From assembly GCF_028368995.1 (NCBI RefSeq), contig NZ_JAQNDL010000003.1:2528001-2592000 (forward strand): a stretch of 64,000 nt of DNA, written 5' to 3'. Under the pieces are notes generated by a model. It saw nothing but the letters and a program-made list of their open reading frames with translations, was not told the DNA's origin and searched no databases. How positions within the stretch are numbered: position 1 is the first letter of the stretch; each line of letters begins with the position of its first letter. The translations under genes and the position numbers were made by a program. The stretch is from Nannocystis bainbridge. Its GTDB lineage: Bacteria > Myxococcota_A > Polyangia > Nannocystales > Nannocystaceae. This document shows, piece after piece, positions 1 to 64,000 of the stretch.

Positions 1-1590
1 GGGTTCGACCCCGAGGTCCTCCGCGCGTGGACCGGCGGCGGCATCGCTTACGAGACCAAGAAGATGGGCGACGCCCGCCGGGTCGCGCGGCTCAAGGCCG
101 GCCTCGAGAAGGACCTCAAGAAGGCCAAGCTCGACCCGACCGACCTCGAGCAGGCCAAGGGTCACCCCAAGCTCGGGCGCGCCTACGAAAATTGGCGCGC
201 GCTGCAGAGCAAGGTCGACGTCATCGACCACGCCCAGCGCCGGCTCCGCTGCGAGAAGATGTTCCAGTCGGCCGAGGGCGAGGGCACCTACACCAAGGGC
301 GAGTTCGACTCGGCGACCACCCACGCGCTGGCGCAGTTCGAGAAGAAGCACGCCATCATGGGCTGGGGCCACTTCACGCGCGAGAACATCGAGGCCCTGG
401 CGCGCACGCAGGACGAGAGCGCCCACCGCCGGCTGCTGCGGGTCGTCGAGGAGCGCGTCGTCTCGGCCGCGGCGATCGTCGAGGACGGCAGCGCCGCGCG
501 CTGGAAGTCCAAGTTCCGCTGGAAGGACCGCCGCGGCGAGGAGCAGCCGCTGCGCGACCTGGTGCGCGAGTCGGTCGACGCCGCCGTCGCCGCGCTCGAC
601 CTCGGCACCCCCGAGAAGGCCCGGCGCCAGCTCGACAAGCTCAGCGAGCTCGGCAGCGGCAACTTCGAGGACCTGCTGGTCGCGATCAAGCTGCCGCCGC
701 GGCCCGACTATTACCTCGAGGACATGACCTTCGAGGTCGTCATCGACCGCGGCGACGTCTGGTACGACTTCCCGTTCGACACCAGCGGCAAGCGCCTCAG
801 CCAGCCGCGCGAGCGCTACCCGCACATCACCGTCTACACCGTCTTCGACGGCCAGAAGATCCCGCTGATCCACTGGCGCACCACCATCGGCTCGTGGCGC
901 AGCGAGCTGTACGGCGGCGGCGAGCACTACAAGTACAAGGACTCCGACGTCGGCCCGCGGGTGTGGAAGGAGATCGTGGCGGCGCCGGTGTGGATCCCGC
1001 CGGCGACCACGCCGCCGCGCGAGCTGGTGCGCCGCAAGTGGAAGGACGGCCGGGTCCGCACGGTCGTCAACAACGCCGAGTTCGGGCCCAGCTACACCTC
1101 GGCCTACGGGCTCGTCGCGGCCTACCACATCAAAGAGATCAAGAACCCCGACGGCACCCTCAAGGCCGACTTCGACAACTCGATCCGGACCCACGGCAGC
1201 GTCGATTACATGTCGATCCTGCGCCGCTACTCGCACGGGTGTCACCGCCTCTACAACATGTCGGCGGTGCGGCTGTTCTCGTTCATCCTCGGCCACCGCC
1301 AGTTCATGCGCGAGGGCCAGATCAAGCTGGGGTTCTCCCGCGAGTTCGTGCACGAGAACCAGACCTTCAAGATCGCCCTCAAGACCCGGGGTTACCGTTA
1401 CAAGCTCGCCCAGCCGATCGCCGTCGATGTCACCGAGGGCCGGATCAAGGGCACGCGGCAGAAGCCGATCGAGGGCTACATCCCCAAGCCGAACGACACG
1501 CCTGCGCCCGCTGACGGCCCCGCCGCCGAGACGCCCGGCGCGACCGAGCCCGCAGCCTCCGCGGAGAGCAGCACGCTCAGCCCCAGCTGA
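1..1590 (+). CDS. L,D-transpeptidase (YkuD-like) with probable peptidoglycan-binding region; 5'-truncated by the window edge
   Basis: Frame is open from base 1. Catalytic motif IRTHG...SHGCHRL (HxxxxxxxxxxxSHGC). TTHALAQFEKKH resembles a PG-binding helix. Confidence 0.8.
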   Translation, partial: GFDPEVLRAWTGGGIAYETKKMGDARRVARLKAGLEKDLKKAKLDPTDLEQAKGHPKLGRAYENWRALQSKVDVIDHAQRRLRCEKMFQSAEGEGTYTKGEFDSATTHALAQFEKKHAIMGWGHFTRENIEALARTQDESAHRRLLRVVEERVVSAAAIVEDGSAARWKSKFRWKDRRGEEQPLRDLVRESVDAAVAALDLGTPEKARRQLDKLSELGSGNFEDLLVAIKLPPRPDYYLEDMTFEVVIDRGDVWYDFPFDTSGKRLSQPRERYPHITVYTVFDGQKIPLIHWRTTIGSWRSELYGGGEHYKYKDSDVGPRVWKEIVAAPVWIPPATTPPRELVRRKWKDGRVRTVVNNAEFGPSYTSAYGLVAAYHIKEIKNPDGTLKADFDNSIRTHGSVDYMSILRRYSHGCHRLYNMSAVRLFSFILGHRQFMREGQIKLGFSREFVHENQTFKIALKTRGYRYKLAQPIAVDVTEGRIKGTRQKPIEGYIPKPNDTPAPADGPAAETPGATEPAASAESSTLSPS

Positions 1591-1715
1591 TGTGGGTTAG
1601 CGCACCCACCTGCCAAGTCCTCGCCGCCACGCGCGTGTGCTGCAAGCCTCGCGTGGCGCGCCGGTCTCGTGTTCGCGCTTGCTGAGGCGCCGGCCCGGGC
1701 GCAAGATTCCGCGCC

Positions 1716-2519
1716 GTGCAGCGCAACCTCGAGACCGGCTTCGAAGACAGCTACCGTCGTCACCTCGTCGTCGAGCAACGCAAGGCCGTGCTCGAGACCA
1801 TCGCCCGCGAATTGAACCCGACGACGACGACGCTCGGCGACATCGTCGACGCCGCGCAAGAGCTCGGTTGGGGCGACGCGATGGGCGAGCTGTCGCTCGG
1901 TGAGTTCGCCGAGGCCCTGCTCGGCGGAGAGGTCGCCGCGCCGGCCCTGCCGCCCGCGGTCGCCGACGCCGGCCAGGACGACGACGAGGAGGCCGACGAG
2001 GTCGACGACGAGGACGAGGACGACGCGTTCGCCGACGCCGAAGAGGACGAAGACGACCTCAACGAGACCGAGGAAGACATCGCGCCGCCGCCTCCGCCCA
2101 AGGCCAGCAAGGCCAAGACCAAGGTCAAGGCCAAGGCCAGCGCCAAGAAGATCGCCAAGGCCGCCAAGGGCAAGAGCGGCCGCGCCGTCCCGACCCAGAC
2201 CGCGCTGCCCAACATCCCGGCCACCCCGGCCAAGAAGGGCGCCGCCGCCAGCAACAAGAAGCTGAGCAAGAAGGCCGCCAAGAAGGCCGCCATGTACGTC
2301 GCTGCCATGCAGGACGACAGCGACGCGATGAACCTCGACCAGGCCGCCAAGCTGCTGGTCCCGATCGTCCGCAAGCTCAAGGAGGCGACCATGCAGGACC
2401 TCGAGGAGCAGACCGGCATGGGTCGCCGCAAGCTGCGCTTCCACATCGGCCAGCTGGTCAAGCACGGCCGCCTCAAGCGCCACGGCATGGGCCGCGGCAC
2501 CTGCTACACCGTCAAGTGA
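1716..2519 (+). CDS. Putative DNA-binding/nucleoid protein: acidic tract, histone H1-like Lys/Ala tract, C-terminal winged HTH
   Basis: DDDEEADEVDDEDEDD and KAKTKVKAKASAKKIAKAAK segments. ATMQDLEEQTGMGRRKLRFHIGQLVKHGRLKRHGMGRGTCY fits a wHTH. Confidence 0.7.
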   Translation: MQRNLETGFEDSYRRHLVVEQRKAVLETIARELNPTTTTLGDIVDAAQELGWGDAMGELSLGEFAEALLGGEVAAPALPPAVADAGQDDDEEADEVDDEDEDDAFADAEEDEDDLNETEEDIAPPPPPKASKAKTKVKAKASAKKIAKAAKGKSGRAVPTQTALPNIPATPAKKGAAASNKKLSKKAAKKAAMYVAAMQDDSDAMNLDQAAKLLVPIVRKLKEATMQDLEEQTGMGRRKLRFHIGQLVKHGRLKRHGMGRGTCYTVK

Positions 2520-2520
2520 C

Positions 2521-2563
2521 CTGTCCTCCGGGCCAGGTGGAAGTCACCTGGCCCTCGGGACAG
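2521..2563. terminator. Hairpin between convergent genes, built from two copies of the 14-bp motif
   Basis: CTGTCC-tccg-GGCCAGGTG-gaagt-CACCTGGCC-ctcg-GGACAG directly after the stop at 2519. Confidence 0.5.
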
Positions 2564-2622
2564 TCTGTCCGCCGACCGCGGCGCCCCCGATGTCCCGGCG
2601 GCGCCGCTTCGCGCGTCCGGCC

Positions 2623-5049
2623 TCAGCCCGGCAGCGGGCACTTGCCGGTGCCGCTGGCCGAGTTGTTGTCGACCCGGCACTCGTGCCACGCGTGCATCGG
2701 CATCGCATCGTCGACGACCACCCACACCACCGACGACCCGTCGAGCACCGCGGGCGGCGCGTTGGGCAGCAGCAGCGTCACGTCCTCGGCCTCGGCCGGG
2801 TACAGCACCTTGGTCGTCAAACCCGAGCCGAGCAGCACGCCGCCGTCGTTCGGGTCGCCCTCGAAGAAATGCACCGGCACGCCGGCCGGCACCGACGCCT
2901 CGCCGATGTTGCGCACGCGCCCGACCAGCCCGTACGGGTCGGGCTCGCACGCCAGACGCAGGTCGACGATCAGGTCGGGCGCCGCGAACTCGCCCTCGGG
3001 CTGGACGTTCTGGCGGTAGTTGTTGAGCCCGGGCGTGAGCCAGTTGGTCGGCTCGATCGCGGGGATCTTCCCGCCCTCCTCGGTGTTCGTGACGTGATAC
3101 GCGTGCTGGTTCCACACCCGCCGCGTCCGCACCCACTGGCCCTCGCTGTCGCCGAAGATCCGCACGCCCGTCTGCTTGGTCCCGTCGCAGGTGATGCCCG
3201 AGTAGTTGTTCGAGACCGCGACGATGTCCGCGTGGCCGTCGCTGTCCACGTCGGCGATCACCGGGTACTCCTGCAGCGTGCCGGTGGTATTGCAAGTGCT
3301 CCACAGCTCCTCGCCGTCGCTGCCGCGGTAGACGCGGAGCCGGATCTCGTCGGAGTAGACCACCTCCGCGCTGCCGTCGCCGTCGAAGTCGAACACCGAC
3401 GAGCCCGTCGACGCCGACGAGCAGTCGCGCGTCTGCTTGATCCACATGAACGTGTCCGCGTCGGCCACGTTCGGGTCCATCAGCTTCTTGCCGTCGAACA
3501 CCGCGTAGCCGACCCCGCCCGCGACCGCCACGTCGGGCGTGCCGTCGCCGTTGAAGTCGGCGATCGTCGGCGGCCCGCCGCCGCGCAGGTTGCCGGCCGA
3601 GCCCTCCGGGCACAGTTCCGGCGACAGCGCCCCGTTGATGTCGATGCCGGCGCGGAGGATCTGCGCCCCGCCCATCGCCTGCGGGTCGTGGCGCCACAGC
3701 AGCAGGTGGTGCGGCACCGTCATGCTGTTGGCGTTCGAGATCACCGCGACCTCCGGCTTGCCGTCGAGGTCGAGGTCGGCGATCGCGGGATAGGTCCCCT
3801 CGAGCCCGGTCGTCGCCAGCACCCCGCCGGCCGCGTTGAAGGCCCCGCGCGAGTAGACGATGTCGAGCTGCCCGTCGACATCGAGGTCGGCCGCCATGTT
3901 GTGACCGCCGACGCCGAGCATCAGCTTCGTCGCCCCCGTCGCTCCGTCGAGCACCGCGCCCGGCACCAGGATCTCCGGCTTGCCGTCCTGGTCGAGGTCC
4001 GCGATCGACACGAAGTTACAGGCCCCGCTGTACGTCGAGGTCCACAGCGGCTGGCCGTCGCCGGTGAACGCCCGCGTCTTGCCGCTCGACGAGCAGGCCA
4101 CCAGCTCGTTGCCCGGCAGGCCGTCGATGTCAGCGCCGGCCAGCTCGCGCCCGGGCGCGATCGGGTCGACCATGCCGGCGTTGTAGCTCCACTTCTCGAC
4201 GATCTCGCCGCCGACGATCGAGATCACGCGGATCGTCCCGTTGTCCTGATAGACCCCGCCGACGAACGTCGTGAACGCGATCTCCGGGATGTCGCGCTCG
4301 TCGACGATGCTGTCGCAGTTGTCGTCGTCGAGCTGGACCACGATCGGCGTCATCATCACCGTGCCGGCGTCCCAGTGGTACTTGACCGACGGCGTGAACT
4401 GGCCCGCGCCCGGGATGTACTGACAGGATGCCAGGCAGGTCGGCGGATCGCCCGGGTCCTCGCCCTCCAGGCACTTCGGCGGCGCCGGCAGGCACTTGCC
4501 CGTGGCCGGCACGATCCCGCCCATGCACATCTCGTCGCCGCCCATCATCGCCGGCTCGCCGAGGCTGTACTCGCAGTACTCCTCGTCGGCGCACTCGCTG
4601 GCGTCGATGCACGCATCGCCCGGCGTCACGCAGGCGTTGAACGAGCAGATGTCGCCCTGCGGGCAGCACACCTCGCCGCACGCGTGGTCCTCGTCCGGGC
4701 AGCACTCGGCGCCGATGCACACGCCCCCCTTCGCCTCGCAGTCGGCCGGGCACACCGCGCCGCCCGTCGTCTCGCTCGTGCTGCCCGTCGTCGGCTCGCC
4801 GGTCGTGGTCGACTCCGCCGCCGTCGTCGCCTCGCTCGCCGACTCGCTCCCGCCGCCCTCGCTCGTCGAAGTCGGCGCCGTCTCCGTCCCCGTCGGCGCC
4901 GTCTCCGTCCCCGTCGGCGCGCCCGTCCCGGTCGTCGGACCGCCCGTCATCGTCAGCCCCGCGCTGTCCGTCCGCCCGTCGTCCCCACAACCGCTCAGCG
5001 CCCCGCACAGCGCCGCTGCCCAGCCGATTCCCCGCAAGCTCGTCGTCAT
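2623..5049 (-). CDS. FG-GAP/VCBS repeat lipoprotein with Thr-rich stalk, Cys-rich region and C-terminal CARDB-like domain
   Basis: Signal and lipobox MTTSLRGIGWAAALCGALSGC. Multiple ADLDxDGxPE repeats. VRNIG CARDB-like motif. Confidence 0.85.
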   Translation of the reverse strand: MTTSLRGIGWAAALCGALSGCGDDGRTDSAGLTMTGGPTTGTGAPTGTETAPTGTETAPTSTSEGGGSESASEATTAAESTTTGEPTTGSTSETTGGAVCPADCEAKGGVCIGAECCPDEDHACGEVCCPQGDICSFNACVTPGDACIDASECADEEYCEYSLGEPAMMGGDEMCMGGIVPATGKCLPAPPKCLEGEDPGDPPTCLASCQYIPGAGQFTPSVKYHWDAGTVMMTPIVVQLDDDNCDSIVDERDIPEIAFTTFVGGVYQDNGTIRVISIVGGEIVEKWSYNAGMVDPIAPGRELAGADIDGLPGNELVACSSSGKTRAFTGDGQPLWTSTYSGACNFVSIADLDQDGKPEILVPGAVLDGATGATKLMLGVGGHNMAADLDVDGQLDIVYSRGAFNAAGGVLATTGLEGTYPAIADLDLDGKPEVAVISNANSMTVPHHLLLWRHDPQAMGGAQILRAGIDINGALSPELCPEGSAGNLRGGGPPTIADFNGDGTPDVAVAGGVGYAVFDGKKLMDPNVADADTFMWIKQTRDCSSASTGSSVFDFDGDGSAEVVYSDEIRLRVYRGSDGEELWSTCNTTGTLQEYPVIADVDSDGHADIVAVSNNYSGITCDGTKQTGVRIFGDSEGQWVRTRRVWNQHAYHVTNTEEGGKIPAIEPTNWLTPGLNNYRQNVQPEGEFAAPDLIVDLRLACEPDPYGLVGRVRNIGEASVPAGVPVHFFEGDPNDGGVLLGSGLTTKVLYPAEAEDVTLLLPNAPPAVLDGSSVVWVVVDDAMPMHAWHECRVDNNSASGTGKCPLPG

Positions 5050-5571
5050 CGGGCGGCAGGGTACAGACGCCCGCGCGAGCCGAGCAAGCCGCCGCGTGCG
5101 TCTCGTTGCGCGCCGCGTCCGCTGCGCGGCTCGATAACGATCGACGAAATCCACGTCACGCCGCGACCCCGCGACTTCCTCGTCGCTTTTAACATGTCCT
5201 GAAGGACAGGACATGTCCTGCGAATCCGCAGCGCGCCGCCGACCTGTCCCGCGCCGCAGCGCCGACGTAACCGATCGAACTACATGTCCGCAAAGACAGG
5301 TCCATCCGCAAGGTCGGAGCCGGGCCGGCGGACCCGCCGCCGTACGATCTTCCGTCGCGCACCCATCCGGACGGTCCCCCCGCGCCCCCTCGCCTCGTCG
5401 GGCCCCGACTGGCAGAGAGGCGGCCCTTTCGTAACTTTTGGCGTGCGCAACTGCGCCGCGCGATTCGACGCCGGCGCACGTCTGCTGGTGCCCCGAGACC
5501 ACACTCTGTTATTGAAGAGGGGTTTCTGGGCGACAGTTCTTTTCGCGGCCTGGCGCCGGCGTGGAGGAGTC

Positions 5572-7944
5572 ATGAAGCGATCCATCATCCGAATCAGCCA
5601 TCATTGTGCATCTGTCCTTTCGACCATGTGGATAGTGACCGCTTGCGGTCAGGGCGATCCGACGGCCACCGCGGGTGCGACCGACGGCTCGACTACCAGC
5701 GAGGTCCAGACCGGTACGACCGCCCCGGCCTCGACCGGCGTCATCCCGACCACCGGCACGCCGACGACGACGACGACGATCGGCATGAGCGGCACCGTCG
5801 ATCCGACCACCGACGGTCCTTCGACCACGACGACCACCACCACCGGCGAGACCGACAGCACCACCGGCGAGCCCGACCCCGTCTGCGGCGACGGCCAGCT
5901 CGACCCGGGCGAAGCCTGCGACGACGGCCCCGACAACGGCGCTGGCAAGCCGTGCAACATGCAGTGTCAGGCCAACACTTGCGGCGACGGCGATCAGGGC
6001 CCCGGCGAGGAGTGTGACGACGGCGCCGACAACATGGACACCAATAGCTGCAAGGCCGACTGCACCGACAACGTCTGCGGCGACGGGGCCGTCGGGCCGG
6101 GCGAGGGCTGCGACGACGGCAACGAAGACGATAGCGACGACTGTACCAATTCCTGCGCGCTCGCCAGCTGCGGCGACGGTATCGTCGCCCCGACCGAGCA
6201 GTGTGACGACGGCAACGCCGACAACAGCGACGATTGCACCGACACCTGCACCGACGCCACCTGCAGCGACGGTCACGTCCAGGACAGCGTCGGCGAACAG
6301 TGCGACGACGGCAACGCCAACGCCGACAACGCCGCCTGCACCACCAGCTGCAAGCTCAACGTCTGCGGCGACGGGGCCCTCTACAACACCGGCGACGGCA
6401 TCGAGGAGTGCGACGACGGCGTCGACAACGGGGCAGGCAAGGCCTGCAACGCCGGGTGTCAATTCAACACCTGCGGCGACGGCGACCAGGGCCCCGGCGA
6501 GGCCTGCGACGACGGCGACCTCGATCCGGGCGACGGCTGCTCGGCCACTTGCAAGCTCGAGGAGTGCGGCAACGGCACCCTCGATCCGGGCGAGGACTGC
6601 GACGACGGGCAGAACGGCGATGACGACGACGGCTGCACCGACAGCTGCGAGCTCCCCGCCTGCGGCGACGGCATCCATCAGCCCAACGAGGGCGAGCAGT
6701 GCGACTTCGGCGGCAGCAACAGCGACAGCGGCGCCTGCACCGTCGCTTGCAAGCTCGCCACCTGCGGCGACAGTTTCGTCCAGGCCAACGTCGAGCAGTG
6801 CGACGACGGCGTCAACAACGGCCCCGGCAAGCCGTGCAACGCCATGTGCAAGACCAACATCTGCGGCGACGGCGACAAGAGCCCCAGCGAGGCCTGCGAC
6901 GACGGCAACCAGAGCAACGACGACGCCTGCACCAACGTCTGCAAGCTCGCCACCTGCGGCGACGGCTTCAAGCAGCCCGGCGAGCAGTGTGACGCCGGCA
7001 TCGGCAACAGCAACACCGGCGTCTGCACCCTCGCCTGCAAGAACCCGATCTGCGGCGACACCTTCGTCCAGCCCGGCAAGGGCGAGCAGTGCGACGACGG
7101 CAACCTGTCCGACAACGACGCCTGCCTCAACACCTGCAAGTCCGCCAGCTGCGGCGACGCCATCGTCCATCAGGGCGTGGAGCAGTGCGACGACGGCAAC
7201 GCCAACAACAACGATTTCTGCAACAATCAGTGTCTGCTGCCGACCTGCAGCGACGGCGTCAAGAACGGCAGCGAGAGCGACGTCGACTGCGGCGGCTCGT
7301 GTGGCAAGTGCGGCCTCGGCGGCTCGTGCCAGAACAACAGCGACTGCGCCCAGCAGGCCTGCATCAACAACGTCTGCGCATTGACCAAGAGCTGCAAGGA
7401 GCTCAAGCAGGCCAACCCCGCGCTCGGCGACGGCGACTACACCATCGATCCGGACGCCGGCGGCGCGGTCCAGCCGCTCGTCGTCCATTGCGACATGGAC
7501 GCCGGCGCCTGCGGCTACACCATGGTCCGCTTCAACGATAACGCGCTCGGCAGCCACCAGGACGCCTACACCAACAAGTGCGCCGCCGTCGGCATGGAGG
7601 TCATCGTCCCGCGGACAAAGGTCCACGCCACCGCGATCGTCGGCTGGAACGGCGGCGTCGTGCCCAACCTCTACAACGTGTTCCCCAAGAACAACGGCGC
7701 CCAGGCCATCACCAACTGGACCGGCCGCTGCCAGGGCCAGCCGTGCACGTTCTGGATGACCGACAACGCCCAGGGCAACGTCTCGTGCATGGCGCCGCCC
7801 TCGTTCGAGCCCAACGGCGACAACAGCGTCAATTATCGCATCTACAAGTGGAACGAGGGCTGCGGCATCGAGGGCGGCTGGAACGACGCCAACGCCTCGG
7901 TCATGTACACCGGCTGGGTGGTCTGCTCGACCAACGACTGCTGA
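5572..7944 (+). CDS. Myxococcus cysteine-rich repeat (DUF4215-type) lipoprotein with fibrinogen-like hinge and variable C-terminal domain
   Basis: GGAGG RBS. VTAC lipobox. Many CGDG...GEeCDDGN repeats. SCKELK...GDYTIDPD...VHCDMD. Confidence 0.85.
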   Translation: MKRSIIRISHHCASVLSTMWIVTACGQGDPTATAGATDGSTTSEVQTGTTAPASTGVIPTTGTPTTTTTIGMSGTVDPTTDGPSTTTTTTTGETDSTTGEPDPVCGDGQLDPGEACDDGPDNGAGKPCNMQCQANTCGDGDQGPGEECDDGADNMDTNSCKADCTDNVCGDGAVGPGEGCDDGNEDDSDDCTNSCALASCGDGIVAPTEQCDDGNADNSDDCTDTCTDATCSDGHVQDSVGEQCDDGNANADNAACTTSCKLNVCGDGALYNTGDGIEECDDGVDNGAGKACNAGCQFNTCGDGDQGPGEACDDGDLDPGDGCSATCKLEECGNGTLDPGEDCDDGQNGDDDDGCTDSCELPACGDGIHQPNEGEQCDFGGSNSDSGACTVACKLATCGDSFVQANVEQCDDGVNNGPGKPCNAMCKTNICGDGDKSPSEACDDGNQSNDDACTNVCKLATCGDGFKQPGEQCDAGIGNSNTGVCTLACKNPICGDTFVQPGKGEQCDDGNLSDNDACLNTCKSASCGDAIVHQGVEQCDDGNANNNDFCNNQCLLPTCSDGVKNGSESDVDCGGSCGKCGLGGSCQNNSDCAQQACINNVCALTKSCKELKQANPALGDGDYTIDPDAGGAVQPLVVHCDMDAGACGYTMVRFNDNALGSHQDAYTNKCAAVGMEVIVPRTKVHATAIVGWNGGVVPNLYNVFPKNNGAQAITNWTGRCQGQPCTFWMTDNAQGNVSCMAPPSFEPNGDNSVNYRIYKWNEGCGIEGGWNDANASVMYTGWVVCSTNDC

Positions 7945-8166
7945 GCGTGGGTCGCCGCGCCGCCCCGCTCCAGGGGTGGCGCGGCCTCGATCGAGCCGTG
8001 ACACTCGACCGCCACGAGCCGACGAATGTCCGCAGTCGCGGCGAACCTTGTCCCCGCAATTACCTGGTCGTCCGCTGACGACATTTGTCCGGCGAAAACC
8101 TCGCGCGACCTCGCGCGCCCGGCCGCAGCTTGACCCGGCTGCAGACCCGGGCGCACCCTCGGGCCA

Positions 8167-8994
8167 GTGCTCTCGCCTCGACTCGCCGCGATCCGTGCGC
8201 CGATCCTCGTGATCTGGCTCGCCGCGGCGCTGCTCGCCGCGATCGATTTCCTCCGCGACGTCGAGCCCGCCCACGTGCGGCTGGCCCTCTTCATCGCCAC
8301 CGTCGTCGTCGAGGTGCTCGCGCTCGTCACCGCGATGGCCGGGCGGCGCGCCCTTCCTCATGACGATCCGACCCGCGGCGCCAGCACGGCGATCTGCCTC
8401 GGCCTCGCCCTGCGCGTCGCCGCCGAGCTCCGCCTCGGGCTGATGTACCTCTCGGCGGTCCCTGCGGTCATCCTCAAGCGCCCCGCGCTCGCCGACGCCT
8501 TCTTCTACGGTGGCCGCTATTTCTACATCGCCGCCGACCTCGCCCTGCTGCTCGGCGTCGTCCGCACCCTCGGCGGTCTGCGGCGCAGCGGCATCGGCAT
8601 TCGCCCGCGGCCGCGCGACCTCCTGGTCCTGCTATTCGTCATCCCGCTGCCGATCGCGGTCTATGCATTGCAGGTGGACGTCGATCTCTCGTCGGGCGAC
8701 ACCGGCATCATCACCTTCCGCCTGCTCGCCGCTGGTGTCGGCGCCGTCGTCGGTGGTTATTGCATCGCCCTCGCCGGCGCCGCCTTGCAGCTGGGTGGCA
8801 CCTGGGCGTGGATCTGGGGCGCCGCCGGCGTCGCCGGGATCGCCCGCGCGCTCGCCTTCGTCGCCGCCGCCGCCGCCGAGAGCGCGCTGCCGCGGGCCGG
8901 CTCGATCCTCCTCGAGCAGGGCCTGCTGTGGACATTCGCCTGCGCCTGGCTGCTCGCCACCGCGCTGCACTGGCAGCACGTGCGGCGGACCTGA
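8167..8994 (+). CDS. Multi-pass membrane protein of unknown function
   Basis: About 7-8 hydrophobic helices; host-like codon use. Confidence 0.65.
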   Translation: MLSPRLAAIRAPILVIWLAAALLAAIDFLRDVEPAHVRLALFIATVVVEVLALVTAMAGRRALPHDDPTRGASTAICLGLALRVAAELRLGLMYLSAVPAVILKRPALADAFFYGGRYFYIAADLALLLGVVRTLGGLRRSGIGIRPRPRDLLVLLFVIPLPIAVYALQVDVDLSSGDTGIITFRLLAAGVGAVVGGYCIALAGAALQLGGTWAWIWGAAGVAGIARALAFVAAAAAESALPRAGSILLEQGLLWTFACAWLLATALHWQHVRRT

Positions 8995-9147
8995 TCGCGC
9001 GCCGTCGCCAATCAAAAGCGACTCTCATGATTCGCGCCGCGAGCTCACCGCGGCCTCGCGGACCCACGCTTCAGGTCACGCCCTCGCGCCCGCGAACGCC
9101 TCCACGCGCGCTGATACGCGCCCGCGCCTCGCCGCCCCGGCGTTACG

Positions 9148-10263
<1,116 letters not shown>

Positions 10264-10393
10264 GTCCCGCCGCGGCCACCCGGCCCCGCCCGCGGCGATC
10301 GCTCGCGGACCCGCCCCCATCGGCCCGTCCGGGCGCCCCGGCGACCCGCCCTTGCGCGCCGCGGACGAGCCCCGGCATCATGGGCCCGCACGC

Positions 10394-11134
10394 ATGCACA
10401 GCCGTCACTTGATGCTCGAGAGCCCCGCCATGGGGCGCAAGGTTCACCTGTGGTGTTATGGCCATTTCGGCCCGCCCGTCATCGTCTTCCCCTCGGCCGC
10501 CGGCTTCGCCCACGAGTGGGATCGCCACGGCATGTTCGAGGTCCTCGGCCCGCTCGTGCGCGCCGGCAAGGTCAAGTTCTACTGCCCCGAGAGCAACGTC
10601 TCCCAGGTGTGGACTGACAAGGAGAGCTCGATCGCCGCGCGCATGGAGAAGCACCGCGCCTACGAGTCCTTCATCCTCGACACCCTCGTGCCGTTCATCC
10701 GCGAGGACTGCAACTGGCCGACCGCGCCGATGACCGCCGTCGGCTGCAGCCTCGGCGGCACCTACGCCGCCCTGTTCGCGCTCAAGTACCCCGAGACCTT
10801 CCGCCAGGTGCTGTGCATGAGCGGCCGCTACCTGACCACCGAGCTGACCGGCAAGCACAACGACGCCGAGCTCTACTTCAACAACCCGCTCGCCTTCGTC
10901 CCCGGCCTGCGCGGCGAGCACCTCGAGCGCCTGCGCCGCAACACCCACCTCACCCTCGTGTGCGGCCGCGGGGCCTACGAGGAGGGCTGCATCGAGGAGA
11001 CCATCGCCCTCGGCCAGCTGCTGCGCGAGAAGGACATCCCCAGCGTCACCGACATCTGGGGCCGCGAGTCGCGCCACGAATGGGACTGGTGGCAGCGCCA
11101 GGTCGCCGTCCACCTGCCGCGCCTGCTCGGCTGA
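10394..11134 (+). CDS. Putative esterase, alpha/beta hydrolase fold
   Basis: GCSLGG nucleophile elbow; HEWDWW C-terminal His motif; YGHFG.PV.VFP N-terminus. Confidence 0.8.
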   Translation: MHSRHLMLESPAMGRKVHLWCYGHFGPPVIVFPSAAGFAHEWDRHGMFEVLGPLVRAGKVKFYCPESNVSQVWTDKESSIAARMEKHRAYESFILDTLVPFIREDCNWPTAPMTAVGCSLGGTYAALFALKYPETFRQVLCMSGRYLTTELTGKHNDAELYFNNPLAFVPGLRGEHLERLRRNTHLTLVCGRGAYEEGCIEETIALGQLLREKDIPSVTDIWGRESRHEWDWWQRQVAVHLPRLLG

Positions 11135-11137
11135 GCC

Positions 11138-11207
11138 TGATCCTTCGGGCATGTCCCATCGGACATGCTCCTTCGGACCTGTCCTTTCGCACCTGCTCCT
11201 CGGGAAC
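11138..11207. repeat. Five tandem 14-bp TGTCC-N4-GGACA-type units
   Basis: TGATCCTTCGGGCA/TGTCCCATCGGACA/TGCTCCTTCGGACC/TGTCCTTTCGCACC/TGCTCCTCGGGAAC. Confidence 0.75.
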
Positions 11208-11211
11208 ACCC

Positions 11212-12813
11212 ATGCGCCAGAAGCTCGTCGACCTCCTCACCAAGTACCGCTCGCTGCTGCTGGTCGGCGTCGGCCTGCCGGTCGGCTTCGTCTTCGACGC
11301 CGTCCTGCGCCTGCGCGCTCGCGCCTACGAGGCGCTCGGCGCCGCCCCCGAGCGCCACGACGAGAAGGTCCGGGACATCCAGGAGCAGGTGCGGCGCTGG
11401 GCCAGCCAGCCGGCGGGCGAGCGCAAGCCGATGTGCACCGACCGGCGCACGTGGATGAACCTCTCGACCCGGTTCGAGCCCAAGCACACCTGGCACAAGG
11501 TGCGCATGGGTGCCCTGCGCGACGTGCTCGGCCTCGACGAGCAGGCCCGCACCGTCCGCGTCGAGCCGTTCGTCACCGTCGGCCAGGCCATGCGCTACCT
11601 GGCCCAGCGCGGCTACATGCTCGCCGTCCACCTCGAGATCGCCGACGCCACCATCGGCGGCCTCGCGCTCGCGGCCGGCATGACCACCCACTCGCACAAG
11701 GTCGGCATGTTGTTCGAGACCGTCGTCGCCTACGAGGTCGTGCTCGCCGACGGCAACCTCGTGCGCGTCACGAAGGACAGCCACCCCGACCTGTTCCGCG
11801 CCATGGGTTGGTCGCACGGCACGCTCGGGCTCCTCGTCGGCATCGAGCTCGCCGTCGTCCCGATCAAGAAGTACGTGCACATGCGCTACGTCCCGGTCCA
11901 CTCGCAGCAGGGCTACTGCGACGAGATGTACCGCCTCGCCACCGCCGAGGACGCCCCGCACTTCCTCGAGGCCACCGTCTACGCCAAGGACCGCGCCGTC
12001 ATCATGTGCGGCGACTTCGCCGACGAGCCGACCGATCCTGGCGAGCGGGCCAAGATCAACCACGTCGGCCGCTGGTACAAGCCGTGGTTCTACAAGCACG
12101 TCGAGACCTTCGCCGAGCGCGGCGGCGACGAGTACATCCCGCTGCAGGACTACATCCTCCGCCACAACCGCAGCATCTTCTGGGTCGTCGCGCACATGAT
12201 CCCGGAGGGCAACCACCCGCTGTTCCGCGCCTTGCTCGGATGGTTGATGCCGCCGCGGATCGCCTTCTTGAAGTTCTCGACCACCCCTGCGGTGCGCAAG
12301 ATGACCTTCACCATGCAGGTGTTCCAGGACATCGTGCTGCCGATGAGCGCGATGAAGCGGGCGGTCGACCTCGTGGCCGAGAAGTTCGAGATGTTCCCGA
12401 TCTTGCTGTACCCGTCGCGGGTGTACGACCACGGCGAGGCCGGCGGTCAGCTGCCGCGGCCGTTCCCCGAGGACATCGTGCCGGGCACCGACCACGCCAT
12501 GTACTTCGACCTCGGGGTCTACGGCGTGCCCGGGCCGATCCAGCGCGGCCTACCGTTCAAGACCGTGCACGCGATGCGGGCCATGGAGGCGTTCACCGCC
12601 AGCGTGCGCGGGTTTCCGTTCCTGTACGCCGACACCTTCATGACCCGCGACGAGTTCGAGGCCATGTTCGATCTCCGGCTGTACCGCCAGGTCCGCGAAC
12701 GCTACGGCGCCTCGGCCGCTTTTCCCGACCTGTACGACAAGATCAAGCCCGAAGTCGACGTCCTGGCCGTCCTGGACGAGGAGCGCGACCTGGACACCAC
12801 CCTCGCCGACTGA
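11212..12813 (+). CDS. Delta24-sterol reductase-like FAD oxidoreductase (DHCR24/DWF1 family)
   Basis: FAD_binding_4 motifs (VRVEPFVTVGQ, TIGGL, WSHGTLG) plus family motifs RWYKPWFYKHV, LLGWLMPP, LYADTFMTRDEF, AFPDLYDK. Confidence 0.85.
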   Translation: MRQKLVDLLTKYRSLLLVGVGLPVGFVFDAVLRLRARAYEALGAAPERHDEKVRDIQEQVRRWASQPAGERKPMCTDRRTWMNLSTRFEPKHTWHKVRMGALRDVLGLDEQARTVRVEPFVTVGQAMRYLAQRGYMLAVHLEIADATIGGLALAAGMTTHSHKVGMLFETVVAYEVVLADGNLVRVTKDSHPDLFRAMGWSHGTLGLLVGIELAVVPIKKYVHMRYVPVHSQQGYCDEMYRLATAEDAPHFLEATVYAKDRAVIMCGDFADEPTDPGERAKINHVGRWYKPWFYKHVETFAERGGDEYIPLQDYILRHNRSIFWVVAHMIPEGNHPLFRALLGWLMPPRIAFLKFSTTPAVRKMTFTMQVFQDIVLPMSAMKRAVDLVAEKFEMFPILLYPSRVYDHGEAGGQLPRPFPEDIVPGTDHAMYFDLGVYGVPGPIQRGLPFKTVHAMRAMEAFTASVRGFPFLYADTFMTRDEFEAMFDLRLYRQVRERYGASAAFPDLYDKIKPEVDVLAVLDEERDLDTTLAD

Positions 12814-13136
12814 CCGGCGGCCTGGGCACCGCCTCGCCGTCCGGAGCCGCCCGGCCGGGCGCCCGGAAGGCCCTGGACGGCGGCCGGCGGCACCGCGACC
12901 GCCGTTCGGCGCGGAACTCACGAGCCCGGTCCGACGCTTCGTTGCGCGCCCGCAAACCTCGTGGTATTTCACGCGCGCACAAACGTTTCTGGCACTCGGC
13001 TCATTTGCACGCTCGTCCCTGAGTTTGTATCGGCCCTTGTCTGGCGACGCTGACCTCGTGAAGCGGTTCTCACGGCGGTCGGGGTGTGAACACGGGACGC
13101 GAGGCGCCCAGGAGCCGCACGCACGAGACGACGCAC

Positions 13137-13631
13137 ATGAGCAACCGACTGTTCGTAGGTAACCTGTCCTTCCAGACCACCGAGGAGGACCTCCAGCAAG
13201 TTTTCGCAGATTTCGGTGAGATCGCCGAGATCCGCCTCGTCCTCGACCGTGAGACCGGTCGTTCGCGTGGCTTCGCCTTCGTGGCGATGGCCGACGACGA
13301 GGCTGCCAAGCGCGCCACCGAAAGCCTCAACGGCCAGATGCTCGACGGCCGCCCGCTCCGCGTGAACGAGGCCGAAGAGCGCCGCGATCGCCCGGGTGGC
13401 GGCGGCGGCGGCGGTGGCGGCGGTAGCCGTCCGTTCGGCGGCGGCGGCGGTGGTGGTAGTCGCGGCGGCGGCGGCGGCTTCGGCGGCGGCGGTGGTGGCT
13501 TCGGCGGCGGCGGCGGCGGTGGCGGTCGCGGTGGCTTCGGCGGCGGCGGCGGTGGCGGTCGTGGCGGCGGCGGTGGCCGTGGCGGCGACCGTGGCGGTCG
13601 CGGCGGTGGCGGCGGCGGCGGTCGCTGGTAG
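13137..13631 (+). CDS. RRM RNA-binding protein with Gly-rich/RGG tail
   Basis: RNP2 LFVGNL; RNP1 RGFAFVAM; long GGGGF/RGG tail. Confidence 0.92.
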   Translation: MSNRLFVGNLSFQTTEEDLQQVFADFGEIAEIRLVLDRETGRSRGFAFVAMADDEAAKRATESLNGQMLDGRPLRVNEAEERRDRPGGGGGGGGGGSRPFGGGGGGGSRGGGGGFGGGGGGFGGGGGGGGRGGFGGGGGGGRGGGGGRGGDRGGRGGGGGGGRW

Positions 13632-13813
13632 CCAGCCCCGTCCGTCCTCGACACACAGGACGACGACCCCTCGAGACGCGAGCAGGAGCCCAGCTCCTCG
13701 CTCGCGTTTCGCGCTCGAGCGCCCTGATTTTCTCGCCCGGACCGGCCAGGAGCGATCTCCCCCGCGACCCGCGCCCGGACGCCCCGATACCTGCGGTATT
13801 CTGCGCCTAACGC

Positions 13814-16021
13814 GTGTCTCCCCGCCGCCTCCGTCACGTCGTCCTCGCGGCCAGCCTCGGCGTCGCGGCCCTCGCCCTGGTCGGCGCCGGCCCGCCCGCG
13901 CCCGCCGGCCCGGACGCCCCGTCCGACCAGTTCTCGGCCACCCGCGCCCGCGACGAGCTCGCGCACCTGCTCGGCGACCAGCGCCCGCACCCGGTCGGCT
14001 CCGCCGCCAACGACGCCGTGCGCGCCCGCCTGGTCGCCCGCCTGCGCGCCCTCGGCCTCGAGCCCGAGGAGCAGCGCAGCTTCGCCTGCAGCGACGCCGG
14101 CACCTGCGCCCCGGTGACCAATGTGATCGCCTGGCTCCCGGGACAGGTCGCCGGCCCGGCCCTGGCGATCACCTCGCACTACGACTCGGTCGGCGCCGGC
14201 CCGGGCGCAGCGGATGACGGGCACGGGGTGGCGACGACGCTGGAGCTGCTGCGGATCTTGCTCCCGCTCCCGCGCCATCCGCCGCTGGTGGCGGTGTTCA
14301 CCGACGGCGAGGAGGCCGGCCTGCTCGGCATGCGGGCCTTCGCCGAGCACCCCCGCGCCAGCGAGATCGGCGTCGTCCTCAACCTCGAGGCCCGCGGCAC
14401 CACCGGCGCCGCCAGCATGTTCGAGACCAGCGACGGCAACAGCGCCCTGATCGCCGCGTTCGCCGGCGCCGGCGCCAGCGCCCTCTCACTGTCCTACGAG
14501 ATCTACCGCCGCCTGCCCAACGACACCGATCTCACGGTCGTCAAGCAACACGGCCTTCAGGGCATGAACTTCGCGTTCATCGGCGGCGTGCTGCGCTACC
14601 ACACCCCGCGCGACGACCTCGACCACCTCGACCTCGGCAGCGTGCAGCAGCAAGGCGACGCCGTCCTCGCCACCGCGCGCAACCTGCTGGCCGCCGAGCT
14701 GCCGCCGCCCTCGCCCCACAACGCCCACTACGTCGACCTGCTCGGCCTCTTCTTGCTGCGCTGGCCCGCATGGGTCGACGTCCCGCTGGCCGCCGCCGCC
14801 CTGCTCGCCCTGCTCCTCACCGCGTTTCGCCGCCGCCGCGAGCTGACCCCGCGCGCCGTCCTGCTGGCCCTCGCCGCCCCGTTCGTCGCCGTGCTCGCGG
14901 CCGCCGTCGCCGCGACCGGCCTGCTGCGCGCCGCCGAGGCTCTCACCAACCCGCTCGGCCCCTGGCGCGCCTCCACCTCGCTCGCGCTGCTCGGCCTCGC
15001 CGCCGCCGCCGTCGCTGCCAGCCTCGCCGCCGCCCGCCCGCTGATCCGCCGCGCCGGCCCGCTCGCCCAGTCGCTCGTCACCTGGCTGCTGTGGACCGTG
15101 CTCGCCCTCGTCGTCGCCACCCAGGTCCCCGGCGCCGCGATCCTCCTGCTCGCGCCCGCCGTGCTCGCCGCGATCGCCCCTGCCTCTCGCCTCGCCCCGA
15201 TCGCCGCCGCCCTGCTCGCCGTCGCCGTGTGGGCCCCGCTCGGCCCGGCCCTCGTCGAAGCCCTCGGCCTCGACCCCGTGCTCGTCGGCGCGACCGTCGG
15301 CTGGCTCGTCACCGCCCTGCTCCCCACATGTCCCGAAGAACCTGGTGAAAAGACCCTGTCCCTATGGACATGGTCTTTCGCGCTGGTCGCCCTCCTCGCC
15401 GTCGGCGCCGCCGCCCTCGCCCCGCGCCACGACTTCGACCACCCGAGCAAGGCCAACCTCGTCCACCTCACCGACCTCGACCTCGGCCGCGCCTGGCACG
15501 TCGTCGACGCCCCGGCCGGCGTGCCCGGCCCGCTCGCCGACGCCCTCGCGTGGGACCAGCCGCGCCCGCTGCTGCCGTGGTCGAGCCGCCCCGTGCCCGC
15601 GGCCCCCGCGACCCTGCTGAGCGACGACGGCCCTCGCCTCGAACCGCGGGCTCCGGCCGCGAGCGATCTGCCGGGCCGCCTCGTCATGACCTTGCGGGCT
15701 CGCCCCGGCGCGCTCGGCTCCATGCTCGTCATCCCCGCCGGCGCCGTCGCCACCCTCCGCGTCGGCGGTCGCGTCCTCGAGCCGTCGCGGCTTCGACCTG
15801 GCCCTTCGGACACCCGCATCGTCACCGTGTTCGGCTCCGCGGCCGAGGGCGTCGAGGTCGTCGCAGACATCACCACCGCCGCCGCGTGGACCCTCGTCGA
15901 CATCGCCCCCGGGCTCGCGCCCGACGCCCCGAAGCACGCGCGCCCCGAGTGGGCCGTGCCCTATCAATGGGGTGACTGGATCGCCGCGCGTCGCAGCTTC
16001 ACACCGCCCACCGCGCAATGA
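13814..16021 (+). CDS. Membrane-bound M28 family metallopeptidase
   Basis: SHYDSV, GAADDG, DGEEAGLLG, NLEARG, YHT motifs followed by many TM helices. Confidence 0.88.
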   Translation: MSPRRLRHVVLAASLGVAALALVGAGPPAPAGPDAPSDQFSATRARDELAHLLGDQRPHPVGSAANDAVRARLVARLRALGLEPEEQRSFACSDAGTCAPVTNVIAWLPGQVAGPALAITSHYDSVGAGPGAADDGHGVATTLELLRILLPLPRHPPLVAVFTDGEEAGLLGMRAFAEHPRASEIGVVLNLEARGTTGAASMFETSDGNSALIAAFAGAGASALSLSYEIYRRLPNDTDLTVVKQHGLQGMNFAFIGGVLRYHTPRDDLDHLDLGSVQQQGDAVLATARNLLAAELPPPSPHNAHYVDLLGLFLLRWPAWVDVPLAAAALLALLLTAFRRRRELTPRAVLLALAAPFVAVLAAAVAATGLLRAAEALTNPLGPWRASTSLALLGLAAAAVAASLAAARPLIRRAGPLAQSLVTWLLWTVLALVVATQVPGAAILLLAPAVLAAIAPASRLAPIAAALLAVAVWAPLGPALVEALGLDPVLVGATVGWLVTALLPTCPEEPGEKTLSLWTWSFALVALLAVGAAALAPRHDFDHPSKANLVHLTDLDLGRAWHVVDAPAGVPGPLADALAWDQPRPLLPWSSRPVPAAPATLLSDDGPRLEPRAPAASDLPGRLVMTLRARPGALGSMLVIPAGAVATLRVGGRVLEPSRLRPGPSDTRIVTVFGSAAEGVEVVADITTAAAWTLVDIAPGLAPDAPKHARPEWAVPYQWGDWIAARRSFTPPTAQ

Positions 16022-16128
16022 TTCGCTGCGACCTTTCGCCCGCGGAAGGTCGCCCTGCGCTCTGGAGCGCGCGCTTGCTGGCCGTCGAGCGCCCATGGTA
16101 GCGTCGCCGCGCTGGAGGCTTGGAAGAC

Positions 16129-18810
<2,682 letters not shown>

Positions 18811-18898
18811 GCCGCAAAACCCGCTTCGGGGCGTGCAGCGATTACACGCCCCGAACCAGAGAACGATCGCTCGGCCGCCTGAAGGTGGCCGCGCGGCT

Positions 18899-20227
18899 TT
18901 AAGGCTCCTTGATCACATCCCCCGGCGCTTCGGGGAGGCGCTTGAACCCAAACGCGACGGTCCCGGGTTCGTTCACCGGCGCGAGGAGCCGAAGCGAGTG
19001 CCGCCCGGGACGCAGCGTGGTCCACCGCGGAGTCCCGCCCTTCTGCGTCTCCATGAAGCCGGTCGAGCAAGCACCACACGGGAAGATCGACACGGCGGTG
19101 TTGGGTTGATCGAACTTCACGTGTATGTCCGGCACGAACGTGGCGAGCTGCTCGTCACCCGCCAGACGCAGCTCGTAGAAGCTCGTCTCATAGATGTCGA
19201 AGGTGAACTCGACGCTCATGCGCCCGTCGTAGGGGCCGATCGTGTCGGCACGCGAGCAGTCGATCTCGGACTCCATCTCGAAGTATTCACCGTTCCACGG
19301 GATCGCCGGCGCGTTGCACTCGCTCAGCAACGCGTCGAAATTACAATCGCTCCATGGATTTGTCAGATCCTGAAACTCAGCGACGCTCTCAGCCAGGGAC
19401 ACGCCCAAGCCGTCGTGAAAGTTTTGATCGATCTGCTCGATCGTCGCATCTGCCGCGACCTCCGAGTACAGGCGAATAAAATCGTCGATGCCATGCCGCC
19501 CGATGAGGTACCCGGCGAACTGTCCCACGACGGGATAGGCTCCGGAGAAGCCGGCCAATTCGCTGTGAGACAGCTCCAACAGATCGAAGATCTCGATATC
19601 GTGTTTGGCATCCTCACGGAACAGTCGACCATCATAGCCTTCGAAGGCAACGGCAGCTCCCTCGGTGAAGAACGGTCGCGGGTGCCTGTCCTTGATCCTG
19701 TAGGTGATATTGTGAATCAGTTCATGGTTCAGCGGCGCCATCGTGGATGCCGACCTGCCGCCGCCCTGCGCACACCCCGACACGTCGGGAATGCTGCAGT
19801 GCTCTTTCAGCGTCTCCGAATCCTTCACCCAGGTGTATCGAATGCGGTCATCTCCGACCGGCGCCTGGACCCCGAAGCGCATGGAAGCTTGCGAGATGAA
19901 GCTGTCCATGTGCTGCATCGTCCCGCCGCACAGTTCGAGCCCCTCGTCGGCGATCACCACGACATGCTCGCCCTCGTAGGAGGGCTGCTCTTGCTCGCCC
20001 GTGCTCGGCTCGGGCCCCTCTGTCGACGGCATGTCGTTGCTCGTCGTCGACTCCGTCCACCCCGCCTCACTCGTGAGAGCTTCCGAGGTCCCCGAGGTGC
20101 TCGACGCGCTCGAGCTCGTCGTGAGAATTTCAGAGCCCGTGGTGCTCTGTTGCGCGACTTCCTCGCCGGCGCAATGCGCCCCGGCGATGCAAACGGCGAC
20201 CATCCGGACCGAGACAGAGATACGCAT
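18899..20227 (-). CDS. Exported protein with HExxH zinc-peptidase-like motif
   Basis: LNHELIH followed by FFTEGAA (gluzincin-like third ligand); signal-like N-terminus; less GC-biased codons. Confidence 0.65.
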   Translation of the reverse strand: MRISVSVRMVAVCIAGAHCAGEEVAQQSTTGSEILTTSSSASSTSGTSEALTSEAGWTESTTSNDMPSTEGPEPSTGEQEQPSYEGEHVVVIADEGLELCGGTMQHMDSFISQASMRFGVQAPVGDDRIRYTWVKDSETLKEHCSIPDVSGCAQGGGRSASTMAPLNHELIHNITYRIKDRHPRPFFTEGAAVAFEGYDGRLFREDAKHDIEIFDLLELSHSELAGFSGAYPVVGQFAGYLIGRHGIDDFIRLYSEVAADATIEQIDQNFHDGLGVSLAESVAEFQDLTNPWSDCNFDALLSECNAPAIPWNGEYFEMESEIDCSRADTIGPYDGRMSVEFTFDIYETSFYELRLAGDEQLATFVPDIHVKFDQPNTAVSIFPCGACSTGFMETQKGGTPRWTTLRPGRHSLRLLAPVNEPGTVAFGFKRLPEAPGDVIKEP

Positions 20228-20334
20228 CGAGCTCCAGTAGAGTGCGTAATTCCGGGCGCCGTCAACGTCCTCGTCGCACGATCGCGACACCTTCAAGCCC
20301 TGAAACTCGCAGCCCCTTTGAACAGCCCGCGAGG

Positions 20335-21873
20335 TCAGCTCTCCGAACCGGGATCCTCGCCCCGTCGCCGCAGCGCCAGCGCCCCCGCGGCCGCGAGCAA
20401 CGCCCCGGCCCCCGACCCCCCGTCCGCCGTGCAGCCGCATCCGCCGTCGTCGTCCAGCACCCCCCCGCCGCCCGAGTCGGTCGCCTCCGCGTCGGTGCTC
20501 GCGGCCGTCGTGCTCACGCCCGTCGTGCTCACCGCCCCGCTCGTCGGCGCCGCCCCGGTGTCCGAGCTGCCGCCCGACTCCGTCTCCCCGCCGGTCGTCT
20601 CCGGCAGCGGCTCGAACTCGGGGAACGGCCCGCGGATCGCCACCGTCAGGTGGTCGAACATGAGGTTGACGAACATCGTCTTGCCGTCGGGCGAAAAACA
20701 CACCCCGGCGAATTCGCTGTCACTCTTGGCATTGCGGGCAAAGTCGAACACATGCCCCTTGGCGTCGAGCCCACGCACGTAGTTGTCGCCGTTGCCGTCC
20801 TCCGCCATGAACAGCTCGCCCCACGGCGCGACGGTGATGTTGTCCGGATGGTCGAGCACCTCGAGGTCCTCCGAGCGCGCCACCAGCTCGAGCGTCCCCC
20901 CGTCGGGCCCGTCGACCAGTTTGAAGATCTGACCGCCGCCGACCGGCCCCCCGTTCGTCGAGCACACATAGACCGCGCCCTGCCAGTAGACGATGCCCTC
21001 GCCGCGCTTGACCACCGCCGCGCCCTTCGCCTGCGCCTTGGCCCGCACGCTGTCGTCGTTCGGCGTCGGCTCGTCGACATCGACCCACGCGATCGCCACC
21101 ACCTGGCCGACCTCCATGTCCGTCGTCGCGAATCGATCGACCTCGACCGCTCGCAGCGCCTGCAGCTTGCCGGTGAACGGGTCGGCCTTGTCGTCCGGCA
21201 CGAACCGATAGAGGCAGCTGTCGCCGCGATCTTCGGTGAGGTAGGCGACGAACGTGCGCGGATCGATGCAGGCGGCCTCGTGCCTGTACCGCCCATAACC
21301 GGCGATCTGTCGCGGCGGCTGCACGCTCGTCGCCTCCGTCGAGCACAGGTAGGTGTAGCCGTGCTTGCCGTCGACGGTCTCCTCGCACGACAGCCAACCC
21401 CACGGGCTCATGCCACCGGCACAATTACGCAGGGTGCCGAACAACACCAGGTTGCTCGACTTCAGCTCGAGCGTGTCGTTGTCGATCACGAGCCGCGTGA
21501 CCCCGCCCGACGCCCCCGGGTTGTAAGCCTCCGGCGGCACCGGCTGCTCGGGGTAGAGCGGCGTGTGCAAGATGTCGAGCACGCCGAGCTCATGGTTGCG
21601 CATGAGGATGATGGTGCCGTCCGGCCCGGGGAACGCACCCATGGCGTCGGGGAGCCCAGGAGAGCGATAGCCGTCACTCAGCGGATCGAACAACCGAGTC
21701 AAAATTTTATAGGAGAAGCCGGGCGGCAGATCGAGGATGCCGTCCGGGTCGGACACCAGGTCGCCGTATTTCGCAGCCCGGGCGATGCGGTGATAGGTGA
21801 ACGTGAATGGCAGCGCCGCCGAGCCCGCGATCGCCGCCCCGCCGCGCAACAGCCCCCGCCTGCCGAACTTCAT
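20335..21873 (-). CDS. phoX: PhoX family alkaline phosphatase with Tat signal and MYXO-CTERM sorting tail
   Basis: GRRGLL Tat motif; RNHE, NCAGG, WLSCEE, RHEA, YLTED, PDNI; C-terminal GCGC...ALLAAAGALALRRR. Confidence 0.85.
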   Translation of the reverse strand: MKFGRRGLLRGGAAIAGSAALPFTFTYHRIARAAKYGDLVSDPDGILDLPPGFSYKILTRLFDPLSDGYRSPGLPDAMGAFPGPDGTIILMRNHELGVLDILHTPLYPEQPVPPEAYNPGASGGVTRLVIDNDTLELKSSNLVLFGTLRNCAGGMSPWGWLSCEETVDGKHGYTYLCSTEATSVQPPRQIAGYGRYRHEAACIDPRTFVAYLTEDRGDSCLYRFVPDDKADPFTGKLQALRAVEVDRFATTDMEVGQVVAIAWVDVDEPTPNDDSVRAKAQAKGAAVVKRGEGIVYWQGAVYVCSTNGGPVGGGQIFKLVDGPDGGTLELVARSEDLEVLDHPDNITVAPWGELFMAEDGNGDNYVRGLDAKGHVFDFARNAKSDSEFAGVCFSPDGKTMFVNLMFDHLTVAIRGPFPEFEPLPETTGGETESGGSSDTGAAPTSGAVSTTGVSTTAASTDAEATDSGGGGVLDDDGGCGCTADGGSGAGALLAAAGALALRRRGEDPGSES

Positions 21874-22008
21874 GCACGCCCATGATCGCCAGCTCCAGCC
21901 CCCTCTTCAAGCCCGGCACCGTGACGATCATCACCGCCGCCGCGGCCGGGCTCGCTCCCATACCTGACCTTTGCGACAGCCTCGTCGGCCGGCTTCGCCA
22001 CCTGTCCC

Positions 22009-22539
22009 TTGCGACATCCGGCGCCGCCCCCCGCCTCGTGCGGGCGGTGCTATAGTCGCGCCCGTTTGCCGCCTCTCGGCCGCACCAGCCTCCTCGGCAC
22101 GCTGCTCGCCTACGCCGGCCTCACCCTCGGCGTCTGCATCCTCTCGCGCGCGTCGGCCTGCGCGGGCGCGCCCCAGCCCGCCAGCCACGGCACCGCCGCC
22201 GAGGAGACCGCCCTGTGGGCCTTCTTCGGACCTGTCGCTCCGGGCATGTCGCTCGGGACATGGTCCATCGTACATGTCACTCCGCCGCGCGGCGGCTCGG
22301 TGATCTTCACCCTGCGCGCCGCCGGCCTCCCCGACCTCGAGCTCGCCGTCACCCGCCTCGTGCCCGACGGCCCGCGCCCGCTGGCCCGCACCGCTCACCT
22401 GGCGCTGTACCTCGCCCGACCTGACCCTTCGGACAGCCCTACCCCATCCGCGACCCTCGCCGCCGCCACCGCCCTCGCCGAGGCCTTCACCGCCCGCGAG
22501 GCCGCCATGTCCCCGCCGCTCGCGCCCCTCACCCCCTGA
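22009..22539 (+). CDS. Hypothetical exported protein (start uncertain)
   Basis: Hydrophobic N-terminal segment; host-like codon pattern in this frame. Confidence 0.45.
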   Translation: MRHPAPPPASCGRCYSRARLPPLGRTSLLGTLLAYAGLTLGVCILSRASACAGAPQPASHGTAAEETALWAFFGPVAPGMSLGTWSIVHVTPPRGGSVIFTLRAAGLPDLELAVTRLVPDGPRPLARTAHLALYLARPDPSDSPTPSATLAAATALAEAFTAREAAMSPPLAPLTP

Positions 22540-22613
22540 ACGAGCGGCCAGCTCGCTCTTACAACCTGTCTCTTCGGACATCCTATCCGGCACCTCAGCC
22601 AGCCCCTCCGCCT

Positions 22614-22757
22614 CTCTCTTCCACATCCTCGACTGGCCCTCTCCGCTCACCGAACCACGCCCTGTCCGCTCGACCAGCATCGCCCCTCTCGTCCACATCC
22701 TCGACCATCGCTCACCGCTCCTCGAACCACCGCCTGACCCATCGGCCAGCCTCGCCC
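22614..22757. repeat. Imperfect 2 x 72-bp intergenic tandem duplication
   Basis: CCACATCCTCGAC at 22621 and 22693; remainder aligns without gaps. Confidence 0.7.
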
Positions 22758-22770
22758 GCCCTCCCCGCGC

Positions 22771-24426
22771 ATGAAGTCCTCCGCTCGCCTCGCCGCGCCC
22801 GCGCTGCTCGTCGGTCTCGCCGCCGTGCACCTCGCGCTCGCGTGGCCCGGCGCTGGCGAGCGCGGCGTCATCGCCGAGGAGATCACGCCCTACCTGGCGC
22901 GTCACCCCGTCGTGCTCGCCAGCGCCGACGGCGGCGGCGTCCGCCTGCTCCCGCCGCACGATCGACCCGAACATCGCGGCTGGGTCTCGACCGCGCAATG
23001 GCCCAACCTCGCCTACGTCGGTGACAGCCGCACCTGGCCGCTGCTTATTAAAGGCCACCAGAGCGCCCTCGGCACCTGGTATGGCATCGCCGCCGCGCCC
23101 GTCCTCGGCGACGGCATCGCTGGCGTCCGCCGCAGCTCCGTCCTCCTCGGCCTCGCCCTCGTCGGCCTCGTGTTCGCGCTGGCCCGTCGCCTCGGTCTCG
23201 GCCTCGCGCTCGCCAGCGCCGCCGCGCTCGCGTGCGTGCTCTCGCCGGGCCTCCTGTTCTTCGCCCGCACCGGCTACGGCTTCGAGCTCGCCAGCCGCGT
23301 CGCCATGCTCGCCGCGCTCGTCATCGCCGCGCGTCCGCTCACCACCGCGCGCAGCCTCGCGCTCGGCCTCGTCCTCGCCGCCGCGATCCTCTGCCGCGCC
23401 ACCATCGCCGTCACCCTGGTGCCCGCGCTGCTGCTCCTGCTGGTCGCCCGCGGCAATTCCGTGCGCCGCCCCGCGCTCGCCCTCGGCCTCGGCGCTGCCA
23501 TCCCGCTGCTGTTCGCGCTCGTCGTCCAGCTCGCGATCCCGCTGCACGAGGGCACCGCTCCCGCGGCCAAGCTACCGCTCGCCGACCTGGCCCATAGGAC
23601 AGCCGCCGCCCCGGCCACCCTCGCCGCCCAGCTGGCGTGGATCGCCGATCCCAACACGATCCTCCTGCCGCTCGTCGCCGACCTCGCGCGCTCGCCCCTC
23701 CTCGGCCTGGTCTTTGGGACAGCCGTCCTCGCGCTCGCCCTGGCTCGCTGGTGGCGCGCTCGCGCCGGCGACGGCGAATGCATGTTCGTCGCCGCGATCC
23801 TCGGCAACGCCCTGTGCGGCGCCTGGCTGTACGGCGACCCGCAGCAGTTCCAGCTCGGCATGGCCCTGGAGCCCCTGTTCGTGCTCGCCGTCGCCCACCA
23901 ACTGCACTCCCTGCGCTCGCCGCGGATCGCCGCGCTCGCGATCGCCGCCCTGCTGGCCGCCCGCGCCTGGCAATGCGGCGTCCTCCTGGCCGCCGAGCGC
24001 ACCGTCGGCAACCCCATGCTCAGCGGCGCCGCCCAGCGCCAATTGACCGCCGCGCTCCTGGGCCACCACCCCGGCCCCGGCGACATCGTCACCACCACCT
24101 ACAATCACGTCGGCATGCTCGAGGCCTGGGCCCCGCAATCACCACACCCGCCGATTCACGCCTATCGCGCGCTCCGCCGCGGCCGCGACGACGCCGCGGC
24201 GATCTCCGCCTGGACGGCGATCCTCCGCGCCTATCCGGCCCGCTTCATCGTGGTGTCCACCGGCCCCAATCTCTTCGACGGCCCCTTCACCGACAACGCC
24301 GCCACCGAGCGCGCCCTCCACTCCGCCCTGCCCGCCGCGGCCCGGCGAATCGTCGCCCGCCGCGAGTTCGCCTGCGAATCTGGCCGCCCCTGCCTCGCAT
24401 TGCTCGAGCTCTCGCCGCCGCCGTGA
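22771..24426 (+). CDS. Polytopic membrane protein, possibly a GT-C (ArnT/GT39-like) glycosyltransferase
   Basis: One N-terminal TM, acidic EE loop, about 11 further TMs, soluble C-terminus. Confidence 0.55.
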   Translation: MKSSARLAAPALLVGLAAVHLALAWPGAGERGVIAEEITPYLARHPVVLASADGGGVRLLPPHDRPEHRGWVSTAQWPNLAYVGDSRTWPLLIKGHQSALGTWYGIAAAPVLGDGIAGVRRSSVLLGLALVGLVFALARRLGLGLALASAAALACVLSPGLLFFARTGYGFELASRVAMLAALVIAARPLTTARSLALGLVLAAAILCRATIAVTLVPALLLLLVARGNSVRRPALALGLGAAIPLLFALVVQLAIPLHEGTAPAAKLPLADLAHRTAAAPATLAAQLAWIADPNTILLPLVADLARSPLLGLVFGTAVLALALARWWRARAGDGECMFVAAILGNALCGAWLYGDPQQFQLGMALEPLFVLAVAHQLHSLRSPRIAALAIAALLAARAWQCGVLLAAERTVGNPMLSGAAQRQLTAALLGHHPGPGDIVTTTYNHVGMLEAWAPQSPHPPIHAYRALRRGRDDAAAISAWTAILRAYPARFIVVSTGPNLFDGPFTDNAATERALHSALPAAARRIVARREFACESGRPCLALLELSPPP

Positions 24427-24566
24427 TTGTGCGTAGCCCGCACTCGCATTCGTGACTCGGCGCGAATCGTCGGTCCACGCATGCAGAAGGGGCGGCTTCG
24501 CGCAGCTTTTTATTTGACTGCGGGCGCGCCCTCGCGCTTTGATGCGCACTGGAGTGTCTTTTTCTC

Positions 24567-25430
24567 ATGCGTAGCAGCGTGCTGTCGTCTCTGGCCTGTA
24601 TGGCCGTCCTCGCCCTCCCCGGCCTCGCGCACGCCAACGTCGGCGTCGCCTTCGTCCACGGCACTGGCAAGCAGACCAATGCCCTGGCCGACTATTGGAC
24701 GGCCCCGTTCGTCGATTCCGTGCGCCAGGGGCTGCCCAACCCCAGCAATTACGTCGTCATCAATTGCGACTTTGAACAGTACATGTTCGATCCGGAGGCT
24801 GCTGGCTGCCTCGCCGGTCAGCTCACCAGCTTCATCAACACCAAGAAGATCACCTCGATGGTGGTGATCACCCATTCCAACGGCGGCAACGTGATCCGGT
24901 GGATCCTCTCCAACCCCACCTACGATAGTCGCTACCCCAAGATCATCAACACCATCCGGTGGGTCGACGCCCTCGCGCCCTCGAGCCTCGGCACCCCGCT
25001 GGCCGACGCCGTCACCGCCGGCAACAGCTTCGAGAAGTCGCTCGGCTGGCTGCTCGGCTACAAGAGCGAGGCCGTGACCATGCAGCAGACCAGCCACATG
25101 GCCTTCTACAACAGCAACTACCTCTACGGCACCGCCGGCCGGCCCGCGCTCCCGCGCGAGCTGTGGTCCATCGTCGGCACCGACGTCGACTCCTCGCCCC
25201 TCGACAACGACTCCTACTGCGGCGGCTACTCGCTCAACGTCGGCCTCGAGACCACCCAGAACTGGCTCGACGCCTGCTCCGACGGCTTCCTCGAGTGCAG
25301 CTCGCAGGCCGGCGCCGGCTACGTGTGGTTCTACGACACTGAATTCGCGATCGGCGGCGAACCGCTGAGCCACGCCCAGAGCCGTCGCAATTGCTTCGGC
25401 CTCGACGTCGTCCTGCGCAACGACGTCTGA
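24567..25430 (+). CDS. Secreted lipase-like alpha/beta hydrolase
   Basis: Signal peptide (AHA); FVHG; THSNGG; GTPLAD; C-terminal DG and SH. Confidence 0.8.
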   Translation: MRSSVLSSLACMAVLALPGLAHANVGVAFVHGTGKQTNALADYWTAPFVDSVRQGLPNPSNYVVINCDFEQYMFDPEAAGCLAGQLTSFINTKKITSMVVITHSNGGNVIRWILSNPTYDSRYPKIINTIRWVDALAPSSLGTPLADAVTAGNSFEKSLGWLLGYKSEAVTMQQTSHMAFYNSNYLYGTAGRPALPRELWSIVGTDVDSSPLDNDSYCGGYSLNVGLETTQNWLDACSDGFLECSSQAGAGYVWFYDTEFAIGGEPLSHAQSRRNCFGLDVVLRNDV

Positions 25431-25476
25431 TCTGTCTTCTCCTTCGCCGCCCGCTCCTTCACGAGGATCTTCCGTC

Positions 25477-26727
25477 ATGCTGACCCGCCTCTGTCTCCTC
25501 TCGCTCGGCGCCGCCCTGCTCGCCGCTCCGACCGCCGCTGCCGCCCCCGCCGCTCCCGACGTCCGCCTCTCCGCGCCTGTGGCCGGCGACATCGCCGGCG
25601 ACCGCCTCGCCACTGAGGTCCCCGCCGTGTCCGCCGCCATCGATCGCGCGCCCGTGGCGATGAGCTGGCCGATCGACCAGGCCGCCGACGACCTCCAGAG
25701 CCGACCTGCGGCCCACCGCGCCGAGAGCCGCGTCTGGTGGCGCCGCTTCGAAGTCGCCGCCCTCGCCAAGGGCGTCTCGCTGCCGATCAGCGAGCCCGGC
25801 GCGCTGCTCAAGCTCAGCCCGCAGGACGGCGCCAGCATCGGACTCGACGCCCTCGAGCTCGTCGATGCGCAGGGCCGCGTGCTCGCTGGCGCCGACGCCC
25901 TCAAGCCGCTCGTCGACCCCAGCCACCTGCGCAGCGCCGGCGCCCCCTTCGCGCCCGGCACCGCCATGTTCACCCTCCGCCCCGACCTCGGCGTCGGCGC
26001 CTTCGTGCTGCGCGCCCGCGTGCGCTCCGCCGTGCTCGTGCACGTGCTCGAGCGCGACGCCGGTGCTTACCTGTCCCTCGAGCCAGACGCCGACCTCGCG
26101 CTGGTCGGCGGGCGGCTGCAGGTGCGCGCGCACCTGCGCGACGGCGAGGCTGTCCTCAAGGCCAGCTCGATCAAGGGCGAGCTCATCGCCCCCGACGGCG
26201 AGATCACCCGCTTCGACCTCGCCCGCGCCGCCGACGGCAGCTATCGCGCCGAGCTCGCCGCCCCGCGTCGCGCCGCCGCCCCGGGCGCCCTGCACACGCT
26301 CCAGGTCCACGCCGAGGGCGTCACCGCGCGCGGCGTCCCGGTCCGGCGCACGGTCACCAATGCGGTCTCCATCGCCGCGCCCACCGCCCGCTACACCGGC
26401 GGCGTGACGGTCGAGGACAGCGGCGACGGACGTCTGCGCATTCGCCTCCAGGTCGAAGTCGGCGCCGCCAGCCGCTTCGGCGCCGCCGCGGTCCTCCACG
26501 GCACCAATCGCGGCGGCAAGCTCCAGCCGCTCGGCGTCGGTCAGGCCGCGGATTGGCTCGAGCCCGGCCCCGGTGAGCTCGTGCTCGAATTCGACGAGGC
26601 CACGCTCAAGGCCGCCGGCCTGCGCGGCCCCTACGAGCTCCGCGACCTCCGCCTCGTCGATCAGGGCCGCCTCGCCACCGTCCATCGTCAGGCCCGCGCG
26701 CTGGCGCTCCCGACCGCGCGACGCTGA
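25477..26727 (+). CDS. Secreted DUF4785-like protein (partner of the upstream hydrolase)
   Basis: Signal peptide; ESRxWW, GALLKLSP, PYELRDLRLVDQ motifs recalled for this family. Confidence 0.65.
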   Translation: MLTRLCLLSLGAALLAAPTAAAAPAAPDVRLSAPVAGDIAGDRLATEVPAVSAAIDRAPVAMSWPIDQAADDLQSRPAAHRAESRVWWRRFEVAALAKGVSLPISEPGALLKLSPQDGASIGLDALELVDAQGRVLAGADALKPLVDPSHLRSAGAPFAPGTAMFTLRPDLGVGAFVLRARVRSAVLVHVLERDAGAYLSLEPDADLALVGGRLQVRAHLRDGEAVLKASSIKGELIAPDGEITRFDLARAADGSYRAELAAPRRAAAPGALHTLQVHAEGVTARGVPVRRTVTNAVSIAAPTARYTGGVTVEDSGDGRLRIRLQVEVGAASRFGAAAVLHGTNRGGKLQPLGVGQAADWLEPGPGELVLEFDEATLKAAGLRGPYELRDLRLVDQGRLATVHRQARALALPTARR

Positions 26728-26853
26728 TCTGTCCCAAGGGACATCTCACCGGACCTCCTGTGTGGTCCGGCGCTCGCCGAGTCGCCGGACCGCACGACGA
26801 CTCGGCCGCTCGGACAGTTGCGCCCGTCAGCGCGATCGGTAAGCTGGGCGGCT

Positions 26854-27906
26854 ATGAGTTCAAAATGCCTCGCCCTAACTCACGCCTTAATCGCCGTCCA
26901 GCTCGCCGCCTGTGGTGAGCCCGTGACCCAGGGCGACACGGGCAACATGAGCGACGGCTCGTCGACCACCGACGGCAACCTGACCGCGACGACCGTCCCG
27001 ACCACCGGCCCGACCGGCAGCGGCAGCGAGACCGGCACGAGTGACAGCGAGGGCAGCGGCAGCAACAGCGACACGCAGGCCACCACCTCGACCAGCACCA
27101 CCGACCCGCTCACCGGCACGAGCGCGACCGACAGCACGGCGACCACCACGCCCGGCACGACCACGCTCGACACCACCACGCTCGACACCACGACGACCAC
27201 CGACTCGACGACGTCGACCGCGAGCACCACCGGCGAGACCGCGACCGACACCACCGACGGCACCACGAGCACCACCGATGGCGGCACCACGGGCGACCCG
27301 GTCGGCTGTGGTGATTCGCTGACCGCGGTCATCCGCGACTTCAAGCTCGCGCACCCCGACATGGAGGATTACTGCTGCGGCCAGGTCGACGGCCTCGTCC
27401 AGCCTACCCTCGGCCCCGACAAGAAGCCCGCGTTCAAATCGGTCGGCAACCCCAAGATGCTCACCGACGCGCCGACCTTCGCGCAGTGGTACAACGACGT
27501 CGCCGACGTCAATCATAAGACCCAGATCTCCCTGAACCTGGTCGAGATTCAGCCCGGTCTCTACTCGTACACCAACAACGATTTCTTCCCGGTCGACAAT
27601 ATGTTGTGGGGCAACGAGGGCCAGAACCACAACTTCCACTTCACGACCGAGATCCACACCAAGTTCCAGTACGCCGGCGGCGAGACCTTCACCTTCCAGG
27701 GCGACGACGACGTGTGGGTCTTCATCGACGGTGACCTCGTCATCGACCTGGGCGGCGTCCACGGCGTCGCCAGCGGCACCGTCGACCTCGACGACCTCGG
27801 CCTCCAGCTCGGCGACATCTACAACCTCGACGTCTTCCACGCCGAGCGCCACACCGTGCAGTCGAACTTCCGCATCGACACCACGATCTGCGCCGTCCCG
27901 ATGTGA
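26854..27906 (+). CDS. Fibro-slime (PA14-like) domain lipoprotein
   Basis: LAAC lipobox; [35 protein letters not shown]. Confidence 0.9.
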
Positions 27907-28212
27907 CCGGCCGCTGAATCCGCCCGCGACCTCGCCCTCGATGACCGAGCGCGAGGTCGCGTCGCGACTGCGACCGACCCTCGCGCGGATCAGCGCCGCC
28001 TCTCGAGCACGAGTTGAACTCGAATGAGAGCGATATCGAGGCGCGCGGGGCTGCCCGCCCCTTGCCATCGCCCGCCGAGGGACCATCTTCGCACATGCGT
28101 GGTCCTCGTTCGCGAGTCCGCGGCCCCGGCGTCCGGGCCCAGCGATACGGCTCGATACATTCCGATTCATTAGGATAGGAAATCGCCCCAGCTTCTCCCC
28201 GAGGTTCGCAGG

Positions 28213-28270
28213 CAACCTGTTGAAATCATGCATGTTGGCCACCCGATTGACGGCTGGCCTGTTGCGTGCT
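28213..28270 (+). promoter_or_regulatory. Candidate sigma54 (-24/-12) promoter with upstream IHF-like site
   Basis: TGGCCTGTTGCGTGCT (GG-N10-GC) at 28255-28270. TTTCAACAGGTTG on the minus strand at 28213-28225 is one mismatch from WATCAANNNNTTR. Confidence 0.5.
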
Positions 28271-28284
28271 CAAGTGGGGTCAAG

Positions 28285-28625
28285 GACCTGCGTCATGGCA
28301 CCGATCGCCGTCACCACGAAAGATACGCACCAGCCCGTCGCCAGAGATGCGATGGGTAAGCGTATTCAAACGTGGCGACGTGGTCGCGGGTGCTGAAGCA
28401 GAGCACTGCAACCGTCCGCGACCACGAAGTCGGCGAGCGTCCAACTGGCGGCAAAACGAAGCGCCGCCAGACGCTCAGTTCGCGGCGCGTCGATCGTTCG
28501 TCTCCTCCGCGAGCTTCTTCCAGGTCGCCCTCGCTTCCGGGTTCGGAAGACCGGGGCCACACCTCGGGCCTGCGTCGAAAGACGCTGGCATCGGCCAACT
28601 CGGCCGGATTCGCGTCGTCGACGCG
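28285..28625 (+). ncRNA. Unassigned ~340-nt multi-helix structured RNA or leader preceding the tRNA array
   Basis: At least 10 helices visible by eye, a closing helix GACCTG/CAGGTC and a GAAA tetraloop; no credible ORF. Confidence 0.65.
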
Positions 28626-28626
28626 C

Positions 28627-28644
28627 GTTCTTTTACAACTGAAT
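28627..28644 (+). promoter_or_regulatory. rRNA-operon-type boxA antitermination-like element
   Basis: GTTCTTTTACAACTGAAT resembles rrn boxA (GYTCTTTRAMAA); preceded by a hairpin at 28611-28625. Confidence 0.55.
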
Positions 28645-28665
28645 CGTGGAAGAGGAAGAGAAGAT

Positions 28666-28734
28666 TGCGTCGTCGGGCGGCCCCGACCCTCGGCTCTGAC
28701 CCGAGGCTTGCTGGATCGACACCAGCCGGCGCAA
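28666..28734 (+). tRNA. tRNA-Gln(CUG), compact and atypical
   Basis: TGCGTCG/CGGCGCA; CTCGG-CT-CTG-AC-CCGAG; T-loop ATCGACA. Confidence 0.75.
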
Positions 28735-28776
28735 TTTCAGTCGCAGGCCCGACCTATCGTCGGCCTGCGCAATCGA

Positions 28777-28847
28777 GGTGCCGTGGCCGAGTGACAGGCA
28801 GCGCTCTCATAAGGCGCCATACGCAGGTTCGTTACCTGCCGGCACCA
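28777..28847 (+). tRNA. tRNA-Met(CAU) (Met versus Ile2 not resolved)
   Basis: GGTGCCG/CGGCACC; GCGCT-CT-CAT-AA-GGCGC; T-loop TTCGTTA. Confidence 0.8.
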
Positions 28848-28863
28848 TCCTCGATGACAAATT

Positions 28864-28936
28864 GGGCTGCGAGCGAAGGCGCTGGCGAACCCTTGCAAGG
28901 TTCGTGTTACATCGGGGGCGGTACCCGAGCGGTCCA
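28864..28936 (+). tRNA. tRNA-Ala(UGC), atypical
   Basis: GGGCTGC/GCGGTCC with G3:U70 and A73; CGAACC-CT-TGC-AA-GGTTCG; T-loop GGCGGTA. Confidence 0.75.
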
Positions 28937-29020
28937 TACGCGGCGTAACGGCGCCTGTTACGTCACAGCGAGCGTTCTGCACACACACGGCGGTCGGAGC
29001 CGTGCTCGCACCGACAACCT

Positions 29021-29108
29021 GGAAGCGTCGTCCAATGGTAGGACAGCAGACCGTTAATCTGCCTGGGCAATCGCCCACTCGATGCAAGTTCGATCCTTGC
29101 CGCTTCCG
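29021..29108 (+). tRNA. tRNA-Asn(GUU) with long variable arm
   Basis: GGAAGCG/CGCTTCC, G73; GCAGA-CC-GTT-AA-TCTGC; V-arm TGGGC-AATC-GCCCA. Confidence 0.8.
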
Positions 29109-29113
29109 CTCCT

Positions 29114-29186
29114 GGGCCGATGGGACAGATGGATGTTCAGCGGGTTCTTACCCCGCCTCAGGCTGGATCGTTACCAGCTCGGCTCG
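29114..29186 (+). tRNA. tRNA-Lys(CUU)
   Basis: GGGCCGA/TCGGCTC; GCGGG-TT-CTT-AC-CCCGC; T-loop ATCGTTA. Confidence 0.8.
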
Positions 29187-29220
29187 TATCTCTTATTTAT
29201 TCTATAATCATTAGCAAACT

Positions 29221-29308
29221 GGGCTCCGGCCAGGACGGGAATGGGGCGGACTTTTAATCCGCATGCCGGGCGCTTGCGCTCGACCGAGTTCGACTCTCGG
29301 GGAGCTCT
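29221..29308 (+). tRNA. tRNA-Lys(UUU) with long variable arm
   Basis: GGGCTCC/GGAGCTC; GCGGA-CT-TTT-AA-TCCGC; V-arm CGGGCG-CTTG-CGCTCG. Confidence 0.8.
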
Positions 29309-29355
29309 TATATCTTCAATAACACTCTCGTTCGCGGCTCGAATGGGCCGCTCTT

Positions 29356-29429
29356 GCCGCCGTAGGGGAGTTGGAGTCTCCGCCTCGTTGTCAGCGAGGA
29401 GATCGCGGGTTCGAGTCCCGCCGGTGGCG
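29356..29429 (+). tRNA. tRNA-Asp(GUC) copy 1
   Basis: GCCGCCG/CGGTGGC, G73; CCTCG-TT-GTC-AG-CGAGG; TTCGAGT. Confidence 0.9.
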
Positions 29430-29471
29430 TTGTTCATTGATATCGATATCTCGGCCCGTACGGGCCGATTT

Positions 29472-29545
29472 GCCGCCGTAGGGGAGTTGGAGTCCTCGCC
29501 TCGTTGTCAGCGAGGAGATCGCGGGTTCGAGTCCCGCCGGTGGCG
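29472..29545 (+). tRNA. tRNA-Asp(GUC) copy 2
   Basis: Near-identical to copy 1. Confidence 0.9.
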
Positions 29546-29577
29546 TCGATCCATCTCTGCCAGCAGGGCCATTCTTT

Positions 29578-29651
29578 GCCGTCGTAGGGGAGCTGGAGTC
29601 CCCGCCTCGTTGTCAGCGAGGAGATCGCGGGTTCGAACCCCGCCGGTGGCG
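29578..29651 (+). tRNA. tRNA-Asp(GUC) copy 3
   Basis: Near-identical to copies 1 and 2. Confidence 0.9.
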
Positions 29652-29658
29652 CTCGAGC

Positions 29659-29727
29659 AGGGGCGCGCGTGGTGTGCTACGCGAGGCTTTGAACCTCGTA
29701 AGGAGAGTTCGAACCTCTCCGCCCCTT
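29659..29727 (+). tRNA. tRNA-Gln(UUG), compact
   Basis: AGGGGCG/CGCCCCT; CGAGG-CT-TTG-AA-CCTCG; TTCGAAC. Confidence 0.75.
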
Positions 29728-29800
29728 ACCCCTCGGATTTATCTTCGACTCTGATGAATCTTCCACCCGACGTGATTCGTATCTGAATCATCGAACATTC

Positions 29801-29871
29801 GCCGATGTGGCCTAGTGACTGGGCGTCACCCTTCCAAGGTGAAGACGCGGGTTTGATTCCTGCCATCGGCT
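29801..29871 (+). tRNA. tRNA-Gly(UCC)
   Basis: GCCGATG/CATCGGC, U73; TCACC-CT-TCC-AA-GGTGA; T-loop TTTGATT. Confidence 0.85.
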
Positions 29872-29885
29872 CTCTGTGAACCTCT

Positions 29886-29957
29886 GCAGTTCAGGTCTTG
29901 TCAGTGAGACGCGTGGTTGCCTACCACGAGGGCCCGGTGCGACCCCGGGGAGCTGCT
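29886..29957 (+). tRNA. tRNA-Gly(GCC)
   Basis: GCAGTTC/GAGCTGC, U73; CGTGG-TT-GCC-TA-CCACG; T-loop TGCGACC. Confidence 0.78.
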
Positions 29958-29969
29958 CTACCGTGAATA

Positions 29970-30037
29970 GCCCTTGCTCCAAGGGGGCGCGCTGCTTGGT
30001 ATGTAGCGATGTCCGGGAGCGTTACCCGGCGAGGGCT
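29970..30037 (+). tRNA. tRNA-Thr(GGU), reduced D-arm
   Basis: GCCCTTG/CGAGGGC; GCTGC-TT-GGT-AT-GTAGC; T-loop AGCGTTA. Confidence 0.7.
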
Positions 30038-30047
30038 TTTGAATCTT

Positions 30048-30120
30048 GCCCCCCAAGCATCAATGGTGATGCGCCGCCCTCGTAGCGCGGAATCGCCGGG
30101 TTCGATCCCCGGGAGGGGCT
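30048..30120 (+). tRNA. tRNA-Thr(CGU)
   Basis: GCCCCCC/GAGGGGC; loop CT-CGT-AG; TTCGATC. Confidence 0.8.
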
Positions 30121-30135
30121 ACCTTTTGAAAGGCC

Positions 30136-30207
30136 GGTCCACGAGCTCCCCGGTCGAGCGCCTGCCTGACATGCAGGAGGTACGAGGTTCGATTCCTCGA
30201 TGGACCA
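30136..30207 (+). tRNA. tRNA-Val(GAC)
   Basis: GGTCCAC/ATGGACC, A73; CCTGC-CT-GAC-AT-GCAGG; TTCGATT. Confidence 0.85.
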
Positions 30208-30230
30208 CTCGTTTCCAGTCTGGACAATCT

Positions 30231-30302
30231 GCTCTCGTCGTCTAATAGATAGGGCCCAGGTCTACGGAGCCTGCGATGGTGGTGCGATTCCACCCGAGAG
30301 TA
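30231..30302 (+). tRNA. tRNA-Arg(ACG)
   Basis: GCTCTCG/CGAGAGT; CAGGT-CT-ACG-GA-GCCTG; T-loop TGCGATT. Confidence 0.82.
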
Positions 30303-30322
30303 CTCATTTTGATAAAGACAAT

Positions 30323-30394
30323 GGCCTCGAAGTGTATGAGATTGCACGCGACCGTCCGAAGGTCGTGGACCGGGTGCGACTCCCGGCGGGGCTG
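30323..30394 (+). tRNA. tRNA-Arg(CCG)
   Basis: GGCCTCG/CGGGGCT; CGACC-GT-CCG-AA-GGTCG; T-loop TGCGACT. Confidence 0.8.
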
Positions 30395-30415
30395 CCGGGC
30401 CTGCTTGCGGGTCAC

Positions 30416-30488
30416 GCTCGCGTAGCTCAGCTGGACGAGCATTGGTCTTCTATACCATCGGACGCAGGTTCGAACCCTGCCGCGAGTA
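30416..30488 (+). tRNA. tRNA-Arg(UCU)
   Basis: GCTCGCG/CGCGAGT; TGGT-CT-TCT-AT-ACCA; TTCGAAC. Confidence 0.87.
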
Positions 30489-30514
30489 TCTTCGTTCGTT
30501 TGAATCGTTCATCC

Positions 30515-30586
30515 AGGGGAGAGGTGTTGATGGTGACATGCGGGACTCCAACTCCTGCGAACCGGGTTCGAGTCCCGGCTCCCCTG
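30515..30586 (+). tRNA. tRNA-Trp(CCA)
   Basis: AGGGGAG/CTCCCCT, G73; CGGGA-CT-CCA-AC-TCCTG; TTCGAGT. Confidence 0.87.
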
Positions 30587-30616
30587 TCTTGCATGGGCCC
30601 GGTGCTTCCGGGCCGT

Positions 30617-30682
30617 GGAGCCCGTTCTGGTGGAACGTCGCGGCGCTGCCGCGGTCGTCGGTTCGAGTCCGGCGGGGCTTCT
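30617..30682 (+). tRNA. Minimal tRNA-like RNA with GCU (Ser) triplet, no variable arm; identity uncertain
   Basis: GGAGCCC/GGGCTTC; GTTC-TGGTG-GAAC; TCGCGGC-GCT-GCCGCGG; canonical T arm GTCGG-TTCGAGT-CCGGC. Confidence 0.5.
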
Positions 30683-30683
30683 T

Positions 30684-30754
30684 TGGGCTAAAGCTCGTGA
30701 GAAGAGCGGTGCTCTGTGACAGCACAGGAGAGGGGGCGGAACCCTCTAGCCCAC
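30684..30754 (+). tRNA. tRNA-His(GUG) without encoded G-1
   Basis: TGGGCTA/TAGCCCA, C73; GTGCT-CT-GTG-AC-AGCAC; T-loop GGCGGAA. Confidence 0.78.
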
Positions 30755-30776
30755 CCGCGCGCCAACCGGCGCGCAC

Positions 30777-30848
30777 GCCCGCGTAGCTCAACGGAAGAGC
30801 GGCGTTCTCACACATCGCAGGTCGGGGGCTCGACACCCTCCGCGGGCA
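30777..30848 (+). tRNA. tRNA-Val(CAC)
   Basis: GCCCGCG/CGCGGGC, A73; loop CT-CAC-AC; T-loop CTCGACA. Confidence 0.8.
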
Positions 30849-30870
30849 ACGAACGTCTTCGTAACAACCT

Positions 30871-30941
30871 GGCCCTGTAGTTCAACGGCAGAACCCCGCG
30901 CTCTCTACGCGGAAACCGGAGATCGTCACTCCGCAGGGTCA
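30871..30941 (+). tRNA. tRNA-Glu(CUC)
   Basis: GGCCCTG/CAGGGTC; CCGCG-CT-CTC-TA-CGCGG; T-loop ATCGTCA. Confidence 0.8.
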
Positions 30942-30947
30942 TTCGTA

Positions 30948-31020
30948 CGAGGTGAAGGCTTGATGGTAAGCCGCATGCTCGGGGAGCATGAGATTGTGCG
31001 TTCGACTCGCACCACCTCGA
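30948..31020 (+). tRNA. tRNA-Pro(GGG)
   Basis: CGAGGTG/CACCTCG (C1-G72, A73); CATGC-TC-GGG-GA-GCATG. Confidence 0.83.
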
Positions 31021-31042
31021 TTGTTTTTATTTCAACAATCAT

Positions 31043-31116
31043 CGGAGACGGATCGCGGAGTGCGAGGCGTGTTTCGGGAACACGTAGGCGGGGTGCGACG
31101 CCCCGGTCTCCGACCA
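31043..31116 (+). tRNA. tRNA-Pro(CGG), encoded CCA
   Basis: CGGAGAC/GTCTCCG, A73 then CCA; CGTGT-TT-CGG-GA-ACACG; T-loop TGCGACG. Confidence 0.8.
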
Positions 31117-31162
31117 ACCCCTGCCCCGGGCCGCGGCCAAGCGCTGCGGCCCGGGCTCTCTC

Positions 31163-31233
31163 CCGCGTCCGTGGACGGTGCCACACCTCGTCTGATAAGC
31201 GAGCCCTTCGGAGTTCAACTCTCCGGGCGCGGA
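31163..31233 (+). tRNA. tRNA-Ile(GAU)
   Basis: CCGCGTC/GGCGCGG, A73; CTCGT-CT-GAT-AA-GCGAG; TTCAACT. Confidence 0.78.
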
Positions 31234-31277
31234 TTTCGATTCTCTTCCTCATCCACGATCCGCGTCGTGCCCCGGGC

Positions 31278-31904
31278 TCATGGCCCGGGGCGCGGCGCCA
31301 GGTAGCCGCCGACGAGGGCGATGAGCTCCTCGACGAGGCGGGGGTCGGACAGCCGCTCGGGCTGCTCGAGCACGCACGTGAGGATCACCCACTCGATCGC
31401 GCTGACGATCACGAACGCGGCCAGCTCCGGGTCGACCGGCCGCAGCTCGGCGCTGCGGGCGATCAACGCGTCGCGCAGGCGCTCGCGGCCCGCGTGCACG
31501 TGGGCCCGCAACGCCTCGACGCGACCGACCCGCGGCACGTGCAGCAGCACCGCGCGGAAGAACTCCAGATCGCCGCGGTAGAGGTCGATCGCGGCGCGCA
31601 GGCCGTCGCGCATCTGCTCGGCGAAGGAGCCGCCGTCGGGCGCCGGGACCTCGAACACGCGCTCGATGCCGCGGGTGAACTTGCGGTCGAGCGCCGCCGC
31701 GAGCATCGCCTCCTTGCTCGGGAAGTACTGGTAGAGCGAACCGACGCTGACCCCGGCGACCCGCGCGATCTCGTTGGTCGTCGTCGCCTCGAGGCCGCGC
31801 TCGCCGAGCACGCGGACGGCGGCGTCGAGCAGCGTATCGACCATCTGCTGGCTCCGCGCCTGGCGCGGCTGCTTGCGCGGGGTATGGCGAATCGGCGAAG
31901 TCAT
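31278..31904 (-). CDS. TetR/AcrR family regulator
   Basis: PRQARS; TTNEIARVAGVSVGSLYQYFPSK HTH. Confidence 0.92.
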   Translation of the reverse strand: MTSPIRHTPRKQPRQARSQQMVDTLLDAAVRVLGERGLEATTTNEIARVAGVSVGSLYQYFPSKEAMLAAALDRKFTRGIERVFEVPAPDGGSFAEQMRDGLRAAIDLYRGDLEFFRAVLLHVPRVGRVEALRAHVHAGRERLRDALIARSAELRPVDPELAAFVIVSAIEWVILTCVLEQPERLSDPRLVEELIALVGGYLAPRPGP

Positions 31905-31932
31905 CGGATCGCCCCTCGCACCGGGAGCACGG

Positions 31933-32334
31933 TCATTCGCCCTGCTCCGCGCTCTCGCGCGTCGGCGTCGGCGTCGGCTCGGCGGCGACGGCGGCGGGGG
32001 TCGCCTTGACGATCAGGTAGCGCAGCGGCGCGTCGTCACGCTCGTTGCGCAGCTCGAGCGTCGACCGGAACGGCAGGAACACCACCGAGCCGGGGCCGAA
32101 CGGCAGCGCGTGGCCGTCGACCCGCGCCTCGCCGCAGCCCGTCAGGCCGATCACGATCTCCGAGTCGCGCTGCTGCACGTGGCGCCCCACGTGCCCGCCC
32201 GCCTCGAGCACGCACGAGAGCACCGACGTGAACGGCGGCGCGGGCTGGCCCGCCAGCAGGTCCCAGACGAGCACCTCGCCGTGACCGCCGAACATCGCCT
32301 GTCGCCGCGAGGGTGGGCCGTGACCGATCTGCAT
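31933..32334 (-). CDS. Cupin domain protein
   Basis: VGRHVQ..EIVI..G.G..GPGSVVF..LRN cupin pattern. Confidence 0.75.
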   Translation of the reverse strand: MQIGHGPPSRRQAMFGGHGEVLVWDLLAGQPAPPFTSVLSCVLEAGGHVGRHVQQRDSEIVIGLTGCGEARVDGHALPFGPGSVVFLPFRSTLELRNERDDAPLRYLIVKATPAAVAAEPTPTPTRESAEQGE

Positions 32335-32447
32335 CGGCCCATGATACCACGCCTCGCCCGCCATGACGGACGAATCCGCGCCCCGCCAGCGCCGTCGCCC
32401 TCACGAATGGCGGCACGGAGCGCTGTGTCCACGCATTCGAGCTATGA

Positions 32448-33290
32448 TCATAGCTCGAGCGTGGCCCCGAGACCCAGGAAGCGCGTGCGCTCCTCCAGAC
32501 CCGCGGCTGCGAACGCGCGGTGCAGCTCGCTCTCCGGCTGCTGGAAATGCGCCCAGCCGGTGCGGTGGATCGGCAAGATCTGCCTGGCATCGACCATGCG
32601 GCAGGCCGCGATCGCCTCGGCCGCGTCGAACGTGAAGCGGGCATGGCGGAAGCCCGGCGCGTGCGGGAAGCCGACGGCGCCGCAGTGGACCACCGCGAGG
32701 TCGACGGGGCGCTCGCGCCGGAGCTCGGACAGTTTGGCCGCGAGCGCCGGAAACATCACCGTGTCGCCCGAGATCCACACGCGCGGGCCGTCGTCGACGT
32801 CGATCACGAAGCCCGTGACCTCGTGGACCTGCGGCGCGTAGCTCGGGCCGTGGCGGGCCACGATCGCGGTGATCGTCAGCGGCCCGACGCGTGTGCGAGC
32901 GCCCGGTGCGAGGCCGATCGCGCGCTCGCCGAGGCCGAGGCCGCGGCCGGGCGCGTCATGGTTCGCCGGCGAGCGGGCCAGGCGGCGCGCGCTCGGCACG
33001 GTCGTGATCACCTGCGCCACGCGGGCCTCGTCGGCCACCAGCGCGCGGCCGGAGAGATCGAGGTTGTCGGCGTGATGGTCGTGGCTGAGCAGCACCGCGT
33101 CGAAGCGGCCGAGCGACGCCGGGCTCACCGGCGTCGTGTAGCGCTTCTCACTGGCGAACCACGAGCGCGGCGTGAACCACAGCCCGAAGTCGTAGGTGCT
33201 GCCCATCGCATCGAACACCGGGTCGGTCAGGAGCCGCGTCTCACCGACGCGGATCGCCAGCGTCGCGGTGCCGAGGTACGTCAGCTCCAT
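32448..33290 (-). CDS. MBL-fold metallo-hydrolase (UlaG-like)
   Basis: LTDP, SHDHHADNLD, ISGDT, PIH. Confidence 0.85.
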   Translation of the reverse strand: MELTYLGTATLAIRVGETRLLTDPVFDAMGSTYDFGLWFTPRSWFASEKRYTTPVSPASLGRFDAVLLSHDHHADNLDLSGRALVADEARVAQVITTVPSARRLARSPANHDAPGRGLGLGERAIGLAPGARTRVGPLTITAIVARHGPSYAPQVHEVTGFVIDVDDGPRVWISGDTVMFPALAAKLSELRRERPVDLAVVHCGAVGFPHAPGFRHARFTFDAAEAIAACRMVDARQILPIHRTGWAHFQQPESELHRAFAAAGLEERTRFLGLGATLEL

Positions 33291-33297
33291 GGCCGGC

Positions 33298-34131
33298 TCA
33301 CGACGCCGCGCGGCTCTGCAGGAACGCCAGCAGGTCGGCGTTGATGCGGTCCTTTTGGGTGGTCGGCAGGCCGTGGTCACCGCCCGCGTAGACCTTGAGC
33401 TGCGAGCCCTTGACCAGCTTGTGACCGGCGTGCGCACTGGCGCCGATGGGCACTATTTGGTCGTCGTCTCCGTGGATGAACAGCGTCGGCACGTCGACCT
33501 TCTTCAGGTCCTCGGTGAAGTCGGTCTCGGAGAACGCCTTGATGCAATCGAGCGCGTTCTTGAGGCCGGCCTGCATGCCCTGGCGCCAGAAGCTGTCGCG
33601 CACGCCGTCGGACAGCTTGCCGCCGGGGCGATTGGCGCCGTAGAACGCGGTCGGCAGGTCCTTGAAGAACTGCGAGCGGTCGGCCGTGACGGCGGTGCGG
33701 ATGCCATCGAACGCGTCGAGCGGGATGCCGCCCGGGTTGGCCTCCGTCTTCAGCATCAGCGGCGGCACCGCGCCGACCAGCACCAGCTGGGCGACCCGCG
33801 ACGTGCCGTGGCGACCGACGTAGCGGGTCGCCTCGCCGCCGCCCGTCGAGTGGCCGATGAGCGTCGCCTGCTGCAGATCGAGGTGCTCGATCAGCTGCGC
33901 CAGGTCGTCGGCGTACGTGTCCATCTCATTGCCGTCGTACGGCTGGCTCGAGCGACCGTGACCGCGACGGTCGTGGGCGATGCAGCGATAGCCGCGCGCC
34001 GCGAGGAACACCATCTGGTCCTCCCACGCGTCGGCGGTGAGCGGCCAGCCGTGGCTGAACACCACCGGGCGACCGGCGCCCCAATCCTTGTAGTAGATCT
34101 GCGTTCCATCCTTGACGGTGATCGTGGCCAT
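33298..34131 (-). CDS. cpo: Non-heme chloroperoxidase/arylesterase
   Basis: [40 protein letters not shown]. Confidence 0.92.
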
Positions 34132-34137
34132 GACGGG

Positions 34138-35613
34138 TCAGTCCTTTCTCTCGTTCGCCGGCGCGGCGGCGGGTTGGTCGAGGCCCAGCGCGCGGGCCAC
34201 ACCGGCACCGTACGCGGGATCGGCCTTCGTGCAATTGGCGACGTGGCGGCGCTGCACCTCGAGCGACGCGCCGCCGAGCGAGCGGCCGGTGTTGGCGAAC
34301 AGCGCCTGCTGCTGCGCCGGTTTCATCAGGCGGAACAGGTTACCCGGCTGCTCCCAGTGGTCCTCGTCGACGCGGTGGTCCCAGTGGGCCGCGTCGCCCG
34401 GGGTCGCGAGCGGCGGCTCACCTGCGTCGGGGTTGTCGTTCCATTCGCCGTGGCGGTTGGGCCAGTAGTGCTTGGTCGCGCCGAGGTTGCCGTCGACCCG
34501 CATCGCGCCGTCGCGGTGGAAGCTGTGGAACGGGCACTTCGGGGCGTTGACGGGGATCTGATTGAAGTTGACGCCGAGGCGGTAGCGCTGGGCGTCGCCG
34601 TAGGAGAAGAGGCGCGACTGCAGCATGCGGTCGGGCGAGAAGCCGATCCCGGGGACGATGTTGGCCGGCGAGAACGCGGCCTGCTCGACCTCGGCGAACA
34701 CGTTGTCGGGGTTGCGATTGAGCTCGAGCACGCCGACCTCGATGAGCGGGTAATCGCCGTGCGGCCACACCTTCGTCAGGTCGAACGGGTTGTGCTTGTG
34801 CGTCTGCGCCTGCGCCTCGGTCATCACCTGAATGCAGAACTTCCAGCGCGGGAAGCGGCCGGCCTCGAGGCTCTCGAACAGGTCGCGCTGGCTGCTCTCG
34901 CGGTCCTTGCCGACCACCGCCTCGGCCTCGGCGTCGGTGAAATTTTCGATGCCCTGCTGGCTTACGAAATGGAACTTGACCCACACGCGCTCGTTGGCCC
35001 CGTTGATCAGGCTGAAGGTGTGGCTGCCGAAACCGTGCATCGTGCGATAGCTGCGCGGCAGGCCGCGGTCGCTCATCACGATCGTCACCTGGTGCAGCGC
35101 CTCCGGCAGGCCCGACCAGAAATCCCAGTTGTTGTCGGCGTTGCGCATGCCGGTCCGCGGGTCGCGCTTGACCGCGTGGTTGAGGTCGGGGAAGCGCAGC
35201 GGATCGCGGAAGAAGAACACCGGGGTGTTGTTGCCGACGATGTCCCAGTTACCCTCTTCGGTGTAGAACTTGACCGCGAAGCCACGGATGTCGCGCTCGG
35301 CGTCGGCGGCCCCGCGCTCGCCCGCGACCGTCGAGAAGCGCACGAACACCGGCGTCTGCTTGCCGACCGCGCCGAACAGCTTGGCCCGGCTGTAACGCGT
35401 GACGTCCTGCGTCACGGTGAAGGTGCCGTAGGCTCCCGAGCCCTTGGCGTGCATGCGCCGCTCGGGGATCACCTCGCGGTCGAAGTGCGCGAGCTTCTCG
35501 AGCAGCCAGATGTCTTGCAAGAGCGCCGGGCCGCGCGGACCCACCGTCTGAATGTTGACATTGTCGACCACGGGCGCGCCCGTCGCGTGCGTCAATTTGG
35601 GCTTTTCGGACAT
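34138..35613 (-). CDS. katA: Monofunctional heme catalase (small subunit)
   Basis: [15 protein letters not shown]; RFSTVAGE; [12 protein letters not shown]. Confidence 0.96.
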
Positions 35614-35649
35614 CAGTACCTCCGGTGTATCGCGAGCATGCCCGAAAGC

Positions 35650-35671
35650 GAAAACCCGACCAAGGTCGGGT
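35650..35671 (-). promoter_or_regulatory. 22-bp palindromic operator upstream of katA
   Basis: ACCCGACC-TT-GGTCGGGT-TTTC; identical copy at 38525-38546. Confidence 0.7.
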
Positions 35672-35777
35672 GACCGCGTTCGGCCCGTTTCGCGGTCGGG
35701 CCGGATCGAGGCTCGCTATCCTCGATCGTCACGGCGCCGTGACGGCAGCGACGATCCGGAAAAGCCCCATCAGGTCT

Positions 35778-38441
35778 TCACGCCCGCAGCTCCTCGAGCG
35801 CGAACTGAAACGTCGCCCCATGGGTCTCGTTGGCGGTGGCCCACAGCTTGCCGCCGTGGCGCTCGAGGATCGAGCGGCTGATCGAAAGACCCATGCCGAG
35901 GCCGTGCTCCTTCGTGGTGTAGAAGGCGTCGAAAAGGCGCGCGCGGTCGGTGCCGGCGCCCAGGCCGACGCCGACGTCTTCGACCGCGACGTGCACGAAC
36001 GAGCCGCTCTGACGCCGCTCGACGAACGAGTGGATCACCACGCGACGGCGCTCCGCCGGCATGTCCTTGCACGCCTCGCCGGCGTTGAGCAGCAGGTTCA
36101 GCACCACCTGTCGCAGCTGCACCGGATCGCCCTCCACTCGCGGTAATTCGGGCAGCAGCGCCTGATGAATCTCGATGTGGTGCCGCGTCAGCTGCGGCGC
36201 CACCAGCGGGACCACCTCGCGGATCACGTCGTTGAGGTCGCACGCGAGGTGCTGCGGCGACACCCGCGACAGCAGCGAGCGGATCTGCCGCAACACCTGG
36301 GCCGCGCGCCCGCCCTGGTCGATGATCACGGCCAACGACTCGCGCACCTTCGCCAGCGCCGGCGGCTCGGCGGCCGACCAGTTGAGCGCCGCGCTGGCCT
36401 CGGCGATGATCGCCGTCAACGGTTGATTGACCTCGTGGGCGATCGAGGCCGCCAGCTCGCCGAGAGTCGTCACCCGCGAGACGTGGGTCAGGGCCGCCTG
36501 CGCCTGCTGCAGCTCGTCGGCCGCGCGGCGGCTGGCGGTGATGTCGGTCGCAGCGCCGACGAGCTCGAACTCGCCGGCGGCGCTGGTGCGCGAGCGGCCG
36601 AGCACGCGGACCAGCTTGACCGCGCCGTCGTCCATCACCAGGCGATGCTCGTGGTCGAAGTCGCCGCCCTCGCGCAGCGTCCGGCGCACGAGCTCGACGA
36701 CGCGCTCGCTATCGTCGGGGTGGATGCGCTCGAGCAACTGGGCGAGGTCGGGCCGCGGCGTCCCGGGCAGGCCGACGATCTCGCGGATGCCCTCGGAGAA
36801 GTCGCATTCACGGGTGCGGAGGTTGACGCCGAAGCTGCCGGTGCGACTGAGGCGCTCGGCCTCGACGCGATACGCCTCGCTGCGCCGCAACGCTTCCTCT
36901 GACTGGCTGCGCTCGATCGCCAGGCTGGTCACGCGGGCGCACCACTCGAGCAGCTCGAGCTCGCTGGCGGTCGGGCCGCGCGGCTGGGCGGCGTAGATGC
37001 CGAACGTGCCCAGCACCCTGCCGTCGGTCGAGAACATCGGCAGCGACCAGCACGCGCGCAGGCCGTGGGCCAGCGCGTGCTCGCGGAACAGCGCGCCGAG
37101 CGGGTCGGTCTCGATGTCGGTCACCACGACCAGCTCTCTCCGCCAGGCCGCGGTCCCGCACACGAACGCGTTCGGCCCGATCGGCGAGCCGTCGATCGCC
37201 GCGGTGAAGCTGCGCGGCAGGCTCACCGCGGCGATGTGGCGCACGGTGCCCGCTTCGGGATCGAGCAAAAGGATCGACGCTCGCGCGCCCGGGGTGCCTT
37301 CCTCGACCAGACGGACCACGCCTTCGAGGAAGCGCGAGGCCGGTTCGCCGCGCGTCAGCATCTCGAGCAGGCGCTGCTCGCCGGCGGCGCGCGCCTGCGC
37401 TTGCTTCTGCTCCTCGATGTCGCTGCCGAGGCCCCACCACTTCGCCACCTCGCCGCGCTCGTCGAGCAGCGGCACCGCGTGGATCTGGAACCACCGGTAG
37501 CGACCGCACGCGCGCTTCAGACGGGCCTCGATGCGCCCCTCCTTGCCCGACGCGAGCAGCCGCGCCCACGCTTCGATCACCGCGGCGCGGTCGCTCGGAT
37601 GGACCAGGTCGGTGGTCACCCAGGCCCAACCTCGCAGCTCCGGCTCCGCCTTGCCCGCGTACGTCTGCCAGCCCCGGCTCAGGAACTCGAGCGAGCCGTC
37701 GGCGCGGGCGCTCCACACCAGGCCGGGCACCGCGTCGATGACCGCGAGCAGCTCGTCGACCGCACCGCCGCCGTCGCGCAGATCGAGCAACGTCGGCGCG
37801 ATGTGACCGTGCGTTGCCCAGGCAACCGCGCATCGCTGAAGATCGGCGAGGACCTGGCTAGCCGTCGCGTACCCGACTTCGTCGCGCTCGACGAGCCGCG
37901 CCACGATCTGCTCGAGCGCCCGCGGCGACCCGTCCGTCGCGCCGACCAACATCTCGTGCAGCACCGCGCCGCAGCCGCGGAGGTCGCAGCGCACGTCGAC
38001 GGAGCGATCGGTCACGACCGCGCCGAGCCGCGCCGCCGCGCCGAAGCCGGTCAGCCAGCACTCGCCGGTGGCCGGCTTCGTCAGCACGTTGCTCGCGCGG
38101 AAGTCGTTGTGCGCCAGGCCTCGCGCGTGCAGCCGCACCAGCGCGGTGACCAGCCCGATCGCCACGCGCAGGAACGCCGCGATGTCCCACGGCGCGCCGA
38201 GCAGCTCGCCGAGCGGCCGGCCGCCGGGATCGGCGAATGTCAGCGACACGCTGTCGCCGTCCCGCTCGATCGTCAGCGGGCGCAACGCCGCCGATGGATC
38301 GAGCTCGTCGCGCAGCGACCACTCGTGCTCGAGCATGGCGACGCCCCACGCGTCGCTGCAGGTCCGCACCAGCCGCGACGCGCTCCCGCCCGCTCCATCG
38401 ACGCGAATGTCACTCACGGGCGCGTGCAGAGTGAGACTCAT
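35778..38441 (-). CDS. PAS-GAF-PAS sensor histidine kinase with degenerate N-terminal Ser/Thr-kinase-like domain
   Basis: HEVNQPL H-box; NLLLNA; FYTTK; GLGMGLSI; PAS motif VHP.D; kinase-like HNDFRASNV and LTGFG. Confidence 0.87.
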   Translation of the reverse strand: MSLTLHAPVSDIRVDGAGGSASRLVRTCSDAWGVAMLEHEWSLRDELDPSAALRPLTIERDGDSVSLTFADPGGRPLGELLGAPWDIAAFLRVAIGLVTALVRLHARGLAHNDFRASNVLTKPATGECWLTGFGAAARLGAVVTDRSVDVRCDLRGCGAVLHEMLVGATDGSPRALEQIVARLVERDEVGYATASQVLADLQRCAVAWATHGHIAPTLLDLRDGGGAVDELLAVIDAVPGLVWSARADGSLEFLSRGWQTYAGKAEPELRGWAWVTTDLVHPSDRAAVIEAWARLLASGKEGRIEARLKRACGRYRWFQIHAVPLLDERGEVAKWWGLGSDIEEQKQAQARAAGEQRLLEMLTRGEPASRFLEGVVRLVEEGTPGARASILLLDPEAGTVRHIAAVSLPRSFTAAIDGSPIGPNAFVCGTAAWRRELVVVTDIETDPLGALFREHALAHGLRACWSLPMFSTDGRVLGTFGIYAAQPRGPTASELELLEWCARVTSLAIERSQSEEALRRSEAYRVEAERLSRTGSFGVNLRTRECDFSEGIREIVGLPGTPRPDLAQLLERIHPDDSERVVELVRRTLREGGDFDHEHRLVMDDGAVKLVRVLGRSRTSAAGEFELVGAATDITASRRAADELQQAQAALTHVSRVTTLGELAASIAHEVNQPLTAIIAEASAALNWSAAEPPALAKVRESLAVIIDQGGRAAQVLRQIRSLLSRVSPQHLACDLNDVIREVVPLVAPQLTRHHIEIHQALLPELPRVEGDPVQLRQVVLNLLLNAGEACKDMPAERRRVVIHSFVERRQSGSFVHVAVEDVGVGLGAGTDRARLFDAFYTTKEHGLGMGLSISRSILERHGGKLWATANETHGATFQFALEELRA

Positions 38442-38524
38442 GGACCGCCCGACTATAACCGCTTCTGCTTTTCGCACGAACCGGCTTTCGGAGGTCCCCA
38501 GCCCGCACGCGGACGTTCCGCCCG

Positions 38525-38546
38525 ACCCGACCTTGGTCGGGTTTTC
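38525..38546 (+). promoter_or_regulatory. Second copy of the 22-bp operator, upstream of the lysophospholipase
   Basis: Exact reverse complement of 35650-35671. Confidence 0.7.
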
Positions 38547-38656
38547 TGCGCTTGCGATCGCGGCGATACGGATACGACTCCCACGCCTGCGCGGTCGGTC
38601 TCTCACGCTGAACCTCGCGCTGCGTGAGTCCGCCTCCAATCGGAAGGAACGTCGAG

Positions 38657-39478
38657 ATGAAGCAAGAGAAGTTCGCAGCCAACGACGGCACCCAGATCCA
38701 CCTGCGCTCGTGGCAGCCCGCCGACCCGCGCGCGATCCTGGTGATCGTCCATGGGTTCAAGGCGCACGGGGGCCTTTACGAGTGGGCCGGCGGCCAGTTC
38801 GCCGAGCGTGGGTTCGCCGTCTACGCGCTCGACCTGCGCGGTCACGGCGTGTCCGAGGGCGACCGGCTCGAGGTCGGCAAGTTCGGCGACTACGTCGGCG
38901 ACGTCCATACCCTCGTCAAGCTGGCCAAGGCCCGCAACCCCGGGCTGCAGGTGTTCCTGCTCGGACACAGCGCCGGCGGCGTGATCTCCAGCATCTACAC
39001 GCTCGAGCACCAGGAAGAGCTCGCGGGCTTCATCTGCGAGAGCTTCGCCCACGAGGTGCCGGCGCCGGACTTCGTGCTCGCGGTCCTCAAGGGCCTCAGC
39101 CACATCACGCCGCACGCCCACGTGCTCAAGCTCGAGGACGAGGGCTTCTCGCGCGACCCCGCGGTGGTGGAGGCGATGAAGAACGACCCGCTGATCGAGC
39201 GCCAGGGCTACCCGGCGTATACGGTCGCCGAGATGGTCCGCGCCGACGAGCGGCTCAAGCGCGAGTTCCCGCAGATCACCCTGCCGGTGCTCATCCTCCA
39301 CGGCACCGCGGACCGCGTGACCCTGCCGAAGGGCAGCCAGCGGTTCTTCGACACCGGCGGCTCGCAGGACAAGACCCTCAAGCTGTACGAGGACCACTAC
39401 CACGACCTGCTGGCCGACTACGGCAAGGAGACCGTGCTGGCCGACATCCTGGCGTGGATCGTGGCGCGCATCCGCTGA
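38657..39478 (+). CDS. Lysophospholipase/monoglyceride lipase (Hydrolase_4)
   Basis: VHG, DLRGHG.S, GHSAGG, HGTAD, YHDL. Confidence 0.88.
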   Translation: MKQEKFAANDGTQIHLRSWQPADPRAILVIVHGFKAHGGLYEWAGGQFAERGFAVYALDLRGHGVSEGDRLEVGKFGDYVGDVHTLVKLAKARNPGLQVFLLGHSAGGVISSIYTLEHQEELAGFICESFAHEVPAPDFVLAVLKGLSHITPHAHVLKLEDEGFSRDPAVVEAMKNDPLIERQGYPAYTVAEMVRADERLKREFPQITLPVLILHGTADRVTLPKGSQRFFDTGGSQDKTLKLYEDHYHDLLADYGKETVLADILAWIVARIR

Positions 39479-39665
39479 GCGTCGACTGCCACCATTCAGG
39501 TCAGGCCCGGCCGCGCCACGCGCGAGCCGGGCTGCTGTGTTTGCCCTGCCTCAATGATCATAGCATCCGGTGAGCCCGAGGCGATGGACAGGTTCGGCAC
39601 GTCGCGCCGCAGCCGGCGCGGGACCGCGCCGGCTCTCCATCGACTAGTCCTTCAGGACATGTCCC

Positions 39666-41033
39666 TCAGAACACGTGGCCGACGTCGACGTAGAAGCCCT
39701 GCGTCTTGTCGGTCGGCGAGTACGCGCCGTCGAAGCGGACCAGGAACGTCTCGCCCCAGCGCACGCGCAGGCCGCCGCCGGTGCCGAGCTTGAAGGTGCC
39801 GCCGTCGATGCCCTGGCCGCCGAGCTCCGTGCGGCCGAAGTCGGCCCAGATCCGCGCGGCGTCGAGGAACGCCACCGCGCCGACCGTGAAGTGGTTGTTC
39901 TTGATCGTGAACTTCCAGAACATGCTGCGGAGCTCGAGGTTCTGGATCAGCTTGATCTTGCCGGCGTAGCGCTGGCGCGGCACCCCGCGCAGCGACCACC
40001 CGCCGCCCGGGCCGTCGCGGGGCATCAGCGCGCCGAAGCGCGTCAGCTCGTAGAACGGCGCGTCACCGACGATCACGTCGGCGACCCCGCGGATCGCAAA
40101 CGACAGCCACTCGCCGAGGAACGCCTTGTACCACGCGCTGTTGAGGCTGAACGCCGCGTAGCGCAGGTTCTGCTGGACCCCCGGCGAGGCGCGGACCGTC
40201 AGCTCGGTGAAGGTCCCGCGGGTCGGCGTGTACTCGTGGTCGCGGGTGTCGAACAGCGCGCCCGCGCTGAGCACCACGAGCGCGTGCGGATCTGTCCCCT
40301 GGAGCAGGTTGCCGAGCGCCTTGCCGTCGGGCGTGCCCGACGCCTTGAGGGCGATGTCCTGCTCGAGCAGGCTGCCGGCGTACGGCCGCACGATGTTGTA
40401 GGTCGTGTTGAGCCCGACCAGCGCCTCGATGCGGCGCCGCTGCTGCACCGTCGAACGGTCCCACACCTTGATGCGGGCGTTGAAAAGCAGCAGTGGGTAG
40501 ATGTGATCGAAGCGGTGGTAGCGGCGCGCGGCCTGGTAGGCCATCAACTCCTGGTCGGGGTCGATGCCCTCCCACGGCTCGGTCGCCGCCGAGTCGTTGC
40601 CGAACCCGTAATAGCCGGTGTTGGCGAACTTGCGGAAGCCGACGCGCGCGGTGATCCGCAGGCGGTCGCCGGCCAGCCCGGGGAAGTCCATGTTGAGGTA
40701 GTCGTCGTGGAACGGCACCTCGATGCCGCGGCCCGGCGCGCGCTTGGCGTTCGCCGACAGCAGCAATTCGAGGCGCCAGCGGTACGGGCGATAACCCGGC
40801 GAGAAGCGGGCCACGCTGGCGATCAGGCCGAAGCCGAGCCCGAGGTCGCTGTCGTAGCTGAGGGCCGGCAGCGCCCCGATCTCGATGCGCTCCGGCTTCG
40901 GCGGGCCCTTCGGCTTCTTCGGCTGCTTCGGCTTCTTGACCCGATCCTTGGCGGCCGCGGCCACAGGCACAGGCGCAGCGATCGCGCAGACCACCAATGC
41001 CGCCAGCAGCGCGGGCAGCCGGCGCCGGCACAA
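39666..41033 (-). CDS. Omp85/BamA-TamA family outer-membrane beta-barrel (start uncertain)
   Basis: SYDSDLGLG; DTRD; SLRG..RY; ELR; G.GLR; C-terminal Phe (GHVF). Confidence 0.8.
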   Translation of the reverse strand: MCRRRLPALLAALVVCAIAAPVPVAAAAKDRVKKPKQPKKPKGPPKPERIEIGALPALSYDSDLGLGFGLIASVARFSPGYRPYRWRLELLLSANAKRAPGRGIEVPFHDDYLNMDFPGLAGDRLRITARVGFRKFANTGYYGFGNDSAATEPWEGIDPDQELMAYQAARRYHRFDHIYPLLLFNARIKVWDRSTVQQRRRIEALVGLNTTYNIVRPYAGSLLEQDIALKASGTPDGKALGNLLQGTDPHALVVLSAGALFDTRDHEYTPTRGTFTELTVRASPGVQQNLRYAAFSLNSAWYKAFLGEWLSFAIRGVADVIVGDAPFYELTRFGALMPRDGPGGGWSLRGVPRQRYAGKIKLIQNLELRSMFWKFTIKNNHFTVGAVAFLDAARIWADFGRTELGGQGIDGGTFKLGTGGGLRVRWGETFLVRFDGAYSPTDKTQGFYVDVGHVF

Positions 41034-41090
41034 TGCATATATGTCCCCAAAGACAGGTGACGCCCGGGCTCGCTGTGGTAAGGTCGCCGC

Positions 41091-42416
41091 GTGTCGAGCT
41101 CGCCCTTGAAGCGCCCCCTGCTCCTGGCCTACGCCGCGGGCTCGATCGGCTCGGGCCTGTTCAGCACCGTGCCCGGCCTGCTGCTGCTGTTCTACTTGAC
41201 CGACACGCTCGGCGTGGCCGCGAGCCTCGCGGGCCTGGCGATCCTGATCCCGCGGATCTGGGACATCGTCACCGATCCGCTGGTCGGCGCCTGGTCCGAC
41301 CGCACGCGCTCGCGCTGGGGCCGGCGACGGCCGTTCTTGCTGGCCGGCGCGCTGCTGCTGCCGCCCGGCTTCATCGCCCTGTTCTCGGCCCCGGTCGGCG
41401 ATCCGTCGCTCAGCTTCGCGTGGGTGCTGGTCGCCTTCGTGTGGGCCACCGGCGCCTTCACCCTGTTTCAGATCCCCTACGCCTCGATGCCGGCCGAGAT
41501 GACGGCCGATTACCACGAACGCACGCGGGTCGTCGCCCATCGCATGGCCTTCCTGCCGATCGGCATCCTCGCCGGCGGCGCGCTGGCGCCGATGCTGATC
41601 AAGGCCAGCGGCGGCGGCCCGGCGGGTTATCGGGTCATGGCCGTCACCCTGGCGATCATCGCCGCGGTCGCCATGTCGGTCGCGTTCTTCGGCACCCGCA
41701 GCGCCCCGCAGCTGCCGGCGCCGAGCGAGTCGGCCGGGCTGCGCGAGCAGATCCGCGTGGCCCTGTCGCATCGGCCGTACCGCCGCCTGCTGCTCGGCTT
41801 CGCCGTGCAGAACATCGGCATCGGCGCCGTCCTGGCCGCGGTGCCCTACTACTGCCACTACACCCTGCGCGGCGGCGAAGCGGCGGTGACCGTCCTGTTC
41901 GTGTCGCTGGTCGGGCCGGCGATCGTCGCCATGCCGCTGTGGATGGCGGTGTCGCGGCGGTTCGGCAAGCGCGTCGGCTACATCCTCGCGACCGTGCTGT
42001 TCGCCGGGTGCGCGCTCAGCCTGCTCAGCGCCGCGCCGGGTCGGCTGGCCTTGGTGGCCGCGCAGGTCGGCGTTCTCGGGGTCGGCTTCGCCGGCCTGCA
42101 GGTGTTCCCGTTCGCCATGCTGCCCGACCTCGTCGACGACGACGCGGCCGTGACCAATCAGCGCCGCGAGGGCATCTTCACCGGGCTGTGGTTCGTCGGC
42201 GAGAAGGGCGGCCTGACCCTCGGGGCATGGCTCGTGAGCCAGGTGCTCGCCACGACCGGGTTCGTCGAGCGGCGCGCCGGCGAGCTCGTGACCCAGCCCG
42301 AAGCGGCGCTCGTCGGCGTGCTCGTGGCCACCGCGGTGGTCCCGGCCGCGTGCGCGCTCCTCAGTCTCCCCTTGCTGTTTCACCACGTCGAATCTGCCAG
42401 GAACCGAGCGACCTGA
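41091..42416 (+). CDS. MFS transporter, GPH/MelB (MFS_2) family
   Basis: WDIVTDPLVG..SDRTRSRWGRRRPF; PYASM; ERT; RREG. Confidence 0.9.
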   Translation: MSSSPLKRPLLLAYAAGSIGSGLFSTVPGLLLLFYLTDTLGVAASLAGLAILIPRIWDIVTDPLVGAWSDRTRSRWGRRRPFLLAGALLLPPGFIALFSAPVGDPSLSFAWVLVAFVWATGAFTLFQIPYASMPAEMTADYHERTRVVAHRMAFLPIGILAGGALAPMLIKASGGGPAGYRVMAVTLAIIAAVAMSVAFFGTRSAPQLPAPSESAGLREQIRVALSHRPYRRLLLGFAVQNIGIGAVLAAVPYYCHYTLRGGEAAVTVLFVSLVGPAIVAMPLWMAVSRRFGKRVGYILATVLFAGCALSLLSAAPGRLALVAAQVGVLGVGFAGLQVFPFAMLPDLVDDDAAVTNQRREGIFTGLWFVGEKGGLTLGAWLVSQVLATTGFVERRAGELVTQPEAALVGVLVATAVVPAACALLSLPLLFHHVESARNRAT

Positions 42417-42418
42417 CC

Positions 42419-43867
42419 ATGAAGCTGCCCGAGACCGGATGGACCCGCGACCAGATCTTCACCGCCCTCGCCGAATTGCGTGCGGGTGATTTGCCCACTG
42501 AAGGCGGTGCCGCCTTCGCTTACGTCTACGACTCGGGCGAGCGCGCCGCGAGCGAGCTGGCGGCCGAGGCGTTCCGCCTGTTCCTCGGCAGCAACGGCCT
42601 CGACCCGACGGCCTTCCCCAGCCTGCTGCGGCTCGAGAACGAGGTCGTCGGCTTCGCCGCGGCGCACCTCGGCGGCGGGCTCGAGGCGGCCGGCTCGTTC
42701 ACCAGCGGCGGCACCGAGAGCCTGATGCTGGCGGTCAAGACCGCGCGCGAGTGGGCCCGCGAGCATCGGCCCCACATCACCGCGCCAGAGATGATCGTGC
42801 CGGCGACCGCTCACGCGGCGCTGCACAAGGCGGCCCATTATCTCGGCGTCACGCTGGTGCCGACGGCGATCGACCCGATCAGCTTCCGCGCCGACGTGGC
42901 CGCGATCGCGGCCGCCATCACCCCCAACACGATCCTCCTCACCGCCTCGGCCTCGAGCTACGCCCACGGCGTGGTCGACCCGATCGCCGAGATCGGCCAG
43001 CTCGCGCTGCGGCACGAGCTGCTGTTCCACGTCGACGGCTGCATCGGCGGGTTCTTGCTGCCGTACTTCCGCCGCCTCGGCGCCCAGGTGCCGGCGTTCG
43101 ACCTGTCGGTCCCCGGCGTCACCTCGGTGTCGATGGACTTCCACAAGTACGCCTACGCGCCCAAGGGCGCGTCGGTGATCGTCTACCGCGACAAGGCGCT
43201 GCGCCGGCACCAGATGTACGCGTGCGCCGGCTGGACCGGCTACACCGTCATCAACCCGACGGTCCAGAGCACCAAGTCGGGCGGGCCGCTGGCGGCCGCG
43301 TGGGCCCTGCTGCGCGCCATCGGCGATCAGGGCTACCTCGACCTGGCCCAAAGGACACTCGATGCGACGCGCGCGATCATCGGCGGCCTGCGCGAGATCG
43401 AGGGCCTGCGCGTGCTCGGCGAGCCGGAGATGAGCCTGGTCGCCTTCACCGGCGCGAGCCCCGAGTTCCCGCTGTTCGCCCTCGCCGACGCGATGAAGCT
43501 GCGCGGCTGGCTGGTCCAGCCGCAGTTCTCCGGCTTCGGCTCGCCGGCCAACCTGCACCTCACGATCAGCGCCGCTCACCTCGCGGTCAAGGACCGCTTC
43601 CTCGCCGACCTCCGCGCCGCCGTCGCCGAGGTCCAGACGAGCCCGCCCGACCCGGGCATGGCGCTCCTGCTGCAGGCCGCCGCCGCGCTGGACTTTTCGA
43701 ACATGTCCGAAGAGACATTCATGCAGGCGCTCGCGCTCGCCGGGGTCCAGGGCGGCCGCCTGCCCGACAAGATGGCGGCCATCAACGGCCTGCTCGACGC
43801 CCTGCCCGCGCCGGCCCGCGAGGCGGCGATCGTCGCGTTCGTCAACGACCTCTACACGCATGCCTAG
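42419..43867 (+). CDS. Sphingosine-1-phosphate lyase-like PLP enzyme
   Basis: TSGGTES; TAHAA; YAHGVVDPI; HVDGCIGGF; DFHKYAYAPKGAS. Confidence 0.82.
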   Translation: MKLPETGWTRDQIFTALAELRAGDLPTEGGAAFAYVYDSGERAASELAAEAFRLFLGSNGLDPTAFPSLLRLENEVVGFAAAHLGGGLEAAGSFTSGGTESLMLAVKTAREWAREHRPHITAPEMIVPATAHAALHKAAHYLGVTLVPTAIDPISFRADVAAIAAAITPNTILLTASASSYAHGVVDPIAEIGQLALRHELLFHVDGCIGGFLLPYFRRLGAQVPAFDLSVPGVTSVSMDFHKYAYAPKGASVIVYRDKALRRHQMYACAGWTGYTVINPTVQSTKSGGPLAAAWALLRAIGDQGYLDLAQRTLDATRAIIGGLREIEGLRVLGEPEMSLVAFTGASPEFPLFALADAMKLRGWLVQPQFSGFGSPANLHLTISAAHLAVKDRFLADLRAAVAEVQTSPPDPGMALLLQAAAALDFSNMSEETFMQALALAGVQGGRLPDKMAAINGLLDALPAPAREAAIVAFVNDLYTHA

Positions 43868-44979
43868 GTCGCGCCGGCGCCGGCAGCGGCGCTGGCCTCG
43901 GCCGGATCGAAGTAGATGCCCCGCAGCCAGCGCGGGCCGGTGAAGCCGGTCCGCGCGTGCAGCGTGCGGTGGTTGTCGTAGACCAGCCAGTCGCCCGGCT
44001 GCAGCCCGACCAGCACGTGGTGCTGCGGGTCGCGGACCAGGCGGATGAAGCGGTCGTGCGCGCGGTAGAACTCGCCCATCTGCGAGAACGGCAGGCGGTG
44101 CGGCGCGAGCGTGAAGTAGGAGCAGCGGACCAGAAAATCACGGTCGCCGCGGCGAGCGACGATCGGCGACTCGACCACGCGGGCGAAGTTCTGCTGCTTG
44201 CGATCGAAGCGGACCGGCACGGTCGCCAGCAATTCGGCCGCGCGCGCGTCGTGGGCCTCGAGGTGGCGGAACGCCGCGCGCGCGTCGGCCAGCAGGTTGT
44301 CGCCGCCCTGGTCGGCCGCGCGGATGCACTGCAGCACCTGATAGCGCGGCGGACGCTCGAGGAACGGCTGGTCGGTGTGGAGGTGGATCGGCGCGTCGGT
44401 GTAGCCGAGCTGGTCGGTGTTCTGGTTGGTGGTGTTGTCGGTGCGCAGGTCCTCGATGCGCCCGAAGTGGGTCGCCACCGCGCGCAGGCCCGCGGCCTCG
44501 AAGGCGGTCACGATCGCCTCGGTCTGCGCCTCGGGCGGCGTGCTGTCCGAAGGGTCATGTCGCACGACCGCGGCTCCGCGCTCGCGCACCCGGGCCAGCG
44601 CCGCGGCGATCTGGCGCCCGAGGGCGACGTCGGCGGCGGACACCTCGAGCGCCGCGAGGTCGGCGGACGGCGCCGGCACGTCGACGCGGCCGCGCGCGTA
44701 GGCGTGGGTGTCGAGCCAGGTCAGCGGGTACAGGCTCTCGTGGCCGTCGGGCTCCCACACCACGAACAGCGCGTCGCCGGCCAGCGAGGCCACCCGCGGG
44801 CGCACGTCGTCGGCCAGCTCCGACGAGCAGCGCGTGCGCTCGCGCGTGAGCGGGTGCCGCTCGCGGTCGCAGTTGTGGCGCAACCATCGGTAGTGAAAGT
44901 CCGCCGTGTGCCCGTCGCCCAGCGGCACGCGCAACCAGTCGCCGTGGAGCTCGACCGCGTCCCGGGGTGCATCTTTCAT
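43864..44979 (-). CDS. TauD/TfdA dioxygenase, gamma-butyrobetaine/trimethyllysine hydroxylase-like
   Basis: WLRHNC N-terminal domain; HTD; DNHRTLHAR; RWLRG. Confidence 0.85.
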   Translation of the reverse strand: MKDAPRDAVELHGDWLRVPLGDGHTADFHYRWLRHNCDRERHPLTRERTRCSSELADDVRPRVASLAGDALFVVWEPDGHESLYPLTWLDTHAYARGRVDVPAPSADLAALEVSAADVALGRQIAAALARVRERGAAVVRHDPSDSTPPEAQTEAIVTAFEAAGLRAVATHFGRIEDLRTDNTTNQNTDQLGYTDAPIHLHTDQPFLERPPRYQVLQCIRAADQGGDNLLADARAAFRHLEAHDARAAELLATVPVRFDRKQQNFARVVESPIVARRGDRDFLVRCSYFTLAPHRLPFSQMGEFYRAHDRFIRLVRDPQHHVLVGLQPGDWLVYDNHRTLHARTGFTGPRWLRGIYFDPAEASAAAGAGAT

Positions 44980-45035
44980 GCTGAAGTGAGTTTCAGCAAA
45001 ATGGAGAAGGCCGTCAAGGGCCGAATTCGCGGCCC

Positions 45036-46238
45036 TCAGCCCCAGGGCGGCGCGACCGGCAGGGTGGCACGGCGGACCAGCGACGGCGCCCCGGTCTCGC
45101 GGTCGCGGCGGATCATGTACACCCCGCGGTCGCTGCCGAGTCGGGCGTGTCTCGGCTCGTCGCACGCGTCGAGCTCGATCGTCCTCGGCTCGCCCGGCCC
45201 GCCGAAGCCCCACGTGCGCGACTGGATGCAGCCCACCGCCTGGTCCTGGGGGGTGCACACCGACCATGAGCCGATCGGGTTGCCGTTCGGCGCCGCGTCG
45301 ACGACCCCCGTCGCCGGCCCGAAGTGATTCCCCGGCAAGCCCCTGGCGACGACCCCTTTCACGCTCTCGCCGGTCGCCAGCTCGCAGCTGCCCATGATCG
45401 CCTCCTCGCCGTCGAAATGCTCCGAGCCGTCGAACAGCACGCGCGTCTCGGTCGTGGCGAGGCGCCCGCCGCCACACGCTGTCTCGACCCGGTTCGCCCC
45501 GTCCGGATCGACGAGGGTGACGAGCGGCCCGCCGAGCGCCAGCCGATCGCCCACGGCGTCGATGAGGTGCACGAACAGCGGCCCCTCGAAGTTCGCCAGC
45601 AGCTCCCCGGTCCACGACAGCGTGGTCACCCTCTCGTAGTCCGCGAAGCTCACCCCCACCGACGTGATCGCCATGTCCCGCGACGCGTCCGCCTTCGCCA
45701 CCAGCAGCGGCTCCCCGATCGGCCCGTCGATGCCCGCCCGCACCAGCATCAGCGTCCCGCCCGGCAGCCCGCCGAGCACGCCGACCTCGTCGTGCGCCCG
45801 GTTGACGTGAAACGCGACCACCCACGCGTCCGCCAGCGCCGTGAAGTCGACCTTCGTCACCTGCCCCGACGGCTCGACGCGCTGCACCACGACCCCACCC
45901 GCCTCCGACTCGCCGACCACCCACGCGCGCTGCGAGTGCGCCAGGTCGAAGCCCAGCACGTCTTCCATCGGCGTCAGCGGGGCGCTCCACGCCAGCGGCG
46001 GCTCGACCGGCGAGGTGCACGCGGCGGTGCACGCGTCGCACTCGTCCTCGCCGTCGTCGCACGCCTCGCCCGGATCGACGACCCCGTCGCCGCAGCGGCC
46101 CGTCGGCACGTCGAGCCCACCGCTGCTCGTGCCGCCGGCGTCGCTGCTCGTGGCGCGCGTACTGGCGCCCGCAGTGTCGTTTTGCGGCTCGGGGCCGCAC
46201 GCACAGATGATCGCCATCACCCACCACGGACCGCGCAT
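45036..46238 (-). CDS. Lipoprotein with one Myxococcus Cys-rich repeat
   Basis: ICAC lipobox; CGDGVVDPGEACDDG. Confidence 0.7.
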   Translation of the reverse strand: MRGPWWVMAIICACGPEPQNDTAGASTRATSSDAGGTSSGGLDVPTGRCGDGVVDPGEACDDGEDECDACTAACTSPVEPPLAWSAPLTPMEDVLGFDLAHSQRAWVVGESEAGGVVVQRVEPSGQVTKVDFTALADAWVVAFHVNRAHDEVGVLGGLPGGTLMLVRAGIDGPIGEPLLVAKADASRDMAITSVGVSFADYERVTTLSWTGELLANFEGPLFVHLIDAVGDRLALGGPLVTLVDPDGANRVETACGGGRLATTETRVLFDGSEHFDGEEAIMGSCELATGESVKGVVARGLPGNHFGPATGVVDAAPNGNPIGSWSVCTPQDQAVGCIQSRTWGFGGPGEPRTIELDACDEPRHARLGSDRGVYMIRRDRETGAPSLVRRATLPVAPPWG

Positions 46239-46354
46239 CGGAGCAGCGTATCACCCTCACGCGGGCGTGCGCCACGACCTCGGGCCTGCTTCCAGCGAGC
46301 CGGCCCGATCGCCCCGACCCGATCGCCGGCCGCCCAGCCGCGTGAGGCTCGCCG

Positions 46355-46684
46355 TCAATCGTCGTGCTCGTCCTCGACGTGGACGATCGCCCCGGTCTCG
46401 CCGTCGACCTCCACCTCCTTGCGCGGCTGGCTGCGATCGTCCGGCTGGATCTCGATGCTGTAGATCCACCGCCCGCGCTCGCGCTCGAGCTCCGCGTCGA
46501 TCACCGTCCCGGGCACCCGCTTCAGCGCCGTCGCCTGCGCCGCCTCGAGGCTGATCTTCGGCGTCGTCGCCTCGCGCGGCGCCGTCGCGGCGGGCGCCGT
46601 CGAGGCAGTCGGAGTGGCGGAGGTCGCCGCGTGCGAGCAGGCCGGCGCGAGCGACAGGAGGAGGGACATCAGCAGGAAGTGCAT
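46355..46684 (-). CDS. PepSY domain lipoprotein
   Basis: ISLEAA...VPG.VIDAELE...EVEVDGETGAIV. Confidence 0.85.
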   Translation of the reverse strand: MHFLLMSLLLSLAPACSHAATSATPTASTAPAATAPREATTPKISLEAAQATALKRVPGTVIDAELERERGRWIYSIEIQPDDRSQPRKEVEVDGETGAIVHVEDEHDD

Positions 46685-46792
46685 GCTCGCAGCATGCCGT
46701 CCGTGGCCGCCCACGGCCCGTTAAGCCCTCGTGAAGCCGCGGCGTCGGCCTCGCGCTTGACCGCCATCGTTTCGCCCGCGAAAGTTTGACGC

Positions 46793-48247
46793 GTGGACCT
46801 CGACGCCCTCGTGCGACCGATCCTCGACCTCCTGCGGCGGGCCGACGCGCGCGACCCGAGGATCTCCGACCTCGCCGGCCCCGACGCTCACGCCGACGCC
46901 TTCGCCGCGCTCGGCGTGCCCCTGTCTCTCGGGCCAGGTGAACCGCCCGTCGATCCCGCTGCCCTCGCGCGGACGATCGAGGCCATCATCGCCCGCTCGG
47001 TGCGGACCCTGCACCCGCGGTTCTTCAACCAGAACTTCGCTGGCGCCGACCCGATCGCCGTCGTCGGTGATTTCCTCGGCGCCGCCCTCAACACCACCAT
47101 GGCCACCTACGAGGCCGCCCCGGTGTTCACCTTGATGGAGCGACAGGTCCTCGCCCGCCTCGCCGCGCTCGCCGGCTGGAGCGCGCACGAGGGCCTGTTC
47201 GTCCCCGGCGGCTCCTACTCCAACCTCTACGCCTTGCAGCTCGCGCGCCTGCGGGTCGACCCCGACGCTCGCGAGCGCGGCCACGACGGCGCCGCGCGGG
47301 TCGCCTTCACCTCGGCGCACGGGCACTACTCCCTCGAAAAATCCGTCGTGCTGCTCGGCCTCGGCCGGCGCGCCTTGATCAAAGTCGCCTGCGACGAGCG
47401 CGGCCGCATGCGCCCTGACGCCCTCGCCGCGGCGATCGACGACGCCCTCGCGCGCGGGCAGCGGCCGTTCTTCGTCAACGCCACCGCCGGCACCACCGTG
47501 CTCGGCGGCTTCGACCCGTTGCCCGCGCTGGCCGACCTCGCCGAGCGCCACGGCTTGTGGCTGCACGTCGACGGCAGCTTCGGCGCCTCGGCCCTGTTCT
47601 CCCCCGCGCAGGCCCACCTCATGGCCGGCGTCGAGCGGGCCGACTCGCTGGCGTGGAACCTCCACAAGATGCTCGGCGCCACCCAGCAGTGCGCCGCCTT
47701 CCTGGTCCGCGGGACAGGTGCCTTGCGGCCCGCCTTCGCCGCCGGCGCCGACTACCTGTTCCAGCCCGACAAGCCGTTCGCCGAGCTCGACAGCGGCGAC
47801 ACCACCTTTCAGTGCGCCCGCCGGGTCGACGCGCTCAAGGCCTGGCTGCTGTGGAAGGCCCGCGGCGAGCCCGGCTTCGCCGCCCGCATCGACCACGCCG
47901 TCGCCCTCGCCGACAGCTGCGCCGCGCGCATCGCCGGCGACCCGCGGTTTCGCCTGGCCGCCCCGCCCTCGTGGGTCAACGTGTGCTTCTGGTGGCTGCC
48001 TCCGGCCCTACGGCCCCTGCCCGCGCGCACCGCCGACGTCGACGCCGTCCTCCATGATCTCGCCCCGCGGATCAAGGCCGCCATGCTGCGCCGCGGCGAG
48101 GCCATGCTCGGCTTCCAGCCGGTCGACGGCGGGCCCAACTGCTTCCGCCTGCTGTTCATCAACCCGGCGACCACGACCGCCGACATCGAAGCGACCCTCG
48201 AGCTGCTCGACGCCTGCGGCCGCGAGGCCTCGGCCGCAGGCGCGTGA
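46793..48247 (+). CDS. Group II PLP decarboxylase, CSAD/GAD-like
   Basis: HPRFFNQ; YEAAPVF; PGGS.SN; TAGTTVLG.FDP; WNLHK; GD..QCARRVD. Confidence 0.85.
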   Translation: MDLDALVRPILDLLRRADARDPRISDLAGPDAHADAFAALGVPLSLGPGEPPVDPAALARTIEAIIARSVRTLHPRFFNQNFAGADPIAVVGDFLGAALNTTMATYEAAPVFTLMERQVLARLAALAGWSAHEGLFVPGGSYSNLYALQLARLRVDPDARERGHDGAARVAFTSAHGHYSLEKSVVLLGLGRRALIKVACDERGRMRPDALAAAIDDALARGQRPFFVNATAGTTVLGGFDPLPALADLAERHGLWLHVDGSFGASALFSPAQAHLMAGVERADSLAWNLHKMLGATQQCAAFLVRGTGALRPAFAAGADYLFQPDKPFAELDSGDTTFQCARRVDALKAWLLWKARGEPGFAARIDHAVALADSCAARIAGDPRFRLAAPPSWVNVCFWWLPPALRPLPARTADVDAVLHDLAPRIKAAMLRRGEAMLGFQPVDGGPNCFRLLFINPATTTADIEATLELLDACGREASAAGA

Positions 48248-48324
48248 CATGTTCGTAGCGCCATGCCCTTCAGGGCATGCCCTTCGCTACATGCTCGAAA
48301 CGACATGCTCCACGAGACATGTCC
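48248..48324. repeat. Tandem 14-bp motif array (six CATG junctions in exact phase)
   Basis: CATG at 48248, 48262, 48276, 48290, 48304, 48318. Confidence 0.8.
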
Positions 48325-48726
48325 GCCCGTCCCCGAAGGACCTCGCAGTCGGCGCCGCGCCCGCGCCGCTCGAGGGCCGCATCGGCGACGCGCCCATGCC
48401 CGGGTTCACTCCTGGGCCAGGGCCCGGCGGCACCTGTCTTCAAGGACAGACGGACCCCGGCCCGCGCTCGTCCGCGCGCGACGTGGCGTGAGCCACGTGC
48501 AGCGGCCCGGCGAACGCGACCCGAACGGTGGTCTCCTCGCGCCGCGGCCCGAACCGCCGCGGGCGCGCGTGTGGCCGCGCGGCGCACAGCATGACGATCG
48601 CGCAAGCCGGCGCACGAGGCCGCGGAGAGCTGATAGAACTGTGTCCGTGTGGACCCGTGGCGCGGCCGCTCCGGGTGTGGCCCAGGAAACAATCTGACGC
48701 TGCGGATCGGCGCTATCGCGACGGAC

Positions 48727-50151
48727 ATGGAAGAACGCCAACACCACGAGCCTTCTCCGCCCCGCGCCCCGCTGTGGGCGCGGTTGTTCGGCCCGGTCGA
48801 CATCGCCTCGCTGGTCTGCTTCCGCGTCGCGTTCGGCGTGCTGATGATGGCCGAGGTGGTCCGCTACATCCCGCGGATCGCCCGCTACTACATCGACCCG
48901 CCGCTGCACTTCTCCTACTACGGCTTCGAGTGGGTCCGGCCGTGGGCGGGCGACGGCATGTACGTGCACTTCGGCGTGCTCGGCCTGGCCGCCCTGTGCA
49001 TCACCATCGGCCTGTGTTACCGGCTCGCCGCCGCGGTGTTCTTCCTCGGCTTCAGCTACATGTTCCTGCTCGAGCAGGCGCGCTACCTGAACCACATCTA
49101 CCTGCTGTGCCTGATCGCCTTCATCATGATCTTCGTGCCGGCGCACCGGGCCTTCTCGGTCGACGCCTGGCTGCGGCCGAAGCTGCGCCGTGACACCGCG
49201 CCGAAGTGGGCGCTGCGGCTCGTGCAGCTGCAGATCGGCATCCCCTACGTCTACGGCGGCCTGGCCAAGCTCAACCCCGACTGGCTGCGCGGCGAGCCGA
49301 TGCGCATGTGGCTGGCCGAGCGCGCCGACCGGCCGATCGTCGGCCCGCTGATGACCCAGGAGTGGGTCGTCTACTTCTTCAGCTACGGCGGCCTGCTGTT
49401 CGACCTCTTCATCGTCCCGGCGATGCTGTGGCGGCGCACCCGGCCGTGGGCGTTCGTCGCGGCGCTCGGCTTCCACTTCATCAACGGCAACATCTTCACC
49501 ATCGGCATCTTCCCGTGGGTGATGGCCGCGGCGACGCTGATGTACTTCCCGCCCGACTGGCCGCGGCGCTTCCGCGACCTCCTCGGCCGCCTGCTGCGCC
49601 TGCCGCCGGCCGCGGCAAAGCCCGCACTGCCGCCCGCGCCGCTGCCGACCCGACTCGGCCGCGGCCAGAAGTGCCTGCTGACGTTCCTCGGCGTCTACAC
49701 CGCCTGGCAGCTGCTGTTCCCGCTGCGGCACTGGCTCTACCCCGGCGACGTCGCCTGGACCGAAGAGGGCCACAAGTTCTCGTGGCGCATGAAGCTGCGC
49801 GACAAGGGCGGCAGCGTCGCCTACCACGCCACCGACCCCACGACCGGCGAGTCGTGGAAGATCGACCTGCGCGGCAAGATCAAGCGGTGGCAACTGTCCG
49901 AGATGACAGGCCGACCCGAGATGATCTTGCAGCTCGCACATTACCTGGGCGAACAGCTGCGCGCCGAGGGCATCCCCGATGTCGAGATCCGTGCTCTCGC
50001 CCCTGTTTCGCTCAACGGTCGCGAACCCGAGTTCCTGATCGACCCGGAAGTCGACCTCATGAAGGTCGAACGAAGCTTGCTTCCGGCAACCTGGATCCGC
50101 CCCGAAGCCCCGCTCGAGCCTGCGGCCGAGGCGCGTCTGTCAGAGATGTAA
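48727..50151 (+). CDS. HTTM domain, vitamin K-dependent gamma-carboxylase-like protein
   Basis: FR..FG; YLNHIYL; SVDA; GLAKLNPDWLRGEP; WTEEGHKFSWRM. Confidence 0.88.
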   Translation: MEERQHHEPSPPRAPLWARLFGPVDIASLVCFRVAFGVLMMAEVVRYIPRIARYYIDPPLHFSYYGFEWVRPWAGDGMYVHFGVLGLAALCITIGLCYRLAAAVFFLGFSYMFLLEQARYLNHIYLLCLIAFIMIFVPAHRAFSVDAWLRPKLRRDTAPKWALRLVQLQIGIPYVYGGLAKLNPDWLRGEPMRMWLAERADRPIVGPLMTQEWVVYFFSYGGLLFDLFIVPAMLWRRTRPWAFVAALGFHFINGNIFTIGIFPWVMAAATLMYFPPDWPRRFRDLLGRLLRLPPAAAKPALPPAPLPTRLGRGQKCLLTFLGVYTAWQLLFPLRHWLYPGDVAWTEEGHKFSWRMKLRDKGGSVAYHATDPTTGESWKIDLRGKIKRWQLSEMTGRPEMILQLAHYLGEQLRAEGIPDVEIRALAPVSLNGREPEFLIDPEVDLMKVERSLLPATWIRPEAPLEPAAEARLSEM

Positions 50152-50234
50152 TCCGCGGTTAATCGACCCGGAAACACTGTTGCCGCTAATCCACTGGGCA
50201 GCGCGGACGATCGACCTCGTCCGCCCACGCCCAG

Positions 50235-53200
50235 ATGCTTGGTTGGCTCATCCATCAATCGATCCAGCTCCGTTTGTTGATGCTGGGTCTCCTGCTGACG
50301 CTCCTCGTGGGCGGCGGCCTCGCTGCGCGCAACCTCCCGATCGACGCGCTGCCCGACATCTCGACGATCCAGGTCAGCGTGCTGACCGAGGCGCCAGGCC
50401 TGTCGGCGCCGGAGGTCGAGCGCAACGTGACGTTCCCGATGGAGAACGCGCTCAACGGCGTGCCCGGGCTCGAGGAGCTGCGCTCCGTGTCCCGCGCCGA
50501 CCTCAGCGCGATCACGGTGGTGTTCCGCGACGGCACCGACCCGTGGTTCGCGCGCCAGCTGGTGTTCGAGCGCATGTTGCAGGCGCGCGGCGACCTGCCC
50601 GACGGCCTGCCGACGCCGCAGCTGGCGCCGCTGAGCACGGGCCTCGGCGAGATCTATCAGTTCGTGGTCCGCTCGCCGGTGCACTCGCGCAAGCAGCTGC
50701 GCACGCTGCTCGACTGGGAGATCGTGCCGCGCCTGCGCGGCGTGCCCGGCGTCATCGAGGTCAACACCCAGGGCGGCGAGCTCAAGCAGTACCAGGTGGT
50801 CGTCCAGCCCGACCGCCTGGCCGCCTACGGGCTGACCCTGCGCGAGCTCAGCGAGACGCTGTCGTCGGCCAGCGCGATCATCTCCGGCGGCTACATCGAC
50901 CGCACCGCCGAGTCCTTCACCCTGCGGGCCGTCGGCACCTACACCGGCGTCGAGGACCTCGAGAGCGTGGTCCTCAAGGTCGCGCCCGACGGCACGGCGA
51001 TCCTCGTCAAGCACGTCGCCAACGTCCGCGACGGCGCCGCCCTGCGCCACGGCATCGTCACCTACATGGGCGAGGACGAGGCCGTCGCCGGCGTCATCAT
51101 GATGCTGCTCGGCTCGAACAGCCGCGACGTCATCTACGCCGTCAAGGACCGGGTCGCCGAGATCCAGTCCGAGCTGCCGGCCGGCGTCGTCATCGAGGCC
51201 GTCTACGACCGCGCCGAGTTCGTCGAGCGCACCCTCTCGACGGTGGTGAAGAACATCCTCGAGGGCGCCGCGGTGGTGTTCCTCGTCCTCATCGTCCTGC
51301 TCGGCAGCGTCCGCGGCGCGCTCGTGTGCGTGCTCGGCATCCCGGCCTCGATGTCGGTGGCGCTGTTCGGCATGCACTGGGCCGGCGTCGCCGGCGACCT
51401 CATGTCGCTCGGCGCCATCGACTTCGGCTTCCTCGTCGACGGCCCGATCGTCCTGCTCGAGGCGCTGATCGCCACCTTCGCCGGCCAGCAGCTGACCAAC
51501 CGCGAGCGCGCCGACGCCTACGCCGCCTCGCTGTCCCGCGTGGTCCGCCCGGTCGCCTTCGCGGTGGCGATCATCATGCTGGTGTACATCCCGCTGCTCA
51601 GCCTCGAGGGCGTCGAGGGCCGGCTGTTCAAGCCGATGGCCACCACCATGGCGTTCGCGCTGTTCGGCGCGCTGGTCTACTCGGTGGCGTTCCTGCCGGC
51701 CTTGCTGGTGCTGTTCGTCCCGCCGGCCAAGCACGGCACCAGCGGCTGGCTGCGCGTCCTCACCCGCGGCTACGAGCGCGCCCTGCCGTGGGCGATGACG
51801 ATGCGCTGGCCGCTGCTGATCGGCGCCGCCATCGTCCTCTTCATCACCGGCGGCATCTTCGCCGGCAAGGGCGCCGACTTCGTCCCGCGCATCGACGAGG
51901 GCGACATGGTGGTCAGCCTGCGCCGCCCGCCCTCGATCAACCTCACCGAGGCCAAGCGGCTCGACCTCGAGGTGCAGAAGATCCTGCTCGGCTTCCCCGA
52001 GGTCGACGGCACGCTCGCGTTCACCGGCCGCGCCGAGGTCGCCATCGACCCCGCCGGCAAGGACAAGACCGACATCGTCGTCCCGCTCAAGCCCAAGGAC
52101 GGCTGGACCACCGCGCACGACCTCGACTCGCTCAGCGTCGTGTTCAAGGACGCGATCGAGTCGCGGGTCCCGAGCACCTTCGTCTCGATCTCGCAGCCGA
52201 TCGAGGACCGCAACAACGAGATCATCTCCGGCTCGCGCGCCGACATCCAGATCATGGTCCTGGGGCCCGACCTGCTCGAGCTCAAGCGCATCGCCGACTC
52301 GATCGCCGCCGCCGTCCGCCCGATCGACGGCACCGGCGACCTCCGCGTCGAGCAGGTGCTCGGCATGCCCGAGCTGACCGTCAAGCCCGACCGCGCCCGC
52401 CTGGCCCGCTACGGCGTCGCCCTCAAGGACGCCCTGCTCGCGGTCGAGGCCGCCCGCGTCGGCCTGCCGATCGGCCTGGTCTACGAGGGCCAGCGCCGGT
52501 TCGACGCCCGCCTGCTGGTGCCGCCGCGCGAGCCCCGGCCCGAGGCGCTCGGCGACCTGTTCGTCGAGACCGTCGACGGTCACCGCGTGCCGCTGTCCGA
52601 GGTCGCGACCATCGAGGAGACCGAGGGCCCGGCGCAGATCCGCCGCCAGGACCGCATCCGTGTCGTGCGCGTCGAGGTCAACTTGCGCGGCCGCGACCTG
52701 GTCTCCTGGGTCGGCGACGCCATGGCCGCCGTCGAGCAGAACGTGCCGCTGACCCCGCCCTACAAGGTCACCTGGAGCGGCCAGTTCGAGAACTTCCAGC
52801 GCGCCAGCCAGCGCCTCGCCGTGGTCGTGCCGATCTGCCTGACCCTGATCTTCGGCATGCTGCTCTGGAACTTCCGCGACGTCCGCTACGCAGCCGCCGT
52901 GTTCGCCCTGGTCCCGTTCGCCCTCATCGGCGGGCTCGCCGGGCTCATCCTCCGTGACATGTCGTTCAGCATCCCCGCCGCCGTCGGCTTCATCGCCCTC
53001 GCCGGCGTCGCCGTCCTCAACGGCGTCGTCCTCGCCTCCGAGGTCCGCACCGCGCTCGACGAAGGCCACCGCTTCGACGAGGCGCTGATCAAGGGCTCCT
53101 CGCACACCATGCGGGCCGTCCTCACCACCGGCGCCGTCGCAGCGCTGGGCTTCCTGCCGATGGCCCTCGCCACCGGCGCCGGCTCCGAAGTGCAGCGGCC

Positions 53201-53327
53201 GCTTGCGACGACTGTCGTGTTCGGTATCGGCGCCTCCACCATCCTCACCCTCTTCCTCCTCCCTGCCCTGCTGAGGCTGGTGCTTCGCCGCGAGCGCCGG
53301 GCCAGCGAGAACGTGACGGATCTGTAA
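50235..53327 (+). CDS. czcA: CusA/CzcA heavy-metal efflux RND permease
   Basis: PIDALPD; TGLGEIY; MSLGAIDFG; EGRLFKPMA; GSEVQRPLA. Confidence 0.9.
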   Translation: MLGWLIHQSIQLRLLMLGLLLTLLVGGGLAARNLPIDALPDISTIQVSVLTEAPGLSAPEVERNVTFPMENALNGVPGLEELRSVSRADLSAITVVFRDGTDPWFARQLVFERMLQARGDLPDGLPTPQLAPLSTGLGEIYQFVVRSPVHSRKQLRTLLDWEIVPRLRGVPGVIEVNTQGGELKQYQVVVQPDRLAAYGLTLRELSETLSSASAIISGGYIDRTAESFTLRAVGTYTGVEDLESVVLKVAPDGTAILVKHVANVRDGAALRHGIVTYMGEDEAVAGVIMMLLGSNSRDVIYAVKDRVAEIQSELPAGVVIEAVYDRAEFVERTLSTVVKNILEGAAVVFLVLIVLLGSVRGALVCVLGIPASMSVALFGMHWAGVAGDLMSLGAIDFGFLVDGPIVLLEALIATFAGQQLTNRERADAYAASLSRVVRPVAFAVAIIMLVYIPLLSLEGVEGRLFKPMATTMAFALFGALVYSVAFLPALLVLFVPPAKHGTSGWLRVLTRGYERALPWAMTMRWPLLIGAAIVLFITGGIFAGKGADFVPRIDEGDMVVSLRRPPSINLTEAKRLDLEVQKILLGFPEVDGTLAFTGRAEVAIDPAGKDKTDIVVPLKPKDGWTTAHDLDSLSVVFKDAIESRVPSTFVSISQPIEDRNNEIISGSRADIQIMVLGPDLLELKRIADSIAAAVRPIDGTGDLRVEQVLGMPELTVKPDRARLARYGVALKDALLAVEAARVGLPIGLVYEGQRRFDARLLVPPREPRPEALGDLFVETVDGHRVPLSEVATIEETEGPAQIRRQDRIRVVRVEVNLRGRDLVSWVGDAMAAVEQNVPLTPPYKVTWSGQFENFQRASQRLAVVVPICLTLIFGMLLWNFRDVRYAAAVFALVPFALIGGLAGLILRDMSFSIPAAVGFIALAGVAVLNGVVLASEVRTALDEGHRFDEALIKGSSHTMRAVLTTGAVAALGFLPMALATGAGSEVQRPLATTVVFGIGASTILTLFLLPALLRLVLRRERRASENVTDL

Positions 53328-53365
53328 TGTCCGAACAAAAAGCCGCCGTGTATGCTTCCAGACCC

Positions 53366-54031
53366 ATGAAGGCGCTGATCGTCGAGGATGACGTCAAGGT
53401 CGCGCTCTTCATCGCCCGCGTCCTCACGGAGGAGGGATGGGTCACCGACCAGTGCACCCACGGCGCCGACGCCGTGCGCCAGGCGCGGTCTGTCGAGTAC
53501 GACATCATTCTGCTCGACTGGATGTTGCCGGACATCGACGGCCTCGCCGTGTGCCGCGAGCTGCGGCGGGCCGGCTCGGTCGCGCCGATCATCATGTTGA
53601 CCGCGCGCGGCGAGGTCTCCGAGCGCGTGCTCGGGCTCGAGGCCGGCGCCGACGACTACGTCGTCAAGCCGTTCGAGATCGACGAGCTGCTGGCCCGCGT
53701 CAGCGCGCTGCTGCGGCGGACCCAGGGCTTCGGCCGCTTGCAGGTCGGCGGCCTCGAGATCGATCGCCTGCGCCGCGTCGTCACCCTCGAGAACAAGCCG
53801 GTCGATCTCACCGGCCGCGAGTACGCGCTGCTGCTGTGCCTGGCCAGCCAGGAGGGCCGCGTCGTCGCTCGTTCGGAGTTGCTGACCCAGGTCTGGGCGA
53901 CGCACTTCGACCCCGGCTCCAACCTCATCGACGTCCAGATCAGCCGCCTGCGCGACAAGCTCGGCGACTACGCGTGGATGATCGACACCGTGCGTGGCAA
54001 GGGCTACCGTCTCCGGCGCGACCCGCCATGA
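53366..54031 (+). CDS. OmpR-family response regulator (CzcR/CusR-like)
   Basis: VEDD; LDWMLP; GADDYVVKPF; SNLIDV; TVRGKGY. Confidence 0.92.
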   Translation: MKALIVEDDVKVALFIARVLTEEGWVTDQCTHGADAVRQARSVEYDIILLDWMLPDIDGLAVCRELRRAGSVAPIIMLTARGEVSERVLGLEAGADDYVVKPFEIDELLARVSALLRRTQGFGRLQVGGLEIDRLRRVVTLENKPVDLTGREYALLLCLASQEGRVVARSELLTQVWATHFDPGSNLIDVQISRLRDKLGDYAWMIDTVRGKGYRLRRDPP

Positions 54032-55413
54032 GCCTCCGCGTCCGCTACGTCGTCGCGACCTCGGCCATCACCCTGGTCACGCTCGGCGCCGCGTCGATCG
54101 CCGTCACCCTCGCCGTCAACGCCAGCCAGGAGAAGCAGCTCGACCTCGCCCTCATCCGTGAGGCCCGCGAGGAGGCCGCCGAGGCCGACAAGCTCGGCGG
54201 CGACGAGCTCGCCATCTCCAACCGTCCGGGCCCGTTCGCCAACGACGTCGGGCCGCTCACCAAGTACGCCGTGATCTACGGCTCCGGCGACCGCGTGATC
54301 GCCCAGACCCTGTCGTGGCAGCGCGACCCGCCGCCGCTGTCCGAGCTGCCGCCGCCCGACGGCAACTGCTTCGACCTGTGGTCGGCCCACGAGCACCTGC
54401 GGGCCGTGCACGTCGACATGCCCTCGCACGACGGCATCTCGCTGCTGCTCGCCGCCCCGCGCGCCGACCTCGACGGCGACGCCCGCTTCCTCGAGCGCGC
54501 CATGGCCACCGGCTTCGCCGTCGCCCTGGTGTGGACCGTGCTCGTCGCCCTCGCCGTCGTCCACCGCCTCACCCGCGACCACCGCACGATCGCCGAGGTC
54601 GCCCGCCGCGTCGCCGCCGGCGACCTCGCCGCCCGCATCGACCTCCGCCACGGCGACCGCGAGATCGTCCAGCTGGCCCGCGACATCGACGCGATGATCG
54701 AGCGCCTCGGCCTGCTGCTCGGCCTCCAGCGCCGCTTCGTCGCCAACGCCGCCCACGAGCTGCGCTCGCCGCTGACCACCCTCTACGGCGAGCTGTCGCA
54801 CGCGCTCCGCCGCTCGCGCGACGCCAGCGAGTACGAGCGGGCCATCCGCGAGGCGCTCGAGAGCACCTCGCGTCTGCGCCGCCTGACCGAGGACCTGCTG
54901 GCCGTCGCGCGCATGGGCGCCGCCGGCGACGAGGCCGGCGAGCCGGTCGACATCGGCGAGCTCGGGCACGAGGCGATCGGCCTCGTCCGCCACGAGAGCG
55001 ACGCCAAGGGCGTCAAGATCGAGTGGGACGGCCCGGGCGCCGACGTCGTCGGCCGCGCCCACGACCTCGTGCGGCTGCTCCGCAACCTGCTCGAGAACGC
55101 GGTCCGCCACACGCCCGCCGGCGGCACGGTGCGCGTCCACTGCCGGCCCGGCCCGGCCCGCGTCGAGCTGAGCGTGCGCGACGAGGGCCCCGGCGTCCCG
55201 CCCGCCGAGCGCGAGCAGATCTTCGAAGCCTTTTATCGAGGCACCCGCGAGCGCGGCGCCAACGACGGCGGCACCGGCCTCGGCCTCACCATCGCCCGCG
55301 AGATCGCCCACGCCTACGGCGGCGAGGTCGTCGTCGCCGCCGAAGAAGGCCCCGGCGCCGTGTTCGCCGTCACCCTCAAGCGCGCCCCCGACGACGCCTC
55401 CGCCAAGGCGTAG
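54028..55413 (+). CDS. HAMP sensor histidine kinase
   Basis: ATGA overlap with the regulator; 2 TMs; HELRSPL; NLLENA; DEGPG; GTGLGL. Confidence 0.9.
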   Translation: MSLRVRYVVATSAITLVTLGAASIAVTLAVNASQEKQLDLALIREAREEAAEADKLGGDELAISNRPGPFANDVGPLTKYAVIYGSGDRVIAQTLSWQRDPPPLSELPPPDGNCFDLWSAHEHLRAVHVDMPSHDGISLLLAAPRADLDGDARFLERAMATGFAVALVWTVLVALAVVHRLTRDHRTIAEVARRVAAGDLAARIDLRHGDREIVQLARDIDAMIERLGLLLGLQRRFVANAAHELRSPLTTLYGELSHALRRSRDASEYERAIREALESTSRLRRLTEDLLAVARMGAAGDEAGEPVDIGELGHEAIGLVRHESDAKGVKIEWDGPGADVVGRAHDLVRLLRNLLENAVRHTPAGGTVRVHCRPGPARVELSVRDEGPGVPPAEREQIFEAFYRGTRERGANDGGTGLGLTIAREIAHAYGGEVVVAAEEGPGAVFAVTLKRAPDDASAKA

Positions 55414-55431
55414 CGGCCCGCCTCGCAAGCA

Positions 55432-55529
55432 TGTCCTCCAGGGCATGCCTCAAAGACAATGCCCCGAAGGACATGGCTTCTCGGTCATGTCCTTTCGAGC
55501 ATGCCCGAGAGACCATGTCCTCTCGCGCT
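55432..55529. repeat. Seven tandem 14-bp motif units
   Basis: TGTCCTCCAGGGCA/TGCCTCAAAGACAA/TGCCCCGAAGGACA/TGGCTTCTCGGTCA/TGTCCTTTCGAGCA/TGCCCGAGAGACCA/TGTCCTCTCGCGCT. Confidence 0.8.
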
Positions 55530-55569
55530 GGCACGCGATCCATGTCTCTTGCGGCCGCGACGCCGCCTC

Positions 55570-56001
55570 TCACCGCCGGTTCGCCAGCAGCCCGCCCCAC
55601 CAGGCTGTCGGGAACGCCGTGGCGACGACCGCGAGCGCGTACCACTTCGGCCCGAACTCCGGCCCCGCGCCCCAGGTGGCGATCGCCCCGAGCGCGCTCA
55701 GCACCAGCCCGATCGTCGCCAGCACCGCCACGTGGCGCATCGGCCGGCGCCGGGCCAGCCGCCCGGTCACGAAGCCGCCCGCCACCCCGAAGCCCACCCG
55801 GTAGGCCAGCGCCAGCAGGAACAGCCCGTCGGCCATCGGCTGACCCAGCGGCGGAAAGACCCCGCTCGCGTGCATGAAGGCGTCGGTCGCCACCGACAGC
55901 ACCACCGTCGTCACCAGGCCCGCCAGCACCGGCCCGACCCGCCACAGCGCCCTCGCCAGCGGGCTCGAGTTCTCGTCGGGCGACATTTCAGGGTCTCTCA
56001 T
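55570..56001 (-). CDS. Small 4-TM membrane protein
   Basis: GAGGAG RBS; four hydrophobic segments; GP.WY motif. Confidence 0.7.
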   Translation of the reverse strand: MRDPEMSPDENSSPLARALWRVGPVLAGLVTTVVLSVATDAFMHASGVFPPLGQPMADGLFLLALAYRVGFGVAGGFVTGRLARRRPMRHVAVLATIGLVLSALGAIATWGAGPEFGPKWYALAVVATAFPTAWWGGLLANRR

Positions 56002-56112
56002 GGCCGTTCTCCTCGTCCTCACCCTCCACGTCGAAGCCGAACCCGCCGGTTCGACATCACCCCGAAGATTTTTTCGCGCCCCTCGCGCAAACCTCGATCT
56101 ACCGGTCCGCAG

Positions 56113-57186
56113 TCACGCCGCGCGCGGTCGCAGCAGCCGGCTGAACCCGTGGGCCAGCACGATCGCCGTGAACTTGAAATTGCGCAGCAGCAGGGCTGGC
56201 CACGAGATCGGCAGCGGCCCCTCGTCGCTGCGGGCCGGTCGCTGGCTGAAGCAGCGGGCCAGGCGGTCGCCGAGCCGGGTGATCCACGCCACCGAGCGCG
56301 GCGCCTCGTGGATGCCCGCCAGCCAGCGCGGCGGGATCGTCCGCGGCCCGCTCGCCGCCCCCGCCAGCCCGCCGGTGATCGCCGCCACCGTATCGGTGTC
56401 GCCGCCGAGGCGCACCGCCAGTTCGACCGCCGCGCCGACGTCCCGCGGCGCGCTCGCCCAGCAATACAGCGCCACCGGCACGGTGTGGTGGATATATCCC
56501 GACACCCCCGTGACCTGTCCCAAAGCGCAGGCGAATGTCTCTGCTGGATCTCCGCGCCGCAGGTGCTCCGCCGCCAGCGTCAGCGCCGCCGTCAGCTCGC
56601 GATCGTCCGCCGCCTCCGCCAGCGCTGCCAGCAGGCCCGCCGGGTCGTCCGCCGCCTCGTCGTACACGATCGCCGCTGCCGCCCGCGCCACCGCCAGCGC
56701 CCCGGCCAGCGCCCGCGGATCGCTATGGGTCATGCGCGTCGAGCGAGCCACGAACGTCGCCAGCCGCACCGGATCGTCGCCCACGCACACCCCGAGGATC
56801 GCCGCTCGCATCGCCGGCCCGTTGCCCGCCGACTCGACCCCGCTGCGCTCCGGCGACCAGCCGAGCCACAGCCGCACCAGCGCCCGCAGCGTGCCCCAGC
56901 CGATGCTCGCGGGCAGCCCGAGCAGCCACCCACGCAGCCGCCACGCCAGCGAGCGGGCGAACGCGCGCGAGTCGTCGGGCGCCGTCAGCAGCGCCTGCCC
57001 CGTCATGCACGCGTGCTCCGTGTCGTCGCTGATCATCCCGCGCGCGCCGATCAGCGCGTGCTGCAGCGGCGCCGCGCCGACCGCCGCGCCGATGCGCGCC
57101 CGCGTCAATCCTTCCCACGGCAGGCCGATCGCGTCCCCCACCGCGCCCCCCAGCAGACAGCCCACGATCGCGTCTCTCAACTCCAT
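56113..57186 (-). CDS. ADP-ribosylglycohydrolase (DraG/ARH family)
   Basis: GDAIG; SDDTE; GNGPAMR; TH; GGDTDT. Confidence 0.9.
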   Translation of the reverse strand: MELRDAIVGCLLGGAVGDAIGLPWEGLTRARIGAAVGAAPLQHALIGARGMISDDTEHACMTGQALLTAPDDSRAFARSLAWRLRGWLLGLPASIGWGTLRALVRLWLGWSPERSGVESAGNGPAMRAAILGVCVGDDPVRLATFVARSTRMTHSDPRALAGALAVARAAAAIVYDEAADDPAGLLAALAEAADDRELTAALTLAAEHLRRGDPAETFACALGQVTGVSGYIHHTVPVALYCWASAPRDVGAAVELAVRLGGDTDTVAAITGGLAGAASGPRTIPPRWLAGIHEAPRSVAWITRLGDRLARCFSQRPARSDEGPLPISWPALLLRNFKFTAIVLAHGFSRLLRPRAA

Positions 57187-57691
57187 GCGCACCTCCGGCC
57201 CGCCTCACAGCAAGCCGCGCGCCAAACCATCGCGCAGACAGGAAGTCACCGCCGCCTCGCGGTCCCTCGCCGAAGCTTGCCATCGTGGCGCGACGCTCCT
57301 CCGCCTCCGTCATGAAGCATCGGCGTCGGCTCGCTGGCAGCGCCGGGGCTGTGGCTGATGCCTCGGCTTCGCCTCCGACGCGCCCGCACGACCTCTTCGT
57401 GCGCCTCGCCGTGGCCCGCTGCGGCCGCCTCGTGCTCGCTCGACGCGTCACCCGAGCCCTCGCGCCCGCTGACAATTCGTCGCGCAGGCCCGCCTGACAA
57501 ATCGTCGACCTCGACGCCGCGACCCGGCCCAACCTGTCAGCACCCCGCGACATCGCGCCGTCGGCTCCAGTCATCACCACCGCGATGTCCTTCGTCGCCC
57601 GCGCGCGCGAACGGCCGCGCTCCCGCGCCCGGCCTCGGATTGCGTCCCTGGGCTCGCGCGGGCATCCTCGCGGCTTCAGGAGCGGTTTCCG

Positions 57692-58621
57692 ATGATCGAC
57701 ATCGTATGGGACATGGAGACCGGCGACCCCGACGACTTTCTCACCCTGCTGCTGCTGCTCGGCCACCCGCAGGTCAACCTCAAGGCCGTCACCGTCACGC
57801 CCGGCACCCCCGATCAGGTCGGCGTCGTCCGTCGCGCCCTCGAGTGGTTCGGCCGCGACATCCCGGTCGGCGCGCACGACCTCGATCATCAGCCGCGCTC
57901 GGTCCGCGAGGGCAACGGCCCCGGCGACGGCCGTCACGGCGCGCGCGGCGTGTGCGTGTCTTCGTGGCACTACAAGGCCTACGGCGACATCCCGCCCTCG
58001 CGCGACGCGGCCCCCGGCGGCGAGGTCTTGCACGCCCACTGCGACGAGTCGACCACCCTCGTCACCGGCGCGCCGCTCAAGAACCTCGGCGCCGCCATGC
58101 GCCTGCCGAACTTTCGCGTCGGCCGCCTCGTCGTCCAGGGCGGCTTCGCCGGCGAGGGCGTGGTCCCGCCCGAGCGCCAGCTCGAGAAGTTCCGCGGCCT
58201 CGTCACCTGCCCGACCTACAACCTCAACGGCGACCCGCGCTCGGCCGAGGCCGCGCTCGTGCACCCTGGCATCGGCGTGCGCCGCTTCGTCGCCAAGAAC
58301 GTGTGCCACGGCGTCTACTACGACGCCGACATGCACGCCGCCGTGACCGCCGTCAAGCACCGCAGCATCTCGCTGCAGCGCATCTGGCAGGGCATGGAGG
58401 TCTACCTCGACAAATCGCCCGCAGGTAAAAAGTTCCACGACCCGCTCGCCGCCTGCTGCGCGATCGACGAGGCGATCGGCGAGTGGGCCGAGGTCGAGCT
58501 CTACCGCGCCCGCGGCGGCTGGGGCTCGCGCCTGAGCCCGGGCTCGAACACGTGGATCATCACCGGCCACGACCACGCCCGCTTCGTCCGCACCCTGCTG
58601 GCCACCGAGCCACCTGTCTGA
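57692..58621 (+). CDS. Nucleoside hydrolase (IU-NH family)
   Basis: DMETGDPDD; PLKN; YN..DP; FHDPLA. Confidence 0.82.
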   Translation: MIDIVWDMETGDPDDFLTLLLLLGHPQVNLKAVTVTPGTPDQVGVVRRALEWFGRDIPVGAHDLDHQPRSVREGNGPGDGRHGARGVCVSSWHYKAYGDIPPSRDAAPGGEVLHAHCDESTTLVTGAPLKNLGAAMRLPNFRVGRLVVQGGFAGEGVVPPERQLEKFRGLVTCPTYNLNGDPRSAEAALVHPGIGVRRFVAKNVCHGVYYDADMHAAVTAVKHRSISLQRIWQGMEVYLDKSPAGKKFHDPLAACCAIDEAIGEWAEVELYRARGGWGSRLSPGSNTWIITGHDHARFVRTLLATEPPV

Positions 58622-58742
58622 AGGGCCAGGCTCGAAGCGGCACCGCGCGCCTCTCCCCTGTCCTCATGGACATGTCTGCTCGCCACCGGCTCACGGGCAT
58701 CGAGGTCCGCGACCGCCTCGCGCGCGTGGCCTCACGCCCCTC

Positions 58743-59633
58743 GTGATCCCCGCCGCGCCTGGCGTGCTACAACCCAAGCGCGTGGAGGTCGAGCGCACCC
58801 GACACGGGCCCTTCGAGCGGCTGTCCTTCGCCTTCGCCACTGCGACGGGTCGCAGCCAGCACTCCGTCTATCGCCTCGGTGACACCTTGATCGACGCTGG
58901 CGGCACCGTCGCCACCAAGGAGCTGCTCGCCCTCCTGCGCGATCGGCCCCCGCGGCGGATCGTCTGCACCCATCAGCACGAGGATCACGTCGGCAACATC
59001 GCCGCCATCCGGCGCGCCTTCGGCGACCTGCCCGTGTTCGTCCCCCGGCATCACGTCCCGATCGTCACCACCACGGCGCGGATCCCCGAATATCGCGCCC
59101 TGTTCTGGGGCCACCCCGAGCCCAGCGGCCCCGTCGAGCCCTACGACCCCGGGGCTGTCTTCGAGGACAGCTCCGTCGCCCTCGAGGCCGTGCTCACCCC
59201 TGGCCACACTCCCCATCACATCACCTTCGTCGCCCGCGACGGCGCCACCACCTACGCCCTCACCGCCGACCTCTACACCTCGCGTCCGCTCGAGGGATGG
59301 TTCGAGTCGGCCGCCGACGACATGATCGCCTCGCTGCGCCGCATCGCCGCCCGGACCCCGGACCTGGTCGTGCTGCCGAGCCACGGCCGGATCAAGCCCG
59401 ACGGCGCACGTGTCCTTTCAGACATGTCCGTCTGGATCGAGCGCGAGGCGACGCGGATCCACCTCGCCGCCGAGCGCCTCGGCACCCGCGACCCGCGGGC
59501 CATCGCCGCCGCCGTCTACGCCGACCTCGGCCCCGACCTCGCCGACCTCGGCTCCGGCGGCGAGATCAGCCGCGCCGGCTTCGTCCGCTCGATCCTCAGC
59601 CCCAACCGCGGCCTGCCCGTCGACCCCCCGTGA
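58743..59633 (+). CDS. MBL-fold metallo-hydrolase
   Basis: LIDAG; THQHEDHVG; TPGHT; PSHG. Confidence 0.85.
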   Translation: MIPAAPGVLQPKRVEVERTRHGPFERLSFAFATATGRSQHSVYRLGDTLIDAGGTVATKELLALLRDRPPRRIVCTHQHEDHVGNIAAIRRAFGDLPVFVPRHHVPIVTTTARIPEYRALFWGHPEPSGPVEPYDPGAVFEDSSVALEAVLTPGHTPHHITFVARDGATTYALTADLYTSRPLEGWFESAADDMIASLRRIAARTPDLVVLPSHGRIKPDGARVLSDMSVWIEREATRIHLAAERLGTRDPRAIAAAVYADLGPDLADLGSGGEISRAGFVRSILSPNRGLPVDPP

Positions 59634-59639
59634 GCCGCG

Positions 59640-60473
59640 TCATTGCGGCCGCGGATCGCGGATCGAAAGGATCTTGATCCGGTCTTCCTCCTGCATCAGC
59701 TCGATCTTCATCAGCCGCACCGACCGCTCGCAGTTCAGGTGGATCAGCGTGCCGCGCACGCTGACGAGGTCGGGCTCGCCGAGCGAGCAATCGCCGTGCT
59801 TCGACCGCACGTCGAGCAGGAACCGGCGGATCTTCTCCTCCTCGAACTTCTCGCTGAAGCTGCGGCGAAACAGCGCCGGGTCCCACTGGTCGTACAGCCG
59901 CATCACCGCCTCGGCGGCCGCGCGCACCGGCTCCGCGAGCGCGACGCCCCGCGCGGCCATCATGATGCGGGCGATCTTGCCGGTCTCCGGCGACAGCGAG
60001 AACTGCACCTCGAGCTGCCCGTGCTCGCACTCGTGGCGGTACCGCACCGCCTCGTCCTTCACCATCATCGGTTCGCCGGCGCCGCACTCGCCCACGCGCG
60101 CCCGCAGCCACTGCACCCACTCCTCGAGCCCGACCGAAGGCTTCTCATACAGACCCGCCGCCGCCTCGAGATCGAACGTGTTGAACAGCGCGATCACCTG
60201 CGACGCCGCCTGCGCCTGCTCGTGGCTCGGCGGCCGCGGCACCCGCCAAAGCAGCTCGACGAGCCCCTCGGTGAACCCCGCCAGCCGCTGATTCTTTGAT
60301 GCGGGGGACGCCTCCTCGATGACGGAGCTGCTCCCCGTCTGCGAATCGCCCTCCGCTCGCGGCCCCGCCCCCTCGGTCGTCGAGCCGTCGGCGGTCGACG
60401 GCGATCCACCTGCGAAGAACACCAGGCCGATCGCAACGATCAGCGACGCCAGCAAGATCAGTCGTAAGCGCAT
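59640..60473 (-). CDS. Exported hypothetical protein with an internally duplicated domain
   Basis: N-terminal hydrophobic segment; LRARVGEC...ECEHG is echoed by VRSKHGDC...NCERS. Confidence 0.6.
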   Translation of the reverse strand: MRLRLILLASLIVAIGLVFFAGGSPSTADGSTTEGAGPRAEGDSQTGSSSVIEEASPASKNQRLAGFTEGLVELLWRVPRPPSHEQAQAASQVIALFNTFDLEAAAGLYEKPSVGLEEWVQWLRARVGECGAGEPMMVKDEAVRYRHECEHGQLEVQFSLSPETGKIARIMMAARGVALAEPVRAAAEAVMRLYDQWDPALFRRSFSEKFEEEKIRRFLLDVRSKHGDCSLGEPDLVSVRGTLIHLNCERSVRLMKIELMQEEDRIKILSIRDPRPQ

Positions 60474-60564
60474 ATCCGCCAGCATAACCGAGCGCCGTCG
60501 AACGCGCGCGAGGCGGATCCATCGATCCATGTTCCTGCCCCTTTAGGACAGGATGACCCCGACC

Positions 60565-63500
60565 CTAAGGCCCCGAGAGCGCCGCCAGCTCGGGCCGCGC
60601 GCGGATGATGTCGTCGACCAGCAGCGGCATGTCCGACGCTGCCCTCGCCGCCTCCGCGTGCTCCGCCGCCGCCGTGCGGTCTCCGGCCTCTGCCGCCAGC
60701 GACGCCAGGTCCAGCAGCAGCATGCTCGCGCGCAGCGACACCGCCTGATCGGCGCGACGGCACAGCTCGAGCGCCCTACTAAAATCATCGCGGGCCGGCC
60801 CCGGTCGCTTCGCCCGTCGCTGCAGCCGCGCGCGCCAGGTCAGCAGGTCGGCCGCGCGCAGCATCGTCGCCGGGCTGCTCCCCGGCGGCGCCAGCGACTC
60901 GGGCGCCAGGCTCGACAACATGTCCAAAAAGACAGGTGCCACCCGCGGATCGTCGAGGTGATTGACCCCCGTGTTGCGCCACGCTTCCGCCAGCACGTCG
61001 AAGTAGCGCGCCTCCCACATGGCCCGAAGGACAGATCCGACCTCCGCGTGGTACCCTCGCAGCAGTGTATGCAGCGCCCCGCGGGCTGCTGGATCTTCGC
61101 TCGCCAGCAGCGCCTGCCACAGCGGCGCCGCCTCGGCCGCGCGCCCGGCCTGGACCAGCAGCAGCGCCTGCAACGCCTGCTCACGCGGCCCCGCCGGCCC
61201 CGAGCTCGCCAGCGCCGCCAGCGTCGCCACTGCGTCACCCTCGACCGCCGCCGCCGCGTACTGTCGCGCCGCTGCCGGCCTCGCCTCTGCCTCGTCCTCG
61301 ACCGCCGCGGCTTGCGAAGCCTCGGCCTGCGGCTCGACGATCCGCGCCCCGCGGATCGCCACCTGGTGGACCTGCGCCGACAGCCACGCCGGCACGTCCC
61401 CGCCCGCGCGCAGGATCAGCCGATAGCGCCCTGGCCGCCCGAGCCGCCCCGTCAGCCGCTCGCGCATCGTCCGTGATGCCCCGTCGTCGACATCCGTCAG
61501 CGTGCAGCCCAGCTCGCCCAGCGGCGCCACCGCGAACACTCGCAGCCGCCCGCGCGAGCGCACCGCCGGGTCCGCCGGCAGCAGCGGCGGCTCGTGATTG
61601 ACATAGAACCGCTGCTCTCCGGCCTGACACTGGTACTCGCGCAGCGTCGGCTGCCCGCCGCGGCTGGTCCCGTGCGTCATCAGCCCCAGGCGCAGCACTG
61701 GCCGCTCCGGCTCCGCCTCGGGCACCAGCTCGAGCACCAGCGACGCGCTCCACTCGCTGTGCTCGAGCGTCACGTCGAAGCTCACGTCGATCGTCTCGCC
61801 GTCCCACTCGAGCGGCAGCTCCGCCAGCGGGCCTGCGCTGGCCGTGCGGACCTGCAGCGTCCCTTCCAGCGGTCTTCGGCGCAGCGCCAGCGCATCTGCG
61901 ATCGTCCACGCCGGCGCCAGCGGGCGCTCGAAGCCGATGTCGATCGGCGGGTGCTCGTAGGTCGCCCGCACCAGCCGCTCGCGCTGCGTCAGCAGCTCCG
62001 CCGCCTCGTCCGCCGCCAGCCCTGGCCGCGTCCGCAGCGACTCGAGCGCGCGCAGGGCCCGGTCGTACTCGCCGAGCCGCAGGTGCGAGCGGAACGCCCC
62101 CTGCAGCGCCGCCGTCGCCTCGTCGCCCTCCGCCGCCGCGCGGTACAGCGCCAGCGCGGCCGCGTCGTCGCCCAGCCGCTCGCGCAGCCCCGCCGCGTCG
62201 ACCAGCACCGCCCGTCGCAGCTCGCCCGGCGGGCTGCGCCGCGCCAGCGCCTCGTACGCCGCCGCCGCGTCGGCCGTCAGCCCCAGCCGCCGCAGCTCGT
62301 CGGCCCCGGCGAACGCCCGCCGCAGCCCCTCGTCGCTCACCCCTGACCGATCGGGCATGTCCTCGCGGACAGGTTGCGAGATCGGCAGCTGCTCCGTCCC
62401 TGCTCCCAGCAGCCACAGCTCGAGCGCCCCCGTGCGCGCCTGGACCTTCGCCACCAGCTCGTCCGCGCGGTCGTCGTCGACCTGCACCAGCCGCAGCACC
62501 TCGATCCCGTCGAGCACCGCTGGCACGAACCCGCCGCGCTCGTCCTGCAGCTGCACGATCGAGTGCCGGACCCCGCGCTCGAAGTAGTGATTGACGAAAT
62601 CACCGCGCCCGTCGCCGTCGACATCGCCGACCAGCGGCTGCCAGTGGACCCCGTCGGCCTTGCCGCCCTCGTCGTCGCGGAGGAACGGCACGTGCGCGCG
62701 GCGGACCAGCCGGTCGTTCGACAGCGCCAGCAGGTACGTCCCCGGCGGCGCCCCGTGCGGCTGGTCCGCCGGGAACACCAGCGGATTGGGCTCGCGGTGG
62801 AACACCTCGGCCACCACCTGCACCTCCCCCCGATCGCCGCGCAGCGTCCCGAGCCCGAACGCCTGGCCGATCTTGTCGCGCGCCACCGTCACCAGCTTGC
62901 CTGTCCCCGGGGACAGCCGCAGCACGCGCACGTCGTAGGCTCGCCAGCCGCCGAACGCCGCCACCAGCTCCTGGCGCCCGTCGCCGTCGAGGTCGGTCGC
63001 CAGCAGCGAAGTCACGACCGACTCGACGCTGTCGCCGACGTCGTAGACCATGCGCGTGGTGAAGCCGCCGGCCCCGTCGGGCTCGACCGCGGTGATCTGG
63101 CACGAAGAACCTGTCCCGACGTACAGCTCGCGCTCGCCGTCGCCGTCGAGGTCGGCCGCGGCCGTGGCGAGCACCTGGCTCTCGGGCCAGGTGAAGATCT
63201 TCTCGATCCCGCCGCCGCTGCGCCGCCCGTACAGCGTCAGGCCGTCCTCCTGCGCGATCACCTGCCCGCGCAGCGGATCGACCACGTCGACGCGGCCGGT
63301 CCCCGGCGGGAACGCGTGCTTCCACTTCGGCGCCAGCGCGCCGTCGGCCGTCGCCGCGTGCAGCACCGGCGGCCCCTGCCCCTGCTCGAGCAGCCACACC
63401 TCGTCGCCGACGCGGCCGTAGACGTGGTGCACGTCGGTGAACGCGGTCCGGTGCGCCAGCGCCAGCGCCTCCGCCAGCGCCCGCTTCGGCCCGGTCAGCC

Positions 63501-64000
63501 GGGTCGCCGCCGCCGCGAAATCGCGGCGGGCCAGCGCCACGTCGCCGCGCACCGCCGTCAACGTCAGGTCGGCCGCCGCCTCGGGGTGGCGCTGGTCGAG
63601 CAGCGCCAGCACCTGCCCCAGGCCGTCCCACGCCATCTCGGCGCGCAGCAGCCCGACCAGGCCGAGCAGCGCTTCACGGCTGTCCTTTGGGTCATGTGCC
63701 AGCGTGAACGCCCGCGCCTGGGCCGAGATCGCCGCCTTGCGCTGGCCATCGGCCTCGCGCCGGCTCGCCTCGCCAAGCCACGCGCGGGCGATCGCGCGGG
63801 TGTCCTTGTAGACAGGCTCGCCCAGGAACCCGGCCAGCAGCCGCTCCCCCGCCGCCGCGTCGCCCGCCGCCCGCGCCTCGGCGATGCGCGCCTCGAGCTC
63901 GACCACCGCCGCGGCCGCGTCCTCTTCTCGCTGCGCCCGCCGCAGGCGCTGCTGCAGCGCCTGCACCAGCAGCCCGACCGCGATCACGATCGCCGCCGTC
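60565..64000 (-). CDS. Large FG-GAP plus TPR-like protein; N-terminus lies outside the window
   Basis: DLDGDG.EL repeats; helical TPR-like segments; frame open to the window edge. Confidence 0.75.
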   Translation of the reverse strand, partial: TAAIVIAVGLLVQALQQRLRRAQREEDAAAAVVELEARIAEARAAGDAAAGERLLAGFLGEPVYKDTRAIARAWLGEASRREADGQRKAAISAQARAFTLAHDPKDSREALLGLVGLLRAEMAWDGLGQVLALLDQRHPEAAADLTLTAVRGDVALARRDFAAAATRLTGPKRALAEALALAHRTAFTDVHHVYGRVGDEVWLLEQGQGPPVLHAATADGALAPKWKHAFPPGTGRVDVVDPLRGQVIAQEDGLTLYGRRSGGGIEKIFTWPESQVLATAAADLDGDGERELYVGTGSSCQITAVEPDGAGGFTTRMVYDVGDSVESVVTSLLATDLDGDGRQELVAAFGGWRAYDVRVLRLSPGTGKLVTVARDKIGQAFGLGTLRGDRGEVQVVAEVFHREPNPLVFPADQPHGAPPGTYLLALSNDRLVRRAHVPFLRDDEGGKADGVHWQPLVGDVDGDGRGDFVNHYFERGVRHSIVQLQDERGGFVPAVLDGIEVLRLVQVDDDRADELVAKVQARTGALELWLLGAGTEQLPISQPVREDMPDRSGVSDEGLRRAFAGADELRRLGLTADAAAAYEALARRSPPGELRRAVLVDAAGLRERLGDDAAALALYRAAAEGDEATAALQGAFRSHLRLGEYDRALRALESLRTRPGLAADEAAELLTQRERLVRATYEHPPIDIGFERPLAPAWTIADALALRRRPLEGTLQVRTASAGPLAELPLEWDGETIDVSFDVTLEHSEWSASLVLELVPEAEPERPVLRLGLMTHGTSRGGQPTLREYQCQAGEQRFYVNHEPPLLPADPAVRSRGRLRVFAVAPLGELGCTLTDVDDGASRTMRERLTGRLGRPGRYRLILRAGGDVPAWLSAQVHQVAIRGARIVEPQAEASQAAAVEDEAEARPAAARQYAAAAVEGDAVATLAALASSGPAGPREQALQALLLVQAGRAAEAAPLWQALLASEDPAARGALHTLLRGYHAEVGSVLRAMWEARYFDVLAEAWRNTGVNHLDDPRVAPVFLDMLSSLAPESLAPPGSSPATMLRAADLLTWRARLQRRAKRPGPARDDFSRALELCRRADQAVSLRASMLLLDLASLAAEAGDRTAAAEHAEAARAASDMPLLVDDIIRARPELAALSGP

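What the first reader, a model, noticed from the sequence alone, without database searches (positions are those of the whole stretch)
28666..31233. Rewired tRNA elbows with compensatory tertiary pairs
Seen: all seven tRNAs with G55 instead of U55 (Ala, Gly-GCC, Thr-GGU, Arg-ACG, Arg-CCG, His, Pro-CGG) have AG in the D-loop, consistent with A18:G55. Most U55 tRNAs keep GG. Gly-UCC has A19 with U56. Lys-CUU, Thr-GGU and Glu swap to A54/U58, and Ala and His have G54/G58. Identity elements survive (Ala G3:U70, Arg A20, Gly U73, Pro C1-G72, His C73). Inference: these are selected, functional tRNAs rather than pseudogenes, perhaps independent of TrmA/TruB modification or evading elbow-reading toxins.
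Basis: partly seen in the sequence, partly recalled or inferred. Interest (0 to 1): 0.72.

Follow-up and report, generated by a model that had tools for sequence, protein, structure and literature searches.

The report
tRNA array with rewired elbows
A Nannocystis chromosome carries a spare set of about 25 tRNA genes, conserved across species, in which the normally invariant contacts that hold the tRNA corner together have been swapped for matched alternatives.

Summary
Window 28665-31233 (+) is a 2.6-kb array of 26 tRNA-like genes in an 11-Mb Nannocystis genome that also has a full canonical tRNA set. Seven genes have G55; the five with a regular cloverleaf have A18-G19 where others have G18-G19. 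If the D-loop register is fixed only by a Watson-Crick 19:56 pair, all 34 G55 copies in six genomes read A18 and 0 of 73 U55 copies do. Gly-UCC has A19:U56. A54/U58 and G54/G58 are as reported, and 8:14 also covaries. A strict cloverleaf scan of both strands of the genome finds G55 cloverleaves only in the array. The tRNA bodies are 93-96% identical to five congeners, against 28-61% for the spacers, so they are under purifying selection and are not pseudogenes. U-G-C-R-A plus an adenine at the intercalating position matches the YGNRA T-loops of riboswitches. G-G-C-R-G resembles an rRNA T-loop. My reading is a vertically kept long tRNA array whose members fold by compensated tertiary pairs. Expression, charging and any toxin or modification evasion are untested. 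Caveats: Met is a counterexample for 19:56, His lacks G-1, and Ala and Thr-GGU have tiny D-arms that cannot be numbered.

The parts
28665..28735 (+). tRNA-Gln(CUG). Compact core: 6-bp D stem with a 4-nt loop, 6-bp anticodon stem, 3-nt variable region. T-loop ATCGACA (A54, A58).
   Evidence: 94-100% identical in 5 congeners
28777..28847 (+). tRNA-Met(CAU). D-loop AGTGAC type (G18 A19) with C56, so it is a counterexample to 19:56 pairing. T-loop TTCGTTA (U58). Position 54 is U, C or G among orthologues.
   Evidence: Rfam tRNA 50.7 bits
28864..28936 (+). tRNA-Ala(UGC). G3:U70, 1-nt linker, 4-bp D stem with AAGG loop, 7-bp anticodon stem. T-loop GGCGGTA (G54 G55 G58). Missed by default ARAGORN and by Rfam.
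28939..29015 (+). X1: a conserved non-tRNA element. It is a roughly 10-bp hairpin followed by an acceptor/T-arm-like minihelix (T-loop-like GGTCGGA).
   Evidence: 95-96% identical in 4 of 5 congeners; alifold
29021..29108 (+). tRNA-Asn(GUU). Canonical elbow (GG, TTCGA) but with a 21-nt variable arm.
   Evidence: the arm is absent in G010
29114..29186 (+). tRNA-Lys(CUU). GG, with T-loop ATCGTTA (A54/U58 swap).
29221..29308 (+). tRNA-Lys(UUU). GG, TTCGA, 21-nt variable arm.
29356..29651 (+). Three tRNA-Asp(GUC) copies (29356-29429, 29472-29545, 29578-29651) with canonical elbows.
29659..29727 (+). tRNA-Gln(UUG). 4-nt D-loop, 3-nt variable region, T-loop TTCGAAC.
29801..29871 (+). tRNA-Gly(UCC). 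D-loop AGTGACT, T-loop TTTGATT: G18, A19:U56.
   Evidence: 61.5 bits in Rfam
29886..29957 (+). tRNA-Gly(GCC). A8:U14, A18 G19, T-loop TGCGACC (G55). U37 in 5 of 6 genomes.
29970..30037 (+). tRNA-Thr(GGU). Mini D-arm with AAG(G) loop, 6-7-bp anticodon stem. T-loop AGCGTTA (A54 G55 U58).
30048..30207 (+). tRNA-Thr(CGU) 30048-30120 (A8, C14) and tRNA-Val(GAC) 30136-30207 (G8:C14). Both have GG and TTCGA.
30231..30302 (+). tRNA-Arg(ACG). D-loop AATAGATA (A18 G19 A20), T-loop TGCGATT (G55).
   Evidence: 45.9 bits in Rfam
30323..30394 (+). tRNA-Arg(CCG). D-loop ATGAGATT (A18 G19 A20), T-loop TGCGACT (G55).
30416..30586 (+). tRNA-Arg(UCU) 30416-30488 and tRNA-Trp 30515-30586 (A8:U14). Canonical elbows.
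30595..30681 (+). X2: an 87-nt tRNA-like insert that ARAGORN calls Thr(GGU). It has no orthologue in the five congeners.
   Evidence: skipped in a soil contig
30684..30754 (+). tRNA-His(GUG). D-loop GTGAGAA (A18 G19), T-loop GGCGGAA (G54 G55 G58), C73, U1:A72, no G-1.
30777..31020 (+). tRNA-Val(CAC) 30777-30848 (C54); tRNA-Glu(CUC) 30871-30941 (A54/U58); tRNA-Pro(GGG) 30948-31020 (A8:U14).
31043..31116 (+). tRNA-Pro(CGG). G8:C14, D-loop CGGAGTG (A18 G19), T-loop TGCGACG (G55), C1:G72, A73, encoded CCA.
31163..31233 (+). tRNA-Ile(GAU). 3-4-bp D stem, T-loop TTCAACT.

Best explanation
This is a long, same-strand accessory tRNA gene array ('L-array' type) that has been kept at one chromosomal locus in the genus Nannocystis. 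Its roughly 25 tRNAs duplicate the host's canonical set but are maintained by purifying selection.

Many of them hold the L-shape with alternative, mutually compensated tertiary contacts:
- U54-G55-C56-R57-A58 T-loops paired with A18-G19. This is a riboswitch-type YGNRA T-loop whose intercalating base is adenine instead of G18, while the outer G19:C56 pair is kept.
- G54-G55-C56-R57-G58 in His and Ala.
- A54/U58 swaps.
- A19:U56 in Gly-UCC.
- A8:U14 or G8:C14 in place of U8:A14.

Four genes (Ala, Thr-GGU and both Gln) also have a compact core like tRNAPyl or mitochondrial tRNASer(UCN).

Shown here: the sequences, the covariation, the conservation and the redundancy.

Inferred: that they fold as T-loops with A18 intercalated, and that they are transcribed, processed, charged (identity elements are mostly kept) and used in translation under some condition, as shown for the Anabaena L-array. 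G55 tRNAs necessarily lack pseudouridine-55, and A54/G54/C54 tRNAs lack m5U54.
For: - Array and redundancy: 26 tRNA-like genes in 2.57 kb. Every array anticodon that I checked also has a canonical gene elsewhere. 69 of 79 ARAGORN calls outside the array have TTC[AG]A and none has G55.
- Selection: tRNA bodies are 92.6-96.0% identical to five congeners, spacers 28-61%, and flanking DNA 70-89%. Conservation ends at the tRNA borders and stems show compensatory changes.
- 18:55: all 34 G55 copies in 6 anticodon families have A18-G19 as the only register with a Watson-Crick 19:56 pair. 0 of 73 U55 copies has A18 in any allowed register. By family this is 6 of 6 against 0 of 13, hypergeometric 1/27132 (my arithmetic).
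- Independence: outside the elbow, G55 tRNAs are no closer to each other (0.375) than to U55 tRNAs (0.417).
- 8:14 is complementary in 16 of 21 anticodon groups (shuffle mean 8.2, P about 1e-4). 54:58 is complementary in 16 of 21 (P 0.003).
- Background: G55 cloverleaves occur only in the array across 22 Mb scanned.
- Precedent: FMN and cobalamin riboswitch T-loops are YGNRA with adenosine intercalated between positions 4 and 5, and an rRNA T-loop reads GGAAG (bioRxiv 10.1101/2022.12.26.521914, passages). In tRNA, G18 stacks between A58 and R57 (PMC7912444, passages).
- L-arrays are supernumerary. The Anabaena one encodes functional tRNAs that are induced under translational stress (PMC8421152, abstract and sections 18 and 26).
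Against: - There is no evidence of transcription, processing or aminoacylation. No RNA run is on record.
- Only 13 of 26 genes reach the Rfam tRNA threshold, and only Arg-ACG among the G55 genes.
- Rfam's model aligns Arg-ACG as G18 A19.
- Met has G18 A19 with C56, and its position 54 drifts among U, C and G.
- His lacks G-1.
- Gly-GCC has a pyrimidine at 37 in 5 of 6 genomes.
- The Val(CAC) orthologue carries UAC or UGC in other species.
- Ala and Thr-GGU cannot be numbered with confidence.
- The six genomes are close kin. The covariation therefore rests on about 6-8 tRNA families, not on 34 independent events.
- Unlike described L-arrays, this one is syntenic and shows no sign of recent transfer.
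- No sigma-70-like promoter was found.
Confidence: 0.6

Rival explanations
1. The rewiring is adaptive. The altered elbows make these tRNAs invisible to something that reads the canonical G18-G19/T-Psi-C corner, such as a tRNA-directed toxin or phage nuclease, or a modification or decay pathway. The array would then be a protected reserve set.
For: tRNA arrays in mycobacteria are described as a putative anti-defence system (PMC12803027, abstract in the listing). G55 and non-U54 tRNAs cannot be substrates for pseudouridine-55 or m5U54 formation, and TruB and a U5-methyltransferase family member are present in the genome. The altered positions are invariant across species.
Against: Nothing here points to an elbow-directed toxin, and the neighbouring genes are ordinary. 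Only about a third of the array has a changed 18:55 pair, and the outer G19:C56 platform that RNase P and the ribosome contact (from my own knowledge) is kept. The tRNA-directed toxins I know of act on anticodon loops or acceptor ends (recalled, not checked).
Confidence: 0.15
2. They are tRNA-like RNAs with a role outside ribosomal decoding, for example aminoacyl donors for secondary metabolism or cell-envelope chemistry, decoys or regulators. Poor fit to EF-Tu or the ribosome would then be tolerated or useful.
For: Many core deviations: compact cores, 21-nt variable arms in Asn and Lys, U37 in Gly-GCC. X1 is a conserved non-tRNA element inside the array. Roles of tRNAs outside translation are known (PMC4758250, introduction passage).
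Against: The set covers 15 amino acids with anticodons conserved in 22 of 23 orthologue groups and mostly normal anticodon loops, which fits decoding. No biosynthetic or transferase genes lie beside the array.
Confidence: 0.15
3. They are decaying pseudogenes or chance cloverleaves, and the AG/G55 association is a numbering artefact.
For: Half fall below the Rfam threshold. Rfam numbers Arg-ACG differently. X2 has no orthologue, and one Gly-UCC copy in G001 is cut by an insertion sequence.
Against: Bodies are 93-96% conserved against 28-61% for spacers. Stems show compensatory changes. There is no G55 cloverleaf anywhere else in 22 Mb. The association holds when the register is set independently by 19:56.
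Confidence: 0.05

Closest known systems
[quoted passage not shown]
   Same: At least 20 same-strand tRNA genes at far more than 2 per kb. They are supernumerary, duplicating the host's isoacceptors rather than adding anticodons. They are not periodic, and they are restricted to one lineage among those searched.
   Different: This array is syntenic and vertically kept in six Nannocystis genomes. It has no homing endonuclease or mobile-element genes beside it and no match in the phage or plasmid collections. About half of its tRNAs have non-canonical tertiary cores. A mycobacteriophage array checked as a control is fully canonical: 24 of 24 have GG and TTCRA.
T-loop motifs outside tRNA: YGNRA T-loops of FMN and cobalamin riboswitches with an intercalating adenosine, and the rRNA GGAAG T-loop
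   Same: U-G-C-R-A (five families) fits YGNRA. The D-loop base at the intercalating position is A. G-G-C-R-G (His, Ala) has the G1, G2, R4, G5 pattern of GGAAG.
   Different: Those motifs dock on riboswitch or rRNA receptors, not on a D-loop. No structure shows such an elbow in a tRNA. Here position 3 (C56) still pairs with G19, as in tRNA.
tRNAPyl and mitochondrial tRNASer(UCN) (compact-core tRNAs)
   Same: Ala, Thr-GGU and both Gln genes have a small D-loop (3-4 nt), a 6-7-bp anticodon stem, and a short linker or variable region. D. hafniense tRNAPyl also has G55 and lacks G18-G19 (PMC1851642, passages; PMC7609411, passages).
   Different: The anticodons are sense anticodons (Ala, Thr, Gln) and Ala keeps G3:U70. 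There is no CUA anticodon. C56 and a G that can serve as G19 are kept.
Canonical bacterial elongator tRNA (Rfam RF00005)
   Same: Cloverleaf with 7-bp acceptor stem, 5-bp T stem, 7-nt T-loop, 7-nt anticodon loop with U33, and identity elements.
   Different: G18, U54, U55, A58 and U8:A14 are replaced in many members. 13 of 26 do not reach the family's score.

Membership tests
tRNA (Rfam RF00005) | Score at or above the gathering threshold (29 bits) | tested here: inconclusive
   13 of 26 array genes pass. Of the seven G55 genes only Arg-ACG passes (45.9 bits).
tRNA (Rfam RF00005) | Cloverleaf with acceptor, D, anticodon and T arms | tested here: met
   ARAGORN and my own finder parse 25 genes. 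Alifold supports the atypical ones.
tRNA (Rfam RF00005) | Conserved G18-G19 and U54-U55-C56 ... A58 | tested here: not met
   Replaced in 7 (position 55), 8 (54 and/or 58) and 3 or more (18-19) window genes.
tRNA (Rfam RF00005) | Aminoacylated and used in decoding | not testable with these tools
   No RNA run on record.
L-array / tRNA array unit | At least 20 tRNA genes at a density of at least 2 per kb (definition from the abstract of PMC4758250) | tested here: met
   25-26 genes in 2569 bases.
L-array / tRNA array unit | Same orientation, short intergenic distances, supernumerary to the host set | tested here: met
   All genes are on the + strand and gaps are 3-170 nt. The housekeeping set lies elsewhere.
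L-array / tRNA array unit | Spread by horizontal transfer; patchy distribution; often beside a homing endonuclease | tested here: inconclusive
   Found in 6 of 11 same-genus genomes. The other 5 are 64-88% complete. Not found in 24 same-family genomes or in a 300-genome sample of the phylum. It is syntenic and no endonuclease lies nearby.
L-array / tRNA array unit | Silent, but induced under translational stress | not testable with these tools
   No expression data.
YGNRA-type T-loop with adenine intercalator | Five-nucleotide consensus Y-G-N-R-A | tested here: met
   TGCGA or TGCAA in Gly-GCC, Arg-ACG, Arg-CCG and Pro-CGG in all six genomes. Not met by His and Ala (GGCRG), Thr-GGU (AGCGT) or Arg-CCU (AGCGA).
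YGNRA-type T-loop with adenine intercalator | Adenosine stacked between positions 4 and 5 | not testable with these tools
   Inferred from invariant A18. It needs probing or a structure.
tRNAPyl | CUA anticodon, PylRS partner, 6-bp anticodon stem, 3-nt variable loop, 5-nt D-loop | tested here: not met
   The anticodons are UGC, GGU, CUG and UUG. Only the compact architecture is shared.

The most novel reading that the evidence does not exclude
Nannocystis maintains a working second tRNA set in which a bacterial elongator tRNA elbow is built on a riboswitch-type U-G-N-R-A T-loop with an adenine (A18) intercalator, and in His and Ala on a G-G-N-R-G T-loop. This would be a natural alternative solution to the G18:Psi55 contact, which is treated as near-universal outside tRNAPyl and mitochondria. 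These tRNAs would be charged and decode while lacking Psi55 and, in some, m5U54. That could make them a natural source of scaffolds orthogonal to elbow-reading enzymes.
Probability: 0.4. Interest if true: 0.8.

Novelty: new variant of a known kind. Interest (0 to 1): 0.62.

Why it matters
G18:Psi55, G19:C56, U54:A58 and U8:A14 are among the most conserved contacts in biology, and many enzymes read them. This array is a set of natural tRNAs, kept by selection in several species, that replaces these contacts in matched pairs.

It is a ready-made covariation experiment on the tRNA corner. It shows which replacements nature tolerates: G55 with A18, U56 with A19, A54 with U58, G54 with G58, A8 with U14, and G8 with C14.

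It links the tRNA T-loop to the YGNRA T-loops of riboswitches. It also shows that standard tRNA finders miss such genes: default ARAGORN misses three here, and Rfam misses half.

If the tRNAs are active, they bear on what TruB and TrmA are needed for. They also offer candidate orthogonal scaffolds, and they raise the question of what an accessory array does in a predatory soil bacterium.

Tried and rejected
- Expression: the look-up of sequencing runs listed no RNA holder. Contigs from four soil or wetland runs labelled metatranscriptomic or RNA-Seq, which the tool flags as probably DNA, cover parts of a relative's array, including stretches that span several tRNAs and spacers. This cannot show transcription.
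- Origin: blastn of the array against phages gave 4 marginal single-tRNA-Val hits, and against plasmids none. Exact searches with a 24-mer (His) and a 30-mer (Pro-CGG) gave 0 in viral contigs and 0 in metagenome contigs. In genome contigs the 30-mer hit only four Nannocystis records.
- Promoter scan: no sigma-70-like site, and terminator-like sites at background level.
- Neighbouring genes: no tRNA-related, toxin or mobile-element function.
- An alignment of the G55 tRNAs (A1) was meant for a covariance model to search other genera. MAFFT put Pro-CGG and His out of register, and such a model would not separate G55 tRNAs from ordinary ones, so I dropped it. A survey for G55/A18 tRNAs outside this genus was therefore not done.
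- I recalled that Staphylococcus cell-wall tRNAGly species have a changed T-Psi-C. The paper I opened (PMC7826273) has none of the search terms, so this remains unverified recall and is not used.
- Supplements of PMC8421152, which list the species with L-arrays, could not be seen. Whether Nannocystis is already listed there is unknown.
- Searches for print on this array found nothing on it: 'Sorangium/tRNA array', 'Nannocystis/tRNA genes' (4 unrelated papers), 'G55/A18/tRNA' and 'tRNA elbow/covariation'.

Full report
WHAT IS THERE

The window is G000:C2:2528001-2592000 of an 11.05-Mb, 71% G+C genome in 5 contigs. An exact 30-mer from the array occurs in four named Nannocystis records (N. exedens, N. 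punicea, N. radixulma, N. sp.), so the genus is Nannocystis (Myxococcota).

ARAGORN with default settings finds 23 tRNA genes on the + strand between 28665 and 31233. Relaxed ARAGORN and a cloverleaf finder of my own, which puts no constraint on loop sequence, add Ala-UGC, Thr-GGU and His. That gives 26 tRNA-like genes in 2.57 kb.

Rfam's tRNA model accepts 12 of them in the whole-window run and 13 with laxer filters. Of the seven G55 genes it accepts only Arg-ACG.

The genome has a full canonical set elsewhere. Of 79 ARAGORN calls outside the array, 69 have a TTC[AG]A T-loop. The other 10 are over-long, doubtful calls. None has G at position 55. The array is therefore redundant.

CHECK OF THE OBSERVATION

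The seven G55 T-loops, the AG in each of their D-loops, A19/U56 in Gly-UCC, A54/U58 in Lys-CUU, Glu and Thr-GGU, and G54/G58 in His and Ala are all in the sequence as described.

The weak point is numbering. The Rfam model aligns the Arg-ACG D-loop AAUAGAUA with G at 18 and A at 19. For an 8-nt loop both registers cost the same in sequence terms.

I therefore fixed the register with a criterion that does not look at 18 or 55. It allows one to three nucleotides between 15 and 18 and at least one between 19 and 21, and it requires a Watson-Crick 19:56 pair. The finder parsed 125 tRNA genes in six genomes:
- Of the 73 U55 copies that have an allowed register, none has A18. They read G18, or U/C18 in the alternative register.
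- Eighteen copies have D-arms too small or irregular to number: Thr-GGU 3, Met 5, Ile 6, Gln 3, and one Glu.
- By family this is 6 of 6 against 0 of 13.

For loops of 7 nt there is only one possible register. His and Pro-CGG (A18-G19) can be compared directly with Asn, Val, Glu and Val-GAC (G18-G19).

Ala and Thr-GGU have a 3-4-nt D-loop, AAGG or AAG. They contain AG but cannot be numbered.

Met is a counterexample for 19:56. Its D-loop is of the same AGUGAC type as Gly-UCC (G18 A19), but it keeps C56.

MORE THAN CHANCE

I ran a strict scan requiring no mismatch in the acceptor, anticodon and T stems, plus U33 and R37. It covered both strands of the whole genome.
- With an N-G-C-R T-loop it returns four hits, all in the array.
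- With N-U-C-R it returns 42.

Gly-GCC is not among the four because it has U37.

SELECTION

Homologous arrays lie at the same locus in five other genomes of the genus (G001, G003, G005, G007, G010). The upstream flank matches in all five and the downstream flank in four. The other five same-genus genomes searched are 64-88% complete and gave only single-tRNA matches.

Conservation compared with the window:

| Region | Identity to congeners |
|---|---|
| tRNA bodies | 92.6-96.0% |
| Spacers | 28-61% |
| Flanking DNA | 70-89% |

In the alignments conservation stops within a base or two of each tRNA end. Stems show compensatory changes. Examples are the Lys-CUU T stem GCUGG/CCAGC to GUUGG/CCAAC, the Gly-UCC and Ala T stems, and the Arg-CCG acceptor.

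The anticodon is the same in all genomes for 22 of 23 orthologue groups. The exception is Val-CAC, which reads UAC in three genomes and UGC in one.

Within the 34 G55 copies, positions 18, 19, 54, 55, 56 and 58 never change. Positions 15, 16, 17, 20, 20a/21 and 59-60 do change, and 57 changes only between G and A. This is the pattern expected of folded, used tRNAs and not of pseudogenes.

INDEPENDENCE

Outside the elbow, G55 tRNAs are no more alike among themselves (mean 0.375) than they are to U55 tRNAs (0.417). The nearest neighbour of each is a U55 tRNA; for Arg-ACG it is Arg-UCU. They do not look like one recently duplicated family.

The six genomes are close kin, however. The evidence rests on about six to eight families, not on 34 events.

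FURTHER REWIRING

The 8:14 pair also covaries. It is U8:A14 in 11 anticodon groups, A8:U14 in 3 (Gly-GCC, Trp, Pro-GGG) and G8:C14 in 2 (Val-GAC, Pro-CGG). That is 16 of 21 complementary, against 8.2 in shuffles (P about 1e-4). The 54:58 pair is complementary in 16 of 21 (P 0.003).

Four genes have a compact core:
- Ala has a 1-nt linker, a 4-bp D stem, an AAGG loop and a 7-bp anticodon stem.
- Thr-GGU is similar.
- Gln-CUG has a 6-bp D stem, a 4-nt loop, a 6-bp anticodon stem and a 3-nt variable region.
- Gln-UUG has a 4-nt D-loop.

HOW IT MOST LIKELY WORKS

In canonical tRNA, G18 stacks between A58 and R57 and bonds to Psi55, and G19 pairs with C56 (PMC7912444, passages).

T-loops outside tRNA have a different rule. 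In FMN and cobalamin riboswitches they are YGNRA (UGNRA 88.7%). The base that intercalates between positions 4 and 5 is almost always adenosine. A tRNA-type UUAAA loop was the only active variant that did not use adenosine. An rRNA T-loop reads GGAAG (bioRxiv 10.1101/2022.12.26.521914, passages).

U54-G55-C56-R57-A58 with A18 is that rule transplanted into a tRNA. G54-G55-C56-R57-G58 in His and Ala has the GGAAG pattern. The outer G19:C56 pair is kept.

I infer that these tRNAs form a normal L-shape with a changed inner layer of the elbow. That they fold so, and that they are processed, charged and decode, is inference.

The identity elements mostly fit: Ala G3:U70, Gly U73, Pro C1:G72 and A73, Arg A20, His C73. 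His has U1:A72 and no G-1.

G55 cannot become pseudouridine and non-U54 cannot become m5U. The genome does encode TruB and a U5-methyltransferase family member.

COMPARISON WITH WHAT IS KNOWN

The array meets the published definition of a tRNA array unit or L-array: at least 20 genes, at least 2 per kb, same strand, supernumerary (PMC4758250 abstract; PMC8421152 abstract and sections 18 and 26).

It differs from described L-arrays in several ways:
- It is syntenic across the genus.
- It has no mobile-element or endonuclease genes beside it.
- It was not found in 24 same-family genomes, in a 300-genome sample of the phylum, in phage, plasmid, viral or metagenome collections.
- A mycobacteriophage array checked as a control is fully canonical, with 24 of 24 having GG and TTCRA.

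The compact genes resemble tRNAPyl and mitochondrial tRNASer(UCN) in architecture only.

In the passages and listings I saw, I found no description of this array or of an A18/G55 elbow in bacterial elongator tRNAs. Supplements were closed.

VERDICT

The reading 'selected, not pseudogenes' is well supported by comparative evidence. The structural logic has a precedent. The proposed reasons (modification independence, toxin evasion) are untested.

I class it as a new variant of a known kind: an L-array whose members carry compensated, non-canonical elbows.

Noticed in passing
window 28939-29015: X1 lies between Ala and Asn and is 95-96% conserved in 4 of 5 congeners. It folds as a roughly 10-bp hairpin followed by an acceptor-like 6-7-bp stem enclosing a T-arm-like hairpin (loop GGTCGGA) and a variable 12-14-nt bulge. 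It is not a tRNA. Function unknown.
   Followed up: partly
window 30595-30681: X2 is an 87-nt tRNA-like element that ARAGORN calls Thr(GGU). It has a canonical T arm. It has no orthologue in the five congeners and is skipped in a soil contig of a relative. It looks like a lineage-specific insert or chimera.
   Followed up: partly
window 29021-29108 and 29221-29308: Asn(GUU) and Lys(UUU) carry 21-nt stem-loop variable arms, which is unusual for these amino acids. The Asn arm is missing in G010, whose gene is a normal 71 nt.
   Followed up: partly
window 30777-30848; L013 4020-4091; L016 2537-2608: The same tRNA body carries anticodon CAC in G000 and G003, UAC in G001, G005 and G007, and UGC (alanine) in G010. 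It has no G3:U70, so this is an anticodon shift on a Val-type body.
   Followed up: no
window 29886-29957: Gly(GCC) has a pyrimidine at position 37 in 5 of 6 genomes (A in G003), and positions 37-38 vary (UA, UU, AU).
   Followed up: no
window 30684-30754: Array tRNA-His has U1:A72 and C73 but no encoded G-1. The base before it is U in all six genomes.
   Followed up: partly
L013 1350-2960 (G001): A 1.6-kb insertion with a DDE_3/HTH transposase (IS630-like) sits inside the array of G001. It replaces the 5' acceptor strand of Gly(UCC).
   Followed up: partly
L017 (G003): The G003 array has extra members: Arg(CCU) with T-loop AGCGAAG and D-loop AGCCCAGACGA; Phe(GAA) with T-loop CTCGGTA; Thr(UGU); a second Asp; and a roughly 0.7-kb insert between Val(CAC) and Glu.
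   Followed up: partly
window 31278-31904 (-): A TetR-family gene lies directly after the array in G000. In the congeners the conserved downstream flank begins right after the array, so this gene is absent there.
   Followed up: partly
G000 C2:2356727-2357509; C1:3057230-3057513; C3:526095-526398 (outside the window): Three further tRNA clusters (Leu x5 + Tyr + Pro-UGG; Cys x3; Ser x3) cover Leu, Tyr, Cys and Ser, four of the five amino acids missing from the window array (Phe is the fifth). Their T-loops are canonical, but some have A or G at position 8.
   Followed up: no
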